64,000 nt of DNA from an uncultured Phycisphaerales bacterium. Its GTDB lineage: Bacteria; Planctomycetota; Phycisphaerae; Tepidisphaerales; Tepidisphaeraceae. Below are positions 1 to 64,000 of this stretch, piece after piece. The translations under genes were made by a program, and so were the position numbers. Positions within the stretch are counted from its first letter, which is position 1. Every line of letters starts with the position of its first letter. Under the pieces are notes generated by a model, which was not told the origin of the DNA, did no database searches, and saw nothing but the letters and a program-made list of their open reading frames with translations. The stretch spans positions 324,809 through 388,808 of the forward strand of contig CAWIJX010000006.1 in the NCBI GenBank assembly GCA_963836515.1, in the 5' to 3' direction.

Positions 1-102
1 CCGAAGAAGCACTTTGGCCTCCTGGTAGCGCCGTTCCGCGGCCACCTCGAAGCCTGAAATGCAGTCCTGCCCGGCGAGGATTCTCGCGTAGACACTCGGC
101 AC
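1..102 (-). CDS. hypothetical protein, 5' end only; the gene runs off the window start
   Basis: Minus-strand GTG at 100-102 preceded by GGAGGA 5 nt upstream. The frame reads VPSVYARILAGQDCISGFEVAAERRYQEAKVLLR to the window edge. Not in the ORF track and no homology recognised. Confidence 0.3.
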   Translation of the reverse strand, partial: MPSVYARILAGQDCISGFEVAAERRYQEAKVLLR

Positions 103-288
103 GATTGTCCTCCGCGCTGCTGCGCCATGCAATCATCAGCTCATCCGTTGGCGGGAGGCCCCGACGGCCCCCTTGCGAGCATGTATCGGCTATTTGGGGC
201 CAATCACAACAGGATTTCAGGGACCCGGCCATTCGACGCCAACTCCATGCACTGCTCCCCGATCCCCAATCCCTGTTATCATGCTCCC

Positions 289-1191
289 ATGCGCAACGTG
301 CTGATATTCCACCTCGGCGCGCTGGGAGACTTTGTGCTCACCTGGCCGCTGGCCATTGCGCTGTTGCGCGTACACCCGCAGAGCCGGATCGTGTACGTGA
401 CCCATGCCCAGAAGGGCGCGCTGGCGGAGAAGTTGGTCGGCGTGGAATCGGCCGACATCGAAGGCGGATGGCATCACCTCTTCGGCGATCCGACAGGCCT
501 GCCGGCACCGGCGGCAAAACTCCTCCGTGATGCGCACAGTGTGTATTCGTTCATCGCCGCCAAGGATGATGCGTGGGTTGGGAACGTCAGGAAGATCGCG
601 ACGCAGGCGGATGTCTGCTGCCTCCTGCCCAGGCCGACAGGGAATGTGGCACAGCACGCGGCCGAGTTTATCGCCGCTCAACTGGACTCGCGGCCAGCGG
701 TGGCCGAGGCCGTGAGAAGCGTGCTTCGGCGGCTGAGTGAACGCGGGCTGAAGACGCCTCGGCCGGACACAAAGACCATCGTCATCCATCCGGGCAGCGG
801 CTCGAAGGAGAAATGCTGGCCGGCCGAGAGATTCCTGGAACTGGCGCGGCGGCTGATCGCATCGGGACAGGATGTGAATTTCATCCTAGGCGAGGTGGAA
901 TTCGAGCGCTGGCCGCGTGAACTCGTGCGCGAGTTTGAATCGGCGGCGCTGACGCGGTATCCGAAAACCTACGTGGAACTGGCGGAATTGCTGACACGAG
1001 CAAGAACGTACATCGGCAATGATAGCGGGCCAACGCACCTGGCGGGGATCATGGGCATGGCGACGGTGGCGCTGTTCGGGCCAACCGATCCACGGGTTTG
1101 GAAACCGCTCGGTCCGGATGTGCGCGTGATCCGCAAGCAGCCGATCGGCACCATCAACGTGGATGATGTCATCACGCAGATCAGTGGATGA
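289..1191 (+). CDS. glycosyltransferase family 9 (ADP-heptose:LPS heptosyltransferase-like)
   Basis: ORF 127..1191. The internal ATG at 289 begins 'MRNVLIFHLGALGDFVLTWP'. GT9 motifs are present: 'IVIHPGSGSKEKCWP', 'YIGNDSGPTHLAG', 'ALFGPTDP'. Confidence 0.8.
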   Translation: MRNVLIFHLGALGDFVLTWPLAIALLRVHPQSRIVYVTHAQKGALAEKLVGVESADIEGGWHHLFGDPTGLPAPAAKLLRDAHSVYSFIAAKDDAWVGNVRKIATQADVCCLLPRPTGNVAQHAAEFIAAQLDSRPAVAEAVRSVLRRLSERGLKTPRPDTKTIVIHPGSGSKEKCWPAERFLELARRLIASGQDVNFILGEVEFERWPRELVREFESAALTRYPKTYVELAELLTRARTYIGNDSGPTHLAGIMGMATVALFGPTDPRVWKPLGPDVRVIRKQPIGTINVDDVITQISG

Positions 1192-2949
1192 ACCGCATCT
1201 TCCCGAAGTTGGGGATGGCGTCGGGAGCGGTCGGGAAAAAGAGCCGATAGCCGGCCGGCCAGTAGACAAAAAACGCCTTGCCCATGAGAAAACGACCCGG
1301 CACGCGACCGGGCTCGGCCCAGAGGCTTTCATCCTCGATCAGATCGACCGCGCCGGAGAGATGGAGGCTCTCGCCGTCGCGGCCAGTCCACATGCGGGCG
1401 TCGGCGCTCAGGGCGGAGTTGTCGCCAAGGACGAAGAACTCATCGTCGCAGACGTGCCCGCTGTCGTCGCGCTCGCCGGCGCGGTGCAGGTGGACGGGGT
1501 TGCTGATCGTGGCGCGGATGACATCGCGCTGGGCCGAGAGATAGTAGATGTCGCGCCAAAGGCTCAGGTGCGAGACGGTGCATGCCTGTTTCGCGGCGGA
1601 GATGCTGACCTGCGGCTGGGGAAAGAGATCCCGAATCTGCTGCGTGCTTCGGCCGCCGTTGCCGGCGAAGCGATCCCTTTCGCGCTGCCACAGATCGGCC
1701 AAGTCGGGATCATACGCCGCTTCGACGACGGTCTTGCCGTTGATCTTGAGAGTAATCTTGTAGTCGACGTTCTGGAAGACAACGTCGGCCGGACCTTTGG
1801 CGGAGATGGCGCCCTTGCCGAGCTCGACCTCCGTCCTGTCGTTCGGCCGATTGCGGTCCTTGGGATAGCGACGGATTACGCGGGCGCGATCGGGATGGAT
1901 TTCAGCAACGAACTCGTTGTTGAGCTTTGTCATCCGCACAGCCAGCGGAGACTGGCCACCGCCATCCTGCCGCTCATACGAGAACTGCACCTTGATGTCG
2001 CTGACATTCCACCGTGGCACCCGGTTATTGACGTAGTTGTCGCCATTAGGGCCTTCGTCATACGGAAGCCAATCGGTGAACGGGAACGTGCCCTGGTTGG
2101 CGTTGGGGTCGAACGTGACGCCCCCTCGCCCATGGGATCATTGAAATGCAGGAGCCGGCCGGGGTCGCCATCGCCCCCGATCTGCCACTTGCCGCTGGGC
2201 CGCCAGGGGTTGGTGAACTCCTTGCGCATCGGGTAGTAGTCGTTGTCGTAGACGATGCGCCAGAGGGAATCCTGCGCTGCGCGGGTCTTTCGCTGGATTT
2301 GCCAGGGCCAGGCTTCGGGGTGGTCGGGCTTCTCGGGATTGCCGCTCAGCCAGCGGGTGTGATCGTTGGGGCAGGTGTAGATATCGCCGTCCAGGATCAT
2401 GAGGCCCTCGCCCGGCTTGCCGATGAGACGCTTGATGAAGTTGACGCTGTAGTCCTCGGACTTGGTGGATGGGCTCTTGAACACCACGACATCCCAGCGG
2501 CCGGGCTCGTGCAGCAGGTAGAGATATTTCAGCACGAGGATTCGGTTGCCGTAGTGGACCGGAGGATTGATGGCCGACTGATCGGGGTCGGGGTCGTTGG
2601 GTTTGACCTCAAAGCCGCAGTTGGGGCAATGGACGGAATACGTATCGGTCCTGCCGGCCAACGACGGGATGATGGGCTCGCTGCTGGTCGAATTGGGATT
2701 GCGATAGTTGACCAGGAAATCGTAACCGCAGTCCTGGCAGCGATAGCGGATGTGGGCTCCGAGCAGCGTCGTGGCCATCGAGCCCGAAGGAATGACGAAG
2801 GCCTCGACGACAAACGCGCGGAAGACAAAGGCGAGGATGAAGGCGACGAGGATCGACTCGAGGGTCTCCTTGACGACCTCCTTGTGCGAGCGCGGTGGAG
2901 GCTGCTTGCCGGGCTGCTTTTCGAGGGAAGGCTTGGTCGGTTCGGGCAT
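1181..2949 (-). CDS. lepB: signal peptidase I (long planctomycete-type), apparent frameshift near 2120-2126
   Basis: N-terminal ORF 1930..3099 carries box B 'IPSGSMATTL' and box D 'RLIGKPGEG'. C-terminal ORF 1181..2020 in another frame carries 'FFVLGDNSALSADARMW'. The two frames join inside a C5/G5 homopolymer around 2121-2125. Start at the internal ATG 2949 ('MPEPTKPSLEKQ'). Confidence 0.75.
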
Positions 2950-2972
2950 AAGGGCGGGTAATATAGCAGAAA

Positions 2973-3012
2973 GCGACGTGGCGACGTAGCGACGGGGCGA
3001 CGGGGCGACGAA
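2973..3012. repeat. tandem octamer GCGACGNN x5 in the lepB/tlpA divergent intergenic region
   Basis: gcgacgtg gcgacgta gcgacggg gcgacggg gcgacgaa. The reverse-complement 'cttcgtcg' tandem recurs at 43983-44017 and 37500-37520. Confidence 0.8.
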
Positions 3013-3133
3013 GGGAAGGGCAGGAGGGCACATCTCCGCTGGTGACAACCTCAAGCGCGATGGCTCGGCGCGTTCTCCGGTCGAAAGCCGATTCTCCATT
3101 GATCGAAGGCAACCGTTGCGTTACGCTCGCAAG

Positions 3134-3152
3134 CACATCGAAACCCCGGCCA
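3134..3152 (+). promoter_or_regulatory. perfect 8-bp stem hairpin (CCCCGGCC-atc-GGCCGGGG) in the 5' leader just upstream of the tlpA-like RBS
   Basis: Seen directly; followed by 'aagaaaggaaggatgaatcATG'. Confidence 0.5.
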
Positions 3153-3181
3153 TCGGCCGGGGAAGAAAGGAAGGATGAATC

Positions 3182-3715
3182 ATGGTCTGGCGCACACTCA
3201 CGGCTATCTGCTGCTTCTCGGTAATGGGGCTGTCCTGGTCTTGCGCTCGCGCGGCGGAAGGGCCTGCCTCGCTGGAGGGGAAGGTCGCGCCGGACTTTTC
3301 GCTGAAGACGATTGATGACAAGCCGGTGAAACTCTCCGAGATGAAGGGCAGCGTGGTGGTCATCGACTTCTGGGCGACGTGGTGCCCGCCCTGCCGCAAG
3401 TCGCTGCCGCATCTCCAGAAGGTCAGCGCGGACAAGGCGATGGCCGACCAGGGCCTGGTTGTGTGGGCGGTCAATGCGCGCGAGGCGAAGGACAAGGTCC
3501 AGCAGTTCCTGACGGACAACAAGTACACTTTCATCGTGCCGATGGATGCGGAAGGCGCCGCGATGAAGGATTATCTCGTGCGCGGAATTCCAACGACCGT
3601 GATCGTCGGACGCGACGGCACGGTCAAGAAAGTCTTCGTCGGTTTCGGAGAGGGCAGCGAGGGGCCGATGGACGAGGCCGTTGCCGCGGCGCTGAAGGAA
3701 GCCAAGGCCAAATAG
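3182..3715 (+). CDS. TlpA/ResA-like thiol:disulfide oxidoreductase (thioredoxin fold), secreted
   Basis: Signal peptide followed by a 'WATWCPPC' active site. AhpC/TSA-TlpA family layout. Confidence 0.8.
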   Translation: MVWRTLTAICCFSVMGLSWSCARAAEGPASLEGKVAPDFSLKTIDDKPVKLSEMKGSVVVIDFWATWCPPCRKSLPHLQKVSADKAMADQGLVVWAVNAREAKDKVQQFLTDNKYTFIVPMDAEGAAMKDYLVRGIPTTVIVGRDGTVKKVFVGFGEGSEGPMDEAVAAALKEAKAK

Positions 3716-3724
3716 AGCGTTGGC

Positions 3725-3850
3725 ATGAAGCGACGCGAATTCATCAAGGCGGTAGCCGCAACCGTGGCCGTGGGCTTGCCGGTCGGACTCAATGCGGCCG
3801 AGCCGCCAGCGATGCCCCGCCGCACATGGTGGTACTGGACTTCTGAGCTC
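3725..3850 (+). pseudogene. orphan twin-arginine signal peptide remnant (MKRREFIKAVAATVAVGLPVGLNAAEP) with no downstream coding body
   Basis: ORF 3725..4009 has a Tat-like N-terminus, then degenerates and runs antisense into the convergent oxidoreductase gene. Confidence 0.3.
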
Positions 3851-3888
3851 GTCAGCTCGCACGGCCGGCCCGCGCCCGCACCACCAGA

Positions 3889-5184
3889 TCAGATCGGCGG
3901 CAACTGCCACGGGTCGCGCCGGTCGCGGTCGAGCCAGCGATTGGCTTCGGCGTCGCCGACGAATTCCCACTTCTTCGGGTCCCAGCGTAATTGCCGATGG
4001 TTCCAGTAAGCCAGGTTGCCCAAGATCGTGATCGCCACCGAGCGCGAGCCAATTTCGACATCAGCCACGGGGCGCTTGCGCGAGCGGATGCAGTTGATCC
4101 AGTCGCGGTGGTGGCCGGGCGATTCGTAGAGATGGACATCCTTCTCGCCGAGCGGGTCTTTCACGATGCTCTCGGGCTCGCCGGTAAGGACACCGCGGTC
4201 GATGTGCAGCTTGCCCTGGGTGCCGACGAAGACGCAACCGCCAGGGCCGCCGTGAGTCATGACCACGCCGTTTTCGTAGATGAACTTCACGCCGGTGGTG
4301 GCTTTCGGATCCTCGGGCGGGATAATCTGCACCGGCCCGGATTCGTCCATGCCCAGGCACCACTGGGCGATGTCGTAATGGTGTGCGCCCATGTCGGAAT
4401 GGCCGCCTCCGGCGTATTCGCGGTAACTGCGCCAGGCGGGAAAGTGATTGTGGACGCCGCGCGGGCTGAGGGCCGAGTGATAGGGCCGCATCGGCGCCGG
4501 GCCAAGCCAGAGATCCCAGTTGAGTCCCGGCTCCATCGTCTCAGCCGGCAGGTCGCACCATCGGCTCGGCCCGCCCACGCCAACGCTGACGGTCTGGATC
4601 TTGCCAAGCCGGCCACTGCGGACGATCTCCGCGGCCTTGCGAAAGGGGCCGAACACGCTGGAGCGCTGCTGGCTACCGGTCTGGTGAACGCGGTTGTACT
4701 TGCGCACGGCCTCGATGCATCGCTTTGCCTCTGCCAGCGTGAGTGTCAGTGGCTTCTCGCAATAGACATCCTTGCCCGCCTTGCACGCCTCGATGATCGG
4801 GATCGCGTGCTGGTGCTCGGGTGTGGCGATGCAGACGGCGTCGATGTCCTTGCGCGCGATGACCTCGCGGAAGTCGGCGTAGGTGGCGCAGCCCTGATAG
4901 TCGCCGTTTTTTGAATAGGCCTTTTCGACACGGGCTTTCGCGTGGTCGAGGCGGCTCTTGTCCACCTCGCACACGGCCACCGCCTGCACATCGCCGAAGG
5001 TCAGCAGCGTGCTCAGGTGGTAGTCGTCGGCCATCTTCCCACAACCGATGAAACCGACGACGATGCGCTCGCTGGGTGGTGCCTTGCCTTCAGCGCCGAA
5101 CACCGACGCGGGAACGATCATGGGCGCGGCCAGGGCAGTGACGGCGCCTTTGAGAAACTGACGACGAGCAACGACTGAGTTCAC
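3889..5184 (-). CDS. Gfo/Idh/MocA family oxidoreductase with Tat signal
   Basis: 'MNSVVARRQFLKGAVTALAAP' Tat motif, 'VGFIGCGKMADDYH' Rossmann motif, 431 aa intact. Confidence 0.85.
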   Translation of the reverse strand: MNSVVARRQFLKGAVTALAAPMIVPASVFGAEGKAPPSERIVVGFIGCGKMADDYHLSTLLTFGDVQAVAVCEVDKSRLDHAKARVEKAYSKNGDYQGCATYADFREVIARKDIDAVCIATPEHQHAIPIIEACKAGKDVYCEKPLTLTLAEAKRCIEAVRKYNRVHQTGSQQRSSVFGPFRKAAEIVRSGRLGKIQTVSVGVGGPSRWCDLPAETMEPGLNWDLWLGPAPMRPYHSALSPRGVHNHFPAWRSYREYAGGGHSDMGAHHYDIAQWCLGMDESGPVQIIPPEDPKATTGVKFIYENGVVMTHGGPGGCVFVGTQGKLHIDRGVLTGEPESIVKDPLGEKDVHLYESPGHHRDWINCIRSRKRPVADVEIGSRSVAITILGNLAYWNHRQLRWDPKKWEFVGDAEANRWLDRDRRDPWQLPPI

Positions 5185-5309
5185 GCGAGGCTCCTTTCAC
5201 GCTCATCGGTTTCAACACGTCGATTCACCGATGATACCGGGGCGTGATACCGTTCCATCGCCTCGCGTGCAAGTGTTATCCGGTCTTCCGGGTACAATCG
5301 GAAGCTGAC

Positions 5310-5780
5310 ATGAGCGAGCCACTCAGCCATCTCGACTCCGCCGGCCGGCCACGCATGGTGGACGTCGGCGACAAGCCCCCTACCCGTCGTCGCGCCGTGG
5401 CCGAGGCGCGCTGCGCATCTCCGATGCACTCATTGAGCAGATCAACGCCAACGCTTTGGCCAAAGGCAGCCTGCTGGATGTGGCGCGGCTGGCCGGGATT
5501 CAGGCCGCCAAACGCACGGATGAGCTGATCCCGCTCTGCCACAGCCTGCCGCTGGAACATGTGCGGGTCGAGGCGTGGGTGGATCCTCCCTACGTGCGCC
5601 TGCGCCGAGGCGTCGACGACGGGCAAGACCGGCGTGGAGATGGAAGCGCTGACGGCCGTCGCCGTGGCGGCGCTGACGGTAATCGACATGGGCAAGGCGG
5701 TCGATCGGGGCATGGTCATTGAGGAGATTCGGCTCCTGGAGAAGACCGGCGGCCGCCGCGGGGATTATCACGCGCCGTGA
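5310..5780 (+). CDS. moaC: cyclic pyranopterin monophosphate synthase accessory protein MoaC, two apparent frameshifts
   Basis: MoaC segments lie in three frames: '[23 protein letters not shown]' (ORF 5244..), '[38 protein letters not shown]' (ORF 5456..) and '[47 protein letters not shown]' (ORF 5559..). Joins are near 5410 and 5600. Confidence 0.8.
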
Positions 5781-5798
5781 ACATCTGAAGCGGAAGCG

Positions 5799-6038
5799 TC
5801 AGCGCCCGCCCTGGGTCGGGGCGGGCTCACGCTTCCGCTTCAGACACTGCGCACGGCTGTCCGTCACGATCACGCCGGCTTTCCTCATCTCCTCAATTGC
5901 CCGATCCACATCGCCGCTCTTGAGATTGACGCCGCGGCAAGCGTCGACGAGCAGGTGCGTGCGGAAGCCGAGCTGCACGGCGTCGAGCGCCGTGAATTTC
6001 ACGCTCTCCGGCAGCAGCGCGAGCCGTGGGAAAAGGCT
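5799..6038 (-). pseudogene. nicotinamidase/isochorismatase-family C-terminal fragment (PncA-like)
   Basis: 'VKFTALDAVQLGFRTHLLVDACRGVNL...AIEEMRKAGVIV' matches the PncA C-terminus. There is an in-frame stop at 6039-6041 and only 135 nt before the next gene, so the N-terminal two thirds are absent. Confidence 0.5.
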
Positions 6039-6137
6039 TCAGAAAGTCAGGAACTTCCCGCACCCAATCCGCTCAAAGGGAGAGCAAGGGCGCGCGGCGC
6101 GGAGGCCATTGACGTTCGATATATCAGGAGACCGCCT

Positions 6138-7551
6138 ATGAACACACCCCGATGGGCATTCCGACTCACCGCCGTTGCGTTCCTGTCGCTGGCCAGTCCA
6201 GCATCGGCGTTGATCTTCTTTACGCTCGGCAATGCGCCCGTTCAGGATCAGGCGTGGCGGGCAGGCGCTGTGGACGTGGCCAACTTCCGGTGCCGCGCCG
6301 GGTATTGGGAAGGCCCGCCGTTTGGCGGTGGGATGTACACGTTTCTGTATCGCGGCGACGGCGGCGACTTCAACGAGATCCTCGCGATCTTCGCGAAGAT
6401 CCGTGCGCCGGAATTGAGGCTGGTTGTCCACGATGGGCCGCAGGAGGGCTTCATCTTCCAGGACAAGGATGACCCCAAGGCCAACAAACGCGTCGACTGG
6501 GACTTCGTCGTCTGGAATCCCCGCAACTACTACTCGCTGTACGGCAATCCGAAGAGCGCGTTCTCTTCCAGCCAGAGCGAGTACCATCAGCCTCTGCCGC
6601 CGCCCACCATCAACGTCTACGTCGGCGGAGGCGGCGGGGTTGTGTGGGACAAGGTCAACGTGCCCAAGGGCATTGGGGTGATCGACAAGCGAGCCTCGGC
6701 GGCCGGGGTGAAGCCGGGCAGCGGCGCGGTCGTCGAAGGCTGCGTGTATGACATGCTCACGAGCAAGCCGCTGGCCGGGGCGAAGATCCAGGTGAAGACG
6801 CACAAGGCGCCGGACCAATGGACCGAGGCGGGCGCGGCAACGGCGGATAAGGATGGGCGATTCCGGATCGAGAAGATCCCGGCCGGGACATGCCAGGTGA
6901 CGGTCTCGGCCGAGGGATTCTCGCCGCGCGGGATGGGCTGGCAGGCGCTGGTGACCGATGGCTACCTGGGGTTCAACGATATCGAGCTGGCACCGGAGGC
7001 GAGCATTTCCGGGCGGCGTGGTGGACGAGGATGGCAAACCGGTGGCCGGCGCGACGGCGAGGGCGGACAACCCCATGGCGATCGACGGCCGGGGGTACAT
7101 GGCCGCGTCGAAGCTGGAGGCGCAGGCCGATGCCGACGGCAGATTCACCATCGGCGAACTGCCCCAGGGGTTCACGCAGGTATTCTGGTACGCACAGGGC
7201 TATTGCGCGGCCGAATCGTCGCAGCAGATTCGCGAGGTGCCCGCGAAAGACATGACGCTGAAGATGGCCAGGGCAGGCGTGATCAAGGGCAAGGCGATCG
7301 GGGCCGATGGCAAGCCTCTGGCGGGCCAGGTCAACGTCTCGCTCGAATCGCTCGGGAACGTCGGCGGGAATTGGGGCGGCGGGATGTATGCCAAGCCCGA
7401 TGGCTCTTTTCAGTTCGAGAACGTGCCGCCGGGGAAGTATCAGCTTTCGGCGCAGCCCAATCCCGGCCGGGCGGCGACACCTGATAACGTGAAGACGATC
7501 ACGGTCAGCGGGGGCAAGACGGTCGAGCAGGATTTGACGGTCGCGCCGTGA
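6138..7551 (+). CDS. secreted protein with three carboxypeptidase-regulatory-like (CarbopepD_reg) domains, apparent frameshift near 7010
   Basis: ATG 6138 with an AGGAG RBS. The signal peptide is 'MNTPRWAFRLTAVAFLSLASPASA'. 'DGRFRIEKIPAGTCQVTVSAEGF' is in the ORF 5955 frame; it continues as 'GVVDEDGKPVAG...DGRFTIGELPQG...DGSFQFENVPPGKYQL' in the ORF 6958 frame. Confidence 0.6.
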
Positions 7552-7559
7552 CAGAGAGA

Positions 7560-7590
7560 GAACCACAGATGAACACTGATGAGCACAGAT
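7560..7590 (+). repeat. 3'-of-gene motif 'element X' copy 1 (GAACCACAGATGAACACtGATGAGCAC), immediately after the stop of the 6138..7551 gene
   Basis: It is an inverted partner of copy 2 at 7628-7656; together they form a long hairpin between convergent genes. Copy 3 is at 37526-37557. Confidence 0.7.
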
Positions 7591-7627
7591 TCGGAGGGCG
7601 AGCATACGCGCCATCTCATCCTATCCT

Positions 7628-7656
7628 AGTCCATCGGTGTCCATCTGTGGTTCCAT
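7628..7656 (-). repeat. element X copy 2 (minus orientation: GAACCACAGATGGACACCGATGGAC) immediately 3' of the RNase H-like gene
   Basis: Seen directly. Confidence 0.7.
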
Positions 7657-7677
7657 GATTGCCTCTGCGGTGAGTTA

Positions 7678-8649
7678 CTATCGGCTGCGGATCAGGTCCC
7701 CATCGCTGACGCCGAGTTCCTTGCGTTTGCTCTCGATGTCGCTCAGGAAGCGCAGGCCGTCATTGTAGTAGCCGGCCGTTGGCGTCAGCTCGGGAAGCAG
7801 GCCTTTCCAGTACGCGTTGAAACGCCGCATCAGCGCCTCGCGGAGGTACTTGCAGAGCATCGAAGCCACGGCCACCGACATGCACTGTGACTCGGCCTTT
7901 TCGCGGAAGATGATGCGCACGACGTGCCCGCCCTGCTTGAGGGCATACTCGGCGAAGCCGTCGCCTTCGGCAAGGATTTCCAGAGACCAGCTCTCGAACA
8001 TCAGGCGCAGCAGTTGGCCATAGTGCTCCCGGCCGCCCTGCTGGTCGCAGAAGATCATCAGTTTGCGCTGGCCGAACGTCTTGAGGAGGAAGTCCAGGTG
8101 AATGGCGGTGAGGGAGAAGAGGGCCGAGCTCTTGTTGCGCATCTGCTCGAACATGGCATTGAGCTGCCGCTCCAGGACAACGCGGGCGGCCAGGTGGACG
8201 CATCGCGTGGCGCAGCGATCCATCTCGCCGCGCAGAAAGCCGCTGGTGATGCGGACCATCGCGGGATCGTGCTCGATGGGGAATCGCTCATCGGCCGCGG
8301 GGGCGTACCAGGGATATTGAGGCAGGTCGGCCAGGACATGTGGCGCCACCTGGCCGAGAAACACGTGCAGATCGGCGGCCGGCCCGCGGAAACTGGCGCA
8401 GATCGAGAGGATGGACCGCTCCAGCTCCTTCAGACCGGTGGCCGGGGAATAGACGACTTTGCTGTCGTTGATGTGGATCTTCGTACCCTTGCGATCGCGC
8501 GATTTTCCGCAGACTTTGCGCAGGCGTTTCCAGAGGCAGGGAATCTCACCTTCCGGAAGATCGCCGTCCAGCTCGAAGGCGCAGCATCCGACGACCAGCG
8601 GGCCAAGCAGCGGCCCATAGCCTGCCTCGTCAATGCCGGCCAGGATCAT
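7678..8649 (-). CDS. ribonuclease HII-family (RNase H-like) protein, long form
   Basis: Internal ATG 8649 gives 'MILAGIDEAGYGPLLGPLVVG' (D-E motif), then 'INDSK' and a C-terminal 'MSVAVASMLCKYLREAL'. At 324 aa it is longer than canonical RnhB. Confidence 0.5.
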   Translation of the reverse strand: MILAGIDEAGYGPLLGPLVVGCCAFELDGDLPEGEIPCLWKRLRKVCGKSRDRKGTKIHINDSKVVYSPATGLKELERSILSICASFRGPAADLHVFLGQVAPHVLADLPQYPWYAPAADERFPIEHDPAMVRITSGFLRGEMDRCATRCVHLAARVVLERQLNAMFEQMRNKSSALFSLTAIHLDFLLKTFGQRKLMIFCDQQGGREHYGQLLRLMFESWSLEILAEGDGFAEYALKQGGHVVRIIFREKAESQCMSVAVASMLCKYLREALMRRFNAYWKGLLPELTPTAGYYNDGLRFLSDIESKRKELGVSDGDLIRSR

Positions 8650-8693
8650 GGAGGGATTATAGCGAATTCCGCCAGTGAGGGCACTGGCGGCAC

Positions 8694-9501
8694 TTACCCC
8701 TTGACCTTCGCGAAGAACGCCTGGCGCTCCTGCGGTGTGAGCGGAGCGACGGTTACCGTGAGCGTCTCCTCGGCAACCTTGATCTGCGTCAGCCGCACGG
8801 GCATGAACGTGTGCTTGTTGTCCCAGATGGGAATGCAGAGGATGGGATCGGCGCCCTCGTTGCGGAGCGAATTCAGAAGAAGCTGGCCCATGGCCGTGGC
8901 GGCGCCGTCGCCATCGATCGAGCCGGACGGATAGCTCCCGGCGCGCCTGCGCCATGCTGGCATGTTGCGCGTCAGGTAATTGTCCAGTTTCCGCAGATGC
9001 GGCGCGAGGACCGCCTGTGGAAGCGGCAGCCGACCGCCAAGGATCTTGGCAAGAGTGAGATGCAACTGCCCTTTGGTGTCGATTTCGGGCTGCACGTAGA
9101 AGCTGACAACATAGCCAAGCTCGGGCAAGCGTCCGGCAAGGATGATCTGGCCCTCGCTGAAGAACACGCCGAAGTCATCGATGAACGGCGCAAATCTCCG
9201 CTGGAGCTCCGGGTAGAAGACCTCGATGTTGTGCGAGATGAACGCGTTGACCTCCTCCTCGCTCAGCGTGATGGTCGTCGGATCCGTGACGGGGTTGTTC
9301 CGCGCCTCCTCGGCCATATGCTCGGCCTGGAGGATTTTCCGGCGGGCCGACTCGTTGATCACGCTGCGCTGGCTGCCCTTCCATGCGTAAATCTTGTAGA
9401 ACTCGGCGCCTGGCGCAGGTAATGAAACACCACCTCGGACAGCACCACCGCCGACGTGAGCAACAGCACAAGGACGACAACCAGGCGCTTGAGAAACTTC
9501 A
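8694..9501 (-). CDS. hypothetical membrane-anchored protein, apparent frameshift near 9400
   Basis: The N-terminal hydrophobic anchor 'MKFLKRLVVVLVLLLTSAVVL' is in ORF 9359..9565. The body continues as '...RSVINESARRKILQAEHMAEEARNNPV' in ORF 8694..9362. Confidence 0.4.
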
Positions 9502-9603
9502 TGCCGACAATTCCGTTACAGACGTTATAGCCGACCGGCGGGGGCAGTTCACCAGCCCGTTTCACCGGTTTTTATTTCGGCAACCCCGACAAGCGGGCTA
9601 AAC

Positions 9604-10070
9604 TTGAGCAGCATGCCGGCCACGCGGCCACAGTATCTTCCTACGCCCCGAGCGCCGGACGGTTCCCCCCGGCCGCAGACGGAGCATTATCGGTCCGCCG
9701 CGCGACGGCTGCGGCACCGCCATCGACACGACCCCGGTGAACTGCAACGATCGTTACAGCGGCTCGCGAGGGCCATGGACCGCGCCGGATCGGATCCGGG
9801 TGAGCTTGTCGGATGCGCCCGCCTGTTCGCTATCCAGGTATCGCGCGAGATCGAAGGGCGCGTGATGCGGTATTCCGCGCGATGCCGGTTGCTCCAGCGC
9901 GCCGATGAACTGGGACTGGGGCGATTTGAGGCCAACCTCATCATCGCATCGGTGCAGCATACGGCCAGTCACGAACGGATCGCCGTTCGCCCCGCGCAGG
10001 AGCCGATGGATTTGGCCAGCGGCGCTGGCGGCAGGCGTGCAGGCCGCCATCGCATGGGCAGTGTGGATCT
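9604..10070 (+). CDS. hypothetical small protein (weak call); the plus-strand terminator at 10117-10143 implies a transcript here
   Basis: In ORF 9604..10260 only the first ~150 aa look protein-like ('GELVGCARLFAIQVSREIEGRVMRYSARC'). The distal part is heptamer repeats and hairpins. Confidence 0.2.
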
Positions 10071-10075
10071 TGGTA

Positions 10076-10111
10076 TTCTGATTTCAGATTTCAGATTTCT
10101 GATTGCAGATT
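10076..10111. repeat. tandem heptamer (C/T)AGATTT / GATTTCA array, locus A
   Basis: 'tctgatttcagatttcagatttctgattgcagattt'. The same heptamer arrays occur at 12514-12545 and, reverse-complemented, at 37436-37486. Confidence 0.8.
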
Positions 10112-10116
10112 TGGAG

Positions 10117-10143
10117 TGCGGAGATTTATCTCCGCTTTGTTTT
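10117..10143 (+). terminator. intrinsic terminator, plus strand (gcggaga-ttta-tctccgc followed by TTTGTTTTT)
   Basis: 7-bp stem, 4-nt loop and T-rich tail, seen directly. Confidence 0.55.
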
Positions 10144-10159
10144 TCGATGCCAGCGCAAG

Positions 10160-10193
10160 CATCGAAAACAAAGCGGGGACAAGTTCCCGCACT
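10160..10193 (-). terminator. intrinsic terminator, minus strand, for the TPR gene (gcgggaacttgtccccgc followed by TTTGTTTT), part of nested hairpins at 10112-10193
   Basis: Outer stem ggagtgcgg/ccgcactcc; inner 13-bp stem ttgtttttcgatgc/gcatcgaaaacaa. Lies 10 nt past the TPR stop at 10203. Confidence 0.5.
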
Positions 10194-10202
10194 CCGAAAT
10201 CA

Positions 10203-11618
10203 CTACTCGCCCTTGGCCGCGGTGCGCAATCGCTTGATGCGCTGCTGCACGTCGCCGTAGGTGAACTCCCACTGGGCCACCTGGCTGTAGCGCTTCAGCG
10301 CCATTTCCATGTTGCTCTTGGCCTCGAAGGCACGACCCTGCCAGTAGAACATCAGTCTCGAGCGGTCATCGCCCTTGATCTGATATTCCTCAATAAGGCT
10401 GCCAAGCGTCTCGACGGCCTCATCAATGTAGCCATCCTCGAGGAACGCCCGGCCCAGCCCGATCATCGCATCGTTCTTGAGCTTGGGATCGTTCTTGGCC
10501 TGCTGGAACAGCGAGATCGCCTCGTTGAACTGCTTGAGCGCGAACAAGCGCTGCGCCACCTCGAATTTCAACGACATGTCCGTCGGGTATTTCTCGGTGG
10601 CAAGCTGGTATTCGCTCAGCTCGAACTCAAGTTGTTGCTGGACGAACTGCTGGTGGTCTTCACGCAGGCGCTCGTCCTTGGGATTCTTCGCCAGCTCGGC
10701 GCGCATGGCCCGCTCGCTGCGCGAAAGCTGCTTCATCTGGATCTTCCCAACGCGCAAGCGATACGGGAACTGGTTGCTGCGCTTGTACGCTTCCTCCAGC
10801 AACTCGATGGCGCGGTTCTCGTGCTCGAGCTCCTCGGTTCTCAGCAGCGACTCGACCAGGCGATTCAGCTTGGCCATGTCGTTGGGATCGGTCTTGAAGT
10901 CGGCCTCGGCGTCGATGATGGCCTTCTGAAGCACATCGATGCTGACAACGTCCTTCTGTTTCTTAAGCAGGTCTTCCTGTTCATCCTTGTTGGCCATCGT
11001 CGTGCGGAAATTTCCGCCCGCCATATAGCCGGCGCCATACATGGTTTCGCTGGCGCTGATGTTCTTCAGCTCCGTCAACAGGTCCATGTCCTGCGGCCGA
11101 ATGCGCACGGCATGCTGGCACGCTTCGGTGGCCAGCTTCCACTGCTCGATGTCCTTGTAAATGTCCTTGAGGATGACGTACTTGCTGACATCGGGGTTCT
11201 TGGCGTCGTCGTTGCATTTCAGCAGGATCGGCCCGATCCACAGCACCGTGTCATAGAACCCGGCTTTGTGGGCTGCCTGGATCAACCCCGCCATGTTGTC
11301 GCAATTGCCAGGGTCGTAAGACAGAAGCTTCTCATAATTGACCATGTTCTGCTTGTCGTCTTTGGTGGCACGCCGAAGGCGCATTTTGTCGAACATGCCC
11401 AAATCTTTACCGCCGCTGGCCTTGCGCCGCATGGCGATGTCCCGCAGCGCCACATGCGCTTCCACCGCATCGGGATCGATGCTCAGCCCGTTGAGATACA
11501 TCTCGATGGCGTAATCGTACTGCCCCGTGTCGCCAACAGTCTTTCCCTGGTCGAAGAAACGCTTGGCCTTGGCCTGATCCTCGGGGGGAATTCCGCGATA
11601 ACCTTTTGCTACTGTCAT
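10203..11618 (-). CDS. tetratricopeptide-repeat protein
   Basis: ORF 10203..11990. Likely start is ATG 11618 ('MTVAKGYRGIPPEDQAKAKRFFDQGK'). TPR-like helical repeats run throughout. Confidence 0.7.
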   Translation of the reverse strand: MTVAKGYRGIPPEDQAKAKRFFDQGKTVGDTGQYDYAIEMYLNGLSIDPDAVEAHVALRDIAMRRKASGGKDLGMFDKMRLRRATKDDKQNMVNYEKLLSYDPGNCDNMAGLIQAAHKAGFYDTVLWIGPILLKCNDDAKNPDVSKYVILKDIYKDIEQWKLATEACQHAVRIRPQDMDLLTELKNISASETMYGAGYMAGGNFRTTMANKDEQEDLLKKQKDVVSIDVLQKAIIDAEADFKTDPNDMAKLNRLVESLLRTEELEHENRAIELLEEAYKRSNQFPYRLRVGKIQMKQLSRSERAMRAELAKNPKDERLREDHQQFVQQQLEFELSEYQLATEKYPTDMSLKFEVAQRLFALKQFNEAISLFQQAKNDPKLKNDAMIGLGRAFLEDGYIDEAVETLGSLIEEYQIKGDDRSRLMFYWQGRAFEAKSNMEMALKRYSQVAQWEFTYGDVQQRIKRLRTAAKGE

Positions 11619-11628
11619 GGGTGTCGTC

Positions 11629-11664
11629 AAAAAAAAGCCCGGCCCATCGTCCGTGGCCGGCGGC
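11629..11664 (-). terminator. terminator-like hairpin plus T8 run on the minus strand, ending 12 nt upstream of the TPR start codon
   Basis: Minus strand reads 'gccgccggccacggacgatgggccgggcTTTTTTTTgacgacacccATG'. Confidence 0.4.
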
Positions 11665-11790
11665 CACGATAACGATTCCATCATCTTATCCGTACTGGAG
11701 CAAACGCCAAGGGTTGAAGGTGACAAAAGCTCGCCTTGAATGATGCTGCCCCGTGCCCTAATGTTGTGCGGACGATTCTCAAGGCACGGA

Positions 11791-12336
11791 ATGTACGAGG
11801 ACTTGCGCATTATCAAGTGGCCGGACCCGCGGTTGGTCAAGACAAGCCAGCCCGTCGAACGATTCGATGAGAATCTGGCGGCGCTGGTCAAGCGCATGCT
11901 CGATCTCATGCGCGAGTACCGGGGGGTCGGGCTGGCCGCGCCACAGGTGGGCCTGAGTATCCGGCTGTTTGTGATGAATCCCACGGGCAAACCCGAGGAT
12001 GACCTGATCTACGTGAATCCGGTGCTGAAAGATCCAAATGGGGAGGAAGAGAGCGAGGAGGGGTGCCTGAGCCTGCCGGACATCAACATCAAGGTGATGC
12101 GAAGCAAGTCGATCACACTGGTTGGGCAGGACATCAAGGGCCAGCCGACCGAACGGCGCGAGACGGGGTATCTGGCGCGAATCTGGCAGCACGAGACCGA
12201 TCACCTCGATGGCACGCTGCTCACCGACAAGATGGGCCCGCTGGCGAAGCTGGCCAATCGCAAGACGCTCAAGGAACTGGAGGAGAAATACTACGAGGAG
12301 CACCCCGAGGCGAAGCGGCCGAAGAAGAAAAGGTAG
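11791..12336 (+). CDS. def: peptide deformylase
   Basis: 'GVGLAAPQVG', 'EGCLSLP' and 'HETDHLDG' motifs. Start ATG 11791 ('MYEDLRIIKWPDPRL'). Confidence 0.9.
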   Translation: MYEDLRIIKWPDPRLVKTSQPVERFDENLAALVKRMLDLMREYRGVGLAAPQVGLSIRLFVMNPTGKPEDDLIYVNPVLKDPNGEEESEEGCLSLPDINIKVMRSKSITLVGQDIKGQPTERRETGYLARIWQHETDHLDGTLLTDKMGPLAKLANRKTLKELEEKYYEEHPEAKRPKKKR

Positions 12337-12513
12337 CCTGGGGCCGCGGCGGCGCGGGCGAGGCAGAAATGGGTTCGTTCCGCAGCGGAGAGTGCGTGGG
12401 AGCGGGAGTCGGATCTGCAAGCTCTGGCGCGGCGGGAGGTTGTGGGCTTGGGGCGGGGGGATCGGTGGGTTCGTCCGCTCACGTTCACCACCGAGGCGCG
12501 GAGACACGGAGGG

Positions 12514-12545
12514 GATTTCAGATTTCAGGATTTCAGATTTCAGAG
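12514..12545. repeat. tandem heptamer GATTTCA array, locus B
   Basis: 'gatttcagatttcaggatttcagatttcag', inside a ~2-kb stretch (12340-14340) with no convincing ORF. Confidence 0.8.
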
Positions 12546-14350
12546 AAGATTCGGGATTTGGGGTTTCGGGGTCGGCGGTGAGGATGGGGTTGAGGAGGAT
12601 CATTTGATCACTCTGACGGCGGGAGGTTCCAGGGAGGTCTGCCATAAACGGGCTCCAGTTGGGGGTTTACAGATCCGATGGCATCAACGCATTTAGATTC
12701 GTCCTGGAAAAAGCGGGCATGAAGTGGCCCCGGGGCGCGCACAAAGCGACCCCAAAGCGGCCCCGGGCCGGCACTGAGGCGGCACGAAAGGGCGCTGAAG
12801 CGGCCCCTGTTGGCGGGAGAGGCGGCAGCCCGGCGGGGCGAAGGTCATACGTCGTCGGCGAAGTTTTGTGCGCATGATGGCTCCTTGCGGGGTGCCTCGC
12901 TCTATGGTTGAGGCCACAGGGCGATGGATGCGCCCTTCAATATTCCCGTCGTCGCTGCGCAAATCGGTTTGCGTGAGCGCAACGTGGCGCAACACGGTGG
13001 GGTATCTCGCGGGGAAAGCGAGGGATCTGGCGTGTGGGCCAGCCGATCTGCGCAGCGCGCGTGTGAGGGGTCTGAGCCGGGCATGCCGTGGGCGCGGGGT
13101 TTGCTTTGGAAGCTGAGTGCGATGGCCAAAGGGGCGGAGAGAAGGAGGTGAACCGGATTTGCCTGATCCGGTTGCCAGGTTGCCAGGGGGCAGCTTCGCA
13201 GGAGGCGATGGCGGGCAGCATGGGCGGCACGGCGCAGCGCCGGCGATGGATCGGACGCTGTGGCCGCGCGGCCGGCCCAGGGCGGTGGCGGAGGAGGTGA
13301 TTTGGTCGCGGTAGGGACCGCCCTTGCGGGCGGCCCCCCGCACAGATCCGTACGTGCAGCATTACCGCATACGGCTCTTACCTCGGGTGTTTGGCGTGGA
13401 ATCGCACGTTGGGATAAGGATGCAGGATCTTGGGTCGGGGGAGCCATCGGGCCTCCAGCTTCGCGAATCGGTCCCAGGGCATACGATGCTTCTGACTCCG
13501 TCCGCGTAAGGCGAGTAGGCCACTTCACGCACGCGTAGCAGTCCGGGCGACACAACATCCCGGCTCTGAGTCCGGATTGTGGCGGCCTGCTCCGCGTTCC
13601 CTTCAGTTGACCGCCTTCCCTCCGCCTCATCCCGTTGCGCCTGCTGACGTCGCCGGGTGGCGTTGATCCGCTCCCAGAAAGTCCAGAAGGTCTCCTTCTG
13701 GTTCGCGGACTTCTCAGGTACTACGCGGTCATCCGACTTCCCGCACCCGTTCACGTCGCACGTGGGGTCATCGACCTTCTGCGACCGGCCCGTCGCGCCA
13801 TCTTCTGCGGCGGGCAGTTGCGGGATCTCCCGGTTCCCGTGCGAGGAGTTTCCACACGTGCTCAGGGTCTGCGACCGCGCAGGATCGGGCTCAGCCTCGC
13901 CTTGATCGGCTGCCCCGTGTGGCCTTCCGCATATGATTACTGCGTCGGCGCTCCTGGAGATGGGTATTTCGCGGCTCAATGGCTGGCCCGTGTGTGCCCC
14001 TGTCAACGCTTCGCCGCCGGCCTTGCGGCCGTCAACGCATGACTCGCTCTTCGGTGCGGCTGGCTATGCCTTCACCGTGTGACTCTTGCATTCACAACTC
14101 CTCGCCGGTCTTCCCGGCGCACAATCATGGCCCCTTTTCTGAATTCCGACGCCTGGTCCGCTGAACTCCGACCGCGCACGGCGTGAGCCAGCGCCGGAAT
14201 AATTATTTACGTCCCCTTTGTAGCTCCCGAGTGATTCACCAGGTTCGTCAAGAGACCTTACAGGCACCACCGCTGTCGGGAGGTTATAATGTGGCTGTTG
14301 CGGCAAGCGCGCAGACCGACGGGTTGACCATTGCATTAAGGAGTTGTCAC

Positions 14351-14755
14351 ATGGTAAACATTCCGAAGCACGTCCAGGAGTTTCTGCCGGGCAAACTGGG
14401 CTGGGTTGCCACGGCCAGCAAGAGCGGCAAGCCCAACGCCACGCCAAAGGGCACGCTCAAGGTTCTCGACGATCAGCATGTGATCTTCGCCGACCTGTTC
14501 TCCCTCAAGACCCGCCAGAACCTCCAGGAGAATCCCCAGGTGGCCGTGACGGTCATCGACCCGCCAACTGCCAAAGGTTACCAGATCAAGGGGCGGGCGG
14601 AGATGCTCACCTCCGGGCCGATCTTTGAGGACATGGCCAAGCAGCTCAAAGGCTCACCCAAGGGCCTCCCGCCGCTGCAATACCTGGTCAAGATCACGGT
14701 GGAAGCGGTCTACGACCAGTCGGTCGGCCCCGAGGCGGGCAAGAAGATCGCCTGA
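14351..14755 (+). CDS. pyridoxamine 5'-phosphate oxidase-like FMN-binding protein
   Basis: ATG 14351 preceded by AAGGAG. 'LPGKLGWVATASKSGKPNATPKG...FADLFS' matches the PNPOx split-barrel family. Confidence 0.75.
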   Translation: MVNIPKHVQEFLPGKLGWVATASKSGKPNATPKGTLKVLDDQHVIFADLFSLKTRQNLQENPQVAVTVIDPPTAKGYQIKGRAEMLTSGPIFEDMAKQLKGSPKGLPPLQYLVKITVEAVYDQSVGPEAGKKIA

Positions 14756-14841
14756 GTAGCGGCCCCGCCCGCTGACTGAATGGATACGGAAACGACGTGG
14801 CTCCCGCGTTGGCGGGGTTGCGCATGTGATGGAACGACAAC

Positions 14842-15135
14842 ATGAGCGCCGAAGTCTTGGGTATCAGTGGTAGTCCGATTCCGAACAGCAATATGAACCG
14901 GGCCGTCCGATGTGTGCTGGAGGCAACCGGGCTGACCACGGCGTTCGTCAAACTGAGCAACCTGCGGATGGAGCCATGTAGGGGCTGCCTGGGGTGCAAG
15001 GATACTAACCAGTGTGTCGTGCGCGACGATGGCCGGGCCCTCGCCCAGCAGTTCCGTGCGGCCAAGGTGTTTGTGCTGGGGGCCTACACTCCCTACAGCA
15101 GCCTCGATGCCCGGAGCAAGACGTTTATGGAGCGG
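14842..15135 (+). pseudogene. iron-sulfur flavoprotein / NADPH-dependent FMN reductase-like gene, 3'-truncated at a tandem repeat
   Basis: 'MSAEVLGISGSPIPNSNMNRAV...CRGCLGCKDTNQCVVRDD...VFVLGAYTPYSS' covers about 95 aa of an expected ~190. The ORF then runs into the 16-bp tandem repeat. Confidence 0.5.
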
Positions 15136-15187
15136 AAGTCGCAAAAGTGTCAAAGTCGCAAAAGTGTCAAAGTCGCAAAAGTGTCAG
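15136..15187. repeat. 16-bp direct tandem repeat x3 (AAGTCGCAAAAGTGTC)
   Basis: Seen directly. Sits between the truncated flavoprotein gene and the RAYT pseudogene. Confidence 0.85.
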
Positions 15188-15695
15188 GAACCGTTTTCTC
15201 CTGAAGTAGCCATCGCCGACGCCTTGCTTGGCCGGCCCAGCGGCCGCAAGGTGATCTCCAGCCCGAGTTCCCGGCACACACGTCTCTGCCATCGCTCCTC
15301 GCCAAAGGGCCGGCCGCAGGCGATGCTCTGCCTGAGGCGATCCAACTCCGCCTTCGTCTGGGGCTCGTTGACCCATTCCAGCCAGTCCTCCCGCCGCGGC
15401 AGCGGGCCGGGGGACGGTTGCAGCAGCTTCGGCTCGCGCCCGCAGAGGCTTGCCCATGGCCAGTCTTCGGCCCGCGACACGAGATTCGCGCGCAGGGCGT
15501 TACGCTCGACGTAGCGGCACACGGTGAAGTAGTGGCCATCAGCAGGCGCATGGCGAAGCGATCCACGCCCTCGGCCAGAATGCGGATGAATGCGTCATAG
15601 TCGCCGGGGTCGTCGAAGATGGCGTCTCGTGCGTTGGCGCGGTTGAGCACATGGTAGATTAACCCGCCGACGGAGCAGCGTGCCGGGCGTCCCAT
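15184..15695 (-). pseudogene. REP-associated tyrosine transposase (RAYT; IS200/IS605-family TnpA), decayed by an internal deletion and frameshift
   Basis: N-terminal piece 'LIYHVLNRANARDAIFDDPGDYDAFIRILAEGVDRFAMRLL' (ORF 15150..15731). C-terminal piece 'DGHYFTVCRYVERNALRANLVSRAEDWPWASL...' (ORF 15184..15522). The HVHLL motif and catalytic Tyr region between them are missing. Confidence 0.6.
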
Positions 15696-15808
15696 GGCAG
15701 CACGATAACGTAATCGGCGGGTCGGAGTCAAGGATTGGTCGCGGTAATGGTTCCTGACACCTTTATGCTACTTTATGCTACCCAGGCATCATGCCTGCCG
15801 ATCCGGGC

Positions 15809-16885
15809 CTACACACAAGCCATTCCGCCAGTGAGGGCACTGGCGGCACAAACCAGCCAGTCGCGCACAGAATCGCAGCAGTCCCGCGCATTGGTAGTCG
15901 GGACAAGATCGCCATCCCGCAATTCCGCCAGGCTGGGGAGCTTGCCATAGACTCCGCCACGAACCGCCGGGCCGGCGAAGAACGCGACCCCCGCGGTGCC
16001 GTGATCGGTGCCGGCCGAGCCGTTCTCGCGCAGCCGCCGGCCAAATTCGCTGAAGATCATCACCATGACACTGCCGTCGGCTCGCGCCGATCGCAGCCGG
16101 GCCAAGAAGCCCCCGACAGCCTCTGAGAGCTCCGAGAGCAACTGCGCGTGGGCCTGCGCCTGGTGGGCGTGCGTGTCAAATCCCGACAAGGATGCGTGGA
16201 AGCAGTGCGACGAGCAGCGGGAGATGATCGCGTCGGAAAAGTTGACCAGTGCGCTGGCTAATGATGGCGCGGGGAGCTGCGCGGCTCGCGCAGCGCCGCC
16301 TTGGAACATCTGCGGACATTCCTCGCCTGCATAGACCATGGGTGGCATGCCCACGCCCGGCGCTGTTGACTGTGCTTCGCCGCGGGAGCTTGCTCGCCGG
16401 GCGTGGGCATGCTGAGCGTCCATTGTGCGTCCCACGCGCATGCCCACGCCGGCCGAACCCAGTTCCTTCGGCAGATGGAGATCTCTCGCGGCCGGCGTGG
16501 GCATGCCACCCAGCGCGGTATGCCAGATCGCGCGGTTCCCCGAGTGGCTGCGATCGGGGCCGATGTGGCCCACGCCCTGCACGATCGCGAGCTGCCCACG
16601 ACGGTAAAGACTGTGGATCGATGCCATGGCCGGATGAAGCGCCGTGCGATCGTCGAGCATCAGGGCCTGCGCGGGCGGAATCGCCAGCGTGGGACGATTG
16701 CTGAAATAGAGCTCATCGCGGACGGGAATGACGGTGTTGAGCGCGTCGTTGCCGCCGGCCAGCTCGATCAGCACAAGATGGCGGCCGGTGGATGCCCGGT
16801 CGGCACCGCGGCCTACGCGCGGCAAGAGGGCCGAGGCGGCAAGGATCGAGCTTGTGCCAAGAAAGTGACGACGTGAGAGGATCAT
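15809..16885 (-). CDS. DUF1501 domain protein (sulfatase-like, Tat signal)
   Basis: 'MILSRRHFLG' Tat motif; 'LVLIELAGGNDALNTVIPV', 'GFDTHAHQ' and 'SEFGRRLRENGSAGTDHG' DUF1501 hallmarks. Confidence 0.8.
   Translation of the reverse strand: MILSRRHFLGTSSILAASALLPRVGRGADRASTGRHLVLIELAGGNDALNTVIPVRDELYFSNRPTLAIPPAQALMLDDRTALHPAMASIHSLYRRGQLAIVQGVGHIGPDRSHSGNRAIWHTALGGMPTPAARDLHLPKELGSAGVGMRVGRTMDAQHAHARRASSRGEAQSTAPGVGMPPMVYAGEECPQMFQGGAARAAQLPAPSLASALVNFSDAIISRCSSHCFHASLSGFDTHAHQAQAHAQLLSELSEAVGGFLARLRSARADGSVMVMIFSEFGRRLRENGSAGTDHGTAGVAFFAGPAVRGGVYGKLPSLAELRDGDLVPTTNARDCCDSVRDWLVCAASALTGGMACV
16343..16507. repeat. four copies of a 16-17-nt palindromic unit GCATGCCCACGCC(C)GG in alternating orientation (REP/BIME-like) inside the DUF1501 coding sequence
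   Basis: Copies at 16343-16364 (+), 16396-16413 (-), 16434-16453 (+) and 16490-16507 (-), about 700 bp from the RAYT pseudogene. Confidence 0.6.
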
Positions 16886-17015
16886 GAGACACTCCTATAG
16901 CCGGGATTACTATAGCAAACAACAGTCGCGCACGCCTGCTGTAGAGAAAGCTGACCGAACGTTTCTTTTCACACCACGGCGGCCGGCACGCCGGCCGCCG
17001 GGAGGAGAGACGCCT

Positions 17016-19940
17016 ATGAGCGGGAGGATTTTGCGGGGCGCCTGCGTTGCAGCGATGCTGTTGCTGGCGCCGGATGTTCTGGGTAAAGCGGGCAGCGCCA
17101 CCAAGCCCAGCGATCGCGAGCAGCGGCTGGCCGCCTTGCGCGATTCGCGGGCCAACGAGGAGGCCGCCGATCTGTTTCGCACCGCCGACACGACTTATCT
17201 GGTCGGCGACGCGAGCCGCGCGGCGGAGTTGTTCACGCGGCTGCTGACCACGATGCCCAATTCGAGCTATGCCATCCGCGCATCAGCGCGACTGGGCGAC
17301 TGCCATTACGAGAGCAAGCGGTTCACCGACGCGGCCCAGCAATACCGCAAGGCCGCGGCCGCCGCCGAATCCGCCGCCAATGACGAGGAAGCCAACGCCG
17401 GCGTCCGGGCCGACTTCATGGTGGGGCAGAGCTATCTGCAAGCCAAGATGTACACGCAGGCGTTCAGCCAGTTCCGGCGGTTCATCGACCGCCACGCGGG
17501 CCATCCGCTGGTGAACCAATGCTATCAGGCGATCGGCGACGCTCACCTGGCCATGGAGCAATTCCAGCAGGCACTGCGGGCTTACCGCATGGTCGGCACG
17601 GTCTTCGGGCAGAAGACCGCAGCGCACAAGCGCATCGCGCCGGGCCAGCGACTGTATCTGCGCATCACGGACGCCGACGTGAACGTCGGCGAGACACTCC
17701 GGTCGGTCAAGGCGACGATTCGCACGACGGGCGGGGACCTGGAAACCGTCGAGTTGGAGCCGCTGGGGCAGCGCAGCGCCCTGTTTATTGGCACGATCCC
17801 GACGGCGCTCGGCTCGCCGCGCCACAGCGACGAATTGAAGGAGATCTTCGCCGAGCCCGTCGCCGTGAAGATTCGCAACGACCTGGCCGAAGCCGAGCGG
17901 CTGGAAGCATCGGCCAAGCAGAAGACCGAGGAGGCATTTGAACTGGATCGATCGGCGCAGAAGACGGCCGATCCCGCGGGCACGGAACGTAAGCGGTCGG
18001 CGCTGACTGCCGAGGCTGAAAAGCTCAATTCGCAGTCGCAGGTGATCAAGCGACAAGCCTGCCAGACGATCGACAAGGCTTTCGTCGAATTTGAGAAGAA
18101 GCTGCAAGCATGGGGGCCCGACCAGACGCTCGCCGCGCTCATGGCCCGCGCCGCATCCACCCGGCCAACCACGGCGCCAGCGGACGATGCGGACAAGTCC
18201 CCGACAGAGAACCAGGCGTTGATCGCGGCGGCCGCCAAGCCCTTGACCGGCACCGACGAGGATGAAACTCAGACGGGTCCCGCCGCCACCGCCGGCGAGC
18301 AGGAACGCCGCGGCATGACCGAGAACGAACTCGTGCAGATGCGCATTGCCGCGAGCAAGGTCCCGACCGCCATGGATAACATCAATGCGCGCCTGACGGC
18401 GCTGTCCGTGTGGAGCCGATCGCTTTCGCGGCAGTTCCAGCGCGTCGAGGTGCGCGGCGGCGACCGCATCGAGGTCGAATACTATGACGAGATCGGCCCG
18501 AACGGCCCGAATACGCCGCAGAACGCCATTCGGCGCGACGTGGTCGAGGTGGCGTCCGATGCAACGCTTGAGATTCTCACCCGCGATGGCCGGGAACCGC
18601 TGTCGCAGGCCGTGGTAGGTGCGGAAATCTTGCTTCGCGTGGAGGACGCCGACGGGGATGTGAGCGATGGCCGCGACACTCTGACGGTGACGCTGGCGGC
18701 CGTGCCGATCACCGATGCGCGATCGGCCGAGGTGGCGGCATTGTCGTCGGCATCGACCAAGCCGACAACGCAGCGCGCCACGCCCGGCGAGATCGCCGGC
18801 CAGGCGGAGAGTGAGCCGGTGCAGCCCCTCGTGCCGCCCGGATGCCGGTCAATCACGGTGAAACTGACTGAGACCGGCCCGCATACGGGTGTTTTCGAGC
18901 GGCTGATCACGGTCGCCCCGCAAGGCGTCATCGGCGACGGCGGCGCTGTCCTGCCCCTCAAGAGCGATACGTCGAGTGGCGGCCTGTGCGCTGTTCGCGC
19001 GGCCTATCGCGATGAGCGATGCATTCGCCATGCCGACGGCTGGGTGCTGGCCAAGGCGATCGACTGCGTCGCAGGCGGCACTGGCGAGGTGGCGGCCGTC
19101 AAATATCGCCAGACGCAGCTTGACCTGGAAGCCAAGCTGCGGCGGGCCATCGCGGCCGGCGAGATCGGCAAGATCTACCTCGACCTGGGCCTGACCCATC
19201 GCGGGCGCGATTACCTGGCTTCCGCGCAGTCCGACTGCAACGAGATCGCCCGTGCGGCCGAGAAGACCGCACTGGGCGAGGATGCGCTGCACGCGTCGTG
19301 GAAGATCTATTTCTATGCCGGCATGATGGACGAGGCGGTGGCGGCGTGCCGCACGCTCATGGCGCGATACCCCACCAGCGACTACATTCCCGATGCGATG
19401 TTCGCCATGGGGCAGGCATCGTTGGAGTTGGGCAAGCGTGCCGTCGAGCAGGGCAAGGCGGCCGGCGATAAGGCCGCTCTCAACCGCAACCTGACCCGTG
19501 CCGTCTCGCAATTCGAGGAACTCGCACAACGGTTCCCCCGGAGCCCCCTGGCGCCCGAGGCGCTGTTCAATGTCGGCATGGCCAAGATGGCCGCGGGGCA
19601 GACAGGATTGGATGTCTTTGAGCGTCTGGCCAAGCAGTATCCCGATTCGGTGCTGGCGGCGCAGGGGCTCATGCAGTCGGCCGAGTATTACCTGTCGGTG
19701 AACGATTACCGGCGGGCGTCGGATTATTATTCGCGCGTGCTCACGGATTACCCCGACTCGCCCAAGCTCGGCGAGGTGCTGTTGCAGCGAGGCGTCTGCC
19801 AGTACAAGCTCGGCCAGGTGGCCGAGGCGCTGCAGAGCTTCTACCGCGTGGTGGAAGAGCAGAGCGGCACCGAACTGGCGACCAAGGCACAGAAGTACAT
19901 CAACATCATCAACCAGAAGCGGGGAGGGAAAGATGAATAG
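17016..19940 (+). CDS. large secreted TPR-repeat protein (974 aa) with internal 'ETGxxTGxF' repeat domains
   Basis: ATG 17016 after GGAGG. Signal peptide 'MSGRILRGACVAAMLLLAPDVLG'. TPR-like repeats at both ends. 'VKLTETGPHTGVFERLI' motif. No frameshift. Confidence 0.7.
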   Translation: MSGRILRGACVAAMLLLAPDVLGKAGSATKPSDREQRLAALRDSRANEEAADLFRTADTTYLVGDASRAAELFTRLLTTMPNSSYAIRASARLGDCHYESKRFTDAAQQYRKAAAAAESAANDEEANAGVRADFMVGQSYLQAKMYTQAFSQFRRFIDRHAGHPLVNQCYQAIGDAHLAMEQFQQALRAYRMVGTVFGQKTAAHKRIAPGQRLYLRITDADVNVGETLRSVKATIRTTGGDLETVELEPLGQRSALFIGTIPTALGSPRHSDELKEIFAEPVAVKIRNDLAEAERLEASAKQKTEEAFELDRSAQKTADPAGTERKRSALTAEAEKLNSQSQVIKRQACQTIDKAFVEFEKKLQAWGPDQTLAALMARAASTRPTTAPADDADKSPTENQALIAAAAKPLTGTDEDETQTGPAATAGEQERRGMTENELVQMRIAASKVPTAMDNINARLTALSVWSRSLSRQFQRVEVRGGDRIEVEYYDEIGPNGPNTPQNAIRRDVVEVASDATLEILTRDGREPLSQAVVGAEILLRVEDADGDVSDGRDTLTVTLAAVPITDARSAEVAALSSASTKPTTQRATPGEIAGQAESEPVQPLVPPGCRSITVKLTETGPHTGVFERLITVAPQGVIGDGGAVLPLKSDTSSGGLCAVRAAYRDERCIRHADGWVLAKAIDCVAGGTGEVAAVKYRQTQLDLEAKLRRAIAAGEIGKIYLDLGLTHRGRDYLASAQSDCNEIARAAEKTALGEDALHASWKIYFYAGMMDEAVAACRTLMARYPTSDYIPDAMFAMGQASLELGKRAVEQGKAAGDKAALNRNLTRAVSQFEELAQRFPRSPLAPEALFNVGMAKMAAGQTGLDVFERLAKQYPDSVLAAQGLMQSAEYYLSVNDYRRASDYYSRVLTDYPDSPKLGEVLLQRGVCQYKLGQVAEALQSFYRVVEEQSGTELATKAQKYINIINQKRGGKDE

Positions 19941-19984
19941 CTTTTTATCATCGCGGGCGTTGCCCGCAACCAAAGCGTGTGCGT

Positions 19985-20125
19985 CTTTGTCAGTAGTCCG
20001 TTGTCCGTTGTCAGTGGTCGGGTCCGTGGTCCCCTGGTCAGTGGACGCGCGGAGGCTCTCCCAATTGACCAATGGACCATTGACCCGTCCACGGACAACG
20101 GACCACAGACAACTGACGAGCAGAT
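19985..20125. repeat. palindromic repeat element (about 150 bp, ACTGAC/GGTCC/GGACAA-rich), copy 1
   Basis: Shares arms with copies at 33385-33550, 57296-57355 and 58905-59055. All copies are intergenic. Confidence 0.7.
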
Positions 20126-20139
20126 CCGCGGGTCTGGCC

Positions 20140-23100
20140 ATGGCGATCCTCATGGGCATGCTCGTCCCGGCACTGGGGGCGCAGAAGGCTCCCCCACCGG
20201 CGGCGCCGGTTGCGCGATACGCGCCAGATCGTTGCCGACGCCATCCAGGCGATGAAAGCCAACGACTACGCGCGCCGTGGCGCTGTTCGACACTGCTCGC
20301 GCCAAGGCCGATTTCGTCGCCGCTCGCGCCCCCCTGCCGCTGTTCGTCGCCGCGGGCGATTTCCATTTCGCCCAGGGGACGCGCGAGCAGCAGGAGATGG
20401 CGCTGACCATCTACAGCCAGGCCGGCGACGTGCTGGCCGAGATGCTGCAGCCCAATGAGAAGGCGCTGCTGCGCCTCAAGCGCGCCCAGGTGCTCATGCG
20501 CAGGGCCGCGGCGAGACGGCGCGCGAAGAACTGAACCTCATCCGCCGCGCGATCGTCAGCCGGCGGGGCCTGCTTTATGCGGATCTGGGCGATGCCGAGA
20601 TGCTCCTGCTGGCCAGCCAGCCCGACGCGGCCAGGGAGAAGCTCCTGACGCTGGTCGAGGCGGATGACCCGAATATCGCCTCGATGAGCATGTTTGCACT
20701 CGGGCGCACGTACGTTCAGCTCAAGCAGACCGACGCCGCCATCGCCACGTTCCGCAAGCTGTGGACGCGCTACGGCGAGAGCGAGATGATCAAGCGGGCG
20801 ATCTTCCTCGTCGGGCAGATCTACTTCGATCGCGGCGATTTCCTCGAGGCCCGCAAGCTCTACGAGGCCTGTTCCGTCGTCGGCGCGGCCATGCAGAACC
20901 GCGTCCGCCCCGGCGATGAGCTGATCGTCAAGGTCTACGACCTCAACTACTTCAACCGCACGCGATCGACCTCGCTGAACGTCACGCTCTCCGCGCCGTC
21001 GGGCGACCGCGAGACGCTCAAGCTGGAGAAGAACCAGGTCAGCGACCAGCTCTACATCGGCCGGATTCGCACGGCGCTGGCCATGCCCACGGTCAATGAT
21101 GGCATCCTTCAGGTCATGGGAAGAGACGTCATCGAGATCACCTACCCCGGCCAGAGCGGCGGGGCATACAAGGTAGCCGTCGTGGATGATGGCGTCATCA
21201 ACATCGACAGCATCCCCCTGCCGGAGCCACCGCCGCGCTACGAACAGGCGATGGCGCGCGTTCAGCCGCCCAAGCCTGCCGGCGAGCGCCCCATCCTGCC
21301 GATGTCGCGCCAGACCAGCGGCACGCTCAACCCCGGCTCGCCGGTCTATATCCAGCTCATCGACGCCGATCTCGACATCAGCAATGAGCCCGACACGACC
21401 ATGGTGGAAATGGTGGCCAGCGGCGGCGGAAAAGAGAATGTCGTCAAGGTGCAACTCCGCGAGACAGGCCCTCGAACCGGGATCTTCATCGGCTCGGTCA
21501 ACACTGCTTCCTCCGGGCCAACCATGGCGGTGAGTTCCGAAGGCGCCGGCCATCCCGCGATCAACGCGATCGACATGGACCGCGACAGTCTTCCGCCGAC
21601 CACGAGACCCTCGACCCAGCCCGTGAAGGGACCAACCTTCTGGCAGGCCAAACTGGGCGACAAGACGCCTTACCTGGAGATCGATCTGCACCAGCCGGCG
21701 GCGCTGGGCAAGATTATCTGGGGGGCTGGCAGCGATCCGCTGGCCGGCCGGAACATGCCCACGGATCTCACCATCACCCTGAAAGGCGATGGCCCGGAGA
21801 AAGTCCTGACGCTGACCAATCAATCGCAGCCGGTAGGCAACGTCATCGATCTCAAGGGAGCGTACGCGCGAACGATTCGCTTCGACATCACCAAATGGCG
21901 CGGCGATGCGCCGGCCATCGGCCAGGTCATCCTCACCGATCTCGACGGCAATCAACTGATCCCCAGTGCGATTCCCGCCGGCTCGTTGGCCGGCGCCGGC
22001 GTGCTGGAGTTCAACGTCGGGCAGAGTGTCTTTGCGCGATATCTCGATGAGCTGAACGAGACGCCGGGCACGCCGGTGATACGCGAATCGCGGCGGCTTG
22101 GCGCACGATATCACAATGGCACGCTGGCGCTGGTCAAGCCATCGGGCGACGACAACCGCGCCAAGGCATTTGTCCCCGCATGGAGGCTCGACCTCAACGC
22201 CGCGCCCACATCGTGCTGAACGATCCCGACCTGGACATCACGCCGAATCCCGACAAGGCGAGCGTCGAGGTGTTCACCGAAGCTGGCGCGAAGCAGACCG
22301 TCGAGCTGACTGAGACCGGCAACGCCACCGGCATTTTCGCCGGCCCGCTCACGCTCTCGACCAATCCGCAGGCGCTGAATAATCCCCGCATCCTCTACAT
22401 CCGGCCGGGCGACGTGCTTTGGATGAAGTATCTCGACCAGCGCAACATGCAGCCGGGATACAAGACGTTCCGCCATGCCTATGTACTGGAAAACCGGCCG
22501 ACCGCGGCGCAACTTATCGTGCCGCCGCTGCTGACCACCGCCTGGCCGTTTGAGATCAAGGGCACGGGCGATGAGGATGAATCGCCCATCGCCGCGCGAT
22601 CGCTCGGACAGGGCCGCATCAGCATCGGGGTTCATGATCCCGATGCGATGCCCAATGGCGATTGCGCCGTCAGCATGAAGATCAACGCGCTGATCGGCGG
22701 CGCGGCCAGGGACCTGACCCTCAACTGCACCGGCCCGTGTACGGCCACCGAGCAGGTGGACCTGGTCCTCGGCGAAGCCGAGGTGGCGCGGCGCGTCGGC
22801 GATTCGGCCAAGACGCGCGGCCAGTCCGAACTGGCCGTCCTGGGCGACGATATCGTTCGCCTCTCTTACGTCGATGCGCACGTGCCTTCGGGCGATCTCC
22901 AGGTGCGCCGATCATGCCCGACCCGCTACAGCCGGGATCGGGCAAAGCGCCGCCGAAAAAGGCGGCCAAGGATGATGAGCCGGTTGGCACGCCGGTCATC
23001 TCGCTGATGGACCCCAACCGGCGGGCGGTCGCGGCGCAGGAGTCGCGCCTGGCCGAGCTGCGCGCCGAGGTCAACTATCGGTCCTGGGCCTATGCCCAGG

Positions 23101-24845
23101 AGCGTACCGTGCTCGAGACGCGGCGCGAGCTGCTCAAGAAGCGGCTGGCCGCGGCGCCCGCCAAGGCGCCGACCACCAACCCGGCCGACGCGGAGACTGA
23201 CGCGACCGCTTCGGCGATCTCGTCGCTCAACAGCCAGATCACGCTGCTGAATGGCCGGATCGACCGGCTCAAGACACTGGGCGCGGTGGCGAGCGACAAG
23301 GCGCCCACGACCGCTCCCGCGGCCAAGCCGAATCCCGAGCAGACCGCGCTGATTGAGGCCGGCAGCGCCTTCGATATCGCGATTGAAGATCCCGATCTGA
23401 AGGAGCCAACTGTCGAGGTCCGGGTCCGCAGCATGGGCGGGCGGCTCATCGATTCCGTCACGATTTCGGCCAAGCGCGATGACGGCGGCGTCTACCGCGC
23501 CCACGTGCAGACCGACCGCGGCGAGGCCGGCCAGAAGGGCCTGCTGTCGGTCGTGCCCGGCGGCGAGATCGTGGCCGACTATCAGAACAAGAACCGCGCG
23601 CCGCAGGAGAACGTCGATCGCGTGAGTTACCTGGCTCTCGCCTCGGACGCGACGCTCGCGGCCACCAATGCCAACTTCACCGATCAGGTGAGCAAAGTGC
23701 GGCTGGGCGAGCCGGTGTACGTGCAGGTCATCAATTTCGCGGCCGACCGCTCGCCGGGAATCAATGTGGTCGCGGCCGACGTGACCTCCAGCAGCGGCGA
23801 TCGCCTTACTCTGATCCTCTCCGAAACCGAGCCGCACAGCGGCATCTTCCGCGGCAAGTTCTACACCGATGCCGGCGCGCCCAATCCCAACGATGACGTG
23901 CTCCAGGCCGCATATGGCGGGAGCGTGCAGATCGTCTATCGCGACTATCTCCGCCAGGACCGCTCGCAGTCGCTGGAGAGAAAGCTGCGGCTCGAAATCG
24001 CCGGCGGCACCGATGGAATCGTCGAGGCCTTCTCGCGCCAGTTCAAGGATGCGCAGGAAGAGATGAAGCTCTGGTATCGCACCGGCCAGTCGGCCTACCA
24101 GATCGGCCGGCGGCTCTACCTGGCCGGCGGCTACGAGCGTGCCGAGGAGTACTTCATCGAAGCCAACGACTACTTCTCGCACCTCGTTTCGCGATTCCCC
24201 GAAGAGGCCCTGGCCGCCAGCGCCAACTATTATCTGGGTAACATCCAGTCGCTCAAGGGCAATCACCGCGAGGCGCTGCTGCGGTTCCAGGAGATCGTGA
24301 CGCGCTGGCCCAAGTCGGATTTCGTGGCCAAGGCGCGATTCAAGGTCGGCCAGGCGTATGAGGCCATGGGCCAGTTCGAGCAGGCCGCCGACGCGTACGT
24401 GCTGCTGACGTATCACCATCCCGATGATGCGCACGTGCCCATGGCGATGATTCGGATGATGAACTACTACGCCCGCGGCGAGCAGTACGCCGATGCGGTG
24501 GCGATCGCGCAGAAGTTCGTGGAGAAGTTCCCGAAACAGGAGCAGGCCGGCGCGGTGGCGCTGAAGGCCGGGCAGTGGCTGGCGGTGGCCGAGAAACTCG
24601 ACGACGCCCTGGCCTGGTTCGCACAGGCCGAGAAGACCTTCGCAACCAATGACAAGGACATGCCGGCGCTGCTGTACTGGCATGCGGCGACACTGATCCA
24701 GATGCAAACGGCGCCGAAGGCGAGGCTCACGGTTCGGCCGGACAAGATTCGCGAGCTGCTCAACCGCGTAATTTACGACTATGGCAAGAGCGAGTACGTG
24801 AACCTCGCCCGCGCGGCGATGGAGCAGGTGCCGTTGAACCAATGA
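20140..24845 (+). CDS. very large secreted TPR / 'ETGxxTGxF'-repeat protein (about 1560 aa), at least five apparent frameshifts
   Basis: The coding signal hops between ORFs 19933.., 20210.., 20277.., 20600.., 22180.. and 22662..24845. Signal peptide 'MAILMGMLVPALGAQ'. Motifs 'VQLRETGPRTGIFIGSV', 'VELTETGNATGIFAGPL', 'LILSETEPHSGIFRGKF'. C-terminal TPRs. Confidence 0.55.
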
Positions 24846-24980
24846 CCAATTTCTAATGACGAATGTCTAAAGAAGGCCGAATGACGGAATGACGAATGAC
24901 GAATGACGGTGGCGTTTCGGACTTCGTCATTTGATCATTCGGAATTGATTAGACATTCGTCATTTGACATTCAGCATTCG
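24846..24980. repeat. imperfect 120-bp palindrome built from GAATGAC/GTCATTC heptamers (terminator or REP-like element)
   Basis: 'ctaatgacgaatgtctaaag..gaatgacggaatgacgaatgacgaatgacgg..tcgtcatttgatcattcggaattgattagacattcgtcatttg'. Confidence 0.7.
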
Positions 24981-24988
24981 CTAACACG

Positions 24989-26529
24989 ATGTCCATAAGG
25001 CTACTTCCCATTTTCATGTCCGTGGCTGTTTTCGCGGCCGACGGCGCGCCGGAGGGTATGGCCCCCGCGCGGGAGTTTGAGCGCGTGGCCGAGGCTTTCG
25101 CCAAGGAGGCCCCATCGCAGGACCTGGTCGATCGTCTCTACACGTTCATGGAGAAATATCCCAAGGATGCGCGATCCGACCGCGTGCAGTATTGGGTCGG
25201 CATCACCCAGCAGCGGCGTAAGTTCCACAACGAGGCGATCAAGGAATTCGGCTTCGTCATCAGCGACTTTCCCTCCAGTCCGCTGGTCGTCGTCGCGCTT
25301 TGCGCTCAGATCGACAGCTACGCGGCCATTGGCAAGGGCGAAAGGGCCGGCGAGATCTACACCAAGCTCGCGTCAATGCGCCCCACGGACCTGACCGACC
25401 TTCAGGCCGCCGCGGCGTATCGCGATGGCCTGCTCCACGTCGCCGGCCAGCATCTCGCGAAGAAGGAAGTCGATCAGGCGATCGCGCTCTACCTTCAGCT
25501 TCCCAGCCGGCAGGAGGCGCTGGCTCGCGTGGTCGAGCTCTACATCGCTTCCGACCGTCACGACGATGCGATGAACATGGTGCGCCGGCTTCCGCCCGAG
25601 GAAAAGCCGCTGGCCTTCCGGCTGACGCTGACGGCGTATTCGGCGCGCCCGGCGCCAACCGGCTCTTTTCGCTGCTGGATGAGATCATTGCCAAGGAGCC
25701 GGCGGGCAAGACGACCGACGATCTGATCCTGCAGATCGCCGCAGCCATCGCCAAGAAGGGAGATCAGGAACATCACAAGGCGCTGGAACTGATCTCCGCC
25801 AAGTGCGCCGGCCTCCGCCGCTGGGCACAGTATTCGCTCTGCGAGCTGCACAAGGAAGACCTGCAGCGGCTGATCACGTTCATCGGCGACTATCGAACCG
25901 GCGGCGATGTGGAGAAGGTGAAGGTTCTCGTCGGCGAACTCCACGAGCAGGCAGGCAACGGCGCGAAAGCACGCGAGGCCTACTGGCTGCTCGAGGACAA
26001 ACCCGCGGCACATTTCCGCGTTGCCGCGACCTACTACGGGAAACTCGCAAAGACGAAGGACCTCGAAGCCGGCCGGCGCGAGCTGAGCGAGATCGTCAAG
26101 CGGTTCTACTCCCCCGCCGTCAGCGCTGAGGCGCTGACGGCGCGGGCCGAGCTGGAAGCCGTCGCCATGGGCAACACCGCGGCGGCGGTCGCCACGCTTC
26201 GCGAGTTGGTTGACCGGTTCCCGCGCCAAGGTGACTTTGCGGTCAAGGCATTGATGCGGCTTGGGGCGCTGTTGCGCATTGGACGAAAGTACGATGAGGC
26301 CATTGTCGCCTATAACAAGCTCATCCTCGACTATCCAACGTCCGGCGCGGTGCGGCTTGCATGGCTGGAGATCGCCGCGTGCCACGACGAACGCAAAGAT
26401 GCGCAGAAGGCCGTCGCCGTGCTGAAGATGCTTCTCAAGAAGTTTCCGCACACCGCCGAGGCCAGCCGCGCCCACACACTGCTGGAGCAGAAGTACCAGG
26501 TTGACGACAGGGATGTGAGCGACAATTGA
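24989..26529 (+). CDS. secreted TPR-like protein upstream of exbB, apparent frameshift near 25660
   Basis: ORF 24989..25726 has a signal peptide 'MSIRLLPIFMSVAVFAADGAP'. It continues in ORF 25300..26529 from 'GAPGANRLFSLLDEIIAKEP'. Confidence 0.6.
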
Positions 26530-26565
26530 ACGGCCGCAAGTTGCCGGCCGTTCGGAGGTGCGATC

Positions 26566-27240
26566 ATGCTCGATTTCATCATGCGCGGAGGATGGGCCCT
26601 GTGGGTCATCGTTGCCTGCTCCATTGTGAGCCTCGGGGTGACGCTGGAGCGTTGGCTGGTGATGCGCAAGGCCAACGTCGATTCCGACGACCTGCTGGAC
26701 AGGGTCACCGATGCCCTCGATCGCAACGAAATCGACGGCGCCGTCAGCCTTTGCGCCGCCACCGGCGGGCCGGTCGCCGAGACGCTGGAGATCGGCCTGC
26801 GCAAGCTCGGTTTCCTTGAAGGCATCGGCAAGCGCCCCGAGGAGATCGAGGAAGGCATCGTCCAGGCGATGGAAGATCACGGCGGCCATGTCGTGGAGTA
26901 TCTGGAGCGCAACCTGACGGTGCTCGCGACGACGGCCAGCCTGGCGCCGATCCTGGGGATGATGGGCACGGTCTTCGGCATGATCCGGGCCTTTGGGTCA
27001 ATCCACAGCGCCGGCAACCTCACGCCGGAGGCCGTCGCCGGCGGCATTTCCGAGGCGCTGCTCTGCACGGCCGGCGGCCTGATCGTCGCGGCGATGTCCA
27101 CCGTCGAATACAACTTCTTCGTCAGCCGCGTGAACCGATTCGTCTTGCAGGTGCAGGCCGCGGGAACGAGGCTCGTGGAGCGCGTGCTGCACGCCCAGTC
27201 GCGGCGCGGCGCAACGGCGAGAAGGCGGAGGTCGCGGTAT
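26566..27240 (+). CDS. exbB: MotA/TolQ/ExbB proton-channel protein; the C-terminus probably shifts frame near 27210 to a stop overlapping the exbD ATG (ATGA)
   Basis: 'LAPILGMMGTVFGMIRAF', 'EALLCTAGGLIVAAMS'. Confidence 0.75.
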
Positions 27241-27691
27241 GAGGCTCGTCCGCCACCATCGCCCGGCCCCCTATCTGCCTTTCATCACGCTGGCGGACAT
27301 CGCCTGGCAGATCATCATCTTCTTCCTCGTGGCCTCGACATTCGTGCTGAACCATTCGCTGACGGTGGCCCTGCCATCGGCCGGCGCTGCCAAGGACGAA
27401 TCGTCTCTTCCCAAACCTGTTCGCGTCGAGGCGACGGAGACCACGTTGACCGTCAACGGCATGCCCGTCCCGCTGGCAGACCTGGAGTTGCAGATCACCG
27501 GCCTGCTCGCCGGCGCGACGACGGAAGAGCAGCGGGCGGTGGCGGTTCGGCTTGGCGATGACGTCACTTTCCAACGCAACGCGGACATTCTCTATGCGAT
27601 CCAGCAGGCCGGCGGCGTTGTGCTGATCGCGGAGGAGCGGCGACATGAAGATCGCGCAAGCGAACTGAGCCTATCAAGGAGACGCAGATGA
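27239..27691 (+). CDS. exbD: ExbD/TolR biopolymer transport protein
   Basis: 'ITLADIAWQIIIFFLVASTFV', then a periplasmic domain. Confidence 0.8.
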   Translation: MRLVRHHRPAPYLPFITLADIAWQIIIFFLVASTFVLNHSLTVALPSAGAAKDESSLPKPVRVEATETTLTVNGMPVPLADLELQITGLLAGATTEEQRAVAVRLGDDVTFQRNADILYAIQQAGGVVLIAEERRHEDRASELSLSRRRR

Positions 27692-28050
27692 TCAGCCTCG
27701 CTGACATCGCGTTCCTCATCATTTTCTTCTTCATGCTCACGTCAACGTTCATGCGCGACAAACTCAGCGTCGTACTGCCGCAGCTCGCCAAGACTACGAA
27801 GACTGACGCCGCGATCACCGTGATTGTTGATCGCGAGGGCAAGATCTATCTCAACGGCGAGCTGGTTGGCAGCAGCGGCACGCTCCAGACCGAGCTGAAG
27901 GGACTGCTGGCGAACAAGAACAACCCAAGGGACTCGGAGGTCCGTCTCCGCTGCGACAAGCGGCTCACGTACAAGGACTATCGCGACGTCTACGAGGCCA
28001 TCAGCCATGCGGGCGGGGTGATCGCCATCATGCACGATGTGCGAAAGTGA
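27688..28050 (+). CDS. exbD: ExbD/TolR biopolymer transport protein, second copy
   Basis: 'MISLADIAFLIIFFFMLTSTF'. Start overlaps the previous stop (ATGA). Confidence 0.8.
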   Translation: MISLADIAFLIIFFFMLTSTFMRDKLSVVLPQLAKTTKTDAAITVIVDREGKIYLNGELVGSSGTLQTELKGLLANKNNPRDSEVRLRCDKRLTYKDYRDVYEAISHAGGVIAIMHDVRK

Positions 28051-28054
28051 ACAA

Positions 28055-29440
28055 CCTATATCATCGCGGCTGAAGTATCATGCCGAGTGATGCCGATCTC
28101 CATGAAGTCACGGATGACAAGGAGATGCGATGGTCACGGAAGACTTGAACAGCCACGCGTTGGTTCTACCGCAAGCACAGCGTTGCATTCTTGAGAGCCT
28201 GGTCCGGCGGAAGACCTGTCCGCAGGCGGTGGCCACGCGGGCTCGCGTGATCTTGGCGGCCGGCGAGGGTCTGGGCTCGGTGGGGATCGCCCTTCGGGTG
28301 GGGTGCTCCCGCGAACTGGTGCGACACTGGCGAGCCCGCTACAGGGCGGCCCAGCAGGCTTGGGGAGCGGACGTTGCCCAGTGGGATGAGGCGGCCCTGG
28401 CCCGGAAGATCGAGCAGGCGCTCTCGGACGAGTATCGCTGCGGGTGTCCGGGCAAGTTCACGCCTGAGCAGTACTGCCAGATCATGGCGTTGGCCTGCGA
28501 GAAGCCGTCGGACAGCGGCCGGCCGGTGACGAACTGGACGAACCGGGAGTTGGCCGAGGAGGCGGCCAAACGGGGGATCGTGCCGTCGATCTCGCCCCGG
28601 CAGGTGGGGCGTTTTTTAAAAGGAGGCGGACCTGCGGCCGCACAAGATGCGGTATTGGCTGAACAGTCCCGACCGGCAGCATCCCGAGGAGTTTGCGGCG
28701 CGGTCGGGGGCGGTGTGCGCGGCCTACGGCTCGGCCATCGCGATGCACGAGCTGGGCACGCACCTCGTGAGCGTGGATGAGAAGACCGGCATGCAGGCGA
28801 TAGAACGCGCAGCGCCCACGCTGCCGATGAGGCCGGGACAGGTGGAGCGTCAGGAGGCCAATTACGTTCGGCACGGGACGCTGATGCTGACGGCCAACCT
28901 GGAAGTGGCCACGGGGAAGGTAATCTGTCCAACGGTGGCGTTGACGCGGCACGAGGAAGACTTTGCCGCGCATGTGGCCCAGACGGTGGCCAGCGACCCC
29001 CAGGCAGCGTGGATCATCGTGCTGGACCAGCTCAACACGCACCAATCCGAGACGTTGGTGAGGCTGGTGGACGAGTTGTGTGGACTGGGGGTGGAACTGG
29101 GCGTCAAGGGCGAGTCGGGCCTGCTCAAGGACCTGAAGAGCCGGCGAGCGTTCCTGGAAGACCCCAGCCATCGCATCCGGTTCCTGTACACGCCACGGCA
29201 CGCTTCGTGGCTCAACCAGATCGAGATCTGGTTCAGCATCCTGGCACGCCGGCTGCTGCGCCGGGGCAGCTTCCAATCCATCGACGAGTTGCGGCGGCGT
29301 GTCCTGGCGTTCATCGAGTACTTCAACCAGACGATGGCCAAGCCGTTCCGGTGGACCTATCAGGTCCGGCCCTTGAGCGCGTGACGGACGTGGCGGAAAG
29401 GGTCGATCTCAACAGACTGGCCACGATTCCCGGCGGAAAG
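28055..29440 (+). mobile_element. IS630-family insertion sequence; ends approximate, TIRs not identified
   Basis: Carries the IS630/Tc1-mariner transposase gene. Sits between exbD and an orphan PIN gene. Confidence 0.5.
28130..29384 (+). CDS. IS630-family DDE transposase, two overlapping frames joined at a T6A4 run (28612-28621)
   Basis: N-terminal HTH frame ends '...ISPRQVGRFLKGGG' (ORF 28130..). DDE frame (ORF 28647..) carries 'LVSVDEKTGMQA', 'IIVLDQLNTHQSE', 'LYTPRHASWLNQIEIWFSIL'. Net +1 frame change at 'gttttttaaaaggagg'. Confidence 0.8.
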
Positions 29441-29669
29441 GCAGGTGGCGCCCGCAAGTCATCATCCCCAACAGGCGATTGGACCGACCGCAACGCCTCC
29501 GTCGCGGGCCACGCTTCCGCCTGGTCCGAGCAGCCCCGTTCCGGCCATGCCTCTCGTGCCCGCCGTCGAATGCCTCGATCCGCCCCTCCACACCACCCCC
29601 TCCTTACCCGAGGCCACGATATCTCTGCCCTGATGATCTACCGTAACCGCTGTCGCCGATACAGGACCG

Positions 29670-30143
29670 ATGGTCCACCTTCGTGAAATTGAGTGCTTGG
29701 GCTTGCTTCAGATATACGAGGTTCTCCATGTGCCTGAGACAGTGTGGGCCGAGGCCACGGCACCAGGCCGCATTCCCGCAACGGAACTTGAGACGATCTC
29801 CGTAATCCAGCGACATCCGCTCGATCCAGGCGCAGTCGCCTCATTCGCGCAACAGCCAAGCAGCGCAGGCCTGCATCAAGGTGAGATCGAATGCCCTCTG
29901 CTCTGCCAGAACATGCGTGTGCCGCTTCTCCTGACCGACGATCTTGCCGCACGAGGGGCCGCCCGGAAACTCGGCATTCGGCCCGTTGGCTCGCTGGGCA
30001 TCATCGTCAGATCATATCGACTCGGGCGAGTTTCATTGTCCGAGGCACAGGATCGGATCGAGCAGCTCCATAGCGTCAGCACGCTCTTCGTCACGCGCGA
30101 CCTGATTGATCTGGCCTTGGCTCAGTTGGCCGAGAAACCGTAA
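29670..30143 (+). CDS. PIN-domain nuclease (DUF3368 / VapC-like toxin); N-terminus possibly damaged, no cognate antitoxin upstream
   Basis: 'LLLTDDLAARGAARKLGIRPVGSLGIIVRSYRLG' is the DUF3368 signature. The expected N-terminal 'DxSAL' segment (HDISALMIY) lies out of frame at 29618-29646. Confidence 0.65.
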   Translation: MVHLREIECLGLLQIYEVLHVPETVWAEATAPGRIPATELETISVIQRHPLDPGAVASFAQQPSSAGLHQGEIECPLLCQNMRVPLLLTDDLAARGAARKLGIRPVGSLGIIVRSYRLGRVSLSEAQDRIEQLHSVSTLFVTRDLIDLALAQLAEKP

Positions 30144-30239
30144 TACCGTACCTCAAATCGCCTCTTTCAAGTGCTTGAGATACCAACCGGCCGGGCTATA
30201 GTGTTCTTGATCGTTGGGCTAACAGGACAGGGGTGCGAT

Positions 30240-31013
30240 ATGACACTGCAATGGTTCTTCGCCTGGTGGAACCTCATCTTCATCGTCCCACTGCTGCTCG
30301 CCCTGCTTTACATGGCGGTCTATCTGGTCAGCGGCGTCTCCTTCGGCGAGGCCGATGCCGCCGCCGATGTCGATGCTGATGCCGACGTTGACGCAGACGC
30401 CGATGTGGATGCCGACGCGGACGTAGATGCTGACGCCGATGCAGACGCAGACGCAGACGCCGACAGCGAAGCCGAAACCGCCGCCGCTCAAACCGGCGGC
30501 CCCTCCGCCATGCTCGCCGCCATGGGATGGCTCGGCGCCGGCCGCGTGCCCCTCAGCATCCTCTTTCTCATCCTCTTCAGCAGTTGGGGAATGATCGGCT
30601 TCCTCTGCAACGTCGTCACCTTCCCGCAATTCGCCCACTCGCCGATGGCCATGATCTGGTCGCTTCCGCTGGCCGCCGTCGGCAGCGCCCTGTTCACCAA
30701 GCTCGTTTCGCGCCTGGCCGCGCGATGGCTGCCCACCTACGAAACCTACGCCCAGCGCCGCCATCATCTGCTGGGCTTGGCCGGCCAGGCCATCTTCCCC
30801 ATCGACGCCACCTTCGGCATGGTTGCCGTCCGCGACAGCCGCGGCAACCTGTTCCAGGTCCCCTGCCGTCCCTACGGCAAGATAGCATCCATAGAAAAAG
30901 ACGCTGACGTGCGCCTCGTGGCGTACAACGGCAAGAGCCAGTTGTTCTACGTCGTTCCGGTCAAACCCGCCGAGGGACAAGCCCCGGCGGACAGCACCAA
31001 GAGGGCCCCATGA
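30240..31013 (+). CDS. NfeD-family membrane protein (flotillin partner) with an acidic (DADADV)n repeat
   Basis: C-terminal NfeD OB-fold 'GMVAVRDSRGNLFQVPCRPYGKIASIEKDADVRLVAYNGKSQLFYVVP'. TM helices. The stop overlaps the floT ATG (ATGA). Confidence 0.75.
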   Translation: MTLQWFFAWWNLIFIVPLLLALLYMAVYLVSGVSFGEADAAADVDADADVDADADVDADADVDADADADADADADSEAETAAAQTGGPSAMLAAMGWLGAGRVPLSILFLILFSSWGMIGFLCNVVTFPQFAHSPMAMIWSLPLAAVGSALFTKLVSRLAARWLPTYETYAQRRHHLLGLAGQAIFPIDATFGMVAVRDSRGNLFQVPCRPYGKIASIEKDADVRLVAYNGKSQLFYVVPVKPAEGQAPADSTKRAP

Positions 31014-32963
31014 TCCTCGTACTCTTCTTCGGCATCAGTGTCCTGCTCATGGCCGTCCCGTGGATGGTTCCCGCCTCGGCCGGCGGCCCGCGCCTGCCCC
31101 TCGGCGCAGCTCACGCTCACCGTCATCGGGTTCATCATCTTCGTGATGGTGGTGGTCATCTCGGTCATCACGCGGCTCTACCGCAAGGCATCCGCCAACA
31201 TGGCCTTCGTCCGCACCGGCATGGGCGGCGCCAAGGTCATCATGGACGGCGGCACCATCGTCTTCCCCGTCGTCCACCAGGTCATCCCCGTCTCGCTGGA
31301 AACCATGCGCCTCAACGTCGAGCGCATCGGCCCTCACGCCCTCATCACCAAGGACAACCTGCGCGTCGATCTCTCGGCCGAGTTCTACATCAAGGTGCAG
31401 GCCAATGCGGATGACATCCTCCAGGCCGCGCGATCGCTCGGCATGAAGAACGTCCAGGCCGACGCCGTCAGCGAACTCGTCCAGGAAAAGCTCGTCAGCG
31501 CCCTGCGTACCGTCGCCGCCACCAAGGATCTCGTCGAACTCCACGCCAAACGCGACGAGTTTGCCAGCGCCGTGCAGGCCATCGTCATCCACGACCTGGC
31601 TCACAACGGCCTGACGCTCGAGTCGGTCACCATCTCCAGCCTCGACCAGACCGATCCCACCCAGCTCCAGGCCCAGAACGTCTTCGACGCCCAGGGCCTC
31701 CGCAAGATCGCCGAGATCACCCAGAAGGCCCGTATCGAGCGCAACGAGATCGAGCGCGAAGCCGAGCAGGCCGTCGTCGGCAAGAACGTCGTCACCCGCA
31801 AGAAGGTCCTGGAGATGGAGCGGGACCAGGCCGAGTTCGAGGCCGACCAGAAGATGAAAGTCGCCAACGTCCGCGCCGGCCGCGAGCGCGAGGTCGCCGA
31901 GTTCAAGATCAGCCAGGACGAGGCCGTCGCCCGCCGCGATATCGAGAAGATGAGGTCGATCGAGACGGCCGAGGTTGAACGGACGCTGGTCGTCGAGCAG
32001 GCCCAGATCGCGAAAAAGATCACGCTTGTTGTGAAGCAACGCGAGCAGGAAACGGCCGAGATTCAGAAGAAACAGACGGTGGAAGTGGCCGAGCGCGCCA
32101 AGGAAGTCGCCGTCACCCAGAAGGAGCAGGAACGCGCCGCCGCCCAGGCCGCCATGCTCGCCGCCGAGGCCCAGCGCGAGGCCGCCAAGCAGCAGGTCCT
32201 CACCGTCCAGGTCACCAGCGAGGCCGCGCGCGAGGCCGAGAAGAAGCTTATCGCCGCCAAGCAGGTCATCGCCGAAAACAAGATTCGCCAGGAAACCACG
32301 GCCGATGTCGTCGCCTACACCAAGGTCAAGGAAGCCGAAGGCGAGCGCAAGGCCGCCGACCTCCAATACGAAGCCAAGCTGCGACTCGCCGAGGGCGACT
32401 CGCAATCCAGCATCAAGCGATCCGAAGGCGAGAAGGCCCTGAAGATGGTCGATGTCACCGTCGAGCGCGAGAAGGTCAACGTCGAGCAGGCCCGCGTCGA
32501 GGTCGAGCGCAAGAGCCTCTCCAACAAACAGGAGTTCGAGCAGGCCGCCCTGAAATTCGAGCTGGAAAAGCTGCGCATCAACGCCGACCGCGAAGTCCGC
32601 ATCCAGGCCGCCCAGGCCATGAGCACCATGCTCGCCGGCGCCAAGATGCAGATCTTCGGCGATCCCGAGACGCTGGCCAAGATGTCCCAACGCTTCATCC
32701 ACGCCGCCAGCTACGGCAACGCCGCCGACGGCTTCCTCAGCAATCTCTCGCCCCAGGCCCGCGACATCCTCGGCCGACTCGGCGCCAGCCTGATGGGAAC
32801 CAGCGATGCGCCGCCGCGCGGTGATGGCCAGCCGCCATCGGCGCCTCCCACGCCGCCGGCCATTCCGACGGTCGCCGTCGCGTCGTCCGCTCCGCCCGAC
32901 ATCGAGCCACCCGTCGTCAAGAGCGAGATGAAGGGCGAGCGCAAACCCCGGATCAACCCATGA
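31010..32963 (+). CDS. floT: flotillin (SPFH/band-7, FloT/YuaG-like), apparent frameshift near 31100
   Basis: 'RKASANMAFVRTGMGGAKVI', an SPFH domain, and a long coiled-coil EA-rich region (ORF 31038..32963). The N-terminal TM 'MILVLFFGISVLLMAV' is in the ORF 31010 frame. Confidence 0.8.
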
Positions 32964-33349
32964 GCTGGCGCGACGAACTGCAACTGCTGGGCATCCCCGT
33001 CCCCGACGACATCTCGCCAGACCGGCTGGTGGCCGCGCTCTGCGCCAAGCCGCTTGAGAGCACGCTCATCACGGTGGCTCTCTCGGCACTGCTCTTCTAC
33101 CGCGTGGAAAAGGGCCACAACTCCAAGATCAACAGCTACTGGGACGCCACGCTCTACTGCTCAACCTGCCTGTCGGTCGGCTACGGCGAAATCTTCGCCC
33201 GCACGCCCATCGGCAAGTTCCTGGGCACGCTCCTCATGACCATCGGCCCCGCCCTGGCCAACAAGACCCTCGACGGCCCCCCGCGCGGTGACGGTGTGCA
33301 ATCCGAAATCCTCGCCACCCTCAAGGAGATCGCCGCCAAGCTGGCTTGA
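32960..33349 (+). CDS. small ion-channel-like protein with a K+-channel pore signature (SVGYGE)
   Basis: 'LYCSTCLSVGYGEIFARTPIGKFLGTLLM'. ATGA overlap with the floT stop. Confidence 0.55.
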   Translation: MSWRDELQLLGIPVPDDISPDRLVAALCAKPLESTLITVALSALLFYRVEKGHNSKINSYWDATLYCSTCLSVGYGEIFARTPIGKFLGTLLMTIGPALANKTLDGPPRGDGVQSEILATLKEIAAKLA

Positions 33350-33384
33350 CGCGCAAAGTGGCAGCGGCGTCCCGCCGCTGTTCC

Positions 33385-33550
33385 GGTCCGTTGCCCGTTG
33401 TCCTTGGTCCCTAGACGGGTCAATGGTCCCCTTTGTCAGTTGCAGCGGCCCGACGGGCCTCAAATCCGAGTGGCGGATCGAGTGGCGAATCCACTGACCA
33501 ACGAACAACGGACCCGACCACTGACCACGAACAACTGACCACTGACAAGG
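33385..33550. repeat. palindromic repeat element, copy 2
   Basis: Arms 'gacgggtcaatggtcccctttgtcagttgc' and 'actgaccaacgaacaacggacccgaccactgacc'. The loop is similar to the copy at 58905. Confidence 0.7.
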
Positions 33551-33596
33551 ACCCCAAAACTAAAGACTTCCGATAACTCGCGTCGATACTGATTGT

Positions 33597-33947
33597 GTGA
33601 TGACCGAAATCCCGCAGCGCCAATCTCCCGCGCCCGCGGGCACGTCCCTCGGCGCGCCCATCCTGCCCTTCTGCGAACGCCGCAAGGACCACCGCCGCCC
33701 CGTGCAGACGCCCGCCAGGCTCACGGTCCTCGACGGCCCCCTGGCCGGCAGCACGCACGATGTCCAGACCCGCGACCTCTCCCTCAGCGGCATCTCCTTC
33801 CTCCTGCGCCAGTCCCTCGCCGTCGGCCAGAACTGCCGCGTCGACATGGCCAACGGCCACGGCGCCCTCAGCCGCATCGGCGAAGTCGTCCGCTCCCGCC
33901 CCCTGAGCAACGGCAAATACGAAATGGGCGTCCAGTTCCGCAAGTGA
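33597..33947 (+). CDS. PilZ-domain (c-di-GMP-binding) protein
   Basis: 'ERRKDHRRPVQTPARL' (RxxxR) and 'TRDLSLSGISFL' (DxSxxG). Confidence 0.7.
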   Translation: MMTEIPQRQSPAPAGTSLGAPILPFCERRKDHRRPVQTPARLTVLDGPLAGSTHDVQTRDLSLSGISFLLRQSLAVGQNCRVDMANGHGALSRIGEVVRSRPLSNGKYEMGVQFRK

Positions 33948-33954
33948 AATCTCT

Positions 33955-34359
33955 TCATCGACCGCCGGGCCGACCGACCAGCAGGGCCGCCAGCAGGTCC
34001 TTCCACGTCACGATTCCCAGCGGATGGAGATGCTCGTCCGCCACCGGCAGGCACGAGATGTCCTTGTCGAGCATGAGGCGGGCCGCCGCCTCGATGGGCA
34101 TGTCGGGACTCGCCACCACCGGCCGGCGCGTCATGACCTGGTGTACGCGCCGATTGAGCGTGGCCAGGTCCTGCGAGCGCTCGGCGACGTCCCGCCCCAC
34201 GAACGGCGATACGTTGCGCAGCAGGTTGCGGTCCGAGATGACCCCCACCAGCCTGCCCTTCTCCAGCACCAGCAGGTGGTGAAACCCGAACCGCTCGAAC
34301 CGCTCCCGCACCACCAGCAGGCTGTCATCCATCGTCACGCTGACGATGTGCCGCGTCAT
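33955..34359 (-). CDS. CBS-domain pair protein
   Basis: Two CBS motifs ('HHLLVLEKGRLVGVISDRNLL', 'ISCLPVADEHLHPLGIVTWKDLL'). Confidence 0.75.
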   Translation of the reverse strand: MTRHIVSVTMDDSLLVVRERFERFGFHHLLVLEKGRLVGVISDRNLLRNVSPFVGRDVAERSQDLATLNRRVHQVMTRRPVVASPDMPIEAAARLMLDKDISCLPVADEHLHPLGIVTWKDLLAALLVGRPGGR

Positions 34360-34710
34360 GATGCCGCCAACCGTCGTCGCGGCGGCCGGGGCCGGGATGC
34401 TGGCGCCTTCGCTGTCCATGCCGTCCTGTCCGGGATTTCCCCCTTTGGCCTCGGCCCGCGACCGCCGCGGGCCGCTCCACGCGGCATTGCCGCATCAAAC
34501 CTCGGCATTTTACCATGCCCGCGCGGATGCGAGTATCGTCTCCATGACGCATGCAAGAACGCCAGGTCCCCTCCGTTGCAGCTCTTGTCGCGCAACCCGT
34601 GAGATAAGTGTCGATATATTCCAGAGTTAGCACGGCGTCCGTTCGGCATCGCTCGCGGTATCGGCGCGTACCAAATCAGATGCGTTTTTGCTTATCGCAG
34701 AAGGCTCGAG

Positions 34711-34746
34711 TATGCAACTTGACTACGTTGCATAAAGTTGTATAAT
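34711..34746 (+). promoter_or_regulatory. near-consensus sigma70 promoter (TTGACT-16-TATAAT) overlapped by a 7-bp inverted repeat (ATGCAAC..GTTGCAT) operator, in an AT-rich patch
   Basis: 'tatgcaacTTGACTacgttgcataaagttgTATAATatgc', immediately upstream of the HigB-like gene. Confidence 0.6.
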
Positions 34747-34791
34747 ATGCTTATCGGCTCGGTGCGGGCGGTCGATGGAAAGGCAAGGACT

Positions 34792-35229
34792 ATGGCCAAA
34801 GCTGTGAAGATTGGAATTCACCTTGGGGCTGGCCCGCAACCCGGCTACCAATGGGACGTCTGGATTCTGGATCTGGCCTACAAGGACGCCATGAAGTTCC
34901 TGGACGAGGATCAGTACGGCCACATCTCCTTGCAGGTGCGCGAGCTTGCACTCGAATTGGACCCCACGCACAGCGCGATGTTGAGCGTCGATGCCGTGCA
35001 GGACTTTTTTGAACTTCGCGAGAAAGGCGGACCACTTGGCAAGATCAATGTCAGGGTCTTCTTCTTTCTCGACACAAGAAAGGAGCAGGATTCGTCGAAC
35101 CATGCAATCGTCGTCCTCGGGGCGATTAAGAAGGAAAATGAGGGACGCACGCCGCCCGGGGACATCATCCGAACTCGGCGGCGGTTGAGGAAATATCTTG
35201 CGGGCGACTACGGACGGTCGCCCACGTGA
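34792..35229 (+). CDS. Gp49/HigB-like (RelE/ParE superfamily, DUF891) putative toxin
   Basis: 'GKINVRVFFFLDTRKEQDSSNHAIVVLGAIKKENEGRTPPGDIIRTRRRLRKYL' matches Gp49-like HigB toxins. An XRE partner follows. Confidence 0.65.
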   Translation: MAKAVKIGIHLGAGPQPGYQWDVWILDLAYKDAMKFLDEDQYGHISLQVRELALELDPTHSAMLSVDAVQDFFELREKGGPLGKINVRVFFFLDTRKEQDSSNHAIVVLGAIKKENEGRTPPGDIIRTRRRLRKYLAGDYGRSPT

Positions 35230-35274
35230 GCGCCGGAGGCAGGGCAATGCTAGTACAAGAAAGGAGATACAGCT

Positions 35275-35790
35275 ATGGCCACCACGGAAATCACTAAGGT
35301 TCCAATGGACGTTGGTGAGGCAGCCCTCGTGATGGCAATCGGGATTGTGTTCGAGCGCGTAAGCAGGTTGTCGGCAGCAGACAAAAAGGATCTGCTGGCA
35401 CTGGTCAAGGAACTGGCCCATGTCAAAGACCGTGAGGAGGTAGAGGCCATCCGCAACGCGATGGTCGAGATCCTCGATCAAGACCCGTCGGGGATCTTGC
35501 GGCTGGAGACGCCCACCGAGATGCCCATGAAGTTGAAGAAATGGGTCGCCTACGTCAGCACCAAGATGCGCGAACTGCGGCAGGCCAAGGGATGGACGCA
35601 ACAGGATCTAGCTAAGAAGACCGGGCTCCCTCAGAGCCACATCAGCCGACTGGAGGCCGGGCAGCACAGCCCGTCCTTCACGACTGTCAATCGTCTCGCC
35701 AGCGCCTTCGGCGTCGAGATAACCGTGCTCGACCCCGCGCCTGACACAATCCCGACGACCAAAGAAGGGACCACTCCGCAATGCGGGTGG
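35275..35790 (+). CDS. XRE-family HTH protein (HigA-like putative antitoxin); no in-frame stop until 36993
   Basis: HTH 'MRELRQAKGWTQQDLAKKTGLPQSHISRLEAGQHSPSFTTVNRLASAFGV'. The end is set arbitrarily after the HTH domain. Confidence 0.55.
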
Positions 35791-36000
35791 TCCTTCTTCT
35801 TTGGGAGGGCGAAGGGGGGAGGGCGAAGGGGGTCAGGTTCACTTTATCATTATCGCGTTGTTGCCGATTGCTTTCGGCAGCGGCGGCTCAAAGGGGAGGC
35901 GGCGAGGGATACCGTTGATTTTCGCTCTGCTGATCTTCGGCAGCCGCTGATTCGGGCTCGTCCTCGCAGCTACATTCGGCGGCATCAGCCAAACGCCAGG

Positions 36001-36195
36001 GGATTCTCGGCCAGCAATCTCTGGCGGATGGTGCCGTTCTACGAGACGTATCGGGGTAAGCCAAAACTCGCACCACTGGTGCGAGAATTGTCCTGGAGCC
36101 ACAACCTCGCGATCATGAGCCGGTCCCAGCGAGAGGAGGAGCGCGAGTTCTACCTGCGCCATGCTCACCGCGAACGGTGGTCGTTCCGCGAACAC
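36001..36195 (+). pseudogene. DUF1016 (YhcG-type PD-(D/E)XK nuclease family) internal fragment, in frame with the upstream XRE ORF
   Basis: 'GFSASNLWRMVPFYETYRGKPKLAPLVRELSWSHNLAIMSRSQREEEREFYLRHAHRERWSFRE' matches the conserved DUF1016 N-domain. The rest of the protein is absent. Confidence 0.5.
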
Positions 36196-36370
36196 ACCAC
36201 CACCTCCGCCCCCTGCCCCAATAATCACGCAAACATTTTTATTGACATCCCGTGCCCCGTCAGTATAGTATACATTAAACTCCACCGGCCGGCGTCACGG
36301 GAAGGCCGGCCAACTCCGCCCGGCCACGTCGGCCGCCGCGGAGCAAACCTCTTCCCCCAAGGAGAAGGCC

Positions 36371-37300
36371 ATGCCCTCCCCAACAGCCAGTCCGCGCGCC
36401 CACAGCCCCGAAACCGCCATCCGCAGTGTCGTCAACGCCACCATCCCCAGCCTGCCGCCCGCCGGCAGCGCCTCCGCGCCGCCAGGTGCCCTGCCCCCCT
36501 TCCCCGCCGTTTCTCCATCTGTTCAAAATATAGAAGACCAGCTCAGCGTCTTCTGCGACATCTGCAGTTTCTCCCACCCCAGGTCTCAGCCCTGCGACCC
36601 CGACGATCTGGCCCGACACCGCGTTTTCCTGTCCGCAATCGAAAATCAAAAATCGACAATCGAAAATCCCAAAGGCGGCCCCCGCACCCCCGAAGGCAAA
36701 GCCCGCTCCCGCCTCAACGCCCTCAAGCACGGCCTCACCGCCACCCTCCCCGTCATCCTCCCCGGCGAAGACCCGGCCGAGCGCCAGGCCCTGCTCGACT
36801 CCCTCACCCGCGATTTCAAACCCGCCAACGAGGTCGAGCGCATCCTCGTCCAGCGCCTCACCCACCTCGCCTGGCAACTCCGCCGCCTCCCGGCCGCCGA
36901 GGCCGAAATCCTCCGCCAACTGAACGAACAGCATCGCCTCGAAATCGAAGACCAGAACACCATCAACCGCCGCCAGCACATGCATTCCAGTGATGAAACC
37001 CAGCAACAGAACGAACCCACGCCCCTCCCCATCACCGACGCCACCCCCGCCCAGCTCCTGGCCGACCAGTTCCTGAGCGCCGACGACAAATCGAACCCCC
37101 TCGCCCGCCTCCAGCGCTACGAATCCACGATCCAGCGCCTCCTTCGACAAGGCCCTCAGCAGCCTCACCAAGCTCCAATCCGCCCGCGCACAAAACGAAC
37201 TGGCCTCACGGAGCCAACCCACGCCGCCGACCGAACTCAACTTCCAAACCGAACTCAAATTGCAGAACGAACCCGCCGGCATCTGTCATTTGAAATCTGA
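36371..37300 (+). CDS. hypothetical protein (conserved-looking core 'KARSRLNALKHGLTATLP...RILVQRLTHLAWQLRRL')
   Basis: 309-aa ORF. It contains the 35-bp AATCGAAAATCAAAAATCGACAATCGAAAATC repeat (36635-36670), which recurs at 37358-37392. Confidence 0.35.
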   Translation: MPSPTASPRAHSPETAIRSVVNATIPSLPPAGSASAPPGALPPFPAVSPSVQNIEDQLSVFCDICSFSHPRSQPCDPDDLARHRVFLSAIENQKSTIENPKGGPRTPEGKARSRLNALKHGLTATLPVILPGEDPAERQALLDSLTRDFKPANEVERILVQRLTHLAWQLRRLPAAEAEILRQLNEQHRLEIEDQNTINRRQHMHSSDETQQQNEPTPLPITDATPAQLLADQFLSADDKSNPLARLQRYESTIQRLLRQGPQQPHQAPIRPRTKRTGLTEPTHAADRTQLPNRTQIAERTRRHLSFEI

Positions 37301-37435
37301 AACCCGCGTCCCGCAATTCGCAGTCCGCAATTCGCAGTCCGCAATCCCCTCCTCTCCAATCGACAATCAAAATTCAAAAATCGATAATCCCGCCACCCCC
37401 ATCGCCCTCGCTGGACCGACACAACCACGTCAGGC

Positions 37436-37486
37436 TTCTGAAACCTGAATCTGAAATCTGAAATCTGAAATCTGAAATCTGAAATC
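37436..37486. repeat. tandem heptamer TCTGAAA (reverse complement of GATTTCA) array, locus C; part of a composite repeat patch 37295-37560
   Basis: 'ttctgaaacctgaatctgaaatctgaaatctgaaatctgaaatcc'. The patch also holds a 14-mer 'tccgcaattcgcag' x2.5 (37305-37347), 'cttcgtcgctccgtcgcttcc' and element X. Confidence 0.8.
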
Positions 37487-37525
37487 CGCCCTCCGCCCCC
37501 TTCGTCGCTCCGTCGCTTCCTCCAA

Positions 37526-37557
37526 CTCCGTGTCCATCCGTGTTCATCTGTGGTTCA
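37526..37557 (-). repeat. element X copy 3 (GAACCACAGATGAACACGGATGGACACGG), overlapping the stop of the O-antigen-ligase-like gene
   Basis: Seen directly. Confidence 0.7.
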
Positions 37558-39584
37558 TTCCGAATTCCCATTCCTTCCGCTTCGGCTCATCCGCCGGAAG
37601 CTGCTCGATGTACCACCGCGCCATCTCGCGGTTGCGCTGCGCCCCGGCTTGTCGTTCAGCTTCGTCTCCAGCGCCTCGGCATATTCCAGGCGCAGCGGCA
37701 CGCTCGCGTGGTTCAGCCGTATCGCCTCTTCGTATTCCTCGCGGATCAGCGCACCATCGCCGCCGGGATGCTGGCGCTGGTATCGCGCCAGCGCCAGGTG
37801 ATACTGTCCGGCATACGGGTCTTTCTGAATGGCCAGTTCCAGGTAGCCCACGACCTGGTTGCGCCGCGCGCCCTGGCGAATCATCGCCACCGCGGCCCGA
37901 TACGTGTGGTCGGCGTCCAGCGGCTGCGACCTGCCCGCCTCGTTGTAGCTGCGGGCGGCCAGGTCAAATCGCCCTTCGCGCATGGCCGCATCCCCCTCCG
38001 CCCCGGCCGATTCGCCCGCGATGGTCGGCGCGGCCACCGAAACCAGCACCGCCACCCACGCGATGCTGGCCCCACACAGCCAGCCGATCGCCCATCCGGT
38101 GTGCCGCTTATGCCCGGCCAGCGATGGCTGCCGCACGCCCAGCGCACTGCCGGCTAACAGCGCAAAGAGAAACAGCGGCGACGTCTCCGACATCGCAAAA
38201 TCCAGCAGGTTGTGCAGCATGAACACGCCTAGCGCCGCGAGCATCCCATACAGCACCCACGGGCACGGGCGATCGTCCACGCTCTCGCCCTCCAGCGACC
38301 GCACGCCGGCGATCGCCATCCCCGCCACCAGCAGCATCAGCGCGATCATCCGCTCGACCGCCGAAAGGACCACCCACGAGAGCTGGGCTCCAAGGTCAAT
38401 TGATGCGAAGAAGTTAATTGCTATTGCCAGCGCGCCGATCAAAACCAGGCACAGCAGCTCCCGCCGGCCGCTGCGCCAGCACCCCCCCACCGCCGCTTTC
38501 GCCCGGAAATACCGGCCGGCTCAGCTCCCACCACAACCGCATCATCCACGCGGTCGCCAGCGCCCCGCCCATGATCCCCAACTCGGCAAAGCACTTCACG
38601 AAGAAGTTGTGCGGGTCGAGCACCTCCTCAACGGCCTGCGGCAGGCGCACGGCCAGATATCGCTCCCCGAAGTTGTCCCAGCCCACCCCCTTCACCGGAT
38701 GCTGCGCGATGAGCCGCGCCGCGCCGCGCCAGTAGTACCAGCGGAAGGTGAGGCTCTTGTTCAACGAGATTGCCGTGCTTCAGCGCGTGCCCGACGACCG
38801 AGCCCGCGCCCAGCACCATCGCCGCCGCGCCGGCACAGTACAGCCCCGTGGAATGGCGCGACATCCAGCCGCGCAAGTATCGCATCGCCAGTAATAGCAC
38901 GACCGCCAATACCGCCATCCCCCCCGCCGTCCGGCTATGTGTCAATGCAAGTACAACCACGACAAACGGAAACGCTGCCCCCATGGCGATGCTCCAGCCG
39001 ATCCCATCGCCGGCCGCCAGCCGATGGGCGATGATCCCGCCGCTCAGCACCGCCAGCAGCACGATGGCCGCCGCGTAGGTGTTGGGCGAGCTGGTGAAAC
39101 ACCCGATGTCGCCCTTGACCACCTTGTTTTCAAACTGCCGCGCGGCGAACGACCCCGGCTCCATCCGTTCATCGCGGAGGATCTGCTCGCGGTTCTTCTC
39201 GAAGTTCTCCTTGAGCATCGGCAGGTCGGAGTAGCGGTATTTCAGCCCGGCCGCCGCGTAGATCAGCAGCACGCCGAAGGCCAGCCCGGCCACGACGCGC
39301 AGCCTCCCCCAGCTTCGGACGAGCTGCGCCGCCGACCAGATGATGACCATCGCCGTCACGAAATTCATCGCGCCCACCAGCGCCACGAACTTGTTGCCGG
39401 CCCACATGACGCTGAGCAGCATCCACAGCGCCAGCGCCCCCATGGCCACCAAGCTCCACGACCAGCGAATCACATAGGTCGGATCAATCACGCGCCGGAT
39501 GAGCACCAGAATGGCTGGTATCGCGCACAGCAGGTCCAGCGCCAGGCTCGTGCCCGGCCCGGCCGTCCGCGGCGCGGCGGCCAT
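37555..39584 (-). CDS. O-antigen ligase (Wzy_C) family membrane protein with C-terminal TPR domain, two apparent frameshifts
   Basis: N-terminal/TM part in ORF 38628..39584 ('LALTHSRTAGGMAVLAVV'). Middle in ORF 38414..38764 ('WYYWRGAARLIAQHPVKGVGWDNFGERYL...HNFFVKCFAELGIMG'). C-terminal TPR in ORF 37555..38490. Confidence 0.6.
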
Positions 39585-39935
39585 CAGATCGTCGCCCTTG
39601 GGCTCGGTCCGCGCGGAAGCGGCGGCTCAGCGCTATCGTGCAGCGTCTCGCCCAGCATTCCCCGCGCGGCCACGACGGCCAGCAGCAGGATGAACGCCGC
39701 TCGCGTGAGCCATGCGCCCCGGCCGGTGGCCGGCGCTGCGTGGGCGGGCATCGTGCGCATGCGGATCATTTCGTCGTCTGCTCCGGCACGCGGGCGTCAG
39801 GGGTCATGGGGAGCGGATGCTGTTCCAGCACCATCACCACGCCCAAAATCAGCAGCGTCTGGCCGAAAATCAGGCATGCGGCAAAGCCCGACCTCACGTG
39901 CGGCAGCAGAATGGCCGCCACCGATGTCGCCGCGG

Positions 39936-40920
39936 TCACGAGATAGATGCACAGCACGGCCGACCGGCGCAACATGCCCGCGCCACCAGGCGATGGCTGA
40001 AGTGATTCGTGTCGCCCACAAACGGGCTCTTCCCGCGCGACAGCCGAATCGCGCTCACCACGATCAGGTCATACAGCGGCACGGCCAGCACGATCACCGG
40101 CGCGAAGATCTCGTACCATCCATCGGCCAGCGAGCGCGTGAGATACGTCGTCCGCACCGTCAGCACGCCCATCACCAGCCCGATCAGCAGGCTCCCCGCA
40201 TCGCCCATGAAAATGCTGGCCGGCGCGAAGTTGAAGCAGAGGAACCCCACCAGCGCCCCCAGCAGCATCGCCAGCATGGCCGCCACGAACCATTGCTGGA
40301 TCGACAGCGCCGTCACTAGGAACGCCACCGTGCAAACCGCTGCGATCCCGGCCGACAGCCCATCCATGTTATCGAGAAAATTGAACGCATTGGTGATCGC
40401 GGTAATCCACAAAACCGTCAGCACGATGGACGGCCATTTGCCCGCGCCCAGCGAATCCAGGAATGTCATCGCCCGCAGATCGGCCCAGATGACCAGCGCC
40501 GCGATGATGCCAAGCTGAATGAACAGCTTCAAGAATGGCCCCAGCGCCTTGCGATCGTCCCAGATGCCCAGCAGGTTGGTCGCCAGCATCGCCAGCAGCA
40601 CCTTCAGCGCCAGCGGCGTCTGGTGGCGAATGCCGGCCTGATACACGCCGATCGCGCGACACATTCGGCCAAGAGCGCCATCGCCACCGAGCGAGCTGAA
40701 GCTGACGGTGTTGGCGATGATCAGGCCGAGGAGCGTCGGAATCGCAATCGCGAGGAATATCGCAACCCCCCCGCCCAGCGGCTTGGGAATGTAGTGAATC
40801 TTGCGATGCCCCGGCTTGTTCAACGAAATTCAGCCTTGGCGCAATGCGCTTCATGGCCGCCGTGGCGGCCACGGCGAGCAGAAAGCTAATGGCGCACAGG
40901 AGCGAGACGAGAACGATCAT
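39936..40920 (-). CDS. glycosyltransferase family 4 (WecA/MraY-like undecaprenyl-phosphate sugar-1-phosphate transferase), apparent frameshift near 40820
   Basis: N-terminus 'MIVLVSLLCAISFLLAVAATAAMKRIAPRLNFV' (ORF 40369.. frame). It continues as 'KPGHRKIHYIPKPLGGGVAIF...ITNAFNFLDNMDGLSAGIA' (ORF 39936..40823). Confidence 0.7.
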
Positions 40921-40994
40921 CAAAGGCAGAGGATACCGCCGCTCGCGAAGCAACAAAAGCTGAGGAGAGTGAGGAAGACCGTTCGGCAACCAAC

Positions 40995-41030
40995 TTGACA
41001 CGACCGCCTGTTGTAATATAATTACAACAG
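40995..41030 (+). promoter_or_regulatory. near-consensus sigma70 promoter (TTGACA-16-TATAAT) with a perfect 10-bp inverted-repeat operator (CTGTTGTAAT-ata-ATTACAACAG) across the -10 box
   Basis: 'caacTTGACAcgaccgcctgttgtaaTATAATtacaacag', upstream of the XRE gene at 41060. Confidence 0.6.
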
Positions 41031-41059
41031 TTGAGCGATACGGGACGACAGGAGAGACC

Positions 41060-41422
41060 ATGGTCTTTGGCGAGTTCATCAAGGATTTGCGTATTCGTAG
41101 CGGGCAGACGCTACGGCGATTCTGCGATGCTCATCAGCTCGATGCCGGCAACTACAGCAAGCTCGAACGCGGGCTGTTTCCTCCACCCACTGGTGAGGAG
41201 AAGTTGCTGCAACTGGCGCGGCTGCTGGGCTTGAAACCCGGCACCGATGATTGGTCCACGTTCTTTGATCTGGCGGCGGCCGCCAAGGGGCAGCTTCCCA
41301 GGGACCTGCTCAACGACGAGGAAATCGTCAGCAAACTGCCAGTTCTGTTCCGCACTCTGCGAGGCGAGCCCGTACCTGCAGAGAAGCTGGATGAGCTGAT
41401 CGATTTCATCAAGCGCCCGTAG
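41060..41422 (+). CDS. XRE-family (Cro/CI-type) HTH transcriptional regulator
   Basis: 'FGEFIKDLRIRSGQTLRRFCDAHQLDAGNYSKLERG'. Confidence 0.75.
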   Translation: MVFGEFIKDLRIRSGQTLRRFCDAHQLDAGNYSKLERGLFPPPTGEEKLLQLARLLGLKPGTDDWSTFFDLAAAAKGQLPRDLLNDEEIVSKLPVLFRTLRGEPVPAEKLDELIDFIKRP

Positions 41423-41453
41423 AGTCTCGCAACAGAGTTGATAGCATGGCGGT

Positions 41454-42059
41454 ATGCCCATCCAAGCGCCATCGTATTCATACGAACAGATCGTTGAAGC
41501 GGCGCACATCTGCGGTATCCGCTTCAATCCGCGGAAGATCATTCCCGTTCCCATCGAAGACATCATCGATCTCGGTTTTCGGATCGACATCGTGCCGGAG
41601 TACGGCATGGAGGACCGGTTCCAGACCGTGGCTTTCATCACCAAGGATTTGAAGGAGATCCGGGTTGACCGGCGCGTGTACGACCGCCAGCCGGGGCGGC
41701 TCAGGTTCAGCTTGGCCCACGAACTGGCCCATGTGGTCCTCCACGCCGACGTCTATCGGCAACTCAGTTTCAACAGCACTGGCGAATGGAAGATGGTGAT
41801 GACGGGCATCGCTGAAAAGGAGTACTCACTCTTGGAGTACCAAGCCAACACTTTTGCCGGGCTTTTGCTTGTGCCACCGGAACCCTTGCGCGTTCACTTG
41901 GAGACCGTGATCCAGCAAATGCAGCAGATTGGCCTGGATATCCGGCACATGTCTGATGTCGTCTACGACCGCCTTATTGGCAAACTCGCGCAGGATTTTG
42001 ACGTGTCACGGGGGACGATCGGGAAGCGCATTCGTAACGATTCCCTCTGGCCCGCGTAG
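41454..42059 (+). CDS. ImmA/IrrE-family metallopeptidase (COG2856, DUF955)
   Basis: 'LAHELAHVVLH' HEXXH motif, 201 aa, directly downstream of an XRE regulator. Confidence 0.75.
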   Translation: MPIQAPSYSYEQIVEAAHICGIRFNPRKIIPVPIEDIIDLGFRIDIVPEYGMEDRFQTVAFITKDLKEIRVDRRVYDRQPGRLRFSLAHELAHVVLHADVYRQLSFNSTGEWKMVMTGIAEKEYSLLEYQANTFAGLLLVPPEPLRVHLETVIQQMQQIGLDIRHMSDVVYDRLIGKLAQDFDVSRGTIGKRIRNDSLWPA

Positions 42060-42109
42060 TGCCGCGCAGTACCGCAATCCGTCACTGCCTTCACAACCAC
42101 AGGAATTGC

Positions 42110-43569
42110 ATGCAGCCAATCCGCATTCTCACGCACGACCAACTGGCCATGATCAATGATGCCGCCGTGCGCATCCTGGAGCGCACCGGCATGGTCATCC
42201 AGTCGGAGGAGGCGCTGGACTGCCTCCAGCGTTTCGGCTGCATCGTCAACCGCGCCTCGTTTCGCGTGCGATTCCCGGCCACCGTCACGAGCGAGGTCGT
42301 CGGCCGCATGCGCCGCGACTATCTGCGCCCGGCCGGCCGGAACGGATGCCGGTGCGGTATTCGCACGTGCGATTCCGTTCCGCGCCGCATCGGGTACACA
42401 CCGATTTCACCGTGAGCGCCGGCGGGTTCATGTGCTTCCTTCAGGACATGGAGGGGCGCCGCCGGCCGGCCAACGGCGAGGATGTCCTCTGCTCGATCAA
42501 CTTGATCAATCAGCTCGATCAGATCGATCTCTCGGGCCTGCCTGTGTCGGACCAGACCGTCCCCGCGCCGCATCGGCCGGTGGCGATGGCGGCGACGCTG
42601 GCCAAATACACGCGGAAGATCGGCGGGGTGGAGACGTTCAGCGCATCGGATGTGCGATGGATTCACGAGATCGCGCAGGTGGCGGCCGGCTCGGCCGAGG
42701 AATTCGCGGCCCGGCCGGCGCTGATCGGCTACGCCGAGGTGCGCAGCCCGCTGTGTTTCGACCGGAACATGGTCGAGGTTTTCATGGAATACATCCGGCG
42801 GGGCATCCCCCAGACGGTCGACACCATGCCCTGCGGCGGCACGACCGCGCCGGTCACCGGCGCGGGAATCCTGGCGCTCGGCGCGGCCGAGACCATCGCG
42901 CCCATGGCGCTGGCCTACGCCATGCGCGAGGACGCGGTGGTCGCGATGGACATCTGCCCCTCCTACGCCGACATGACCACGGGAATGTATCGCTACGGCG
43001 GCGCGGAGCGCTGCCAACTCCTGATGGCCCGCGTGCAGTTGCTCTCGGAATACTACGGCTGCCCCACCGGCGTCCACGGCGGCAAGACCGATAGCTGTTT
43101 CCTCAACGAGCAAACCGGCGCCGAGAAGATGTCATCGATGCTCCTGACGGTCCTGGCCGGCGCGGTCGGCATCGGCACCGTGGGCGGCATCGAGAATGCG
43201 ATCACATTCTCGCCGGTGCAGTTGGTGCTCGACAACGAAATGGCCCGGAGCGTGCGACGGGCGGTATGCCGGCCATTCGACGTGACGGCCGAGACGCTGG
43301 CCACCGACGTGATCGCCGAAGTCGCCCCCGGCGGGAATTTCCTGGAGCATCCCCACACGGCCGAGCATTTCCGCGACGAGTTGCTCCTCTCGCCGCTGTC
43401 GCCGGCGCAGCCGTGGCACGCGGCCCACGCGAATCCAGCGCGATTCGACAGCAATCGCCAGGCGGAGGAGGTCGCGCGGGAGTTGTGGTGCCGGCCGGAA
43501 GAGCCGGTCTTGTCGGAGCATCAGATCAAGGCCATCGACGGGATTGTGGACAGGGCGACGAGGGAATGA
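42110..43569 (+). CDS. MttB-superfamily (trimethylamine/glycine-betaine-type) methyltransferase homolog, apparent frameshift near 42350-42400
   Basis: N-terminus 'MQPIRILTHDQLAMINDAAVRILERTGMVI' (ORF 42059.. frame). Body 'DTMPCGGTTAPVTGAGILALGAAETIAPMALAYAM...' (ORF 42346..43569). Confidence 0.6.
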
Positions 43570-43610
43570 GCGTCTATCCCATTACCGCCTATGATCTGGA
43601 GGACTGAATC

Positions 43611-43961
43611 ATGGCAAGCACTACCCGACGCACTCACCCCGCCCTGACGCCGCAGCGTATCGCCGAATTAGGCGCACTGGCCAGGAAGATCGACCGCGAG
43701 GAGGCCGAGCAGATCAAGTGCGAAGGCCGAGCGATTCTCCTGAGGCACGAGACAGTGAAGAAACTGATCACGGCCGTAAAGCAGGCGCGACTGGCCAAAG
43801 GGCTGAGCTTGGGGGAAGTGGGCGAGCGATCGAGCATCGGCAAGGCGAATCTCTGCCGCCTGGAGAACGATCTTGCTCCCAACCCGACACTCGACACGCT
43901 GCTGCGATACGCCGAGGCTGTGGGAGTCCAGATCCTTGTCAGCGTTGGCAAAGCGGTGTAG
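43611..43961 (+). CDS. XRE/HigA-like HTH protein
   Basis: 'LSLGEVGERSSIGKANLCRLENDLAPNPTLDTLLRYAEAVGVQILV'. Confidence 0.6.
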   Translation: MASTTRRTHPALTPQRIAELGALARKIDREEAEQIKCEGRAILLRHETVKKLITAVKQARLAKGLSLGEVGERSSIGKANLCRLENDLAPNPTLDTLLRYAEAVGVQILVSVGKAV

Positions 43962-43977
43962 CTTGCGATCCCATCCC

Positions 43978-44184
43978 TCACCCTTCGTCGCTTCGTCGCT
44001 TCGTCGCTTCGTCGCTCATTTGACCCGCCGACGCCCCCTTGCGCTTCAGCATCGCCTGCCGCAGCACCCACTCGATCTGTCCGTTGACGCTGCGCAGCTC
44101 GTCGGCCGCCCAGGCTTCCAGCTCGGCCCAGAGTGCGGGGTCGATCCGCAGCAGAAACGCTTTCTTGTCGGCCTTCTCTGGCAT
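43978..44184 (-). CDS. ribbon-helix-helix (Arc/CopG-like) DNA-binding protein
   Basis: '[40 protein letters not shown]'. Internal ATG at 44184. Confidence 0.5.
43983..44017. repeat. tandem octamer CTTCGTCG x4 (reverse complement of the GCGACGAA family)
   Basis: Seen directly. Lies between convergent XRE and RHH genes. Confidence 0.8.
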
Positions 44185-44192
44185 ATCGCGGC

Positions 44193-45104
44193 TCACGCGT
44201 AGAGCGTTCCTGTGTTCACCACCGGGTGGACCTCGGCCTCGCCGCACAGCACCACCATCAGGTTGCTCACCATCGCCGCCTTGCGCTCGTCATCCAATGT
44301 GACAACCTGCTTCTGCGCCAGCTCCTTCAGCGCCATGTCCACCATGCTCACCGCGCCGTGGACGATCTTCTGCCTCGCCGCGATGACCGCCTCGGCCTGC
44401 TGACGCCGCAGCATCGCCTGGGCGATCTCCGGGGCATAGGCCAGGTGCGTCAGGCGGGCTTCGTCGACTTCCACGCCGGCCTTGTTCAGCCGGTCCTGCA
44501 GCTCGCGCCGCAGCGCCTGCGAGACCTCATCCGCGCCGCCGCGCAGGGTCGTCTCGTTCTCCTCGCCGTGGTCGTAGGCGTAGGCACTGGCCAAATGGCG
44601 GATGGCCGACTCGCTCTGGATGCGGATGTAGTTCTCATAGTCGTCCACATCAAACATAGCCTGCGCCGTATCGCGCACGCGCCAGACGATCACGGCCGCG
44701 ATTTCGATGGGATTGCCCCGCTTGTCGTTGACCTTGAGCTTTTCGCTGTTCATGTTGCGGGTGCGCAGCGAGATGCGGAAGCGACCGGGGCCCTTGGCGT
44801 GCTGCGGCGCTGGCGCTCCGGTCTTGGCGGCCGCGGCTTCGCGCTGCGCCTCCACGATGCGAGCGCCGATGCCGCCTTTGTGCGGCCCATTGGAATAGAA
44901 CGGGTTGCCCCAGTGGAACCCGCTGTCGCGCACGGTGCCCCGGTATTGGCCGAAAAGCACCAGCACCCGCGCCTCGTTCGGCTGCAGCGTGAAGAATCCC
45001 GGCATGAGGAAGATGCTCAGGATGAGCCCGAGCACACCAAGTATCAGAAGACCCACGAGGGGCCGTCCGACCTCTCGAATGCCCGCCACATTCGCATAGA
45101 TCAT
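44193..45104 (-). CDS. SPFH/band-7 (stomatin/prohibitin-like) membrane protein
   Basis: N-terminal TM '[29 protein letters not shown]', then an SPFH core '[39 protein letters not shown]'. Confidence 0.75.
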
Positions 45105-45282
45105 GACGCAATGCTGCCGAGAAGCACTCCCAAGACCACGGGCAGCATCACCCAACCGCTGCTCACCTTCACAGCACGTTCCCGGTTTGACATGACCATT
45201 TGAGGATCCATGATCGCTCCTTCCGTTGTTATCACAGTGATATCATACTGCAATCACGGTCGAAGTCAAGCATGAATCAGGA

Positions 45283-46125
45283 TTACTTCTTCGGCTTCGC
45301 CACTGGTCCCTGATCTCTTTTGCCCGTTGCCTTCCATGCGACAGTGCCGGCGACGACGATCGCCAGGCTGAGAACCTGCCCCATCGTCAGCCAGCCGAAT
45401 GCCAGATAACCGAGCTGCGAGTCCGGCTCGCGCGTGAACTCGACGGCGAATCGCAGCAGGCCGTAGGCGATGAGGAAGATCATTGCCGTGCGCCCGTCGG
45501 CGGGCCGCCGGCCGCGACGCCGCTGCCACAGGTCGAATGCCCAGACGATGCCGAGCAGGACCAGTCCTTCGAGAGCGGCCTCATAGAGTTGCGATGGATG
45601 GCGCGGCAGTCGGAGAGGGTCCCTGGGGAAGATCATCGCCCATGGAACGCTTGTCGGACCTCGGCCCCACAGCTCGCCATTGATGAAGTTTCCGATGCGC
45701 CCGAAGAACAGCCCGATGGGCGTGACCAGCGCCGCGCAGTCGAGCATGTTGCCCAGAGACACCTTGCGATAGCGCGACCAGAGGATCATGACGATGAGCA
45801 CGCCAAGCAGGCCGCCGTGAAAACTCATCCCGCCTTCCCATGTCGCCAAGGGCTCGTACCATGTCCGCAACGGCCCTCTGTGGTAGAAGACCCACCATCC
45901 TAATCGCCCGCCGAGGATCACACCCAGCACCAGCCAGAAGAGCAGATCGCCAACCAGTTCCGCGCTAAACCGAAGCCGACCCTTGGCGGCCATCCGCCGC
46001 AGCAGCACATACGCCGCGATGAACCCCAGGATATACCCCACCGCATACCAGTGCAGCGCCAACGGCCCCACTCGGAAAATCACGGGGTCGAACCGTGGAA
46101 AAGGAATCTCGGCGGTCAATGGCAT
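45283..46125 (-). CDS. lgt: prolipoprotein diacylglyceryl transferase
   Basis: 'HWYAVGYILGF', 'GRIGNFINGELWGR', 280 aa. Confidence 0.9.
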   Translation of the reverse strand: MPLTAEIPFPRFDPVIFRVGPLALHWYAVGYILGFIAAYVLLRRMAAKGRLRFSAELVGDLLFWLVLGVILGGRLGWWVFYHRGPLRTWYEPLATWEGGMSFHGGLLGVLIVMILWSRYRKVSLGNMLDCAALVTPIGLFFGRIGNFINGELWGRGPTSVPWAMIFPRDPLRLPRHPSQLYEAALEGLVLLGIVWAFDLWQRRRGRRPADGRTAMIFLIAYGLLRFAVEFTREPDSQLGYLAFGWLTMGQVLSLAIVVAGTVAWKATGKRDQGPVAKPKK

Positions 46126-46166
46126 CGAACTCTATCCTAGCAGCGGCGATGCCTGATTGCTTGCGA

Positions 46167-47216
46167 TCACACCGTCACGGTGTCGAGCAGCCGGTGCCAC
46201 CGGCGTTCGGCGCGGCCGCGCCACCCGCCCTTATGGTAGGCATATCCCGCGATGAGCGGCACGGCAATCGTCGCTTCGCTGTAGACCATCTGCTCGTAGG
46301 TCGTATCGACCTTACCCCAGGAGCTGGCTTCTTTCAGTGTGCTGCTGGAAAGCGCCCCATCGCGCACGTCGGCCACCGTCACCTGGATGGCGTATCGGTG
46401 CATCGGCGCCTCGACGCCCAGGATCTCGGCCGCCACGACGATGTCCTGCGCGAAATTCTTCGGCACGCCTCCGCCGATCATGAAAAGGCCCGTCTGCTTG
46501 CTCTTGATCTTCAACTGCGTCAGCTCGTGAAAGTCCTTGACGCTGTCGAGCGTGACCTTCGGCTGGTCCGGCCGCGCGGCCTGGTGCGCCACCAGCCCGA
46601 AACCGGCCGAGCAGTCGCTGAACGCCGGGCAGAAGATCGGCACATCCTGGCGGTAGGCTTCGAGGACAATGCCGTCCACCTTGTCTCGGCCGGTGCGCTG
46701 CAGAAACGCGCCCATCTCGCGTATGAACTCGCGCGACGAGTATGGCCGGGGCTCAAGTTCGTCGGCGATCTGGCGGATTGTGTCATCACAAATGCGCAGC
46801 TCTTCCTCGTCGATCAGCGTGTCGTAGATGCGGTCGACCATCCTCTCGCGCAATTCGCCATCGAACATGCCCGACTTGTAGCGATCCTCCGCGATGTAAT
46901 GCCTGAACCCCAGCGACTCGAAAAAGTCCTGGTCGACGATATTGGCACCGGTGGAGACCACGGCGTCCACCATGTTATTGTGGATCAGGTCGGCGAATAC
47001 CTTCTTCAACCCGGCCGAGATAAGCGAGCCAGCGAGACACAGGATGATGCCGCAGTCGCCGTCGCGCAGCATGCGGTCGTAGATTTCGGCCGCGCGCTGC
47101 AGGTCGCGGGCGCTGTACGCCATGTCTTTCATCGCGTCCACCAGCCCCACGACGTTGTGGCGGGTGATGTCGATGTGCTCGATGGGCTGTTTGAGCAGGT
47201 CGGTCTTGCTGGACAT
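46167..47216 (-). CDS. deoxyhypusine synthase-like protein (homospermidine-synthase-type DHS homolog)
   Basis: DHS fold motifs 'SAGLKKVFADLIHNNMVDAVVSTGANIVDQD' and 'GGGVPKNFAQD', 349 aa. Confidence 0.85.
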   Translation of the reverse strand: MSSKTDLLKQPIEHIDITRHNVVGLVDAMKDMAYSARDLQRAAEIYDRMLRDGDCGIILCLAGSLISAGLKKVFADLIHNNMVDAVVSTGANIVDQDFFESLGFRHYIAEDRYKSGMFDGELRERMVDRIYDTLIDEEELRICDDTIRQIADELEPRPYSSREFIREMGAFLQRTGRDKVDGIVLEAYRQDVPIFCPAFSDCSAGFGLVAHQAARPDQPKVTLDSVKDFHELTQLKIKSKQTGLFMIGGGVPKNFAQDIVVAAEILGVEAPMHRYAIQVTVADVRDGALSSSTLKEASSWGKVDTTYEQMVYSEATIAVPLIAGYAYHKGGWRGRAERRWHRLLDTVTV

Positions 47217-47430
47217 CTTGGCTCCTCTGAGACTTACGATAGTGCGGGCGATGAGCCGCTGACCACTGACATTGTTTCAGGGCGCACGTTCCCGTCAAGC
47301 CTATCCCGAATTGCGCGGATTTTTTTCCCAGACCAAGTGCTTGATCCATCGTGCATTAGGGGAAGCCCTGCAACCAATCGCGCACTGGCGCTGTTGAAGA
47401 TCGACCGAGAGATGAATAGATTGCCCGCCA

Positions 47431-48321
47431 ATGGACGAGTGTGTGCGAGGGCGGATTCGGTTATGGCTCAGCAGTGAACGAGCGATGGGGCTTCGATCAC
47501 TGCCTTTGCGCCTTGTCCCTGCGCTGCCCCGTGCGGCAGCCTCCCCGATGACCCTTCGACCTCCAATTCCGGCCGCAAGCGTGCCGCCGCCAGTCTCGCG
47601 TGCGCCAGCGGCGCCCACGGTTCCGGCAAGAACTGCGCCATCTCCCGCGCCGGTGCCGCGTGCCGTCGCGCCGCGCCCGGCCGATCTCTCATCGCTCATT
47701 GCTGACAACCTCGAATCCTTCAGCAGCCCCCCGCTCTCGCGCGAACAGAAGATTCGCGCGCTGGCCGATCTCAACGAGGGATCCGTCAAAGGCTGCACCG
47801 CCTGCGTGCTGCATCAGCAGCGAAGGCAGACCGTATTCGGCGAAGGCGATCCGGATGCTCGTATCTTCTTCGTCGGCGAAGGCCCGGGCGAGGATGAAGA
47901 CCGGACGGGCCGGCCCTTTGTCGGCCGGGCCGGCCAGAAGCTCGATGAGATGATCAAGGCGATGGGCCTGCGTCGCGAGCAGGTCTTCATCGGCAACATC
48001 GTCAAGTGCCGGCCGCCGGGCAATCGCCAGCCCGCGCCCGATGAAGCCGCCAGGTGCCTTCCGTATCTTGTGCGACAGATCGAGATTGTCCGCCCAAGCG
48101 TCATTGTCGCGCTGGGGCTGACGGCCGTACGCTACCTGTTGAATACGAAATCTTCGATGGGCCAGATCCGCGGGCAGTGGCAGACATGGCGCGGCATCAA
48201 GGTGATGCCGACCTACCACCCCGCCTATATATTGCGCAACTACACGATCGAAACACGAAAGGCAGTCTGGAGCGATCTGCAGAAAGTGATGGCCGAACTG
48301 GGCCTGAAGAAAGCTCCATGA
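47431..48321 (+). CDS. uracil-DNA glycosylase, family 4 (start uncertain; Pro/Ala-rich N-terminal extension)
   Basis: 'GCTACVLHQQRRQTVFGEGDPDARIFFVGEGPGEDEDRTGRPFVGRAGQ', 'NIVKCRPPGNR', 'HPAYILR'. Confidence 0.8.
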   Translation: MDECVRGRIRLWLSSERAMGLRSLPLRLVPALPRAAASPMTLRPPIPAASVPPPVSRAPAAPTVPARTAPSPAPVPRAVAPRPADLSSLIADNLESFSSPPLSREQKIRALADLNEGSVKGCTACVLHQQRRQTVFGEGDPDARIFFVGEGPGEDEDRTGRPFVGRAGQKLDEMIKAMGLRREQVFIGNIVKCRPPGNRQPAPDEAARCLPYLVRQIEIVRPSVIVALGLTAVRYLLNTKSSMGQIRGQWQTWRGIKVMPTYHPAYILRNYTIETRKAVWSDLQKVMAELGLKKAP

Positions 48322-48544
48322 ATTTTTCTGTCAGCACGTCCCGTTTTGTTGGACTTCCGCGTAGAAAGTTGTAGAGTGATTTCAATGCAGCATATTTTGC
48401 GGAGAGGCATCCGCGTTGTGGGTTTTTAGCAGTCACCGAGTTGCAAAAAACGAACGAGGATTTGGAGAGCGGGCGCTGATGCTTCCGCTTCAGTTGCCAG
48501 TCTGCGGAGAAGCTGCTTGCCTCCAGTTCCTTTGAAGGATCGAT

Positions 48545-49900
48545 ATGCACGACAACATGTCTTCGCCGAAACCGTCGCCATTGCGCCGGCCGGCGGAGCC
48601 AGGACCGTTCGATCCGGTCATCTGGCGACAGGTTCTTCAGGCCGTTCGCAATCAGCATCCGGGCATTCATCGCAAATGGTTCGATGAGATGACGCCGCGC
48701 CAGCTCACCAACGGCGTCATCCAGGTGAACGTCGCCACCGTTGCCCAGCTCGACTTCTGCCAGACGCAGTGCCAGCAGATCTTCACGGCCGCCGCCCAGA
48801 TGATCACGGGGCGGCTGGTCATGGTCAGTTTCCATTGCGATAACCTTCCCGCAAGCGGCGTGTTCAATGATGGCGACGTGCCTCTGAAGCTCAACCCCGA
48901 TTACGTCTTCGAGAACTTCGTCACCGGCCCGTGCAACCGCCTGCCCCATGCGGCGTGCGTTGCCATCTCGGACAATCCCGGCCAGGCCTACAACCCGCTG
49001 TTCATCCACGGCGGCGTCGGCCTGGGCAAGACGCATCTCCTTCAGGCGGTATGCCAGCAGGTCCTCGCAAAGCGAGCCGATTCGCGCATCCTCTACCTCT
49101 CCTGCGACAGCTTCATCAATCAGTTCATCAACGCCGTCGAAGCCGGCGAGATGAACCAGTTCCGCCATCGCTATCGTCACGTGGACATGCTCGTTATTGA
49201 CGACATCCACTTTCTCGCCGGCCGGGACCGCACCCAGGAAGAGTTCTTCCACACGTTCAACACGCTGTATCAGAACCACAAGCAGATTATCCTGTCGGCC
49301 GACTCGCCCCCCAGCGAAATCCCCGAGCTTGAGGAGCGGCTGGTCAGCCGCTTCAAGTGGGGCCTGGTGGCGCGCATCGACAAGCCCTGCTATGAGACGC
49401 GCCTGGCCATCCTTCAAAAGAAGGCGCACATCCGATCCTTCGAGCTGCCCGACGAGGTGCTCTGTTACATCGCCCAGCGCATCGAGAGCAATACCCGTGA
49501 GCTCGAAGGCGCCATCACCAAGCTCCAGGGCATGGCGATGCTGCAGGCCGGCCGCGTCGATATGGAGCTGGCCAAGGCCGCCCTGGGCGACACGGCCACC
49601 CCGGAGCAGAAGCGCATCACGATCCAGCAGATCCTGGACGTTGTCACCAAGTATTACAACGTCAAGCCCTCCGACCTGCAGAGCAAGAAGCGCCACAAGA
49701 GCATCGCATTTCCGCGACAGGTCTGCATGTTCCTCGCCCGCCGCCACACGCGCTACTCGCTGGAGGAGACCGGCGGCTATTTCGGCGGCCGCGACCACAC
49801 CACGGTCATGCACGCCGTCAAGACAATTCAGGCCGCCATGCAAGAGGAATCGAGCGTCGCCGAGCAGATCAACCATCTTGAAGCCGAGCTGACCGCGTAG
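48545..49900 (+). CDS. dnaA: chromosomal replication initiator protein DnaA
   Basis: Walker A 'GGVGLGKTHLLQA', 'LLVIDDIHFLAGRDRTQEEFFHTFN', and a C-terminal DNA-binding domain 'RHTRYSLEETGGYFGGRDHTTVMHA'. Confidence 0.9.
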   Translation: MHDNMSSPKPSPLRRPAEPGPFDPVIWRQVLQAVRNQHPGIHRKWFDEMTPRQLTNGVIQVNVATVAQLDFCQTQCQQIFTAAAQMITGRLVMVSFHCDNLPASGVFNDGDVPLKLNPDYVFENFVTGPCNRLPHAACVAISDNPGQAYNPLFIHGGVGLGKTHLLQAVCQQVLAKRADSRILYLSCDSFINQFINAVEAGEMNQFRHRYRHVDMLVIDDIHFLAGRDRTQEEFFHTFNTLYQNHKQIILSADSPPSEIPELEERLVSRFKWGLVARIDKPCYETRLAILQKKAHIRSFELPDEVLCYIAQRIESNTRELEGAITKLQGMAMLQAGRVDMELAKAALGDTATPEQKRITIQQILDVVTKYYNVKPSDLQSKKRHKSIAFPRQVCMFLARRHTRYSLEETGGYFGGRDHTTVMHAVKTIQAAMQEESSVAEQINHLEAELTA

Positions 49901-50054
49901 TGCCACTCAGCTCATTCCAACTCGCACCCTCCCCCGCGCTTGCGCTCTGCCCGAGAATATGGGCACGCCCCATGCGACTGTGGCTCGGCCGCTGTTTGAC
50001 ACCCCCTGCGGCCGCTTCTAATATCCTGCACCCTTTGGAAGGAGCGAGACAAAC

Positions 50055-50381
50055 ATGGCCAGCGCCAACGTCAGAGAGTTCACCGACCAGACCTTCGAGA
50101 CCGAAGTTCTCAAGTCCACGCAGCCCGTGCTCGTCGATTTCTGGGCCGAGTGGTGCGGGCCCTGCCGGATGCTGGCGCCCACCATCGAGAAGCTGGCCAA
50201 CGACTACAACGGCAAGGTGAAGGTCGGCAAGGTCGATACCGACGCCAACCGCGACACCGCCCTCAAATACGGTATTAGCGCGATCCCAACAGTGATCCTC
50301 TTTAAGGGCGGGCAGGTTGCCCAGAAGTTCGTCGGGCTGCGCTCCGAGAAGGACTTCCGCGAGGCGCTCGACGCGGTGTGA
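50055..50381 (+). CDS. trxA: thioredoxin
   Basis: 'DFWAEWCGPCRMLAP', 108 aa. Confidence 0.9.
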   Translation: MASANVREFTDQTFETEVLKSTQPVLVDFWAEWCGPCRMLAPTIEKLANDYNGKVKVGKVDTDANRDTALKYGISAIPTVILFKGGQVAQKFVGLRSEKDFREALDAV

Positions 50382-50824
50382 GCTCGGTCGCCGTGAACTT
50401 TCATTGCGGCGGCGTCTTGCTGAAGCGGGGTCACGCGCCACGGCGCGGCGCTGTCTCATCGGCAATCGTTTATTGACATGATCCCGGCAGACGATGTAAT
50501 TAAACTGATTCGCGGCGATTGGTATGGCAATGGCGACTTACATGAGCGAGGGACCACGAGTTGAAAAACACATCACGTGCTCCAACGCGGGAAGGTGACC
50601 CGCCCGCGCGACCAGTGAACCGCACCCATCGGCTCACTGAAGAACCGGCCCGCCACGGCGCCGGGCGTCTGCATCACCCATCCAACGGCAATGGCAGCAG
50701 CAGTGGCGCCAACCACGTGGCGGCGCGGGCCAATGGCGCAGCGCATCATCGCGCCGTGCCCGACAGTTTCCTGCGCGACACCCAGTTCGTGCCAACGCGG
50801 GTGCATCGCACCCCGCCCAACATC

Positions 50825-51935
50825 ATGCGCATGCCGCTGCCCAAACGCATCAATGCGCTGGTCAAGCTCCACGGCACGCCGCTGATGCTCATCAGCCGCG
50901 ACGTGCTCACGCAGGAATACAAGCGTTTCCGCCGGCTGCTGCCGCGCGTCCGCCTGTTTTACGCCATCAAGGCCAACCCCCACCCCGATGTCATCCGCAC
51001 GTTTCGCGACCTGGGCGGCTGTTTCGACGTCGCAAGCGAAGGCGAGATTCGCCACGTGCTGAATCTCGGCGTCGATCCCGCCCGCGTCGTCTTCGCCAAC
51101 ACCATCAAGCGGCCCGAGGCGCTGCAGTTTGCCTCGAAGAAAGGTGTCGATCTCATCACCTTCGACAACGAGCCCGAACTCTACAAGATCGCCAAGAACG
51201 CCCCCGGTTGCCGCGTGTTGGCCCGGCTGAAGGTCGGCAACCTCGGCAGCCTCGTCGAGCTTTCGCTCAAATTCGGCGCGGATGAGGAGCAGATCGTCCC
51301 CATGCTCGTCAAGGCCCGTTCGCTGGGGCTCAAGCCCGAGGGCATCAGCTTCCATGTCGGCTCGCAATGCACCAACATGGAAAACTACCAGCGCCTTCGA
51401 GCAGGCCGCCCGCCTGATCAACGAAGCCCGCAGCCGCGGCCTGCCGGTGAAGATGCTCGACATCGGCGGCGGCTTCCCCATCCGCCACTTCAAGAGCGAC
51501 ACGGTCAATCTCGAAAGCTTCGCCAACCAGATGCGGCGCGAACTCGACCGGCTTTTCGCGAAGGACATCGACATCATCGCCGAGCCCGGCCGGGCCTTGG
51601 TCGGGCCTGCGGGCATGCTCATCACGCGCGTCGTCGGCCGGTCCATCCGCAATAACAAGAACTACTACTACCTCGACGACGGCGTCTACGGCGACTTCTC
51701 GGGCATCGTCTTCGACCACTGCAAGTACGAGTTCCGCACGCTGACCAAGACGCAGAAGTTCGCCAGCATCATCGCCGGCCCGACGTGCGATTCCTTCGAC
51801 ACCATCTCGCTCAGCGAGGAGCTTCCGGAGCTGGATGTCGGCAGCATCGTGTATGTCCCCAACATCGGCGCGTATAGCTGCGCCAGCGCGCTGACCTTCA
51901 ACGGCATCCCACCGGCGAAAGTAATCGTGGCCTGA
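50825..51935 (+). CDS. ornithine/lysine/arginine decarboxylase (PLP-dependent, Orn/DAP/Arg decarboxylase family 2), apparent frameshift near 51390
   Basis: 'RLFYAIKANPHPDVIRTF...GISFHVGSQCTN' (ORF 50561.. frame) continues as 'LDIGGGFP...AEPGRALVGPAG...GPTCDSFD' (ORF 51282..51935). Confidence 0.75.
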
Positions 51936-51947
51936 TGGTGGCTTTGC

Positions 51948-53372
51948 CTACTGGATCGCGTGAGACTTGGAGGCGGCTATCTCCAGGAACCGCCGCCTGT
52001 AGCCTTTCTTGAATAGCTCGCACGTGATCGGATCCTTGGCCATCGGGCTACCAGTCTCGGTCAGCGCCAGAGCCCGGCAGCCCATGCCGCACTCGCCGAA
52101 GAAACCGCACGCGGCGCATTCCGGGTTATGGGCGAGCACTTCCTTCTTCTTTCGGTCCACGAGCCGGCGAAACACGGATCGCTTCCACACCTTCGACAGC
52201 TCGCTGCGCAGCAGATTCGGCATCCGGGCCTGCAACGGGGTGTCCACATATCTGGGGCAGCGAATCAACGTTCCATCGGGCAGCACATGCGCCTTCTCGC
52301 GGCAGGCGGCACAGTCGTACTCATCCGGTTGATGGCCCCTGAGCCTGGGCTGCTCCCCCGGCCGAGCCCCATGAAAAAAGCCGCCGAGCACGATGGCGAA
52401 GGGTGATCCATCCCTGACCCAGCGCTCGGCCAGCGGGGCCAGGGCCCTTGCCTGCTCGTCCAGCGTCGCCGCGATGGTGGTCCCCCGCCAGTTGCCATTG
52501 GCATGGGGCGCCTCCAATCGCCATGTCTCAATGTCCAGCGTCTTCATCAGCTCGTAGGTCTCCGCCAGGCAGCCAAGGTTGAGCTTGCACAGAGAGGTGG
52601 CAACCGTCACCGAAAGGCCGGCGGCACGTACCCGCCGAATGGCGTCGATCGCGCCTCGTTCGGCCCCCTTCATCCCTCGCATCGCATCGTGCGCACCCAT
52701 CCCGTCGAAGCTGATCTGGAAATCCGGCCGGAAGCCCAGGCCCTTGATGGACCGCAAATGGCGGTCGGTGATCAGCAGGCCGTTGGATAGAATGCAGCGG
52801 AGGTGGATCTTCTGCTCGGCCATTCGACCGATGATGTCCAGCAGGTCGCGCCTGGCGAACGGCTCGCCGCCGGTGAGCAGAATATCGATCACGTTCGCCC
52901 GCTTGAACTGGTCGAGCAGCGCGAGCATCGCGGTCAAGGGCAGCTCGCCGTATCTGCCGCCGGGCGACTCCATGAAGCAATGCCGGCATTGCAGGTTGCA
53001 GCGGCCGGTCACGGCCCAGAGAATTTCGGCAACCCGCGGGTTCGGCGCTTGGCGATATCGCTGCCACGGCTCAATGGATGTTCGCCGTGGGCACCTCTCC
53101 GCGATGCCGTGCGCCAGCAGCCAATCGAGCATGCCATGGTGCTCGGGGAGAAAGGCCAGCGAGTCGAAGTCAGTCCGGCCGTCGCAGGACTCGGCCACGT
53201 AGAACCCCGTCGGTTTCAGCTCGTGCTGCTCTCCGGTCCGCCAGTTGACCAGCGCCCGCGGAATGTCACTCCAACCGCGGAGCAACCAGTCCGGCTTGAG
53301 TCTGGCGTACCGCCCCGACATCGCGCCGCGGTTCGTCTTGGGAGGTTGGTGTGCACGCATGATCGCGATCAC
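51948..53372 (-). CDS. radical SAM/SPASM-domain peptide maturase with N-terminal RRE-like domain (paralog 1, intact)
   Basis: 'WAVTGRCNLQCRHCFME' CxxxCxxC; 'LLTGGEPFARRD'; SPASM Cys clusters 'CAACREKAHVLPDGTLIRCPRY' and 'NPECAACGFFGECGMGCRALAL'. 474 aa. Confidence 0.85.
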   Translation of the reverse strand: MIAIMRAHQPPKTNRGAMSGRYARLKPDWLLRGWSDIPRALVNWRTGEQHELKPTGFYVAESCDGRTDFDSLAFLPEHHGMLDWLLAHGIAERCPRRTSIEPWQRYRQAPNPRVAEILWAVTGRCNLQCRHCFMESPGGRYGELPLTAMLALLDQFKRANVIDILLTGGEPFARRDLLDIIGRMAEQKIHLRCILSNGLLITDRHLRSIKGLGFRPDFQISFDGMGAHDAMRGMKGAERGAIDAIRRVRAAGLSVTVATSLCKLNLGCLAETYELMKTLDIETWRLEAPHANGNWRGTTIAATLDEQARALAPLAERWVRDGSPFAIVLGGFFHGARPGEQPRLRGHQPDEYDCAACREKAHVLPDGTLIRCPRYVDTPLQARMPNLLRSELSKVWKRSVFRRLVDRKKKEVLAHNPECAACGFFGECGMGCRALALTETGSPMAKDPITCELFKKGYRRRFLEIAASKSHAIQ

Positions 53373-53376
53373 AACG

Positions 53377-54846
53377 CTACAGGGCCGACGCTGCTATCTC
53401 CTGGAACCGTTTCTTGTAGCCCTTCTTGAGTAGCTCACAAATCATCGGCTCCCTGGCCAGCAGATCTCCGGTCTCGGTCAGCGCGGTGGCCCGGCACCCG
53501 CCTGCGCATTCCTTAAAGAGCAGTTCGCACGATGCGCACTCCGGGTTCCGGGCCAGCACGTCCTTCTTCCGAATATCCGCGATCTCGCGCAGGAACGAGC
53601 GTCTCCAGACCTTCGACAAATCCTCACGCAAGAGATTCGGCATGCGATCCTGGAAGATACTGTCCACGTAGCCGGGGCAGGGAACGAGAGTGCCGTCCGG
53701 AAGCAGGCAGGGCTGCTCCCGGCAACTACCGCAGTCGTAGCTGTCCGGCGTCAGCGTTTCGCGCTGCGGCATGTCCGCTGCTGCCTTTGAGTCCGCGATG
53801 CCGCGACGGGCCCGCCGCCGATTGGCGCCGTTGCCCGAGCCCTGCCCGACGGGCATCTCGGGTGATGGCATCCGAAGCATTTGCGGATCGAAGTGGCAGT
53901 AGAAGCCACCGAGCCTGATCATGAACGGCCGGCCGTCTTTGACCCAGGCTTCCAGCAGCGGCGCGAAGGCTTGCGCCTGCATTTCCAGGGATGCGGCCGT
54001 TTTGGCATGCCGCCAGTTCCCGGTCGCCTGCGGCGGCGAGATATTCCAGGCCTGGATGTCCAGCGTCTTCAGCAAACGGTACGTCTCGGCCAGGGCGCCG
54101 ATATTCAGACTGTCGATCAATGTGGCGACAGCCAGCGGGAAACCGGCGCGCGCACCCGGCGAATGGCGTCGATGGCCTTGGGTTCCGTGCCCTCGACCCC
54201 GCGCATCTGGTCGTGGGCGCCGACGCCGTCGAAACTGATCTGGAACACCGGCACGACACCAAGCTGCCGTATCGCTTCGAGATGGCGGTCGGTGATCAGC
54301 AGGCCATTGGAGAAGATCCGGTTGACATAGATCCTCTTGGCCACAAGCAGGGCCACGATCTCCAGAATGTCTTTCCTCAGGAAAGGCTCTCCGCCTGTCA
54401 GGGAAACCTGCACCACGTTGGCCCGCTCGAACTGCCCGACCAGGCCCGCCATCGCGGTGAAGGGAAGCTCGCCGTATCGACCCGATGGCGCCTCCATGTG
54501 GCAGTGCCGGCAGTTCAGGTTGCACCGCCCCGTCACGCACCAGTGAATCCCGATCACGCGCCCGTTCGGGCGCTTTGCGGTAGCGCTGGCACGGCTCGAT
54601 GCGCTCGCCCTTCCGGCATTGCTCGACAAGACCCTCGGCGATGAGCAGGTCAAGCATGGCGCGGTGCCCGGGCAGGAAGCAAAGCGAATCGAAGTCGGTC
54701 TGCCCATCACATGCCTCGGCCACGTAGAAGCCCATCTCATTGAGCGAGCGCTGCCGGCCACTCACCCAGTTGACGGCCATCCGAGGCAGATCGTCCCAGC
54801 CGCGAAGCAGCCAGTCCTTTCCCAGTCTCGCGTATCGTCCGCGCAT
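53377..54846 (-). CDS. radical SAM/SPASM-domain peptide maturase (paralog 2), at least two apparent frameshifts
   Basis: N-terminal and C-terminal SPASM parts in ORF 53377..54846 ('CGSCREQPCLLPDGTLVPCPGY', 'NPECASCELLFKECAGGCRATAL'). rSAM core 'IHWCVTGRCNLNCRHCHMEAP...SLTGGEPFLRKD' in ORF 54117..54761. Confidence 0.75.
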   Translation of the reverse strand: MRGRYARLGKDWLLRGWDDLPRMAVNWVSGRQRSLNEMGFYVAEACDGQTDFDSLCFLPGHRAMLDLLIAEGLVEQCRKGERIEPCQRYRKAPERARDRDSLVRDGAVQPELPALPHGGAIGSIRRASLHRDGGPGRAVRAGQRGAGFPDRRRAFPEERHSGDRGPACGQEDLCQPDLLQWPADHRPPSRSDTAAWCRAGVPDQFRRRRRPRPDARGRGHGTQGHRRHSPGARAGFPLAVATLIDSLNIGALAETYRLLKTLDIQAWNISPPQATGNWRHAKTAASLEMQAQAFAPLLEAWVKDGRPFMIRLGGFYCHFDPQMLRMPSPEMPVGQGSGNGANRRRARRGIADSKAAADMPQRETLTPDSYDCGSCREQPCLLPDGTLVPCPGYVDSIFQDRMPNLLREDLSKVWRRSFLREIADIRKKDVLARNPECASCELLFKECAGGCRATALTETGDLLAREPMICELLKKGYKKRFQEIAASAL

Positions 54847-54986
54847 GACATCCTCATTTCATGTTCCATGCGGGAAAAGCAGCTCCCGCGAGGCGATCAT
54901 TCCGCGCAGAACAGAAACAGGGCGTGCGGGGCGAGCCCCGCACGCCCCTGAACTGTCACGTATGCACATGGCCTCGCGGCCAGGAT

Positions 54987-55272
54987 CAATAGTAGCAGCC
55001 GGTGTAGGTGTCGAAGCCGTAGGGGCAATAGGACTGGCCGGCCACCTCGGGCACTTCGGCCGCGCTGCGTTTGGGGGCTTTGGCCTTGCGCCCTTGAGGA
55101 ATTCCTGCGCGGTGAACTTATAGCCCGCGGCGGAGGCGATCTTCGCCACGCCCGCCGCCGATTTTGCCTGGTTCTCCTTCGCCAGGCTTGCCTGCAGGGC
55201 TTTCATCTTCGCCTGCAGCGACTTGGTTGTCCCGACTTTCTCAAAGAAACCTTCTACGTCCTTCGCTGACAT
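54987..55272 (-). CDS. Nif11-type leader RiPP precursor peptide; the core is readable only after a 1-nt correction in a C5 run (plus G5 at 55073-55077)
   Basis: ATG 55272 with AAGGAGA RBS. Leader 'MSAKDVEGFFEKVGTTKSLQAKMKALQASLAKENQAKSAAGVAKIASAAGYKFTAQEFLKG' fits the Nif11 leader consensus (MS.E.L.AF..KV..D.SLQ.KL..IA..AGF..T..EL). A +1 shift after 'ARPKPP' gives 'KRSAAEVPEVAGQSYCPYGFDTYTGCYY' and stop TGA at 54989-54987. The uncorrected track ORF runs to 54859 as low-complexity sequence. Confidence 0.55.
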
Positions 55273-55546
55273 GTTTTTCTCCTTGACCCGTCAGGGTCTA
55301 TCAGAATGCTGCACAAAGATCGTCGCTGGACCGCCACGCGGGAGGGCCACGGGCCGCACACCAGCGCGGGTCCGACACATCGGCAATCCCCGAGGCGAAG
55401 GGCCTCTTGTCGAGTTGCTGCCCGAACTGTGCTGGCAGTGACATGGTCATTTTCGCGGGCTGGAACTGAATCCGCGAGTTCGCATGCTCAGTCAAAGTAC
55501 CCAGACGCTTGGCCACATGCAAACGTTACATTCGATTGCAGTCAAC

Positions 55547-56313
55547 TCATCGGCTGGCGCTCTCGGCGTATTGGTCGGCGAAGTGTTTCAGGAGCGTCTT
55601 CAGTTCGAACGTCCGCAGTCGCGGAAAGGCGCCCAGCAGCAGGGCGCACAGCCCCGTCACCGTTGGAGTGGCGAAGCTGGTGCCGGTCATCTCGCAATAG
55701 CCACCGCCGCGGGCCGGCGTCACCACGCGGGTGCCACGGGCCACGAACTCGATGGGCGGCCTGTGATATTTCAGCAGGTACGGCGAGGCGAAGTCGGCGC
55801 GGTCCACGTTGATGCAGGTCGAGATCTCGGCCGGCCAGCCGTTGTCCTCCAGCGGCATGTTCCGTTTGGCCGCGACGATCACGATGTTCCGCCGGCAGGC
55901 CCGGTCGCACAACTGGCGCAGCTCCGCCGCGAACTTCGCGTGACAGGCCAGGCTGAGGTTGATCAGGCGCATGCCCCGGTCGATGGCCATGCGCACTCCC
56001 GCCAGCAAGGCGGCGCCGGAGCCGGCGCAACGGGCATCCAGCATGCGAATATCGAAGATACGGGCATTGGGGGCGATGCCGGCGATGATCCCGGCGACGC
56101 CGGTGCCATGCCCGAAGACATCATTGTTCCGGCCGGGGCGGCATTGAGCCGGCTCGGCGGGCGGCTCGATCTTCCACGCCTCGGCCACTCGCTTACGAAG
56201 ATCGGGGTGCCGGGAATCGACTCCGGTATCCACCACCGCCACGTCGATCGGCGCCAGCCGCGCGCGGCGAGGGATTGCAGCGAGACGCCAAGGGCTTTGT
56301 CGAATGCGTTCAT
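55547..56313 (-). CDS. subtilisin-like S8 serine peptidase (cytoplasmic; candidate leader peptidase), apparent frameshift near 56250
   Basis: Catalytic triad contexts 'VAVVDTGVDSRHPDL', 'HGTGVAGIIAG', 'GTSFATPTVTGLCALLL' (ORF 55547..56518). N-terminus 'MNAFDKALGVSLQSLAAR' in ORF 55963..56313. Confidence 0.7.
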
Positions 56314-56973
56314 GCCGTCGCCCCATCGCAGAGGGCGCCCACCGCCCCAAGCACCGAGCGAATCTCGCGCAGGCGGTTCGGATGCCTGCGGATAAGGTCG
56401 GCCACGCCCTCGACGATCCCGGCGCGGAGCCGATCCGCCGGCCGGCCGAGGCGCCCCGACCGCCGCAGTTGATCGACCTCCTGGAGCCGCCGCTGCTGGT
56501 CAACCACGACGGCCGCAACGGTCGCGATCTTCGCCTGCAACTCCGCGTCGTGGGCGGTGAATCGCTTCTCCGCCGCGAAACTGACGGCGGTGATCACGCC
56601 GCACACTTCGTCGCGGATCAACATCGGGGCGGCGATGACCGCCGTCGGCTGGTTGCGCTGGCCGGCCTTGCGCAGCGCGCTGGCGGATGTCCTTGAAAGT
56701 CGGCGCGCCAATCTGCACCTCGCGCGTGGCCACCGCCAGGCCGGTCAGGCCCTGGCCCAGGGGAACCCGCTGGCCCATCAGCGTCTTCTCCGACCCTCCG
56801 GTCGTCATGGCGAAGACGAGATGACGCTTGGCGCGATCGAGGACCAGCAGCAACCCCTCCTCCGCGCCCACGCATTGGACGCCCAATTCGACCAGCAGCC
56901 GCAGGACCGCCCCTTCGGGTGTTCGAGGCATGATCCCCAGAAACGCCGACAGGATGCGGTCGGATGACGGCAT
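56310..56973 (-). CDS. GAF-domain protein, apparent frameshift near 56700
   Basis: 'ILSAFLGIMPRTPEGAVLRLLVELGVQCVGAEEGLLLVLDRAKRHLVFAMTTGGS' (ORF 56500.. frame) then 'QPTAVIAAPMLIRDEVCGVITAVSFAAEKRFTAHDAEL' (ORF 56310..56711). Confidence 0.6.
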
Positions 56974-57295
56974 GACGTTGCTTCTTCCTGAAAGACGGCG
57001 GCCGATCGTAATCCGCGAGCGCCGCAATGCAAGATCGATCGCGACCCTTGGGCAGATCTCGCAGGGCAACCTCATTTGAGTTGTGGTCGTTCCCGGCGGC
57101 TAAAGCCGCCCCTACGAACTGCCGCCTCGCGAGGCGCCGCATCACCCCCCAGCGATCTCCGCTGAGTCATCGATCAGTGATTTCCCGCGCAACGCCGGCA
57201 TGCGACGGAAAGTAATTTTCTACAACCGGAACAATCCCGCCGGGCCACATCCGCCGAAGAACAAGAACTGGTGAACACGATAGGCTTTCGCCGCA

Positions 57296-57355
57296 TCCAT
57301 TGACTAACGGACAACGGACCCAACCACTGACCACGGACAACTGACTACTGACAAG
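57296..57355. repeat. palindromic repeat element, partial copy (right arm only)
   Basis: 'ttgactaacggacaacggacccaaccactgaccacggacaactgactactgacaagccc'. Confidence 0.6.
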
Positions 57356-57361
57356 CCCGCT

Positions 57362-58834
57362 TCAATACCCCATCCCACTCAGATTATTGACGAGGAACGT
57401 GTTGAACTGCCACGCATCCTCATCCTTCGGCCGGGGCACGCCGAACTTCTCGTACAAGTGGCTCCAGCTCTTCAGCGGCGTCCAATCGGCCGGCTCGGAG
57501 ATATACGGCCCAAGGTACGGCTTGGCATGCTTGAGCACGAACTCGTACGGAAGCTGGTCCGGCAGGCACACGCCTTCGTTGGGGTTCTCGATCATCCACA
57601 GGGCGGCCGACAACACCGAGCACGCCACCTGCAGCGTGGTCGCGTTCTGGTGGGGCACGAGCCGGCGCGTTTCCTCGATGTCCAGCAGCGAGCCGATCCA
57701 CCAGCTCTTATAGTCATGCCCCATCAGCAGGCACCCCAGGATGTCCTGGCCGCTGGTGATGTCATCCTCCATGATGCGGAGCTTGGGCTGAAGCTCGTAG
57801 TTGCGCATGTGCAGCTCCCAGAGGCTGGCGATGGCCGAATCGCACGGGCAATACGCGTAGTGAACGGTGGGACGGTACACCGGCATGCCGTTCTCGACGA
57901 CGGTGAGGTGTTCGCTGATCGAGAACGACTCGCCGTGGCGGATGACCATGCCGACGATCTCGCAATTCGGCACCCACGAGCGCACCCAGGTGCGGCAGCC
58001 CATCTGCGCCAGGCAGATCTGGTTCATCGGGCCGTTGTCGTGGAAGCACGCGCGCGGCGGAACCGTTCGCTCGTGCGTGCCCCAGCCCATTTCGGCCGGC
58101 GCCACGCCTTCCTCGCGGAAGCCTTCGATCGACCATGTGTTGACGAACTCATCCACGCCCTTGGGCTGATTGGTGATCTGCGTGTCGCGCTCGCTGATGT
58201 GGATCGTCTTCACGCCCAGGTGCATCGCCAGCCGATTGAACTGCCGCGACCGCAGCGCATCCTCGATCAGATCGCGCTGGGCCGACTTTCCTTGGTTGTC
58301 CGCCAGCCACCTGCCGGCGATGTCCTTCAACGCATCCTTGGTAAAGTGCTGCACCAGGCCGGGATTGGCGCCGTGGTCGAGCACGGCCGTCGGGCCTTTC
58401 TTGTTCTTCCAGCCGGCGATCATCCGCCGCAGGTCCATGTGCCGCGCGTAAAGAGTGCGCTGCTGCGGCGTCTTGAGGGCAGCGCCTTCGTAGGGATCCC
58501 ACATTTCCACGGACGTATTCACGTATCGCACGCCGTGATCGTGGCACCACTGGAGGATGTCCGAGCAGCCGATGTTCCACGCCAGGTCGATGACCATGTC
58601 GCCCGGGCCGACGTACTTGCCCAACAGCTCGCCCATGTTTTCGCGCGTGATTTTGTCCTTGACGAAGTTCGCGCCGCCGCTGGTGACCTGCCGGGCGGCA
58701 TCGCCGACGTCAGCGAAGTCCATGACCGTGATACGCTTGCGGTCCATCTCAAAGTGCTTGAAGACCAGCGGGACCGTACACCGCGAAACCGCCCCCAACC
58801 CAATCACCAGTACCTTGCCGTCGAACTTCATCAT
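57362..58834 (-). CDS. hss: homospermidine synthase (bacterial NAD-dependent Hss)
   Basis: 'MMKFDGKVLVIGLGAVSRCTVPLVFKH', 490 aa, full-length similarity to bacterial Hss. Confidence 0.85.
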   Translation of the reverse strand: MMKFDGKVLVIGLGAVSRCTVPLVFKHFEMDRKRITVMDFADVGDAARQVTSGGANFVKDKITRENMGELLGKYVGPGDMVIDLAWNIGCSDILQWCHDHGVRYVNTSVEMWDPYEGAALKTPQQRTLYARHMDLRRMIAGWKNKKGPTAVLDHGANPGLVQHFTKDALKDIAGRWLADNQGKSAQRDLIEDALRSRQFNRLAMHLGVKTIHISERDTQITNQPKGVDEFVNTWSIEGFREEGVAPAEMGWGTHERTVPPRACFHDNGPMNQICLAQMGCRTWVRSWVPNCEIVGMVIRHGESFSISEHLTVVENGMPVYRPTVHYAYCPCDSAIASLWELHMRNYELQPKLRIMEDDITSGQDILGCLLMGHDYKSWWIGSLLDIEETRRLVPHQNATTLQVACSVLSAALWMIENPNEGVCLPDQLPYEFVLKHAKPYLGPYISEPADWTPLKSWSHLYEKFGVPRPKDEDAWQFNTFLVNNLSGMGY

Positions 58835-58904
58835 GCATCCTCAGCTAAATGCCCGGACTGAAAAGTTGTAAGCCGCCCCAATATTGGTTTGAGCGCGCGG
58901 TTGT

Positions 58905-59055
58905 CAACCCCATAGGTCCGTCGTCCGTGGTCCGTAGACGGGTCAATGGTCCCTTGGTCAGTTGCGAGAGCCCAACAATCCCAAACCTGAGTGGCACATC
59001 CACTGACCAAGGACTAACGGACCCAACTACTGACCACTGACCACTGACAATCGCC
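58905..59055. repeat. palindromic repeat element, copy 4
   Basis: Arms 'gacgggtcaatggtcccttggtcagttgc' and 'ccactgaccaaggactaacggacccaactactgacc'. Confidence 0.7.
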
Positions 59056-59071
59056 CCTGACGCTTGGCGCT

Positions 59072-59926
59072 TCAGATCTTGCCGCGCCAGATCCACACGA
59101 ACAGCCCGCACGCCAGGGCAATGCGATAGACCGCAAACGGCACGAACCCGCGGTTCCTCACCCAATGCATGAACCACGCCACGACCGCCAGCGCCACGAT
59201 GAACGAGACCACGAATCCGATCCCCAGCACGATCCATGGGTGCGATGGGCCGAGCGGATCGTGCATAACCACGCCGGCGTGCTTGACCGACTTGAGAAAC
59301 TGATAACCCGTCGCCGCCATCATCGTCGGGATCGACAGGAAGAACGAAAACTCCAGCGCTGCGCTTCGCGACATCTCCACCACCTGGCCGGCCGCGATCG
59401 TCGACATCGAGCGGCTGGTTCCGGGGAACACGGCCGAGAGGATCTGCATCGCCCCAATCCAGACGGCCCGCGGCAGGTTCATGTCCTCCATGTGCATGAT
59501 ACGCGGATGCGTATACACGACATCCACGATCCACATGATGATCCCGCCGACCAGCAGCGCGGTCGCCATGATCCACAGTTGTTCCAGCGCATCCTCGATG
59601 TGCTTGTGCAGAAGATACGCGGGGATCGCCGTCACGACGAATGCGACGAGTATGAGGCCCAGCGGGTGGGTCCAGATGGTGCGGTCGCCCTTTTCGCCGC
59701 GAGGGAAAGTCCGGACGAGCTTCGCGATGCGCTCGCGGAAATACGCCAGCAGGCTGAGGATGGCCCCGAGTTGGATCACGATCGAGTACATCTTCCAATA
59801 GGGGCTTTCGAGATTCAGCTTGAGCGCGGCTTCCGTGATCCGCAAGTGGGCCGTCGAGCTCACCGGCAGGAACTCGGTCAGGCCTTCGACGATCCCCAGC
59901 AACACGGAAAGCAGCAGTTCGTTCAC
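59072..59926 (-). CDS. uppP: undecaprenyl-diphosphatase
   Basis: 'GIVEGLTEFLPVSSTAHL', 'PGTSRSMSTI', 284 aa. Confidence 0.9.
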   Translation of the reverse strand: MNELLLSVLLGIVEGLTEFLPVSSTAHLRITEAALKLNLESPYWKMYSIVIQLGAILSLLAYFRERIAKLVRTFPRGEKGDRTIWTHPLGLILVAFVVTAIPAYLLHKHIEDALEQLWIMATALLVGGIIMWIVDVVYTHPRIMHMEDMNLPRAVWIGAMQILSAVFPGTSRSMSTIAAGQVVEMSRSAALEFSFFLSIPTMMAATGYQFLKSVKHAGVVMHDPLGPSHPWIVLGIGFVVSFIVALAVVAWFMHWVRNRGFVPFAVYRIALACGLFVWIWRGKI

Positions 59927-59947
59927 GGGGTCCTCTTTTGAGCAAAA

Positions 59948-60625
59948 CTAGCGGATCGTGAGATGGCGGTCCTCGCTGGACTTCATACCGTCGCCATACA
60001 GCCTGATGGCCCGACGCACGTACGTAAAGCCGCTGATGATCGTCCAGGCGATTGTCGACCAGATGAAGACATCGCGGATGACCCGCGCCACATATTCCAC
60101 GCGAGGGTGCCCCTGCCGGACCAGCGGGTGCAGGTAGTTCACGTAAATGAGGATGACGAGAATGGTGACCGACTGAAGCACCATCTTGAACTTGCCCGAG
60201 AACGCCGCGCCGAAGCTCTGCCCGGCCGACTCCGAGACGCCGCGCAGGGTCGTCACGAGCAGCTCCCGCGCCAGCAGGATCACCACCATGAACGGCGCTA
60301 CGCCGGTGATGGTCTTCACCACCCAGCGTTGTTCCGCCGGGATGATGAAGTTCTTTCCAGCGAAAAAGATGAACGACCCGAGCACGAGCACCTTATCGAC
60401 AAACGGATCGACAATCCGGCCAAAGACGCCTTCGACCTTCCATTTCCGGGCAAGGTAGCCATCCAGGAAATCGGTCACAAGCGCAATCACGTAAACGAGC
60501 AACGCCACGTTCAGGAATGTCGGGTCGCCCCGTCCTTCGTACTGATACCACGACAGCATCGAGAAGAACGCGAAGCTCAACAGCAGCCGGAGCATCGTGA
60601 GTGCATTGGGAACGTGCCGAAACAT
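59948..60625 (-). CDS. CDP-alcohol phosphatidyltransferase (PgsA-like)
   Basis: 'TDFLDGYLARKWKVEGVFGRIVDPFVDKV' D-G-x2-A-R...G-x3-D-x3-D motif. Confidence 0.8.
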   Translation of the reverse strand: MFRHVPNALTMLRLLLSFAFFSMLSWYQYEGRGDPTFLNVALLVYVIALVTDFLDGYLARKWKVEGVFGRIVDPFVDKVLVLGSFIFFAGKNFIIPAEQRWVVKTITGVAPFMVVILLARELLVTTLRGVSESAGQSFGAAFSGKFKMVLQSVTILVILIYVNYLHPLVRQGHPRVEYVARVIRDVFIWSTIAWTIISGFTYVRRAIRLYGDGMKSSEDRHLTIR

Positions 60626-61233
60626 CTGCGGCCGATTGTACGGGCAACGCGCGCCTGGGCAATGGCTGCCGCCTCATCCGATGTGTAGCGCCTGTCACTT
60701 TTGCACCCTTTTGTTGACCGACCCTGGAGGCCCGCTAATATAGAAGCCGCCATAAGACAGCCCTCCAGCGCCCCGCCGCTAGCCCTCCAGCGACGGGGCG
60801 CTACTTTTCCCCTTGGTGCCAACTCTCGCTGCCATAGGTGCTTGCAGCCGGATTCTCCGCGACCCTGCCTGCTTATCCGGACCTGTCACTAAAGGCTGTC
60901 AAAATGGACGCCGCCGCCTTTCGGCGGGCATATTACCCAGGCCCCAAACCGTACTTCGGGGTCGAGTTGGCCGAACATTGACATGCGCATGCGCGGGAGG
61001 TAGAGTTGAAAAACTTGGGTTTACGCGGCACCACACGCCGGCGACGGCGGAGCGCAACTCGGGCACAGAAAAGCGAGAAGAGTAATTCCGTGGCCAAACC
61101 GATACCAAGAAAGACCACGAAACCGCGGGCGGGCGAGGCCCGCAGCCGGCTCAGGCATTCAACCAAGCCTGCCGCTCGCCCGGTCGAGCGCCCGGCCGCC
61201 AAACCCATTAAAGAAGATGATGGGCACGCCGTG

Positions 61234-61659
61234 ATGAAGAACAACAAGCCCGCGCACAGCCTTATAAATCCGAAGAACCAGGCTGGATTGAAAGCAAGGG
61301 AACTTGAGGTCTTCCGCTCGCTGCTTCTGGCCAAGCGCCGCGAGCTTCTCGGCGATGTGGACTCCATGGAGGAAGAGGCCCTTCGCTCCGTCGGCGGCAG
61401 CAACCTCTCCAACCTCCCCATCCATATGGCCGACATGGGAACGGACAACTACGAGCAGGAGTTCACCCTCGGGCTGGTCGAGAAGGATCGCCGGCTGCTG
61501 CAGGAGATCACGCTCGCCCTGGGAAAACTTCGCGACGGCACCTACGGCATGTGCGAGGGCACCGGCAAGCCCATCAGCAAGGCGCGCCTCGAAGCTCAAC
61601 CGTGGGCCCGTTATTCCATCGAGCACGCCCGCAAGATCGAGCAGGGACTGGGCCGCTGA
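61234..61659 (+). CDS. DksA/TraR-family C4-type zinc-finger protein (start uncertain; the ORF extends to 61006)
   Basis: 'GTYGMCEGTGKPISKARLEAQPWARYSIEHARKIE' and a coiled-coil N-domain. Confidence 0.7.
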   Translation: MKNNKPAHSLINPKNQAGLKARELEVFRSLLLAKRRELLGDVDSMEEEALRSVGGSNLSNLPIHMADMGTDNYEQEFTLGLVEKDRRLLQEITLALGKLRDGTYGMCEGTGKPISKARLEAQPWARYSIEHARKIEQGLGR

Positions 61660-61723
61660 CAGGATTGCCGTCGTCAGTTGCGCGGCATGGCGCGGACCTG
61701 ACGGACGATAACACGCGTCGCAC

Positions 61724-62281
61724 ATGCTGTTTCCCAACGATAACTTCAAACGCAGCGCCGCCCTGGCCAGCTTCCTGCTGACCGCGCTACTGGCCTTCGC
61801 TTTGGATCTCTACACCAAGCACGCCGCGTTTCAGACCCTGGTCAGCCAGGTGGTGCGGGAGCACGATGGCAGTTACCGTGCCATCCACCAGCGCACGATC
61901 AAGTTCATACCCGGCTTCCTGACGTTTGAAGCGACCGTCAACCAGGGCGCGGTTTTCGGCATCGGCCAGGGTCGGCGTATTCTCTTCGTTGCGGTCTCGG
62001 GCGCGGCCATCCTCTTCCTCTTCTATTTGTTTGCGCACAGCGGCCGCCAGTGCCTCTACCAGATTATCCTGGGCATGCTCCTGGCTGGCGTTCTGGGCAA
62101 CCTCTATGATCGCCTGACCCTTGGCTACGTGCGCGACATGATCCACGTGCTGCTGGGCCGCGACGACCTGTTTCCCTGGATCTTCAACGTGGCCGACATG
62201 CTGCTCTGCACCGGCGTTGCGCTGATGGTCCTCTATACCCTCTTCGTCGGCGATCAGCGCAAGGCCGCTCCTGCGCCGTAG
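61724..62281 (+). CDS. lspA: lipoprotein signal peptidase II
   Basis: 'GNLYDRLTLGYVRDMI', 'FNVADMLLCTGV', 185 aa. Confidence 0.85.
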   Translation: MLFPNDNFKRSAALASFLLTALLAFALDLYTKHAAFQTLVSQVVREHDGSYRAIHQRTIKFIPGFLTFEATVNQGAVFGIGQGRRILFVAVSGAAILFLFYLFAHSGRQCLYQIILGMLLAGVLGNLYDRLTLGYVRDMIHVLLGRDDLFPWIFNVADMLLCTGVALMVLYTLFVGDQRKAAPAP

Positions 62282-63481
62282 ATGCGGCCGTTGGGGCGGC
62301 TTCAGCCGCCGCGCCTGGCCGCCCTTCGCATGGACCCATCGCCAACCAACCTCATGCGACGCGCCCTCGACCTGGCCCGCCTTGGCCGCGGCCGGGTCGA
62401 GCCCAATCCCATGGTCGGCTGCGTTATCGAGAAAGCCGGCCGGATCATCGGCGAGGGCTATCACCGCCGTTTCGGCGGGCCCCATGCCGAAATCGAAGCT
62501 CTTGCCTCATGCACCGAAAGCCCGGCCGGCGCCACCGCCTGCGTGACCCTCGAGCCCTGCTGTCACACCAACAAGAAGACGCCGCCCTGCGTGCCCGCCA
62601 TCGTGGCCGCAAAGCTGGCCCGGGTTGTCGTCGCATGCCGCGACCCCAATCCCGCCGTTGCCGGCCAGGGCATCGAGCAGCTTCGCCAAGCCGGCATTGC
62701 GGTGGAGTCGGGCCTTCTCGAACCGCAGGCCCGGCAGCTCAACGCGCCGTACTTCGCCCGCGTGCTGCACAATCGCCCGTACGTGACCCTCAAATGGGCG
62801 CAGAGCGCCGATGGCAAACTGGCCGGGCCAGGCAATTGCCGCATCCAGATCAGCAACGAGCATTCGATGAGGCTCGTGCATGAGCTGCGATCGCGTTGCG
62901 ACGCGATCCTCGTCGGCATCGGCACCGTCCTGGCCGACGATCCACTGCTGACGGTGCGAGACGTGCAACCCTCGCGTGAACTGCTGCGGGTTGTCCTCGA
63001 TTCTGCGCTCCGGCTGGCGCTCGATTCCCAACTCGTGCGCACAGCGCGCGAGCACCCGCTCCTCGTCTACTACGCTGACCCTGACACGGCATCCGCTCGC
63101 GCCTTGCAGCAAGCCGGCGTCGAGGTGGTTGGTCTCTCGAAGGGCGAGGATGGCCGCCTCGATATCCAGACCGCGCTGCACGACCTGGCCGCGCGCGATG
63201 TCACGCACCTGCTCGTCGAAGGCGGCGCCACGATCCTGGCCAGCTTTCTGTCACAGAATCTAGCGGATCGAGTCTGGGTGTTCACGTCGCCCATGCGGAT
63301 TGGCGATGGGGTCGTCGCGCCGTTCTGTCGGTGGGGCAGACATTCTTGTCTGCCATCATCTATGGCAGACAAGAATGTCTGCCCCACCGACAGAGATCAG
63401 CTTGTGGAAATGCTCAACCCCGCCAGCCCCGTGTTCTTCCACCTCGATCCATCCGCGGACTTCCCAGATCCCGTTCCGTGA
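62282..63481 (+). CDS. ribD: bifunctional riboflavin biosynthesis deaminase/reductase RibD
   Basis: 'HAEIEAL...CVTLEPCCH' deaminase zinc motif; reductase domain 'TLKWAQSADGKLAG...ILVGIGTVLADDPLLTVR'. A 33-bp perfect inverted repeat sits in its 3' end. Confidence 0.85.
   Translation: MRPLGRLQPPRLAALRMDPSPTNLMRRALDLARLGRGRVEPNPMVGCVIEKAGRIIGEGYHRRFGGPHAEIEALASCTESPAGATACVTLEPCCHTNKKTPPCVPAIVAAKLARVVVACRDPNPAVAGQGIEQLRQAGIAVESGLLEPQARQLNAPYFARVLHNRPYVTLKWAQSADGKLAGPGNCRIQISNEHSMRLVHELRSRCDAILVGIGTVLADDPLLTVRDVQPSRELLRVVLDSALRLALDSQLVRTAREHPLLVYYADPDTASARALQQAGVEVVGLSKGEDGRLDIQTALHDLAARDVTHLLVEGGATILASFLSQNLADRVWVFTSPMRIGDGVVAPFCRWGRHSCLPSSMADKNVCPTDRDQLVEMLNPASPVFFHLDPSADFPDPVP
63324..63393. 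repeat. perfect 33-bp inverted repeat with 5-nt loop (CTGTCGGTGGGGCAGACATTCTTGTCTGCCAT-catct-ATGGCAGACAAGAATGTCTGCCCCACCGACAG) embedded in the ribD 3' coding region
   Basis: Seen directly. 71 nt, no mismatches. Confidence 0.9.
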
Positions 63482-63547
63482 CTCGTGGAGCGAGCCGCCC
63501 TCGGCCGCGGTTCTGCACGGCGGAGGGCCGCACGTGCCACGGTTGGG

Positions 63548-64000
63548 CTATTGGCGCTGATTGGCCAACGCCACCTCCACCATCTCCTCCGCCAGCTTGC
63601 TGATGGAGACCTCGTGATACCGGTCCACGCCCGTCCGCAGCGTGTCGTTCATGCGCCACGTCCATTTGTTCGGCAGTTTCTTCACGCCGTGCATCACGCC
63701 CCAGACGCTGCCGGCCGTCGCGCCGTTGCAGTCCGTGTCGAACCCCGGCATCACCGCGCGGCAGATCGTCTTCTCATAATCATCCTCGCCCCACAGCAAC
63801 GCCGCGGCCACGATCTGCGCGTTGGAATTGGTATGGCACCAGTCGTGCGACTCGGCCTCGTTCCATTGCGCATGGATCATCGCCACGACGTCTTCGTAAT
63901 TCGCCTTCTTCTCCCGGCGCTCAGAATCTTCTCCACATCCTCCCTCAGCCGGCAGTTGGCCGGAATCTGCGCCAGGCCCGCGCGAATCACCGCCGCGCAG
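63548..64000 (-). CDS. ADP-ribosylglycohydrolase-family protein, C-terminal part; the gene continues beyond the window end
   Basis: 'GFDTDCNGATAGSVWGVMHG' matches the DraG/ARH family. Confidence 0.55.
   Translation of the reverse strand: MRGGDSRGPGADSGQLPAEGGCGEDSERREKKANYEDVVAMIHAQWNEAESHDWCHTNSNAQIVAAALLWGEDDYEKTICRAVMPGFDTDCNGATAGSVWGVMHGVKKLPNKWTWRMNDTLRTGVDRYHEVSISKLAEEMVEVALANQRQ

Follow-up and report, generated by a model that had tools for sequence, protein, structure and literature searches.

The imperfect palindrome that follows the stop codon of an ion-channel gene at positions 33385-33552 raises the question of what kind of sequence it is, how it came to be repeated at other places in the same genome, and whether the long hairpin that it could form is the reason for its conservation. 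The window, as we call the whole stretch of DNA that was analysed, comprises 64 kb of the host genome and holds the family at a density of 4 copies per 64 kb. The first-pass annotation had placed four copies here, and this count is borne out beyond chance, as three full elements and one solo arm:

19986-20119, minus strand: copy A, full element, inverted with respect to B and C; on the plus strand it reads as the reverse complement of the right arm (about 19987-20049), loop (about 20050-20065) and reverse complement of the left arm (about 20066-20117).
33385-33552, plus strand: copy B, full element, the most decayed; left arm 33385-33445, loop 33446-33484, right arm 33485-33552.
57293-57355, plus strand: copy D, solo right arm with no left arm to its left, which aligns with the other copies.
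58908-59056, plus strand: copy C, full element; left arm 58915-58968, loop 58969-58994, right arm 58995-59056.

Unsupervised repeat detection in the window recovered these copies as a direct family of 64 nt with four members (20057-20120, 33486-33549, 57292-57355 and 58995-59058) and a direct family of 36 nt with three members (at 19998, 33395 and 58918), together with the inverted arms of copy A (19989-20040 and 20066-20117; 52 nt, 83% complementary) and of copy C (58916-58962 and 59002-59048; 47 nt, 74% complementary). Copy A is taken as inverted with respect to B and C because it aligns better as the reverse complement and because its positions 20054-20110 are 88% complementary to positions 58916-58972 of copy C, loop sequence included. 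An arm profile run with nhmmer detected the window arms with E-values from 5e-18 to 9e-6; copy D was the top match of the window (E = 4.8e-18), followed through the full elements by copy A at 20048-19987 (E = 3.5e-17) and 20060-20119 (E = 1.7e-10), copy B at 33486-33549 (E = 6e-16) and 33446-33384 (E = 9e-6), and copy C with E-values of 2.8e-14 and 2.2e-9. All four copies contain the 18-mer ACGGACCCRACYACTGAC without mismatch, the expectation in the shuffle control being 0.17 even with three mismatches tolerated, and A, B and C, the full copies, contain GACGGGTCAATGGTCC without mismatch. The loop words quoted in the earlier reading are likewise present, caaatccgagtggcg in B and caaacctgagtggcac in C. 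The family is genuine and consists of non-coding, dispersed, imperfect palindromes of about 130-170 bases built of 7-base words.

The distribution of the family was explored by scanning the 18-mer against 185,579 species-representative genomes (596 Gb) and a metagenome collection. The genome scan returned 33 matches, where by our arithmetic roughly 70 are expected by chance in 596 Gb; inspection together with the arm profile identified true members at 3 of these 33 and, among the 48 metagenome loci, at about 7, and the remaining matches were discarded as mostly chance or a conserved Streptomyces gene start. Looking in related Planctomycetota, as had been advised from the sequence of the window, thus proved productive, with nine elements of the same arm architecture on other Planctomycetota genome or metagenome contigs. 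The full palindromes among them are L012 (on a Planctomycetota MAG), L044 (with the inner left arm deleted), L045, L050, L074 and L072 (248-441), and the solo arms are L013/L072/L075 (one single locus), L025 and L063. Since the outside copies were ascertained by the exact right-arm 18-mer, conservation of the right arm is inflated; the sample is also small (eight full elements). Viral contigs and plasmids gave no match to the family, and about 176 kb from ten relatives, which carry hss (homospermidine synthase) or TPR1 orthologues at 53-82% identity, contained no palindromic copy, where about 11 would be expected at the density of the window by our arithmetic. The nearest named homologues of the window genes are found in Tepidisphaeraceae for hss (78% identity) and in Tepidisphaerales for a TPR protein (66%).

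A full copy is formed by two inverted arms of about 60 nt each flanking a variable, non-periodic loop of roughly 15-70 nt. In each arm, degenerate words of 7-8 nt follow one another in a fixed order and without gaps; they are MACKGAC units in the register 8-8-7-5-7-7-7, with the consensus CAACTGAC CAACGGAC CACGGAC CCAAC CACTGAC AACGGAC AACTGAC. In an alignment of right arms with reverse-complemented left arms from three full elements of the window and five outside it, 16 of 16 arms fitted one gap-free profile, the eight elements coming from at least six contigs. The variation is centred on the K (T/G) and M (A/C) positions, and five of the seven positions of each word are conserved in both arms and across genomes; as the variable K and M positions differ by transversion, G-U wobble cannot point to a functional strand. 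TRF detected arrays of period 7 or 14 in every arm (19996-20044, 33493-33546, 57307-57354 and 59029-59048), with 69-76% matches except for a perfect run of 2.9 units in copy C, and the inner 8-8-7-5 core of the arm is non-periodic. The words listed in the first-pass annotation as free-standing motifs are in fact units of this degenerate heptamer repeat. Each arm is A+C-rich on one strand, so that a single arm cannot fold on itself. The outer ends of the elements fade through variable numbers of words and have no sharp terminus, and the loop of copy B carries a 12-nt duplication, CGAGTGGCG(G/A)AT, seen by TRF as a 12-nt unit repeated 2.1 times at 33467-33491. The window also contains several further families of words in this style; neither these nor the heptanucleotide-array nature of the arms had been mentioned before.

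The two arms can be told apart in the window, the left arms all having GACGGGTCAATGGTCC and the right arms having ACGGACCCRACYACTGAC instead, and the identity between left arms is 0.80-0.88, versus 0.66-0.81 for right against left arms. Furthermore, non-periodic loop strings are held in common by A and C (GAGAGCC) and by B and C (CAAAYCYGAGTGGC), and the loop-proximal GCNCATCC is common to B, C and the solo arm D. These features show that the window copies derive from a single asymmetric ancestor, which was copied as a unit to intergenic sites unrelated to one another, since independent slippage would not reproduce both the asymmetry of the arms and the unique loop strings at unrelated loci.

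The folding of the copies as RNA was very uneven. Copy A reaches -87.5 kcal/mol (z = -9.9) and copy C gives z = -5.5 on the plus strand and -3.5 on the minus strand, and the MFE structure of copy B (z = -1.8) differs from the arm-arm hairpin; isolated arms fold no better than shuffles (z = +0.45 and -0.83 for D, -0.12 for the right arm of B). The z-values therefore form a series of decay from A through C and B to D, the last at about 0. These folds show that the arms can pair as a long imperfect hairpin on either strand. The inverted arms that had been attributed to the copies in general are indeed shared by A, B and C; copy D is a solo arm, and copy B barely folds arm to arm.

Covariation, proposed in the first-pass annotation as a check, is absent both when own arms are compared with swapped arms and in shuffle tests. 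Complementarity between the arms of the same element is 0.755, versus 0.758 between arms of different elements (arm-swap test, permutation p = 0.6). In a mirror structure of 43 pairs, 77.6% of the cells are paired versus 78.2% with the partners shuffled, 387 of 500 shuffles being equal to or above the observed value, and the covariation score is 0.063 versus 0.074 in shuffles. The paired cells fall to 22-44% in slid controls, a drop which indicates only that both arms follow one conserved sequence. The absence of compensatory evolution fits the copying of a conserved sequence over selection on the fold, and the hairpin is best explained as a consequence of the inverted-arm construction, with no sign of selection on the pairing.

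All window copies lie directly after a gene stop, as the earlier reading had it, at a distance of 48, 35, 11 and 6 nt for A, B, C and D, respectively, and they end 22-73 nt ahead of the next start. The neighbouring genes were assigned by Pfam and by comparison of orthologues. Copy A is located between TPR1 (stop 19940, 48 nt before the first word) and TPR2 (homology-supported start 20140), in a conserved TPR-TPR-TPR-MotA/ExbB-ExbD-ExbD cluster. Copy B is flanked by the ion-channel gene, which stops at 33349, and by a PilZ gene, which starts at 33597. A BacA/UppP gene (stop 59072) and the homospermidine synthase gene hss, both on the minus strand, enclose copy C, and copy D lies past the stop (57362) of this same minus-strand synthase. 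A sigma70-like match, TTGACA-16-AATATT, at 58907-58880 on the minus strand follows copy C in the direction of transcription and is upstream of hss; copy C thus sits where a transcript end is expected, between the BacA/UppP stop and the promoter-like match. One long gene of the window carries several frameshifts, which may reflect small indel errors of the assembly.

Most scorable copies, inside and outside the window, begin less than 50 nt from a stop codon. In five of the nine outside elements (L012, L044, L045, L050 and L072a) one end lies within about 35 nt of a called stop. The stop called at L072b overlaps with the end of the element, L025 has its nearest one at a distance of about 200 nt, and on the stop side of L063 and L074 there is no called gene; the ORF calls from which the stop distances at these outside loci are measured were made with a rough GC3 heuristic. 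Co-directional genes predominate among the pairs in which both neighbours are called, and none of the scorable copies lies between divergent genes. The elements have no uniform orientation towards the upstream gene, the right arm being proximal in about 7 cases and the left arm in about 3. A 'stop trap' with TGA in three frames was rejected as a role for the elements, since in mRNA sense it is mostly the GTCAGT side that forms the proximal arm, and Rho utilisation through the C-rich arm was rejected likewise, since at D and L072b, both of them solo arms, the strand in mRNA sense is the G+T-rich one.

The TPR operon is syntenic in three relatives (L090, L091 and L092), and the ACTGAC palindrome is absent from the TPR1|TPR2 spacer in 3 of 3, a comparison in which the orthologues are only about 65% identical and the spacers of the relatives are themselves rearranged. 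The conserved ...NQKRGGKDE stop is followed by element A in the window and by no repeat in L091; in the same spacer L090 carries (AAAATGC)5 and (TTCAAAT)6, and L092 carries GAAACTC/AAAATTC words followed by (ATCTCAGATTTCAA)4. At the TPR2|TPR3 junction the window has a different palindrome, of GAATGAC words, and L090 has CTTCGTGC octamers. Instead of a palindromic copy, and away from this spacer, the relative L034 has a 457-bp array of 65 units of (ACTGACC)/(AATGACC), with about 33 ACTGACC units and then about 22 AATGACC. Arrays of period 7 or 14 amount to 29 of the 91 tandem arrays of the window and the related loci. It follows from these arrays, and from the differing heptamer arrays at orthologous spacers, that the TPR spacers are hot spots for the gain and loss of various heptamer-word sequences. 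Within this broader phenomenon the ACTGAC palindrome is one family, either gained in the lineage of the window or lost or replaced in the others. The heptamer arrays of the relatives and the pure (ACTGACC)n of L034 also mean that some of the similarity could be due to in-situ slippage of a shared stock of words. Around homospermidine synthase the neighbourhood is unconserved in the seven relatives compared, and no empty sites were gained from it.

Our best reading, to which we give about an even chance, is that the family is a dispersed, non-autonomous palindrome of the REPIN/MITE-like kind, made of heptanucleotide satellite words and copied as a whole unit. The element would have spread as a non-autonomous REPIN/MITE-type sequence by means of a trans-acting enzyme or of recombination, and would have survived only where its insertion was tolerated, that is, in 3' UTRs and intercistronic spacers. 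After insertion, the copies may have decayed and been remodelled by heptamer slippage. When transcribed, the intact copies would form a stem of about 50 bp, which could, as in REP/BIME elements, hold up 3' exonucleases, make transcription pause or end, or stall ribosomes at termination. Such hairpin effects at the mRNA level, supposed by analogy with those systems, we regard as by-products, and not as the cause of the sequence conservation.

Explanations of a quite different nature fared badly. The TD-rich ORF translations found across the copies, such as TDNGPQTTD, might suggest a repetitive peptide-coding segment, or else chance GC-rich low complexity might account for the similarity, and we assign practically no probability to either. 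Six ORFs overlapping the copies gave no Pfam match, copy C contains an in-frame stop, and the period of 7-8 nt together with the inverted copy leaves no conserved reading frame, in keeping with the earlier statement that the copies overlap no supportable CDS and create spurious ORFs. The low-complexity similarity, which the first-pass annotation had considered as a possible refutation, is excluded by the shuffle controls and by profile E-values reaching 1e-18. A family of small-RNA genes with their own promoters, to which only the hairpin potential of A and C and the absent coding signal point, is very improbable. At the gathering threshold Rfam gave nothing at the copies, its only match being a group II intron elsewhere in the window, and at E <= 10 the copies yielded only noise of 10-19 bits, which agrees with the earlier remark that this is not a recognised family. 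Scans for promoter and terminator consensus sequences found nothing at the elements themselves and no U-tract at any copy. The lack of covariation, the abutment to stops in both orientations with respect to the flanking genes, and the solo arm that does not fold argue in the same direction. The small-RNA-gene, coding and chance explanations are effectively excluded. Thus, from the initial suggestion of a MITE/REP-like or small-RNA family, the dispersed palindromic intergenic repeat stands, and the small-RNA gene does not.

An origin in situ deserves more weight and is nonetheless rather unlikely in our estimate. It supposes that ACTGACC-type microsatellites slip in permissive spacers and that fold-back template switching makes quasi-palindromes out of them, so that the copies share a stock of words with no transposition. 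The TRF arrays of the arms, the 65 units of L034, the proportion of period 7 or 14 among the tandem arrays and the different heptamer arrays of L090 and L092 at the orthologous TPR1|TPR2 spacer are all consistent with this origin, and heptamers are the commonest class of long simple sequence repeats in bacteria according to Mrazek 2007, in the summary given in PMC4679880. Against it, the non-periodic 8-8-7-5 core, the left/right asymmetry and the non-repetitive loops are common to unrelated loci, and every one of the arms aligns without a gap. Selection for a cis-acting element is a further account, which we hold with little confidence: the words would bind a sequence-specific RNA or DNA factor, as was proposed for the TAACTGA repeats (PMC4679880), or the hairpin would serve as a terminator or 3'-end stabiliser punctuating operons. 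The conservation of five of seven word positions on both arms and across genomes, with K and M varying by transversion, would be explained equally well in this way, and it would account for the position of the copies near stops and operon junctions (TPR1|TPR2 and BacA|promoter|hss), the GAATGAC-word palindrome at the next junction (TPR2|TPR3), and the forward words that reach to or near the next start codon in the co-directional pairs of L050 and L044. REP sequences near stop codons reportedly affect mRNA stability and translation, in studies ascribed to Newbury in 1987 and to Liang, Rudd and Deutscher in 2015. Selection on a cis element is, however, difficult to reconcile with the absence of covariation, with hairpins that range from z = -9.9 to none and lie in both orientations, with the absence of the palindrome at the orthologous site in relatives, where L091 has no repeat at all, and with the lack of a U-tract terminator or promoter consensus at the elements.

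A bolder extension, which we consider a long shot, is that Tepidisphaerales-like planctomycetes possess a lineage-wide word system of fast turnover in 3'-end spacers and operon junctions, with a dedicated factor that generates or recognises the words. Such a system would, at the same low probability, have a shared vocabulary including ACTGACC/ACGGACA, GAATGAC, AATCTGA, CTTCGTCG and others, of which the ACTGAC palindrome would be the most elaborate member. The factor might be a post-transcriptional regulator that binds the repeats, or else an enzyme specialised in copying. If the word system were real, it would offer a handle on the unexplained STRR and TAACTGA repeats of Cyanobacteria, Beggiatoaceae and Bacteroidetes; and if the words are recognised by a specific factor, the family would provide a second, independent lineage in which to test the function of heptamer repeats.

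In the literature on planctomycete heptanucleotide repeats or on these word strings we found no description of the family, which would be a repeat not catalogued before in Planctomycetota, a phylum whose intergenic repeats have hardly been described. The novelty is modest and not fundamental, given that the behaviour of the family is that of REP/MITE-type dispersed repeats known from other bacteria. In practical terms, the elements create spurious ORFs and will probably disturb both the assembly of planctomycete MAGs and the calling of genes in them; they also serve as marks of operon junctions and 3' ends and could be used for strain typing.

Among known systems, the closest parallel is with the REP/REPIN/BIME sequences, which are repetitive extragenic palindromes associated with RAYT (PMC3116915, PMC3733652, PMC2817692) and which carry at one end an unpaired tag, GTAG or CGTC, that is conserved (PMC3733652). 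Like them, the present family is non-coding and dense and is confined to spacers, either at the 3' end of a gene or between genes transcribed together. The resemblance extends to the REPIN doublet, in which inverted halves give a long hairpin, solo halves persist as remnants and a lineage-specific sequence is conserved: copies A, B and C are formed by two inverted arms, and D, L013/L072b and L025 are singlets. In contrast to the REP unit of 20-40 bp, a single arm is A+C-rich here (G+T-rich on the other strand) and has no stem-loop of its own, so that only arm-arm pairing yields a hairpin. The arms also differ from REP in being arrays of period-7 words with no conserved GTAG/CGTC tag, as GACGGGTC is preceded by GTAG in copy C, by CTAG in copy B, by GTGG in copy A, and by GTTG or GGCG in other genomes. 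Y1_Tnp was absent among the ten window proteins scanned. The window contains a separate, more REP-like doublet, GGGGCAGACATTCTTGTCTGCC, present twice at 63324-63394.

ERIC/IRU and Correia elements are palindromic MITE-type repeats of 120-170 bp, found in transcribed intergenic regions with a patchy copy number and with secondary effects as RNA hairpins. The size, the imperfect palindrome over the whole length, the location, the patchy copies and the presumed secondary nature of hairpin effects are similar in our family, which differs from them in its internal heptamer periodicity and in having no sharp TIRs, no recognisable TSD and, in the window, no related IS. The ends fade, with no parent IS in the window, and next to A, B, C, D, L044 and L050, whose boundaries are fuzzy, no direct repeat that could represent a target-site duplication was found. 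The only IS of the window, an IS630-like element (28130-29384), was considered as a parent and discarded, its ends being unrelated. Strict MITE or REP membership is therefore unsupported, this being the part of the first classification that did not stand, and the building blocks belong to the heptanucleotide repeat class. With intrinsic terminators the family shares a stem-loop downstream of stops, as well as the position of copy C between a gene end and a promoter-like site; it is distinguished from them by a stem that is about 50 bp long and is interrupted by mismatches at regular intervals, by the lack of a U-tract, by a very variable strength and by the existence of solo arms.

The cyanobacterial STRR heptamers, reportedly described by Mazel in 1990, are related in style, and the AATGACC of the L034 array corresponds to the STRR2 unit TTGGTCA. 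The TAACTGA direct repeats are intergenic repeats with unexplained function in Beggiatoaceae, Cyanobacteria and Bacteroidetes, whose units lie in forward orientation and end 1 nt before start codons (PMC4679880). In common with TAACTGA, SSR and STRR sequences, the present family has a 7-nt unit, an intergenic location and a patchy spread over several lineages; its words CAACTGA, CCACTGA, CAACGGA and TAACGGA are one or two substitutions away from TAACTGA, and the TD-rich translations of the copies parallel the LITDN translation tabulated for those repeats (PMC4679880). Unlike heptamer SSRs, it shows a fixed order of degenerate words, a non-periodic core and two inverted arms around a unique loop. 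Unlike the TAACTGA repeats, it has units such as CAACTGA, CCACTGA and CAACGGA set in inverted arms, its copies follow stop codons, and whole units of 150 bp have been copied between loci. The family thereby joins two classes that are usually kept apart, the dispersed palindromes of the REP/REPIN/MITE kind and the heptanucleotide satellites represented by STRR and TAACTGA.

The window contains a second element in the same style as the ACTGAC-type palindromic element, built of GAATGAC words and located between TPR2 and TPR3, successive genes of the conserved TPR-TPR-TPR-MotA/ExbB-ExbD-ExbD cluster:

24841-24978, GAATGAC-word palindrome

Its arms are 63 nt long, 76% complementary and 12 nt apart, and the palindrome occupies the entire spacer from the TPR2 stop (24845) to the TPR3 start (24989). 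Alignment of the orthologous 1578-aa TPR protein of L090, a relative with the syntenic operon, to TPR2 (20140-24845) moves through frames 2, 1 and 3 in turn, with additional frame breaks near 20200-20600; either TPR2 is a pseudogene or there are indel errors in the assembly.

The spacers orthologous to the site of element A (the full copy between TPR1 and TPR2) and to that of the GAATGAC palindrome hold unrelated heptamer or octamer arrays in L090 and in L092, a further relative with this operon, and are absent from a third, L091. An array was also found in L034, a related genome whose homospermidine synthase gene (hss) is 80% identical:

L090 12953-13052, (AAAATGC)5 and (TTCAAAT)6, orthologous to the element A spacer
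L092 12913-13021, GAAACTC/AAAATTC and (ATCTCAGATTTCAA)4, orthologous to the element A spacer
L090 17941-17966, (CTTCGTGC)3, orthologous to the GAATGAC palindrome spacer
L034 6823-7279, tandem array of 65 heptamers, 457 bp

The L034 heptamers run from about 33 ACTGACC units through mixed units to about 22 AATGACC units; the array has divergent genes on either side, one of them starting about 60 nt beyond it, and is immediately preceded by an octamer array (CGCCCTTC). Within the window itself, short words of this kind are assembled in one spacer and recur elsewhere:

37281-37556, mosaic spacer with several 7-8-nt word arrays
10060-10112, 12513-12544, 2973-3015, 7560-7650, 36627-36668 and 43976-44016, other sites of its words

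The mosaic comprises (TCTGAAA)x7, CCGCAAT/TCGCAGT, AATCGAA, CTTCGTCG and CCGTGTYCAT, every type of which is found again in the window, frequently inverted, and similar words (CCCTTCGTC, CGTCGCTT) occur in the relatives L034 and L088. The recurring words look like a common vocabulary of intergenic words.

Analysis of the sequences adjoining the three full copies of the palindromic element, A, B and C, gave the following features:

19950-19985, short GC-rich stem-loop GCGGGC-GTT-GCCCGC between a stop codon and element A
33352-33384, short GC-rich stem-loop CAGCGGCG-TCC-CGCCGCTG between a stop codon and element B
58880-58907, minus strand, sigma70-like promoter match (TTGACA, 16 nt, AATATT; 10/12)

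A similar GC-rich hairpin adjoins the solo arm on contig L013, and the stem-loops beside A and B could be true transcript-end structures or an insertion target. Following the direction of transcription, the predicted promoter comes directly after element C and ahead of hss.

An insertion sequence, group II intron domains and a coding repeat are also present:

28130-29384, IS630-like insertion sequence
13305-14086, minus strand, group II intron domains (Rfam: D1-D4, 153.6 bits, and D5-D6)
30347-30486, coding hexamer/12/18-nt repeat within ORF 30171-31013

The IS630-like transposase is probably made by frameshifting, because its HTH_32/HTH_23 ORF (28130-28780) and DDE_3 ORF (28647-29384) overlap in different frames; the element adjoins the MotA/ExbB-ExbD genes, and its flanks showed no inverted repeats like the palindromic element. 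The intron is apparently ORF-less, since its two Rfam matches are just ~780 nt apart and the one candidate ORF scanned there had no Pfam support. The coding repeat encodes an acidic low-complexity (DA/DV)n stretch.

A last inverted structure sits inside the long ORF 62282-63481, towards its 3' end:

63324-63394, perfect inverted doublet (33 nt, 5-nt spacer) of the small hairpin GGGGCAGACATTCTTGTCTGCC

Either it is an insertion within the gene or the true gene end is earlier than that of this ORF; in its form, the doublet resembles REP/REPIN elements.

Follow-up and report, generated by a model that had tools for sequence, protein, structure and literature searches.

The window, the 64-kb stretch of DNA analyzed here, carries on its minus strand, between positions 51948 and 56973, five co-directional genes, which encode a GAF-domain protein, a small S8 peptidase, a Nif11-leader precursor, and two radical-SAM/SPASM maturases, here called rSAM-A and rSAM-B (Table 1). 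All five were found where an earlier sequence-only reading had placed them, and Pfam and NCBIfam searches with the frame-repaired proteins confirmed the domains it had assigned. The cluster is flanked by an Orn/Arg-decarboxylase-type gene and a saccharopine-dehydrogenase-family (homospermidine-synthase-like) gene, in agreement with the polyamine neighbors named in that reading. No homolog of an ABC or C39 exporter was found anywhere within the 64 kb, and the claim that a C39 ABC exporter is absent therefore holds for the entire window. In contrast, the implied integrity of the genes was not borne out. Four of the five are frame-broken in this assembly by a total of five single-base indels, which had been read through without being reported, and rSAM-B is the sole intact open reading frame (ORF).

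Table 1. Features of the cluster (positions in the window)
Feature	Position	Strand	Remarks
Stand-alone GAF-domain protein	56310..56973	-	~221 aa; one frame break; stop overlaps S8 start (ATGA)
Frame break, GAF	~56677-56651	-	Single-base
Small S8 (subtilisin-like) peptidase	55547..56313	-	~257 aa, without signal peptide or pro-domain; one frame break
Frame break, S8	~56269-56260	-	First 18 codons from ATG 56313 out of frame with catalytic domain
Shine-Dalgarno AAGGAG	55279..55284	-	6 nt upstream of precursor ATG 55272; read from sequence
Nif11-leader precursor	54986..55272	-	Intact, 95 aa: 80-aa leader ending PEVAGQ plus 15-aa core
Frame break, precursor	T missing between 55092 and 55091	-	
Core peptide SYCPYGFDTYTGCYY	54989..55033	-	15 aa, 2 Cys, 5 Tyr; off the leader's frame in this assembly
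13-bp GC-rich hairpin, then GTTTCTGTTC	54919..54948	-	Between precursor stop and rSAM-A; scan match
rSAM-A	53377..54846	-	RRE-like N-domain (predicted), radical-SAM core (CNLNCRHC), SPASM; 489 aa once repaired
Frame breaks, rSAM-A	~54569 and ~54147	-	Two, compensating
rSAM-B	51948..53321	-	Intact, 457 aa; CNLQCRHC plus 8-Cys SPASM region

The strong ribosome-binding site claimed for the precursor gene was recovered 6 nt before its start codon. As a Nif11-type leader peptide, the precursor scored clearly above the Pfam cutoff (PF07862, 39.6 bits; cutoff, 23.8) and just above that of TIGR03798 (32.6 bits, or 33.0 for the intact copy; cutoff, 32.3). A layout with a leader of about 60 residues and a 16-aa core, as originally described, was rejected, since the intact copy (P0121) on L082, an independent contig of the same organism, consists of 80 plus 15 residues, with the leader ending in EVAGQ. 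Read literally, the assembly yields a 137-aa read-through ORF, with the Tyr/Cys core in another frame. The cores closest to SYCPYGFDTYTGCYY are YYCPYGLGTGPGNYW, YYCPYGIGTDYGCYW, and YYCPYGLGTGWGNYW. All four closest cores have a conserved PYG motif, and the closest subfamily shows a conserved C-terminal aromatic pair ([WY][YW]) as well as aromatics one to three positions before each Cys. Nearly every maturase-adjacent core contains at least one Cys; aromatic residues are not universal, and cores with Cys but no aromatic occur (e.g., KKNTECMAVSLL and IPLISGKCSPIGINS).

The two maturases are paralogs (~60% identity), and Pfam detected Radical_SAM and SPASM domains in both. With rSAM-B as the tblastn query, rSAM-A was recovered as three segments in two frames, the junctions of which were read in the sequence; the stretch with its CxxxCxxC motif and SAM-binding core lies in the wrong frame, and only chance keeps the 489-aa ORF open. 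For rSAM-B, P0001 is 100% identical, and the Cys columns are invariant in the family alignment. The GTG at 53372, previously taken as its start, was set aside, with the ATG at 53321 (457 aa) being most likely. In a Foldseek comparison with an AF2 model of rSAM-B (pLDDT, 78), SuiB was the closest fold over the full length (TM, 0.62; ~470 columns), followed by SkfB and PqqE. The N-terminal domain is predicted to be RRE-like and family specific: the Pfam search found no PqqD-like domain in the maturases, and their N-terminal 94 aa form a discrete family of 69 clusters (50% identity level), nearly all with proteins of 440 to 500 aa. Both enzymes fell short of the cutoffs of all curated families. 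Scores peaked at about 110 bits (AhbD, NirJ, TIGR04053, GeoRSP, and ScmE) against cutoffs of 395 to 515, the PqqE model gave 91 and 70 bits (cutoff, 381), and no anaerobic-sulfatase-maturase model was among the best 25 NCBIfam matches listed per protein. No curated NCBIfam model covering the maturase family, solved structure, or open-access paper was found, and the earlier statement that the layout matches no described family agrees with these searches as far as the open-access literature extends.

At least 238 maturase homologs (48 to 64% identity) are spread across phyla, and at ~120 loci from many phyla, the maturase lies beside a Nif11 precursor in nearly all cases. Tandem maturase paralogs (two to four) recur at Clostridia and Limiplasma loci, and the arrangement of the window is matched on a JGI metagenome contig (Nif11, 95 aa; rSAM, 489 aa; rSAM, 469 aa). 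In the closest relative (L125), a GAF-S8 pair adjoins a precursor-precursor-maturase array. A neighbor-joining tree placed rSAM-A with P0060 and rSAM-B with P0002; the A/B duplication therefore predates these two organisms. There are precedents for several paralogous maturases per cluster, thuricin CD among them (PMC12093266). The synteny is thus strongly conserved and, together with the leader scores and the below-cutoff scores of both maturases for the curated families, supports the interpretation of the locus as a RiPP cluster. The cluster is a real biosynthetic locus for a ribosomally synthesized, posttranslationally modified peptide of a widespread, uncharacterized family. Its description as a self-contained module stands in part. 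Many close relatives with the GAF-S8 pair also carry a cNMP-binding ABC exporter and a cyclase-like gene, both of which are absent from the window; L125 likewise has no exporter adjoining its pair.

The best explanation of the cluster, with a probability of roughly 0.7, is that a thioether-type macrocyclic 15-mer, SYCPYGFDTYTGCYY, is produced from the Nif11 precursor by the two maturases, with the leader removed by the S8 peptidase. The 95-aa precursor would be translated from its strong ribosome-binding site, and the leader would dock on the RRE-like N-domain of both maturases, which may then cross-link the core using 5'-deoxyadenosyl radical chemistry and two auxiliary Fe-S clusters. From the near-universal Cys and the SPASM architecture, we infer that the most likely products are Cys sulfur-to-carbon thioether bridges of the sacti- or ranthipeptide type. 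Sacti- and ranthipeptide synthases such as CteB, PapB, StsB, and AlbA share with the window enzymes a predicted RRE-like N-domain, a CxxxCxxC core, and the full SPASM Cys set, and a Cys is present in nearly every core of the window's family. However, the window enzymes score far below the cutoffs of the thioether-maturase models (PapB, 53 versus 340; StsB, 73 versus 625), and their N-domain is family specific and unrecognized by Pfam. These scores count against thioethers, as do PYG and the C-terminal aromatic pair, which fit other chemistries, and the absence of an exporter from the window counts against the explanation as a whole. Of the two enzymes, rSAM-A may be the ancestral one, acting on the conserved YCPYG Cys, with the divergent rSAM-B adding a second modification. 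A simple rule of one enzyme per Cys fails, because L124 has a two-Cys core and a single maturase.

The same cluster could instead install C-C or C-O cross-links on Tyr or Trp (cyclophane-/triceptide-like or PqqE/StrB-like) or a Cys-to-aromatic link, with the Cys residues serving as disulfides or cluster ligands, a possibility that we consider rather unlikely. Five of the 15 core residues are Tyr, the closest subfamily keeps its aromatics at the C terminus and before each Cys, and no thioether-maturase HMM reached its cutoff. Furthermore, SuiB, the nearest solved full-length fold, which has the same three-domain layout, is a Lys-Trp C-C cross-linker (SuiB/StrB, streptide); yet sequence identity to it is only 16%, streptide precursors are short and not of the Nif11 type, and the window core has no Lys-Trp motif. 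Aromatic cross-links are also difficult to reconcile with cores such as KKNTECMAVSLL and IPLISGKCSPIGINS, since Cys is the sole near-universal core residue, and the cyclophane HMMs XyeB, FxsB, GrrM, and YhhB were not among the best 25 matches listed per protein.

Turning to leader removal, the repaired GAF protein matched Pfam GAF_2 (E = 2e-9), and the intact GAF protein of L125 (223 aa) matched the window by tblastn in two frames (65% and 59%). More than 312 GAF homologs of ~220 aa were found, and in all five neighborhoods inspected, the GAF gene is followed by a small S8 gene. The repaired S8 matched Pfam Peptidase_S8 (E = 4e-27), and all three motifs of its D/H/S triad can be read (VVDTG, GHGTG, and GTSFA); it is 66% identical to the S8 of L125, and the N terminus MNAFDKALGVSLQSLAAR aligns with INRIEEALGVPLEALRTR in another frame. 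Its best NCBIfam matches, mycosin and then QhpE (89.9 bits; cutoff, 165), are both below cutoff. Like the window, the QhpD/QhpE system of quinohemoprotein amine dehydrogenase (QHNDH) combines a small intracellular subtilisin-type protease with a radical-SAM/SPASM peptide cross-linker; unlike that system, the window has no qhp structural genes, and the peptide to be modified is a free Nif11 precursor rather than a subunit of an enzyme. No GAF partner is known for QHNDH maturation.

We propose that the S8 is the leader peptidase. The small S8, mostly beside a GAF gene, accompanies solely leaders ending in xVxGQ: it is present at 7 of 15 GQ-type loci versus 0 of 35 GG-type loci (Fisher P = 6e-5) and, in the subset with flanks of at least 5 kb, at 4/7 versus 0/13 (P = 0.007), although these P values overstate the evidence because the loci are phylogenetically nonindependent. 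The two GG-type loci checked (L056 and L037) carry a canonical TIGR03796 C39-ABC exporter, with TIGR03797 also present in L056. The GQ-type ABC exporters checked have no C39 domain; the L005 type bears a fused C-terminal cNMP-binding domain, and the L002 type is followed by a separate cNMP-binding gene. Compared with Nif11/NHLP systems that have an NHLP export cassette (TIGR03798; TIGR03796/TIGR03797), the window has a similar leader, just over the TIGR03798 cutoff, and a precursor adjoining the maturase, and this very cassette is used by more remote members of the window's maturase family. In contrast, the window leader ends in EVAGQ rather than GG, and a cytoplasmic S8 with its GAF partner is found instead of a C39 peptidase-exporter. 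This proposed replacement of the usual leader-cutting exporter by a GAF-plus-subtilisin pair is an unusual trait of the cluster. The S8, translationally coupled to the GAF protein, would remove the leader at or near the conserved xVxGQ, standing in for the C39 peptidase-exporter of GG-type relatives, and a probable role of the GAF protein is to gate this protease or to target it, possibly on a cyclic nucleotide signal.

It is improbable that the GAF and S8 proteins act outside the peptide pathway, for example, as regulatory or proteostasis neighbors, with the leader cut by an unlinked protease. Pairs do exist without any radical-SAM gene, as at the Syntrophus locus L129, where the pair lies beside a CHASE2 cyclase and a caspase-like gene, and no S8 was seen within the available flanks of about half of the GQ-type loci. 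Against this, S8 and C39-ABC are strictly divided between GQ and GG leaders, respectively, and the pair directly adjoins the precursor gene at four loci (the window, L125, L002, and L127). Moreover, an EVxGQ-type leader end recurs on unrelated, non-Nif11 precursors (ending KADVEGQ or KAEVQGQ) that adjoin GAF-S8 pairs beside unrelated radical-SAM families.

The frame breaks raise the question of gene decay. L082 is identical to the window at 1595 of 1599 positions, differing by three indels and one adjacent mismatch; one of these differences restores the intact 95-aa precursor, which shows the frameshift in the window copy to be an assembly artifact. L082 in turn has other indels, not shared by the window. 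Some 14 to 17 further breaks affect ordinary genes of the window. Because of the restored precursor and these broken ordinary genes, the cluster breaks overall are most likely consensus errors and not decay, as directly demonstrated for the precursor alone. A pseudogene remnant, in which the GAF, S8, and rSAM-A breaks are real mutations and the system is nonfunctional in this organism, is very unlikely. The break density is higher in the cluster (five in 5.1 kb; elsewhere in the window, roughly one every 4 kb), and the exporter and cyclase genes of many relatives are missing; however, the sole checkable break is absent from L082, housekeeping-type genes throughout the window are likewise broken, GC3 coding signal and amino acid conservation are intact on either side of every break, and the alignment of repaired rSAM-A with P0060, an intact 489-aa protein, is gapless (66% identity).

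A splicease that excises X-Tyr-Gly (here PYG) as tyramine to leave an alpha-keto-beta-amino acid, the reaction of PlpX on Nif11/NHLP precursors, would fit the Nif11-type leader, the radical-SAM/SPASM enzymes, the PYG of the four closest cores, and the precedent for action at XYG sites of Nif11-type precursors (PMC11002830) but is highly improbable, given TIGR04103 (nif11-class maturase 3) scores of 75.6 and 67.6 bits (cutoff, 725), the lack of YG in most cores of the family (including those served by enzymes 60 to 68% identical to rSAM-A), and the absence from the window of a separate PlpY-like partner gene, the maturases bearing their own N-terminal domain.

Finally, the spacer between the precursor and rSAM-A, which contains the GC-rich hairpin, folds with a z-score of -3.9. 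A 12-bp GC hairpin is found in the corresponding spacer of L124, and the spacer of L125 is identical to that of L124. This terminator- or attenuator-like hairpin, located 3' of the precursor gene, probably determines the ratio of precursor to enzyme.

The five consecutive minus-strand genes that the sequence-only reading had placed at 51948-56973 are present there, and their coordinates are collected in the table below. Judged from its gene content, the cluster would work like a Nif11-leader, radical-SAM/SPASM RiPP pathway, which is a known kind of pathway. Its GC content (0.61 to 0.71) resembles that of the flanks. The polyamine genes reported on either side were also recovered, as an Orn/Arg-decarboxylase-type gene on the plus strand and a saccharopine-dehydrogenase-family, homospermidine-synthase-like gene. 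In line with the reported absence of a C39 ABC exporter, no C39-ABC homologue was detected in the 64-kb window. Since the window holds no exporter homologue of any kind, however, the cluster is not demonstrably the self-contained module that had been proposed. An Rfam scan of 51-58 kb gave no match, and no sigma-70-like promoter was found by a scan that may not suit this phylum. PADLOC reported no defense-system match, only generic subtilase and viperin-core similarity, and the GAF protein had no match. About 2 kb away from the cluster is an intact dnaA gene (451 aa, 48545-49900, plus strand), which is followed by a thioredoxin gene (50055-50381). No replication-origin signal was visible there, and the cumulative GC skew drops steadily over 46-62 kb without a turning point.

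Positions of the cluster genes, their frame breaks and associated features (window coordinates unless a relative's locus is named)
Feature	Position	Strand	Remark
GAF protein	56973-56310	minus	
Frame break, GAF gene	about 56677-56651	minus	one break
Small S8 peptidase	56313-55547	minus	ATG overlaps GAF stop as ATGA
Frame break, S8 gene	about 56269-56260	minus	first 18 codons out of the catalytic-domain frame
Precursor gene	start 55272	minus	AAGGAG ribosome-binding site upstream
Frame break, precursor gene	between 55092 and 55091	minus	Nif11 leader out of frame with the core GQSYCPYGFDTYTGCYY (then stop)
Hairpin	54948-54919		13 bp, GC-rich, then T-rich tail; between precursor stop and rSAM-A
rSAM-A	54846-53377	minus	radical-SAM/SPASM
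Frame breaks, rSAM-A gene	about 54569 and about 54147	minus	CxxxCxxC/SAM-binding third of the protein out of frame
rSAM-B	53321 or 53372 to 51948	minus	radical-SAM/SPASM; sole intact gene of the five
Region noted for GAF-S8 neighbors, locus L125	191-4096		
Region noted for GAF-S8 neighbors, locus L127	13970-14678		
Region noted for GAF-S8 neighbors, locus L131	11702-14663		
Regions noted for GAF-S8 neighbors, locus L129	1038-4625 and 11494-13659		

Frame breaks were located by three-frame translation, tblastn with intact homologues and reading of the junctions. Five single-base breaks were found across four of the five genes; the gene coordinates of the sequence-only reading hold, but that reading had reported no frame breaks. 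As a consequence, the literal precursor ORF is a 137-aa read-through, and the 489-aa ORF of rSAM-A, the first of the two maturases, is open merely by chance in GC-rich DNA. Searching proteins with the repaired precursor retrieved an intact 95-aa product, P0121, encoded on a contig (L082) from the Logan assembly of run ERR10755942. This contig is identical to window positions 54663-56259 at 1595 of 1599 positions, and the differences comprise three single-base indels and one adjacent mismatch. Relative to L082, a T is missing from the precursor gene of the window. Conversely, L082 carries an extra T within the S8 gene, where the window frame matches homologues, and a one-base deletion with the adjacent mismatch in rSAM-A, where the window again matches homologues. 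The two sequences are therefore noisy assemblies of one and the same organism, with different consensus errors in each. The precursor frame break is proven to be an assembly artifact, and we infer that the four breaks in the GAF, S8 and rSAM-A genes are most likely artifacts as well.

Frames were also tracked across the entire window with a 7-state Viterbi frame model and by reading stop-to-stop translations, which revealed about 14 to 17 additional switches of frame in ordinary genes, among them mid-gene frame changes without a stop, for example at about 2120, 7006, 25638, 38507, 38769, 39976, 42344 and 51396. The affected genes encode signal-peptidase-like, CarboxypepD_reg-repeat, TPR, O-antigen-ligase-like, WecA/MraY-like and MttB-like proteins, and the ornithine-decarboxylase-like protein next door. 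Overall, a break occurs roughly every 4 kb, which points to an indel-rich and probably long-read assembly. The density of breaks in the cluster (5 in 5 kb) exceeds this average in a region that was inspected harder and with homologues at hand. As the 137-aa artifact ORF illustrates, noisy long-read assemblies can conceal or fake small precursor genes. Three tandem maturase paralogs in the isolate draft genome of Desulforamulus aquiferis Bs105 (L036, 7069-11266) are seemingly split into ORF fragments as well, for which either decay or sequencing errors could account.

The proposed Nif11-type leader is borne out by PF07862, which the repaired precursor matches with 39.6 bits (cutoff, 23.8). Support from TIGR03798 (cutoff, 32.3) is borderline, with 32.6 bits for the repaired precursor and 33.0 for P0121; the nearest relatives, P0124 and the second precursor of locus L125, fall under the cutoff at 28 to 30 bits. 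The window leader ends in PEVAGQ and thus lacks a double glycine (GG/GA). Two leader endings occur within the maturase family, GG and xVxGQ, and the loci are hereafter called GG-type and GQ-type. The two cores of L125, the closest relative with DNA available, are YYCPYGLGTGPGNYW and YYCPYGIGTDYGCYW, near the window core SYCPYGFDTYTGCYY. In the spacer between precursor and maturase, which is the usual site of a stoichiometry-setting attenuator in bacteriocin operons, the window carries a hairpin. A similar hairpin occurs in the same spacer of L124, to which the L125 spacer is identical; among four relatives compared, the hairpin was comparable in L124 only and unconvincing in L004, L002 and L012, with poor alignment of the spacers.

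Radical_SAM (PF04055) and SPASM domains were identified in both repaired rSAM-A and its downstream paralog rSAM-B, with PF13186 scores of 23.2 and 24.7 bits (cutoff, 21.5). The CxxxCxxC motif reads CNLQCRHC in frame in rSAM-B and CNLNCRHC in the shifted frame of this assembly in rSAM-A, and eight further cysteines, making up the C-terminal SPASM set for two auxiliary Fe-S clusters (C337, C340, C355, C402, C405, C411, C415 and C434), are invariant in 27 homologues. An AlphaFold (AF2) model of rSAM-B (pLDDT, 78; pTM, 0.82) consists of an N-terminal strand-and-helix domain, a radical-SAM barrel and a SPASM region. Within the model, residues 1-76 form, with high pLDDT, four short strands followed by two helices; no Pfam domain is recognized over the first 93 aa of the maturase. 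The best full-length structural match in Foldseek was SuiB (TM score, 0.62 over about 470 columns), a maturase carrying an RRE. The predicted fold thus suggests that the N-terminal domain is RRE-like. By sequence, the nearest solved structures are SkfB, PqqE and SuiB, all of them remote.

For neither maturase did any NCBIfam equivalog score close to its cutoff, the top scores being about 110 bits (AhbD, NirJ, TIGR04053, GeoRSP and ScmE) against cutoffs of 395 to 515. The RiPP assignment accordingly withstood comparison with non-RiPP families, as AhbD (112 bits/cutoff of 500), NirJ (109/515), PqqE (91/381) and MftC (93/265) all stayed below cutoff. The genomic neighbors are the precursor, the protease and polyamine genes, and cognate pathway genes of PqqE, AhbD, NirJ, anaerobic sulfatase maturase or MftC were not found. 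TIGR04103 (nif11-class maturase 3, PlpX; cutoff, 725) gave 75.6 bits for rSAM-A and 67.6 for rSAM-B. The other curated Nif11-associated family, TIGR04064 (nif11-like peptide radical SAM maturase; cutoff, 518.7), lies outside the best 25 families of either maturase, the 25th scoring about 50 bits. Among the curated thioether maturases of sactipeptides and ranthipeptides, StsB gave 72 to 73 bits (cutoff, 625), SkfB 48 to 57 (cutoff, 300) and PapB 53 (cutoff, 340; among the matches listed, for rSAM-B only), and SCIFF, RumMC and QhpD are outside the best 25. Going by these profile scores, both maturases fall outside every curated family tested, and we found no paper on the family in the open-access literature.

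At least 238 homologues of rSAM-B were found at E values of 1e-10 or below, the 120 listed being 48 to 64% identical. They come from Planctomycetota, Opitutia, Desulfotomaculum-type Firmicutes, Sporomusa, Sulfurovum, gut Clostridia, Synergistaceae, Victivallaceae and others. A search with the first 94 residues against 1.84 billion cluster representatives returned 69 matches, nearly all 440 to 500 aa long; the N-terminal domain therefore identifies a discrete family of moderate size. Synteny was retained in relatives, with a Nif11-type precursor adjoining the maturase almost everywhere in about 120 fetched loci. While uncharacterized radical-SAM RiPP clusters are common, a family without a curated model is now delimited by its own N-terminal domain, Nif11 leaders and Cys-containing cores across many phyla. 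Two organisms at least in the sample behind run ERR10755942 carry such clusters, since the run yielded, besides L082, a second, unrelated family member on a deltaproteobacterial-type contig (L003: precursor, rSAM, GAF, S8 and a truncated further gene). A longer ENA/NCBI contig with the same maturase (L002) has an ABC exporter where the L003 gene is truncated.

Tandem maturase paralogs, two to four in number, recur in Limiplasma and other Clostridia loci, and a JGI contig reproduces the window layout (Nif11 precursor of 95 aa, followed by rSAM proteins of 489 and 469 aa). P0060, the 489-aa protein of this contig, aligns with repaired rSAM-A without gaps at 66% identity. In a neighbor-joining tree, rSAM-A pairs with P0060 within a clade of single-maturase loci, while rSAM-B and P0002 share a separate long branch, indicating that the duplication is old and that rSAM-B is the divergent copy. 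Eight loci from Limiplasma and related gut Clostridia (L043, L044, L048, L050, L052, L058, L060 and L061) show a far more elaborate form of this two-enzyme layout, with a precursor containing four or five cysteines (e.g., GGCYHGDPNCTSVCGSCCGEFLGTYIGKQ), three tandem maturases after it and one more family member, the fourth, at another place in the locus.

For new peptide chemistry and macrocyclic scaffolds, radical-SAM/SPASM RiPPs are a productive source, and the cluster offers a compact 15-mer substrate with an old pair of paralogous enzymes for testing. Cysteine is the sole near-universal core residue across the family, and the maturases carry the full set of SPASM cysteines; for these reasons a cysteine-based thioether crosslink on the core is our best guess, although only a guess. 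Catalytic-site proximity profiling (Precord et al., PMC10288494) is a method for predicting thioether chemistry. One alternative is a cyclophane-type or Cys-to-aromatic link; some of the Cys-containing cores lack any aromatic residue, and the cyclophane models XyeB, FxsB, GrrM and YhhB lie outside the best 25 matches of either maturase. Splicing at the conserved PYG of the core is unlikely, because enzymes 60 to 68% identical to rSAM-A work on cores lacking YG and the PlpX model is not matched. A rule of one maturase per cysteine was rejected, as L124 has a two-Cys core and a single maturase, and three-Cys cores in Opitutia loci likewise come with one maturase. In a Deferribacterales MAG (L047, 3297-13889), a single family maturase lies amid about 18 Nif11-type ORFs, mostly with near-identical GG-ending leaders and highly diverse Cys-containing cores, and ABC exporter genes; this diversified precursor array recalls prochlorosin-type clusters.

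Whereas canonical NHLP systems possess a C39 exporter, the window cluster has the GAF-S8 pair in its stead. The repaired GAF protein matches GAF_2 (E = 2e-9), and the S8 protein matches Peptidase_S8 (E = 4e-27) with the triad motifs VVDTG, GHGTG and GTSFA and with neither a signal peptide nor a pro-domain. It scores 89.9 bits against the subtilisin-like leader peptidase QhpE (NF049966; cutoff, 165), and the cluster contains no qhp genes. A small S8 gene is present in 7 of 15 GQ-type loci versus 0 of 35 GG-type loci (Fisher P = 6e-5) and, where at least 5 kb of flank is available, in 4 of 7 versus 0 of 13 (P = 0.007), the loci being phylogenetically non-independent in both comparisons. The two GG-type loci checked, L056 and L037, have a canonical NHLP exporter with a C39 domain (TIGR03796, 940 and 1080 bits; cutoff, 853), with TIGR03797 additionally in L056. 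Several GQ-type loci, for the most part from Opitutia and peat metagenomes, encode GAF, S8, an RyR/TPR-S cyclase-like protein and an ABC exporter without C39 but with a cNMP-binding domain at its end; in L002, GAF and S8 are accompanied by a shorter ABC exporter, and cNMP binding is encoded by a separate gene. In L125, GAF (223 aa) and S8 (263 aa) genes diverge from a precursor-precursor-maturase array.

The stand-alone GAF family is large (more than 312 homologues), and GAF followed by S8 recurs in three further contexts. Two of these contain small ORFs that are not Nif11-like and radical-SAM enzymes of other families, one CcpM-like (296 bits; cutoff, 500) and the other weakly best matched by DynA (112; cutoff, 450). 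Their leaders end in KADVEGQ|SASCYSSC... and KAEVQGQ|DWFACQ..., and the GAF-S8 module thus tracks an EVxGQ-like leader end across different RiPP families. Of the comparative evidence, this tracking speaks most strongly for the S8 protein as the putative leader peptidase. Only the company of the GAF domain, namely cyclases and cNMP-binding exporters, suggests that it could act as a gate responsive to cyclic nucleotides.

Collectively, we give a probability of roughly three in ten to the following reading. The GAF-S8 pair would be a portable, undescribed leader-peptidase module for (E/D)-V-x-G-Q ends of unrelated precursor families, replacing the C39 double-glycine peptidase and gated through GAF by a cyclic nucleotide, acting together with the cNMP-binding ABC exporters and the cyclases of relatives. 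On this reading the peptides would serve as regulated signals and not simply as bacteriocins, and the old paralogs rSAM-A and rSAM-B would install two chemically distinct crosslinks on the Tyr/Cys-rich 15-mer. We found no paper on a GAF-S8 leader peptidase in the open-access literature, and the cluster brings a testable new leader-protease hypothesis. Removing the leader is a practical bottleneck when RiPPs are made heterologously; if the link between GAF-S8 and EVxGQ were confirmed, it would provide a sequence-specific, soluble leader protease and possibly tie peptide maturation to cyclic-nucleotide signaling. The neighbors of GAF-S8 loci, given next, hint that the module may be part of a wider cyclic-nucleotide signaling or conflict context.

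Among the neighbors of the family, one Verrucomicrobiae locus (L001/L007, 2444-4117) has a gene for a secreted ankyrin-repeat protein of 557 aa inserted between those of the Nif11 precursor and the maturase, with patatin, nSTAND, TIR/SIR2 and cNMP-ABC genes downstream. GAF-S8 loci repeatedly adjoin very large signaling proteins, which are guanylate-cyclase/Ser-Thr-kinase/TPR or WD40 fusions, and the GAF-S8 pair of Syntrophus has a caspase-like peptidase and a CHASE2 cyclase as neighbors.

Follow-up and report, generated by a model that had tools for sequence, protein, structure and literature searches.

Nif11-like leader peptides define a group of RiPP precursors (TIGR03798/PF07862) attributed to Haft et al. 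2010 as cited in PMC10885120 and PMC11002830, and such leaders are normally cut at a double-Gly motif by the C39-domain ABC transporter PCAT (PMC10885120). The locus described here lies in a window of 64,000 nucleotides, the whole stretch of DNA that was analysed. It resembles these systems in that the leader of approximately 79 residues passes the models and ends in Gly, the core is short, and the precursor gene is situated directly upstream of the maturase genes. However, the junction of the window's family is V-x-G↓Q (A-G in the window itself) and not Gly-Gly, and the cluster contains a compact S8 subtilase and a GAF-domain protein, with no C39/ABC gene found in it.

The maturases of sactipeptides and ranthipeptides (SkfB, CteB, PapB and the SCIFF maturases) share with those of the window an RRE-like N-terminus, the CxxxCxxC motif, a seven-Cys SPASM domain and cores containing Cys, but the identity is 15–18% and the NCBIfam scores of 22–73 bits stand against cutoffs of 300–625. 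For the second maturase, rSAM2, the thioether models gave 72.9 bits for StsB (NF045574, cutoff 625), 53.3 for PapB (NF047865, cutoff 340) and 47.6 for SkfB (TIGR04403, cutoff 300), and the SCIFF maturase model TIGR03974 matched only the frameshifted rSAM1 ORF (21.8 bits, cutoff 425). Furthermore, the cores of the window's family are aromatic-rich and follow a C-x4-[YWF] spacing instead of the known donor and acceptor patterns.

The QhpC/QhpD/QhpE(/QhpF) system matures quinohemoprotein amine dehydrogenase: its radical SAM/SPASM enzyme acts on a peptide that contains Cys, after which the leader is removed by a small subtilase without a prodomain. The window's S8 subtilase aligns with nearly the whole QhpE model, and an ABC exporter is found in a related locus (L027). 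On the other hand, the S8 scores 92.3 bits against QhpE (NF049966, cutoff 165), the window's cores hold no conserved Cys-Asp/Glu pairs, the predicted product is a small free peptide and not an enzyme subunit, and the GAF partner has no Qhp counterpart.

In the case of streptide and PQQ, SuiB gives the best full-length structural alignment with the window's maturase (483 columns, TM 0.66), including the N-terminal leader-binding domain, and the aromatic-rich cores are a further likeness to the SuiB and PqqE systems; however, the Lys-Trp and Glu-Tyr motifs are absent and the identity is approximately 15%. The mycofactocin maturase model MftC (TIGR03962, cutoff 265) gives 93.1 bits, and the C-terminal Val-Tyr of its precursor is not a rule in this family. 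Two further models, which may or may not represent 3-CyFEs, give scores similarly below threshold: WgkB (NF050035) with 84.7 bits against 650, and TIGR03913 with 72.5 against 591.75. TIGR04103 (nif11-class maturase 3), which we take to be the PlpX family, gives 67.5 bits against 725. Spliceotide (PlpX/PlpY) and triceptide (3-CyFE) maturases are likewise radical SAM/SPASM enzymes acting on Nif11- or NHLP-led peptides with aromatic motifs (PMC11002830). In triceptides, the aromatic residue i is linked to the C-beta of residue i+2 within an Omega-x-X motif (PMC11002830); in the short cores of the window's family, aromatic residues are plentiful without a conserved Omega-x-[NDRKS] triad. Compared with spliceotide clusters, the RRE-like module is fused to the maturase, and no small RRE gene is found in the cluster.

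The locus is probably a Nif11-led radical SAM RiPP system of a coherent family that carries no specific name, and it departs from the usual pattern in its junction, in a GAF–S8 module in place of PCAT, and in maturases that lie outside the curated families. In the literature that was searched, no account of this family was found.

The precursor gene and its hidden core

The minus-strand ORF printed in the window (55272..54859) encodes 137 residues, the first approximately 60 of which form a Nif11 domain (Pfam E = 2.7e-9). After EFLKG it continues as ARPKPPNAARPKCPRWPASPIAPTASTPTPAAT..., a low-complexity remainder of Pro and Ala. The neighbouring minus-strand frame contains ...RKAKAPKRSAAEVPEVAGQSYCPYGFDTYTGCYY, followed by TGA, and ends ...AEVPEVAGQSYCPYGFDTYTGCYY at that stop. 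The printed ORF is probably an artefact of one lost base, the true gene being a 95-codon Nif11-leader RiPP precursor within a radical SAM system; we give a probability of about 0.85 for the gene model together with the assignment of the system, a figure that does not extend to the chemistry.

The corrected gene spans 54986..55272 on the minus strand, with 95 codons and a stop where the window's sequence is one base short, and its product consists of MSAKDVEGFFEKVGTTKSLQAKMKALQASLAKENQAKSAAGVAKIASAAGYKFTAQEFLKVRKAKAPKRSAAEVPEVAG followed by QSYCPYGFDTYTGCYY. The Nif11-type leader (55037..55272, minus strand) comprises 79 residues and ends V77-x-G79 before Q80 in alignments A1 and A4, reading E-V-A-G in the window. 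The 16-residue core, read from the corrected frame, occupies 54989..55036 on the same strand. It is closed by a TGA at 54986..54988, so that the stop codon proposed in the initial annotation is confirmed while its coordinates, 54989–54987, are one base off. A ribosome-binding site, AGGAG, can be read directly on the minus strand at 55279..55283, 6 nt 5' of the ATG. Pfam detects Nif11 in the corrected product with E = 6.6e-10, and PF07862 scores 39.6 bits on the leader against a cutoff of 23.8. The corrected frame passes TIGR03798 (cutoff 32.3) with 33.0 bits over profile positions 1–67 of 68, whereas the printed frame reaches 26.6.

Composition and RNA structure give further signals. Over the same bases, the corrected frame has a GC3 of 0.85 and the printed one 0.56; the intact genes range from 0.81 to 0.88, matching the corrected frame, and the printed tail stays at 0.56–0.60. 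A terminator- or attenuator-like hairpin with a T-rich tail (54905..54948, minus strand; 13 bp, 11 of them G-C pairs) is located 39 nt 3' of the corrected stop, within the printed 137-residue ORF. Its predicted RNA fold has an energy of -51.3 kcal/mol (z = -4.3), and none of 200 shuffles was equally stable. A scan for sigma-70 promoters 5' of the precursor found none, Rfam gave no match near the cluster, and no tRNA or rRNA was found in the 64-kb window. Antisense to the thioredoxin gene, at 50400..50305, a weak resemblance to the leader (E = 0.11) was judged to be a chance match.

An HMM trained exclusively on relatives from other samples matches both frames of the window in succession: the printed frame at model positions 1–63 (E = 1.6e-25) and the alternative frame at positions 60–94 (E = 5e-9), with the hand-off between frames at 60–63. 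Such a two-frame match places the alternative frame far above chance. Five independent lines, namely the homologues, the additional short cores, the HMM, TIGR03798 and the sequence signals, agree in indicating that the hidden 16-residue core is real.

Precursor relatives and core peptides

Queried with the 95-residue reconstruction of the initial annotation, a collection of 5.8 billion proteins yielded an intact 95-residue protein (P0001, E = 3e-49) whose core is identical to the predicted one, together with the printed 137-residue ORF (P0002) and two 91-residue orthologues ending EVAGQYYCPYGLGTG[WP]GNYW. Metagenome and profile searches added the short cores QAYCPGGFDTGWGCYW, QYSCPWGFDTGAYCYY, QYYCPYGLSTGPGNYW and QYYCPYGIGTDYGCYW. 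In total, six to seven distinct orthologous short cores, in precursors of 91–95 residues, occur in other samples. The central proposal of the initial annotation, a short Cys/Tyr core hidden behind a Nif11 leader and a Gly junction, is borne out by P0001 and these orthologues. A scan of reference genomes found no precursor relatives.

In the short-core subfamily, Q1, C4, P5, G7, T10 and Y15 are invariant, the motif C-P-x-G-[FLI]-x-T is conserved, and position 9 is occupied by D, G or S. The description of the core as Cys-rich is only partly upheld: C4 is invariant in the subfamily, whereas position 14 is either Cys or Asn. Across 15 diverse precursors, the alignment keeps V77, G79 and Q80 invariant, and one precursor (of the L010 type) contains two ADVTG↓Q cassettes. 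Every one of the 76 distinct cores contains Cys, which is, besides Q1, the only residue common to all. Approximately 25% of core residues are aromatic, and nearly all cores end in YY, YW or WY, with WT, VF and others also found among the C-termini.

Aromatic residues are enriched five positions after Cys, in 36 of 70 cases (51%) against a shuffle mean of 22%, a level reached by none of 2000 within-core shuffles of 26 core representatives with less than 50% pairwise similarity. The window's short subfamily departs from this rule, the residue five after C4 being D, G or S. In the long cores, of which QWTDCSGGTYSYCTAQNWSCIGYSYY is an example, Y-x-Y-C recurs. The PYG of the window's core is replaced by PGG in three relatives (L005, P0172 and P0180) and by PWG in another (P0199), and YG is not conserved in the long cores.

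Site of the missing base

A second assembly of the locus, L001, which encodes P0001, is a Logan assembly of run ERR10755942. It probably shares its sample with the assembly of the window; it is independent as an assembly and not as an organism, and it has errors of its own. Over 56259..54663 it shares 1595 of 1599 positions with the window (99.75%), and an extra T is the only difference within the precursor gene. The blastn alignment places the one-base deletion at 55091..55092 on the minus strand. There, the window reads CTCAAGG followed by GCGCAAGG, and the counterpart in L001 is CTCAAGGTGCGCAAGG. Aligned base by base, AAGG-GCGC in the window faces AAGGTGCGC in L001 or, in a longer view, CTCAAGG-GCGC faces CTCAAGGTGCGC, a single T being absent between 55092 and 55091; without it, the window reads AAGGGCGC. 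The lost T lies 14 nt upstream of a C5 run and outside any homopolymer.

The C5 run itself (55073..55077, minus strand; G5 on the plus strand, flanked by T and C) is the same in L001 and forms part of the codons GCC CCC AAA for Ala-Pro-Lys. On this comparison, the missing base is the minus-strand T between 55092 and 55091 and not a C of the run. Because the T is restored before the run, precursor residues 61–67 read VRKAKAP and not GARPKPP; the true leader is ...AQEFLKVRKAKAPKRSAAEVPEVAG, that is, ...EFLKVRKAKAPKRS... and not ...EFLKGARPKPPKRS... The motif [AV]RKAKA is found in all precursor relatives in the alignments.

The initial annotation had placed the error in the C5 run. The G5 at 55073–55077 and the alternative minus-strand frame are both present in the window, and a C inserted into the run yields its 95-residue sequence exactly. 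If the run (55077..55073) were truly C6, with the leader ...EFLKGARPKPPKRSAAEV..., the same core and stop would be restored and the TIGR03798 cutoff would be passed. It is nevertheless very improbable, as L001 has C5 there and its extra T 14 nt upstream, [AV]RKAKA in all relatives needs the frame switch before the run, and the HMM made from relatives places RKAKAPKRS in the alternative frame. A one-base assembly error that masks the core is retained from that account, L001 being intact with one extra T, and its homopolymer origin is not.

Frame breaks across the window

The window contains at least seven frame breaks: two in rSAM1 and one each in the GAF, precursor, Orn/Arg decarboxylase, MTTB and Wzy_C genes. 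With intact orthologues as the guide, the breaks in rSAM1 can be traced to CGGGCGC near 54573, which contains one G too many, and to GCGCGCCGG near 54147, where a G/C has been lost; a single frame switch interrupts the GAF gene near 56657. Beyond the cluster, individual Pfam domains are divided between frames at 50561–51932 (PLP decarboxylase), 42038–43566 (MTTB family) and 37558–39626 (Wzy_C). Widespread indels had been anticipated in the initial annotation, although its extension to most genes was overstated, many long genes being intact, and the mapped indels lie in runs of 2–3 bases or in no run, contrary to the homopolymer origin it had assumed. Conversely, two differences break the frame in L001, one within the S8 gene and the other where rSAM1 begins; at these sites the orthologues share the reading of the window. 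The Logan and ENA assemblies agree completely (100% identity) on a second locus of run ERR10755942, so the disagreement between assemblies is specific to the window's organism, possibly owing to lower coverage. The pattern of breaks indicates noise in the consensus rather than inherited mutations or pseudogenes.

A deletion that is real in the strain, with the precursor and its cluster decaying as pseudogenes, would fit the four frame breaks that fall inside a 5-kb cluster. However, genes of housekeeping type beyond the cluster are also broken, and a second assembly of the same run keeps the precursor intact and breaks elsewhere, at sites where the window is correct, which makes such decay improbable. 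It is scarcely credible that the printed sequence is right and is read either by programmed -1 frameshifting near AAG-GGC or as a genuine Pro-rich product of 137 residues. The open alternative frame would allow it, a -1 slip giving LKGRKAKAPK... with the length seen in orthologues, but an X-XXY-YYZ slippery heptamer is absent at the site and none of the relatives requires a frameshift; the longer product would have a tail of low GC3 and would run across the terminator-like hairpin.

With a single lost base as the preferred explanation, one indel in a noisy assembly of long-read style has turned a 95-residue RiPP precursor into a 137-residue "hypothetical protein", and one maturase gene is broken as well. 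Since its genes are broken by indels, the cluster would be missed or misread by automated mining of biosynthetic gene clusters.

Gene island and maturases

The precursor belongs to a compact minus-strand island of five genes, encoding the GAF protein, the compact S8 subtilase, the precursor, rSAM1 and rSAM2; in this gene order the hairpin, placed at 54948..54919, falls between the precursor and rSAM1. The flanking genes are of housekeeping character, with DnaA, thioredoxin and a decarboxylase at one end of the island and a homospermidine-synthase-like gene with UppP at the other end. The two radical SAM/SPASM genes adjoin the 16-residue core, at 139 nt from the precursor stop. rSAM1 (53377..54846, minus strand) is recovered by tblastn HSPs in frames -2, -3 and -2, with two frame switches, and is the orthologue of the single maturase of a related locus, L002 (62–73% identity). 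rSAM2 (51948..53321, minus strand) is an intact paralogous maturase of 457 residues containing CNLQCRHC and a seven-Cys SPASM signature. Both CNLQCRHC and the residues C337, C340, C355, C402, C405, C411 and C415 are invariant in 41 maturase sequences.

The N-terminus of rSAM2 forms a β-sheet/helix module of approximately 95 residues. In the AF2 maturase model (pLDDT 90.7), such an N-terminal module is followed by a radical SAM barrel and a SPASM domain, and the top Foldseek matches of the model are SkfB, SuiB, PqqE and CteB, at 15–18% identity. Pfam gave no PqqD/RRE match on the maturase N-terminus; the module is described here as RRE-like on the basis of the topology of the model and the full-length alignment with SuiB.

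Upstream of the precursor, the compact S8 subtilase (55547..56326, minus strand) of approximately 259 residues has a D/H/S triad and no prodomain (Pfam Peptidase_S8, E = 8.4e-27), and is 66% identical to the S8 of another related locus, L003. The GAF-domain protein (56310..56973, minus strand; one frame switch) overlaps the S8 gene, and the two are apparently co-translated. No exporter gene was found in the window's cluster, and the MFS exporter and the 357-residue protein of L002 have no counterpart in the window.

Proposed maturation and crosslink chemistry

In the proposed pathway, the leader would dock on the RRE-like N-terminal module of the adjacent radical SAM/SPASM enzymes, and both enzymes would then modify the core. 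The compact S8, encoded with its GAF partner, would cleave the V-x-G↓Q junction at G79↓Q80, and the freed N-terminal Gln could cyclise to pyroglutamate. The calculated mass of the linear core is 1929.723, from which each crosslink would take 2.016 Da and pyroglutamate 17.027 Da; with pyroglutamate, one link would give 1910.680 and two links 1908.665. The S8 is a candidate leader peptidase, the roles of S8 and GAF being drawn from their co-occurrence and from analogy.

For the modification itself, the tentatively favoured outcome, at slightly less than even odds, is macrocyclisation through one or two Cys-derived thioethers of the sactipeptide or ranthipeptide type, anchored on C4. This preference is based on the presence of Cys in 76 of 76 cores, the invariance of C4, and a C-x3-C-x3-C pattern in the Heliobacteriaceae relatives (L025), which is presumably sactipeptide-like. 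Against it, the C-x4-aromatic spacing that is typical elsewhere is absent from the window's short cores, and the maturase shares 15–18% identity at most with solved enzymes and passes no curated NCBIfam cutoff; at such distances the chemistry of radical SAM enzymes is not predictable (PMC10288494).

A serious alternative, though a less likely one, is that the maturases instead form C-C or C-O crosslinks on Tyr, Trp or Phe, of the triceptide, streptide, PqqE or darobactin types, or alter a C-terminal aromatic dyad in the manner of MftC. The high aromatic content of the cores and their nearly uniform YY, YW or WY ends would suit this chemistry, two of the top fold matches are SuiB and PqqE, the MftC NCBIfam model aligns over nearly its full length at 93 bits, and the aromatic residues enriched at Cys+5 may be reacting partners. 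However, it is Cys, besides Q1, and no aromatic residue, that recurs in every one of the 76 cores, the short cores lack a conserved Omega-x-[NDKRS] motif, and the curated cutoffs are all widely missed. A new RiPP class is a speculative and rather unlikely assignment. It would combine an undescribed crosslink, for example between Cys and the aromatic residue five positions downstream (C-x4-[YWF], with up to three repeats), with cleavage of V-x-G↓Q by GAF-S8, and the short C-P-x-G-[FLI]-x-T cores would then represent a second topology, possibly requiring the extra maturase paralogue. Excision of tyramine at P-Y-G by maturases acting as spliceases, as in spliceotides, would draw on the fact that spliceotide precursors can carry Nif11 leaders and have the motif X-Tyr-Gly (PMC11002830), and the window's core does contain P-Y-G. 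Nevertheless, the closest relatives have PGG or PWG at this position and the long cores lack the motif, a separate PlpY-like RRE gene is absent from the cluster and the TIGR04103 cutoff is far from reached; splicing at PYG is very unlikely because the motif is not conserved. The family offers a concrete target in the search for a new peptide crosslink.

Distribution and neighbourhoods of the family

The family comprises at least 134 precursor clusters and at least 226 maturase clusters, which carry generic names only. Approximately 25 fetched loci derive mainly from Planctomycetota and Verrucomicrobiota (Opitutia) MAGs of fens and peat, that is, from PVC-group bacteria, which are seldom mined for natural products, and a maturase scan of reference genomes recovered MAGs and one isolate only. 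More distant maturase relatives, at 45–51% identity, are found in the Heliobacteriaceae and in two cultured organisms that give experimental access, Desulforamulus aquiferis (Bs105) and Sporomusa malonica (CP155572); the leaders of S. malonica are of the NHLP type.

In the fetched loci, maturases of 57–65% identity stand beside very different cores. GAF and S8 are again found as a pair in L003 and L027/L028, and GAF occurs alone in L021. In L027, the operon order is precursor, radical SAM maturase, GAF, S8 and ABC exporter, the exporter having no C39 match on record. On one further contig, a 95-residue precursor is followed by two radical SAM genes, which mirrors the arrangement in the window.

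Frame breaks inside and outside the cluster

Frame breaks occur within the biosynthetic cluster on the minus strand. The radical SAM gene rSAM1 (53377-54846, minus strand) is read in three frame segments owing to two single-base indels, one near 54573, where CGGGCGC carries one G too many, and the other near 54147, where a G/C is missing from GCGCGCCGG. Upstream of the S8 subtilase gene, the GAF-domain gene (56310-56973, minus strand) switches frame near 56657. The end of this gene and the start of S8 have approximately 17 nt in common, an overlap suggesting that the two genes are translationally coupled.

Frame breaks also split three genes of the window beyond the cluster. In the PLP-dependent Orn/Arg decarboxylase gene (50561-51932, plus strand), the Orn_Arg_deC_N profile is broken at position 172; the MTTB-family gene (42038-43566, plus strand) matches profile positions 17-98 in one frame and 124-497 in another; and the Wzy_C-containing gene (37558-39626, minus strand) lies in three pieces. 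The Logan contig L001, from run ERR10755942 and elsewhere almost identical to the window, has frame-breaking differences of its own in S8 (L001 437, window ~55823) and at the rSAM1 start (L001 1511, window ~54751), at both of which the window matches the orthologues. Noise is present in both assemblies.

Core patterns in the precursor family

Among the family cores (P0125-P0187 and L006-L023), a C-x4-[YWF] spacing recurs. In the non-redundant family cores, the residue at Cys+5 is aromatic in 51% of cases vs 22% in shuffles, a rate reached by 0 of 2000 shuffles. Exactly three Cys occur in 56 of the 76 family cores. The short cores of the window type do not follow the C-x4-[YWF] spacing. In addition, one precursor (L010 549-893) contains two ADVTG|QEDPFC... 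cassettes, and it appears from this repeat to hold two cores and repeated cleavage signals within one peptide.

Gene neighbourhoods in relatives

A complete co-directional operon of Nif11 precursor, rSAM, GAF, S8 and ABC exporter, with a cNMP-binding protein next after the exporter, is found in a relative that was sequenced in the same run as L001; the locus is 100% identical between its two assemblies (L027 7604-13613 and L028). In the cultured Negativicute Sporomusa malonica (CP155572; L029 7164-9356), a maturase with 50% identity is situated directly downstream of two NHLP-type precursors, whose Cys-containing cores follow the leader end as ...AGG and then GGAASCDNGLAKSLPGCSFCW, and a LytTR two-component system adjoins the locus. 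This cultured host offers a possible entry point for experiments.

Other features of the window

A weak leader-like stretch, KFTATELTPRR...SGQ (50305-50400, minus strand; E = 0.11), runs antisense to a thioredoxin gene and is most likely a chance match. Two group II intron RNA domains, RF00029 (13305-13379, 43 bits) and RF02005 (13865-14086, 154 bits), both on the minus strand, are separated by only ~490 nt; since this gap leaves no room for a complete reverse-transcriptase ORF, the intron is either ORF-less or degraded. A full-length DnaA gene (48536-49897, plus strand) lies ~2 kb from the cluster, a proximity that may place the island close to the chromosome's origin of replication.

Follow-up and report, generated by a model that had tools for sequence, protein, structure and literature searches.

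A translated palindrome in ribD of an uncultured Phycisphaerales bacterium is probably one copy of a REP/REPIN-type repeat

The 3' region of ribD in the stretch of DNA analyzed here (64,000 nt, referred to as the window) harbors a perfect hairpin, which is probably one copy of a nonautonomous repeat of the REP/REPIN kind, carried in the gene as a translated passenger. The hairpin is real and statistically extreme; its explanation is largely ordinary, since the in-frame behavior of such repeats is already documented. The two arms (63324-63356 and 63362-63394) are 33 nt each, 100% complementary, and separated by a 5-nt loop, CATCT, for a total of 71 nt. A sequence-only reading had recognized the 33/33 arms and the 71-nt length but set the end at 63393, one base short of the true end at 63394. 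Folding of the 111-nt region as RNA returns the full hairpin with a minimum free energy of -74.8 kcal/mol (z = -11.5), and 0 of 200 shuffled sequences fold as well. The 33-mer, for which a search for further copies had been proposed, occurs in the 64-kb window just at the two arm positions (0 expected), and it is the 20-nt core of the arms that proves to be a widespread repeat. Although chimeric reads can produce perfect palindromes, an assembly or sequencing artefact is extremely unlikely here: the site lies in the interior of a 464-kb contig, the reading frame and conserved C terminus are kept, and the hairpin is a true member of a repeat family found in hundreds of independent assemblies.

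Each arm contains a small hairpin of its own, preceded by GGTGG. In the 71 nt, a 25-nt unit and its inverted counterpart stand on either side of a 9-nt spacer and are enclosed by 6 outer nt at each end, the whole being bounded by ...GCGCCGT on the left and GATCAGC... on the right. The GTGG tag is present on both units in the window. The parts of the element are as follows.

63324-63394, no strand: complete palindrome, a putative REPIN-type head-to-head REP doublet, as judged from the 33/33 arms, the fold, and membership in a long-arm subfamily with 9-nt spacers
63324-63329, + strand: outer arm extension TCTGTC, which pairs with 63389-63394 and fits GT.C.GTT[TC] directly 5' of GGTGG
63330-63354, + strand: left REP unit, comprising G, the tag GTGG (63331-63334), and the small hairpin GGCAGACA-TTCT-TGTCTGCC (63335-63354), assigned from a 218-unit family consensus and compensatory stem variants
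63355-63363, no strand: 9-nt spacer ATCATCTAT between the REP bodies, of a length common to the long-arm subfamily, with an outer AT/AT pair and the central CATCT as the loop
63364-63388, - strand: right REP unit, reverse-complementary to the left one, with the stem-loop at 63364-63383, CCAC at 63384-63387, and C at 63388, assigned from the same consensus
63389-63394, + strand: outer arm extension GACAGA, the complement of 63324-63329, assigned from arm complementarity and the subfamily pattern

The host gene is open from 62282 (62282-63481), with an ATG directly after the lspA stop codon, and this reading frame encodes 399 aa; orthologues and the database protein P0001 (100% identical, 375 aa) start 24 codons later, which makes 62354 the likely start. 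The element occupies codons 348-371 of the 399-aa frame, in the following setting.

62354-63481, + strand: ribD, encoding deaminase and RibD_C reductase domains, with the start taken from the orthologues and P0001
63323-63394, + strand: the 24 element codons, translated as FCRWGRHSCLPSSMADKNVCPTDR, between a conserved AP (ending at 63322) and an invariant Asp (63395-63397)

The sequence-only reading had stated this translation, near the RibD C terminus, correctly. It had also taken RibD to end 20 to 25 aa later than its homologues and had proposed to look for a clean insertion of about 24 aa, and neither is what the orthologues reveal. At 375 aa, the protein falls within the 364 to 421 aa of the nearest 119 orthologues, and the segment between AP and Asp measures 17 residues in 68 of 85 orthologues, 19 in 12 of them, and at most 23, against 24 unrelated residues in the window. 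Because the orthologues have about 17 variable residues in that interval, the element appears to replace a native segment with a net gain of 7 aa; it fills exactly the AP-to-Asp interval, and the length of RibD is normal for its clade. The tail common to the RibD clade, LNPxSxVFFxxxPSADF, follows the element in frame. None of the 119 orthologues carries the element-encoded residues, and the six possible REP peptides are absent from all of them; with the core being a widespread repeat, the hairpin is not conserved coding sequence, and the central idea of that reading, a repeated palindromic element lying in frame in ribD, stands. The nearest known RibD is 63% identical, and no empty ribD site was found among the fetched loci, none of which comes from a close relative or bears ribD.

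Most alignments to solved RibD structures stop just before the element segment. An AlphaFold2 model built from 85 sequences has a mean pLDDT of 92.7, with confidence dropping only in the residues that the element encodes, where the peptide of the first arm is modeled as a low-confidence loop and that of the second arm, ADKNVCPT, as the penultimate β-strand, paired with the last strand, DQLVEML; this strand placement is a feature of the model that the alignment may guide. RibD carrying the element is predicted to fold normally. None of the six frames of the REP unit contains a stop codon, and each of the three forward frames of the 71-mer is open. Because there is no stop, the frame is kept, and a normal fold is predicted, the element is most likely translated within RibD as a tolerated passenger.

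We placed the element in a wider context by an exact-match scan with the 20-nt core, using one genome per species. Among the matches listed, at least 116 genome stretches contain the core, with <1 expected by chance. Core-bearing assemblies number at least 65 (41 Planctomycetota, 11 Verrucomicrobiota, 4 Acidobacteriota, 4 Chloroflexota, 2 Hydrogenedentes, and 3 others), and complete chromosomes are among the core-bearing sequences. Assembly CAVRAR01 harbors the repeat at 14 loci or more and several other assemblies at 3 to 6 loci each; for the source genome, the 64-kb window contains one doublet and no other copy. Across 218 units, conservation is limited to (G)GT[G/A]G and the 20-nt hairpin, an 8-bp stem with a 4-nt loop, and the flanks are random: conservation ends 5 to 6 nt 5' of the stem and directly at its 3' end. 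The tag is found on one side only and reads GTGG in 150 units and GTAG in 24. Selection on nothing but tag and loop gave 179 units, of which 156 show a perfect outer stem; of 33 left stems that vary, 19 have full compensation on the right side. Besides single units and tandem arrays, there are 36 head-to-head doublets, whose spacers range from 0 to 55 nt. At the level of sequence, a one-sided tag, a compensated short stem-loop, and inverted doublets correspond to the anatomy of REP and REPIN elements. A one-sided GTAG-like tag and a short stem-loop kept by compensatory changes characterize the REP, and inverted REPs that form one hairpin and evolve jointly, seen here in the 36 head-to-head dimers and in the covariation of 17 members described below, characterize the REPIN.

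This anatomy bears on the type of element that the sequence-only reading had proposed, a MITE- or Correia/ERIC-like hairpin element. A MITE of this type would be a deletion derivative of an insertion sequence with terminal inverted repeats, mobilized by a DDE transposase. Correia, ERIC, and NEMIS elements are, like the window's element, short dispersed palindromic repeats that form RNA hairpins, and the family is noncoding in kind and present in many copies in some genomes. Such MITEs, however, have terminal inverted repeats and target duplications, and the window's element has neither, being built of tagged stem-loops: its conserved unit is a self-folding 25-nt stem-loop with a one-sided tag that also occurs singly and at widely varying spacing, its arms covary, no direct target-site duplication is found at the flanks (CCGT and GATC), and no transposase family recurs beside the copies. 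We therefore regard a MITE as very unlikely and describe the hairpin as a tagged REP doublet.

Several copies elsewhere have arrangements of their own. Tandem REP arrays are found in L072 (2821-3040, 4 copies with a period of 66 to 67 nt) and L070 (1746-1849, 3 copies with a period of 42 nt); CRISPR was considered for these regularly spaced copies and rejected, the "spacers" being themselves repeated. On a Pedosphaera chromosome, the REP unit lies within a composite intergenic repeat of about 150 nt with conserved flanks (L002 823-974 and 4100-4218; L086 about 5275), and these copies with shared flanks, considered as ends of an insertion sequence, were set aside as short composite intergenic repeats. 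A 24-nt tagged REP unit is also present in three IMG/VR viral contigs (L117 4828-4851, L118 56-79, and L119 9042-9065), the last of which contains two REP units.

The 33-bp arms of the window extend beyond the REP units. Among the 36 dimers, taken without regard to spacer length, outward complementarity of more than 3 bp is found only in the window (7 bp) and in L014 (6 bp). This would favor a local origin, in which a single REP (the ADKNVCPT arm) lay in ribD and a fold-back template switch then copied its reverse complement over native codons. Overwriting would explain the missing native codons, and single units that encode ADKNVCPT in the same frame are found in L087, L012, L054, L104, and L048. 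The picture changes when doublets with 9-nt spacers are considered separately. When the 30-aa segment encoded by the element served as query in an exhaustive search of proteins, 16 were found, and in P0154 and P0159 (DNA L124 and L123) the spacer has the same length as in the window and outer palindromic arms are present. A metagenome scan for 9-nt-spacer doublets returned 45 loci, many of which are complementary over 10 to 21 bp outward from the REP bodies, with the 4- to 5-nt tag counted in; by this measure L163 reaches 21 bp, L125, L141, and L160 each 16, L134 12, and the window 11. In JGI metagenomes, nothing matches the extended arm of 31 nt exactly. The outer arms of the subfamily follow the pattern GT.C.GTT[TC]|GGTGG, which the window's GTTCTGTC|GGTGG fits.

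In 17 aligned long-arm members, 91% of cells pair and 18 pairs are changed on both sides; 0 of 500 shuffles reach the observed value, and slid controls pair at 35 to 43%. Wherever the loop or the tag has a variable base, both arms carry the same variant. Because the arms covary and loop and tag variants match, the doublet evolves as one hairpin, the signature of a REPIN. Perfect long arms are ordinary for the 9-nt-spacer subfamily, which accounts for the 33-bp arms of the window. Because the window's flank fits the subfamily pattern, the extra base pairs, TCTGTC and GACAGA, are most simply part of the mobile unit. The long-arm subfamily counts against the idea that these outer 6 bp are native ribD codons from a local inverted duplication. 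A template switch is likewise not needed, and with 9-nt-spacer dimers often bearing long patterned outer arms and no known intermediate with a single REP in ribD, we consider a local origin decidedly unlikely.

Translation of the repeat within ribD has parallels elsewhere in the family. The copies lie in many unrelated genes, in both orientations, and at least eight loci have REP units inside genes supported by Pfam, as listed here.

L022: SNF2 helicase with the in-frame repeat VGQTFLSA...ADKNVCPT
L048: protein kinase with the in-frame repeat twice
L065: phosphoglycerate-mutase family enzyme (PhosphMutase) with the in-frame repeat
L012: sulfatase with the in-frame repeat
L028: histidine-kinase HisKA domain with the in-frame repeat
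L054: AMP-binding enzyme with the in-frame repeat
L104: B12/radical-SAM protein with the in-frame repeat
L087, 5361-7004, - strand: murA (UDP-GlcNAc enolpyruvyl transferase) with in-frame RADKNVCPT

Compared with solved MurA structures, the MurA of L087 has about 30 additional residues in the region of the repeat.

This dispersal also bears on whether the hairpin serves the operon as an RNA or DNA signal, be it a terminator, an RNase III site, an mRNA stabilizer, a ribosome pause, or a protein-binding site. The hairpin is very stable, the covariation of its stem indicates that pairing is selected somewhere in the life cycle of the family, and enterobacterial REPs affect mRNA stability and bind gyrase and IHF (PMC3733652). 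The element is nevertheless absent from the orthologues, its position is within the reading frame, with the stop codon 84 nt further on, and its relatives are scattered over unrelated genes. The terminator that had been proposed from the sequence finds no counterpart, as the bases after the hairpin, GATCAGCTTGTGG, contain no T-run; a terminator scan gave two matches, both of them sub-stems inside the arms, with the REP loop taken as the "tail". No Rfam family reaches threshold; even with a permissive E-value, the sole matches in Rfam 15 are generic models of eukaryotic miRNA precursors, at about half the threshold and on both strands. A functional signal is highly improbable on these grounds, and no specific function of the hairpin in ribD is indicated. 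An attachment or recombination site, also raised at first, does not accord with copies dispersed over many unrelated genes and intergenic regions.

REP and REPIN elements are thought to spread as single-stranded DNA hairpins on which a RAYT-type Y1 (HUH) transposase acts in trans. From this knowledge of REP-RAYT systems and the anatomy of the family, we infer a similar route for the window's element. Two 25-nt GTGG-tagged units, head to head with a 9-nt spacer and short outer arms, form one long hairpin, which would have spread in single-stranded form, cut and pasted in trans by a RAYT-type Y1 (HUH) tyrosine transposase. The copy would have landed in a variable, surface-exposed segment before the last β-strand of the RibD reductase domain, and ribD now has 24 element codons in place of the roughly 17 native codons of its orthologues; there is no stop in the frame used, the downstream frame is kept, and the predicted fold is normal. 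The replacement of native codons is not explained by plain transposition.

Nine RAYT/TIRYT seeds from PMC3733652 identified no RAYT flanked by the window's REP in the window or the 116 loci; they match one gene only, a decayed TIRYT-like one at the following position of the window.

15150-15731, - strand: TIR-associated (TIRYT-type) gene for a Y1 (HUH) transposase, decayed, which matches R. baltica RB2408 at E = 5e-24

In this gene the N- and C-terminal portions do not share a frame, and the HUH segment that should link them has apparently been deleted. A frameshifted homologue is found in L124 (16-709). Both genes are TIRYT-like, score too low to reach the NCBIfam cutoff for RAYTs, and lack the window's REP at their flanks. 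Three tandem copies of the 17-mer GTCGCAAAAGTGTCAAA (15138-15188) follow directly downstream of this decayed gene. With the E. coli RAYT as query, phmmer matched none of the ORFs near dispersed copies, and all-against-all clustering of the ORFs near copies revealed no recurrent transposase family. A screen for the HUH...YxxNP motif yielded two candidates, both of which were false positives. The Opitutus terrae RAYT has 26 relatives only. In L120 (2900-3650), an Opitutus-type RAYT gene (3001-3570) is bordered on each side by a different GTAG-tagged REP, GTAGGGCTCGAGCTTGCTCGATGCC, the copies being inverted. The locus, from a metagenome-assembled genome, is a textbook REPtron; REPtrons thus exist in the superphylum, with no link to the REP family of the window.

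The closest known systems are the GTAG-tagged REPs of the PVC superphylum, which occur in Planctomycetes and Verrucomicrobia (Di Nocera, De Gregorio & Rocco 2013, BMC Genomics 14:522; PMC3733652; e.g., O. terrae GTAG-17 to -20). They share with the window's family the one-sided GTAG or GTGG tag, with most O. terrae GTAG-20 units carrying GTGG, as well as a stem-loop of 6 to 9 bp and overlapping phyla. They also share head-to-head dimers, the commonest arrangement in most REP families, some of them within longer palindromes (PMC3733652). O. terrae REPs are also reported inside genes, and intragenic in-frame REP dimers encode 20 to 30 aa in real proteins (Di Nocera et al. 2013, PMC3733652). The window's family appears to differ from these in its sequence, and its unit stays near-identical from phylum to phylum. 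The intragenic REP table of PMC3733652 lists none of the six peptides that the REP could encode, and a sequence search of the searchable literature found the window's 20-mer in no paper. Judged from that table and that search, the window's REP family is apparently undescribed.

The REPINs of Pseudomonas and Enterobacteria, reportedly described with their RAYTs by Bertels and Rainey in 2011, resemble the window's element in that two inverted REPs form one long hairpin whose arms change together. Classical REPINs are extragenic and lineage-restricted, whereas the window's family is often intragenic and spans phyla, and REPINs have a cognate RAYT, whereas none was found for this family in the window or the 116 loci. 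Rickettsia palindromic elements (RPEs), reportedly described by Ogata et al. in 2000, measure about 100 to 150 bp, are inserted in frame in protein-coding genes, some of them essential, and are tolerated by way of surface regions. The likeness to the in-frame palindromic repeat of ribD is one of behavior only: RPEs are longer, their hosts and presumably their sequences are unrelated, and they only add residues, whereas the window's element appears to replace a native segment.

REPs are normally lineage-specific, and a near-identical unit in several phyla, as the sequences suggest here, would be unusual; some of the matches outside the PVC group could be mis-binned contigs. A more far-reaching proposal, which we regard as speculative and on balance doubtful, is that the family is an undescribed REPIN lineage with a unit near-identical across Planctomycetota, Verrucomicrobiota, Acidobacteriota, Chloroflexota, and Hydrogenedentes, owing to horizontal spread or a conserved partner, and that it is unusually prone to lie in coding sequence. 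If so, it would run contrary to the view of REPINs as strictly vertical and lineage-specific, it would supply ready-made peptide modules (ADKNVCPT, VGQTFLSA, and GRQECLPH) to essential enzymes, with the element standing in for a structural β-strand in RibD, and its mobilizer might be other than a classical RAYT.

The probable identification of the element as a REP/REPIN-type repeat has more immediate consequences for annotation. The 24 Cys/Trp-rich residues near the RibD C terminus are probably repeat-derived, not a frameshift, an error, or a new motif, and REP peptides will recur in unrelated proteins of these phyla, where they may cause spurious similarity matches. Beyond Rickettsia and Opitutus, the window would add a clear case in which a selfish palindromic repeat is translated in a housekeeping enzyme and replaces residues there. 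The results point to a REP/REPIN family in little-studied phyla, whose cross-phylum uniformity, frequent occurrence within genes, and mobilizing enzyme are worth following.

Finally, the window contains further repeats. The palindrome GCGTGGGCATGCCCACGC occurs four times at 16339-16512, inside a 358-aa ORF (15809-16885, - strand) whose C-terminal part matches DUF1501 and whose N terminus looks like a twin-arginine signal; these copies may be a second in-frame palindromic repeat cluster of the source genome. Long imperfect inverted repeats at 19989-20117 (52-nt arms, 83% complementary) and 58916-59048 (47-nt arms, 74% complementary) share similar short motifs rich in GTCCGT and GGACCA and may represent another repeat family. 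More imperfect hairpins are found at 24841-24978 (63-nt arms, 76%), 10110-10198 (34 nt, 82%), 5784-5844 (27 nt, 85%), and 7560-7653 (22 nt, 91%).
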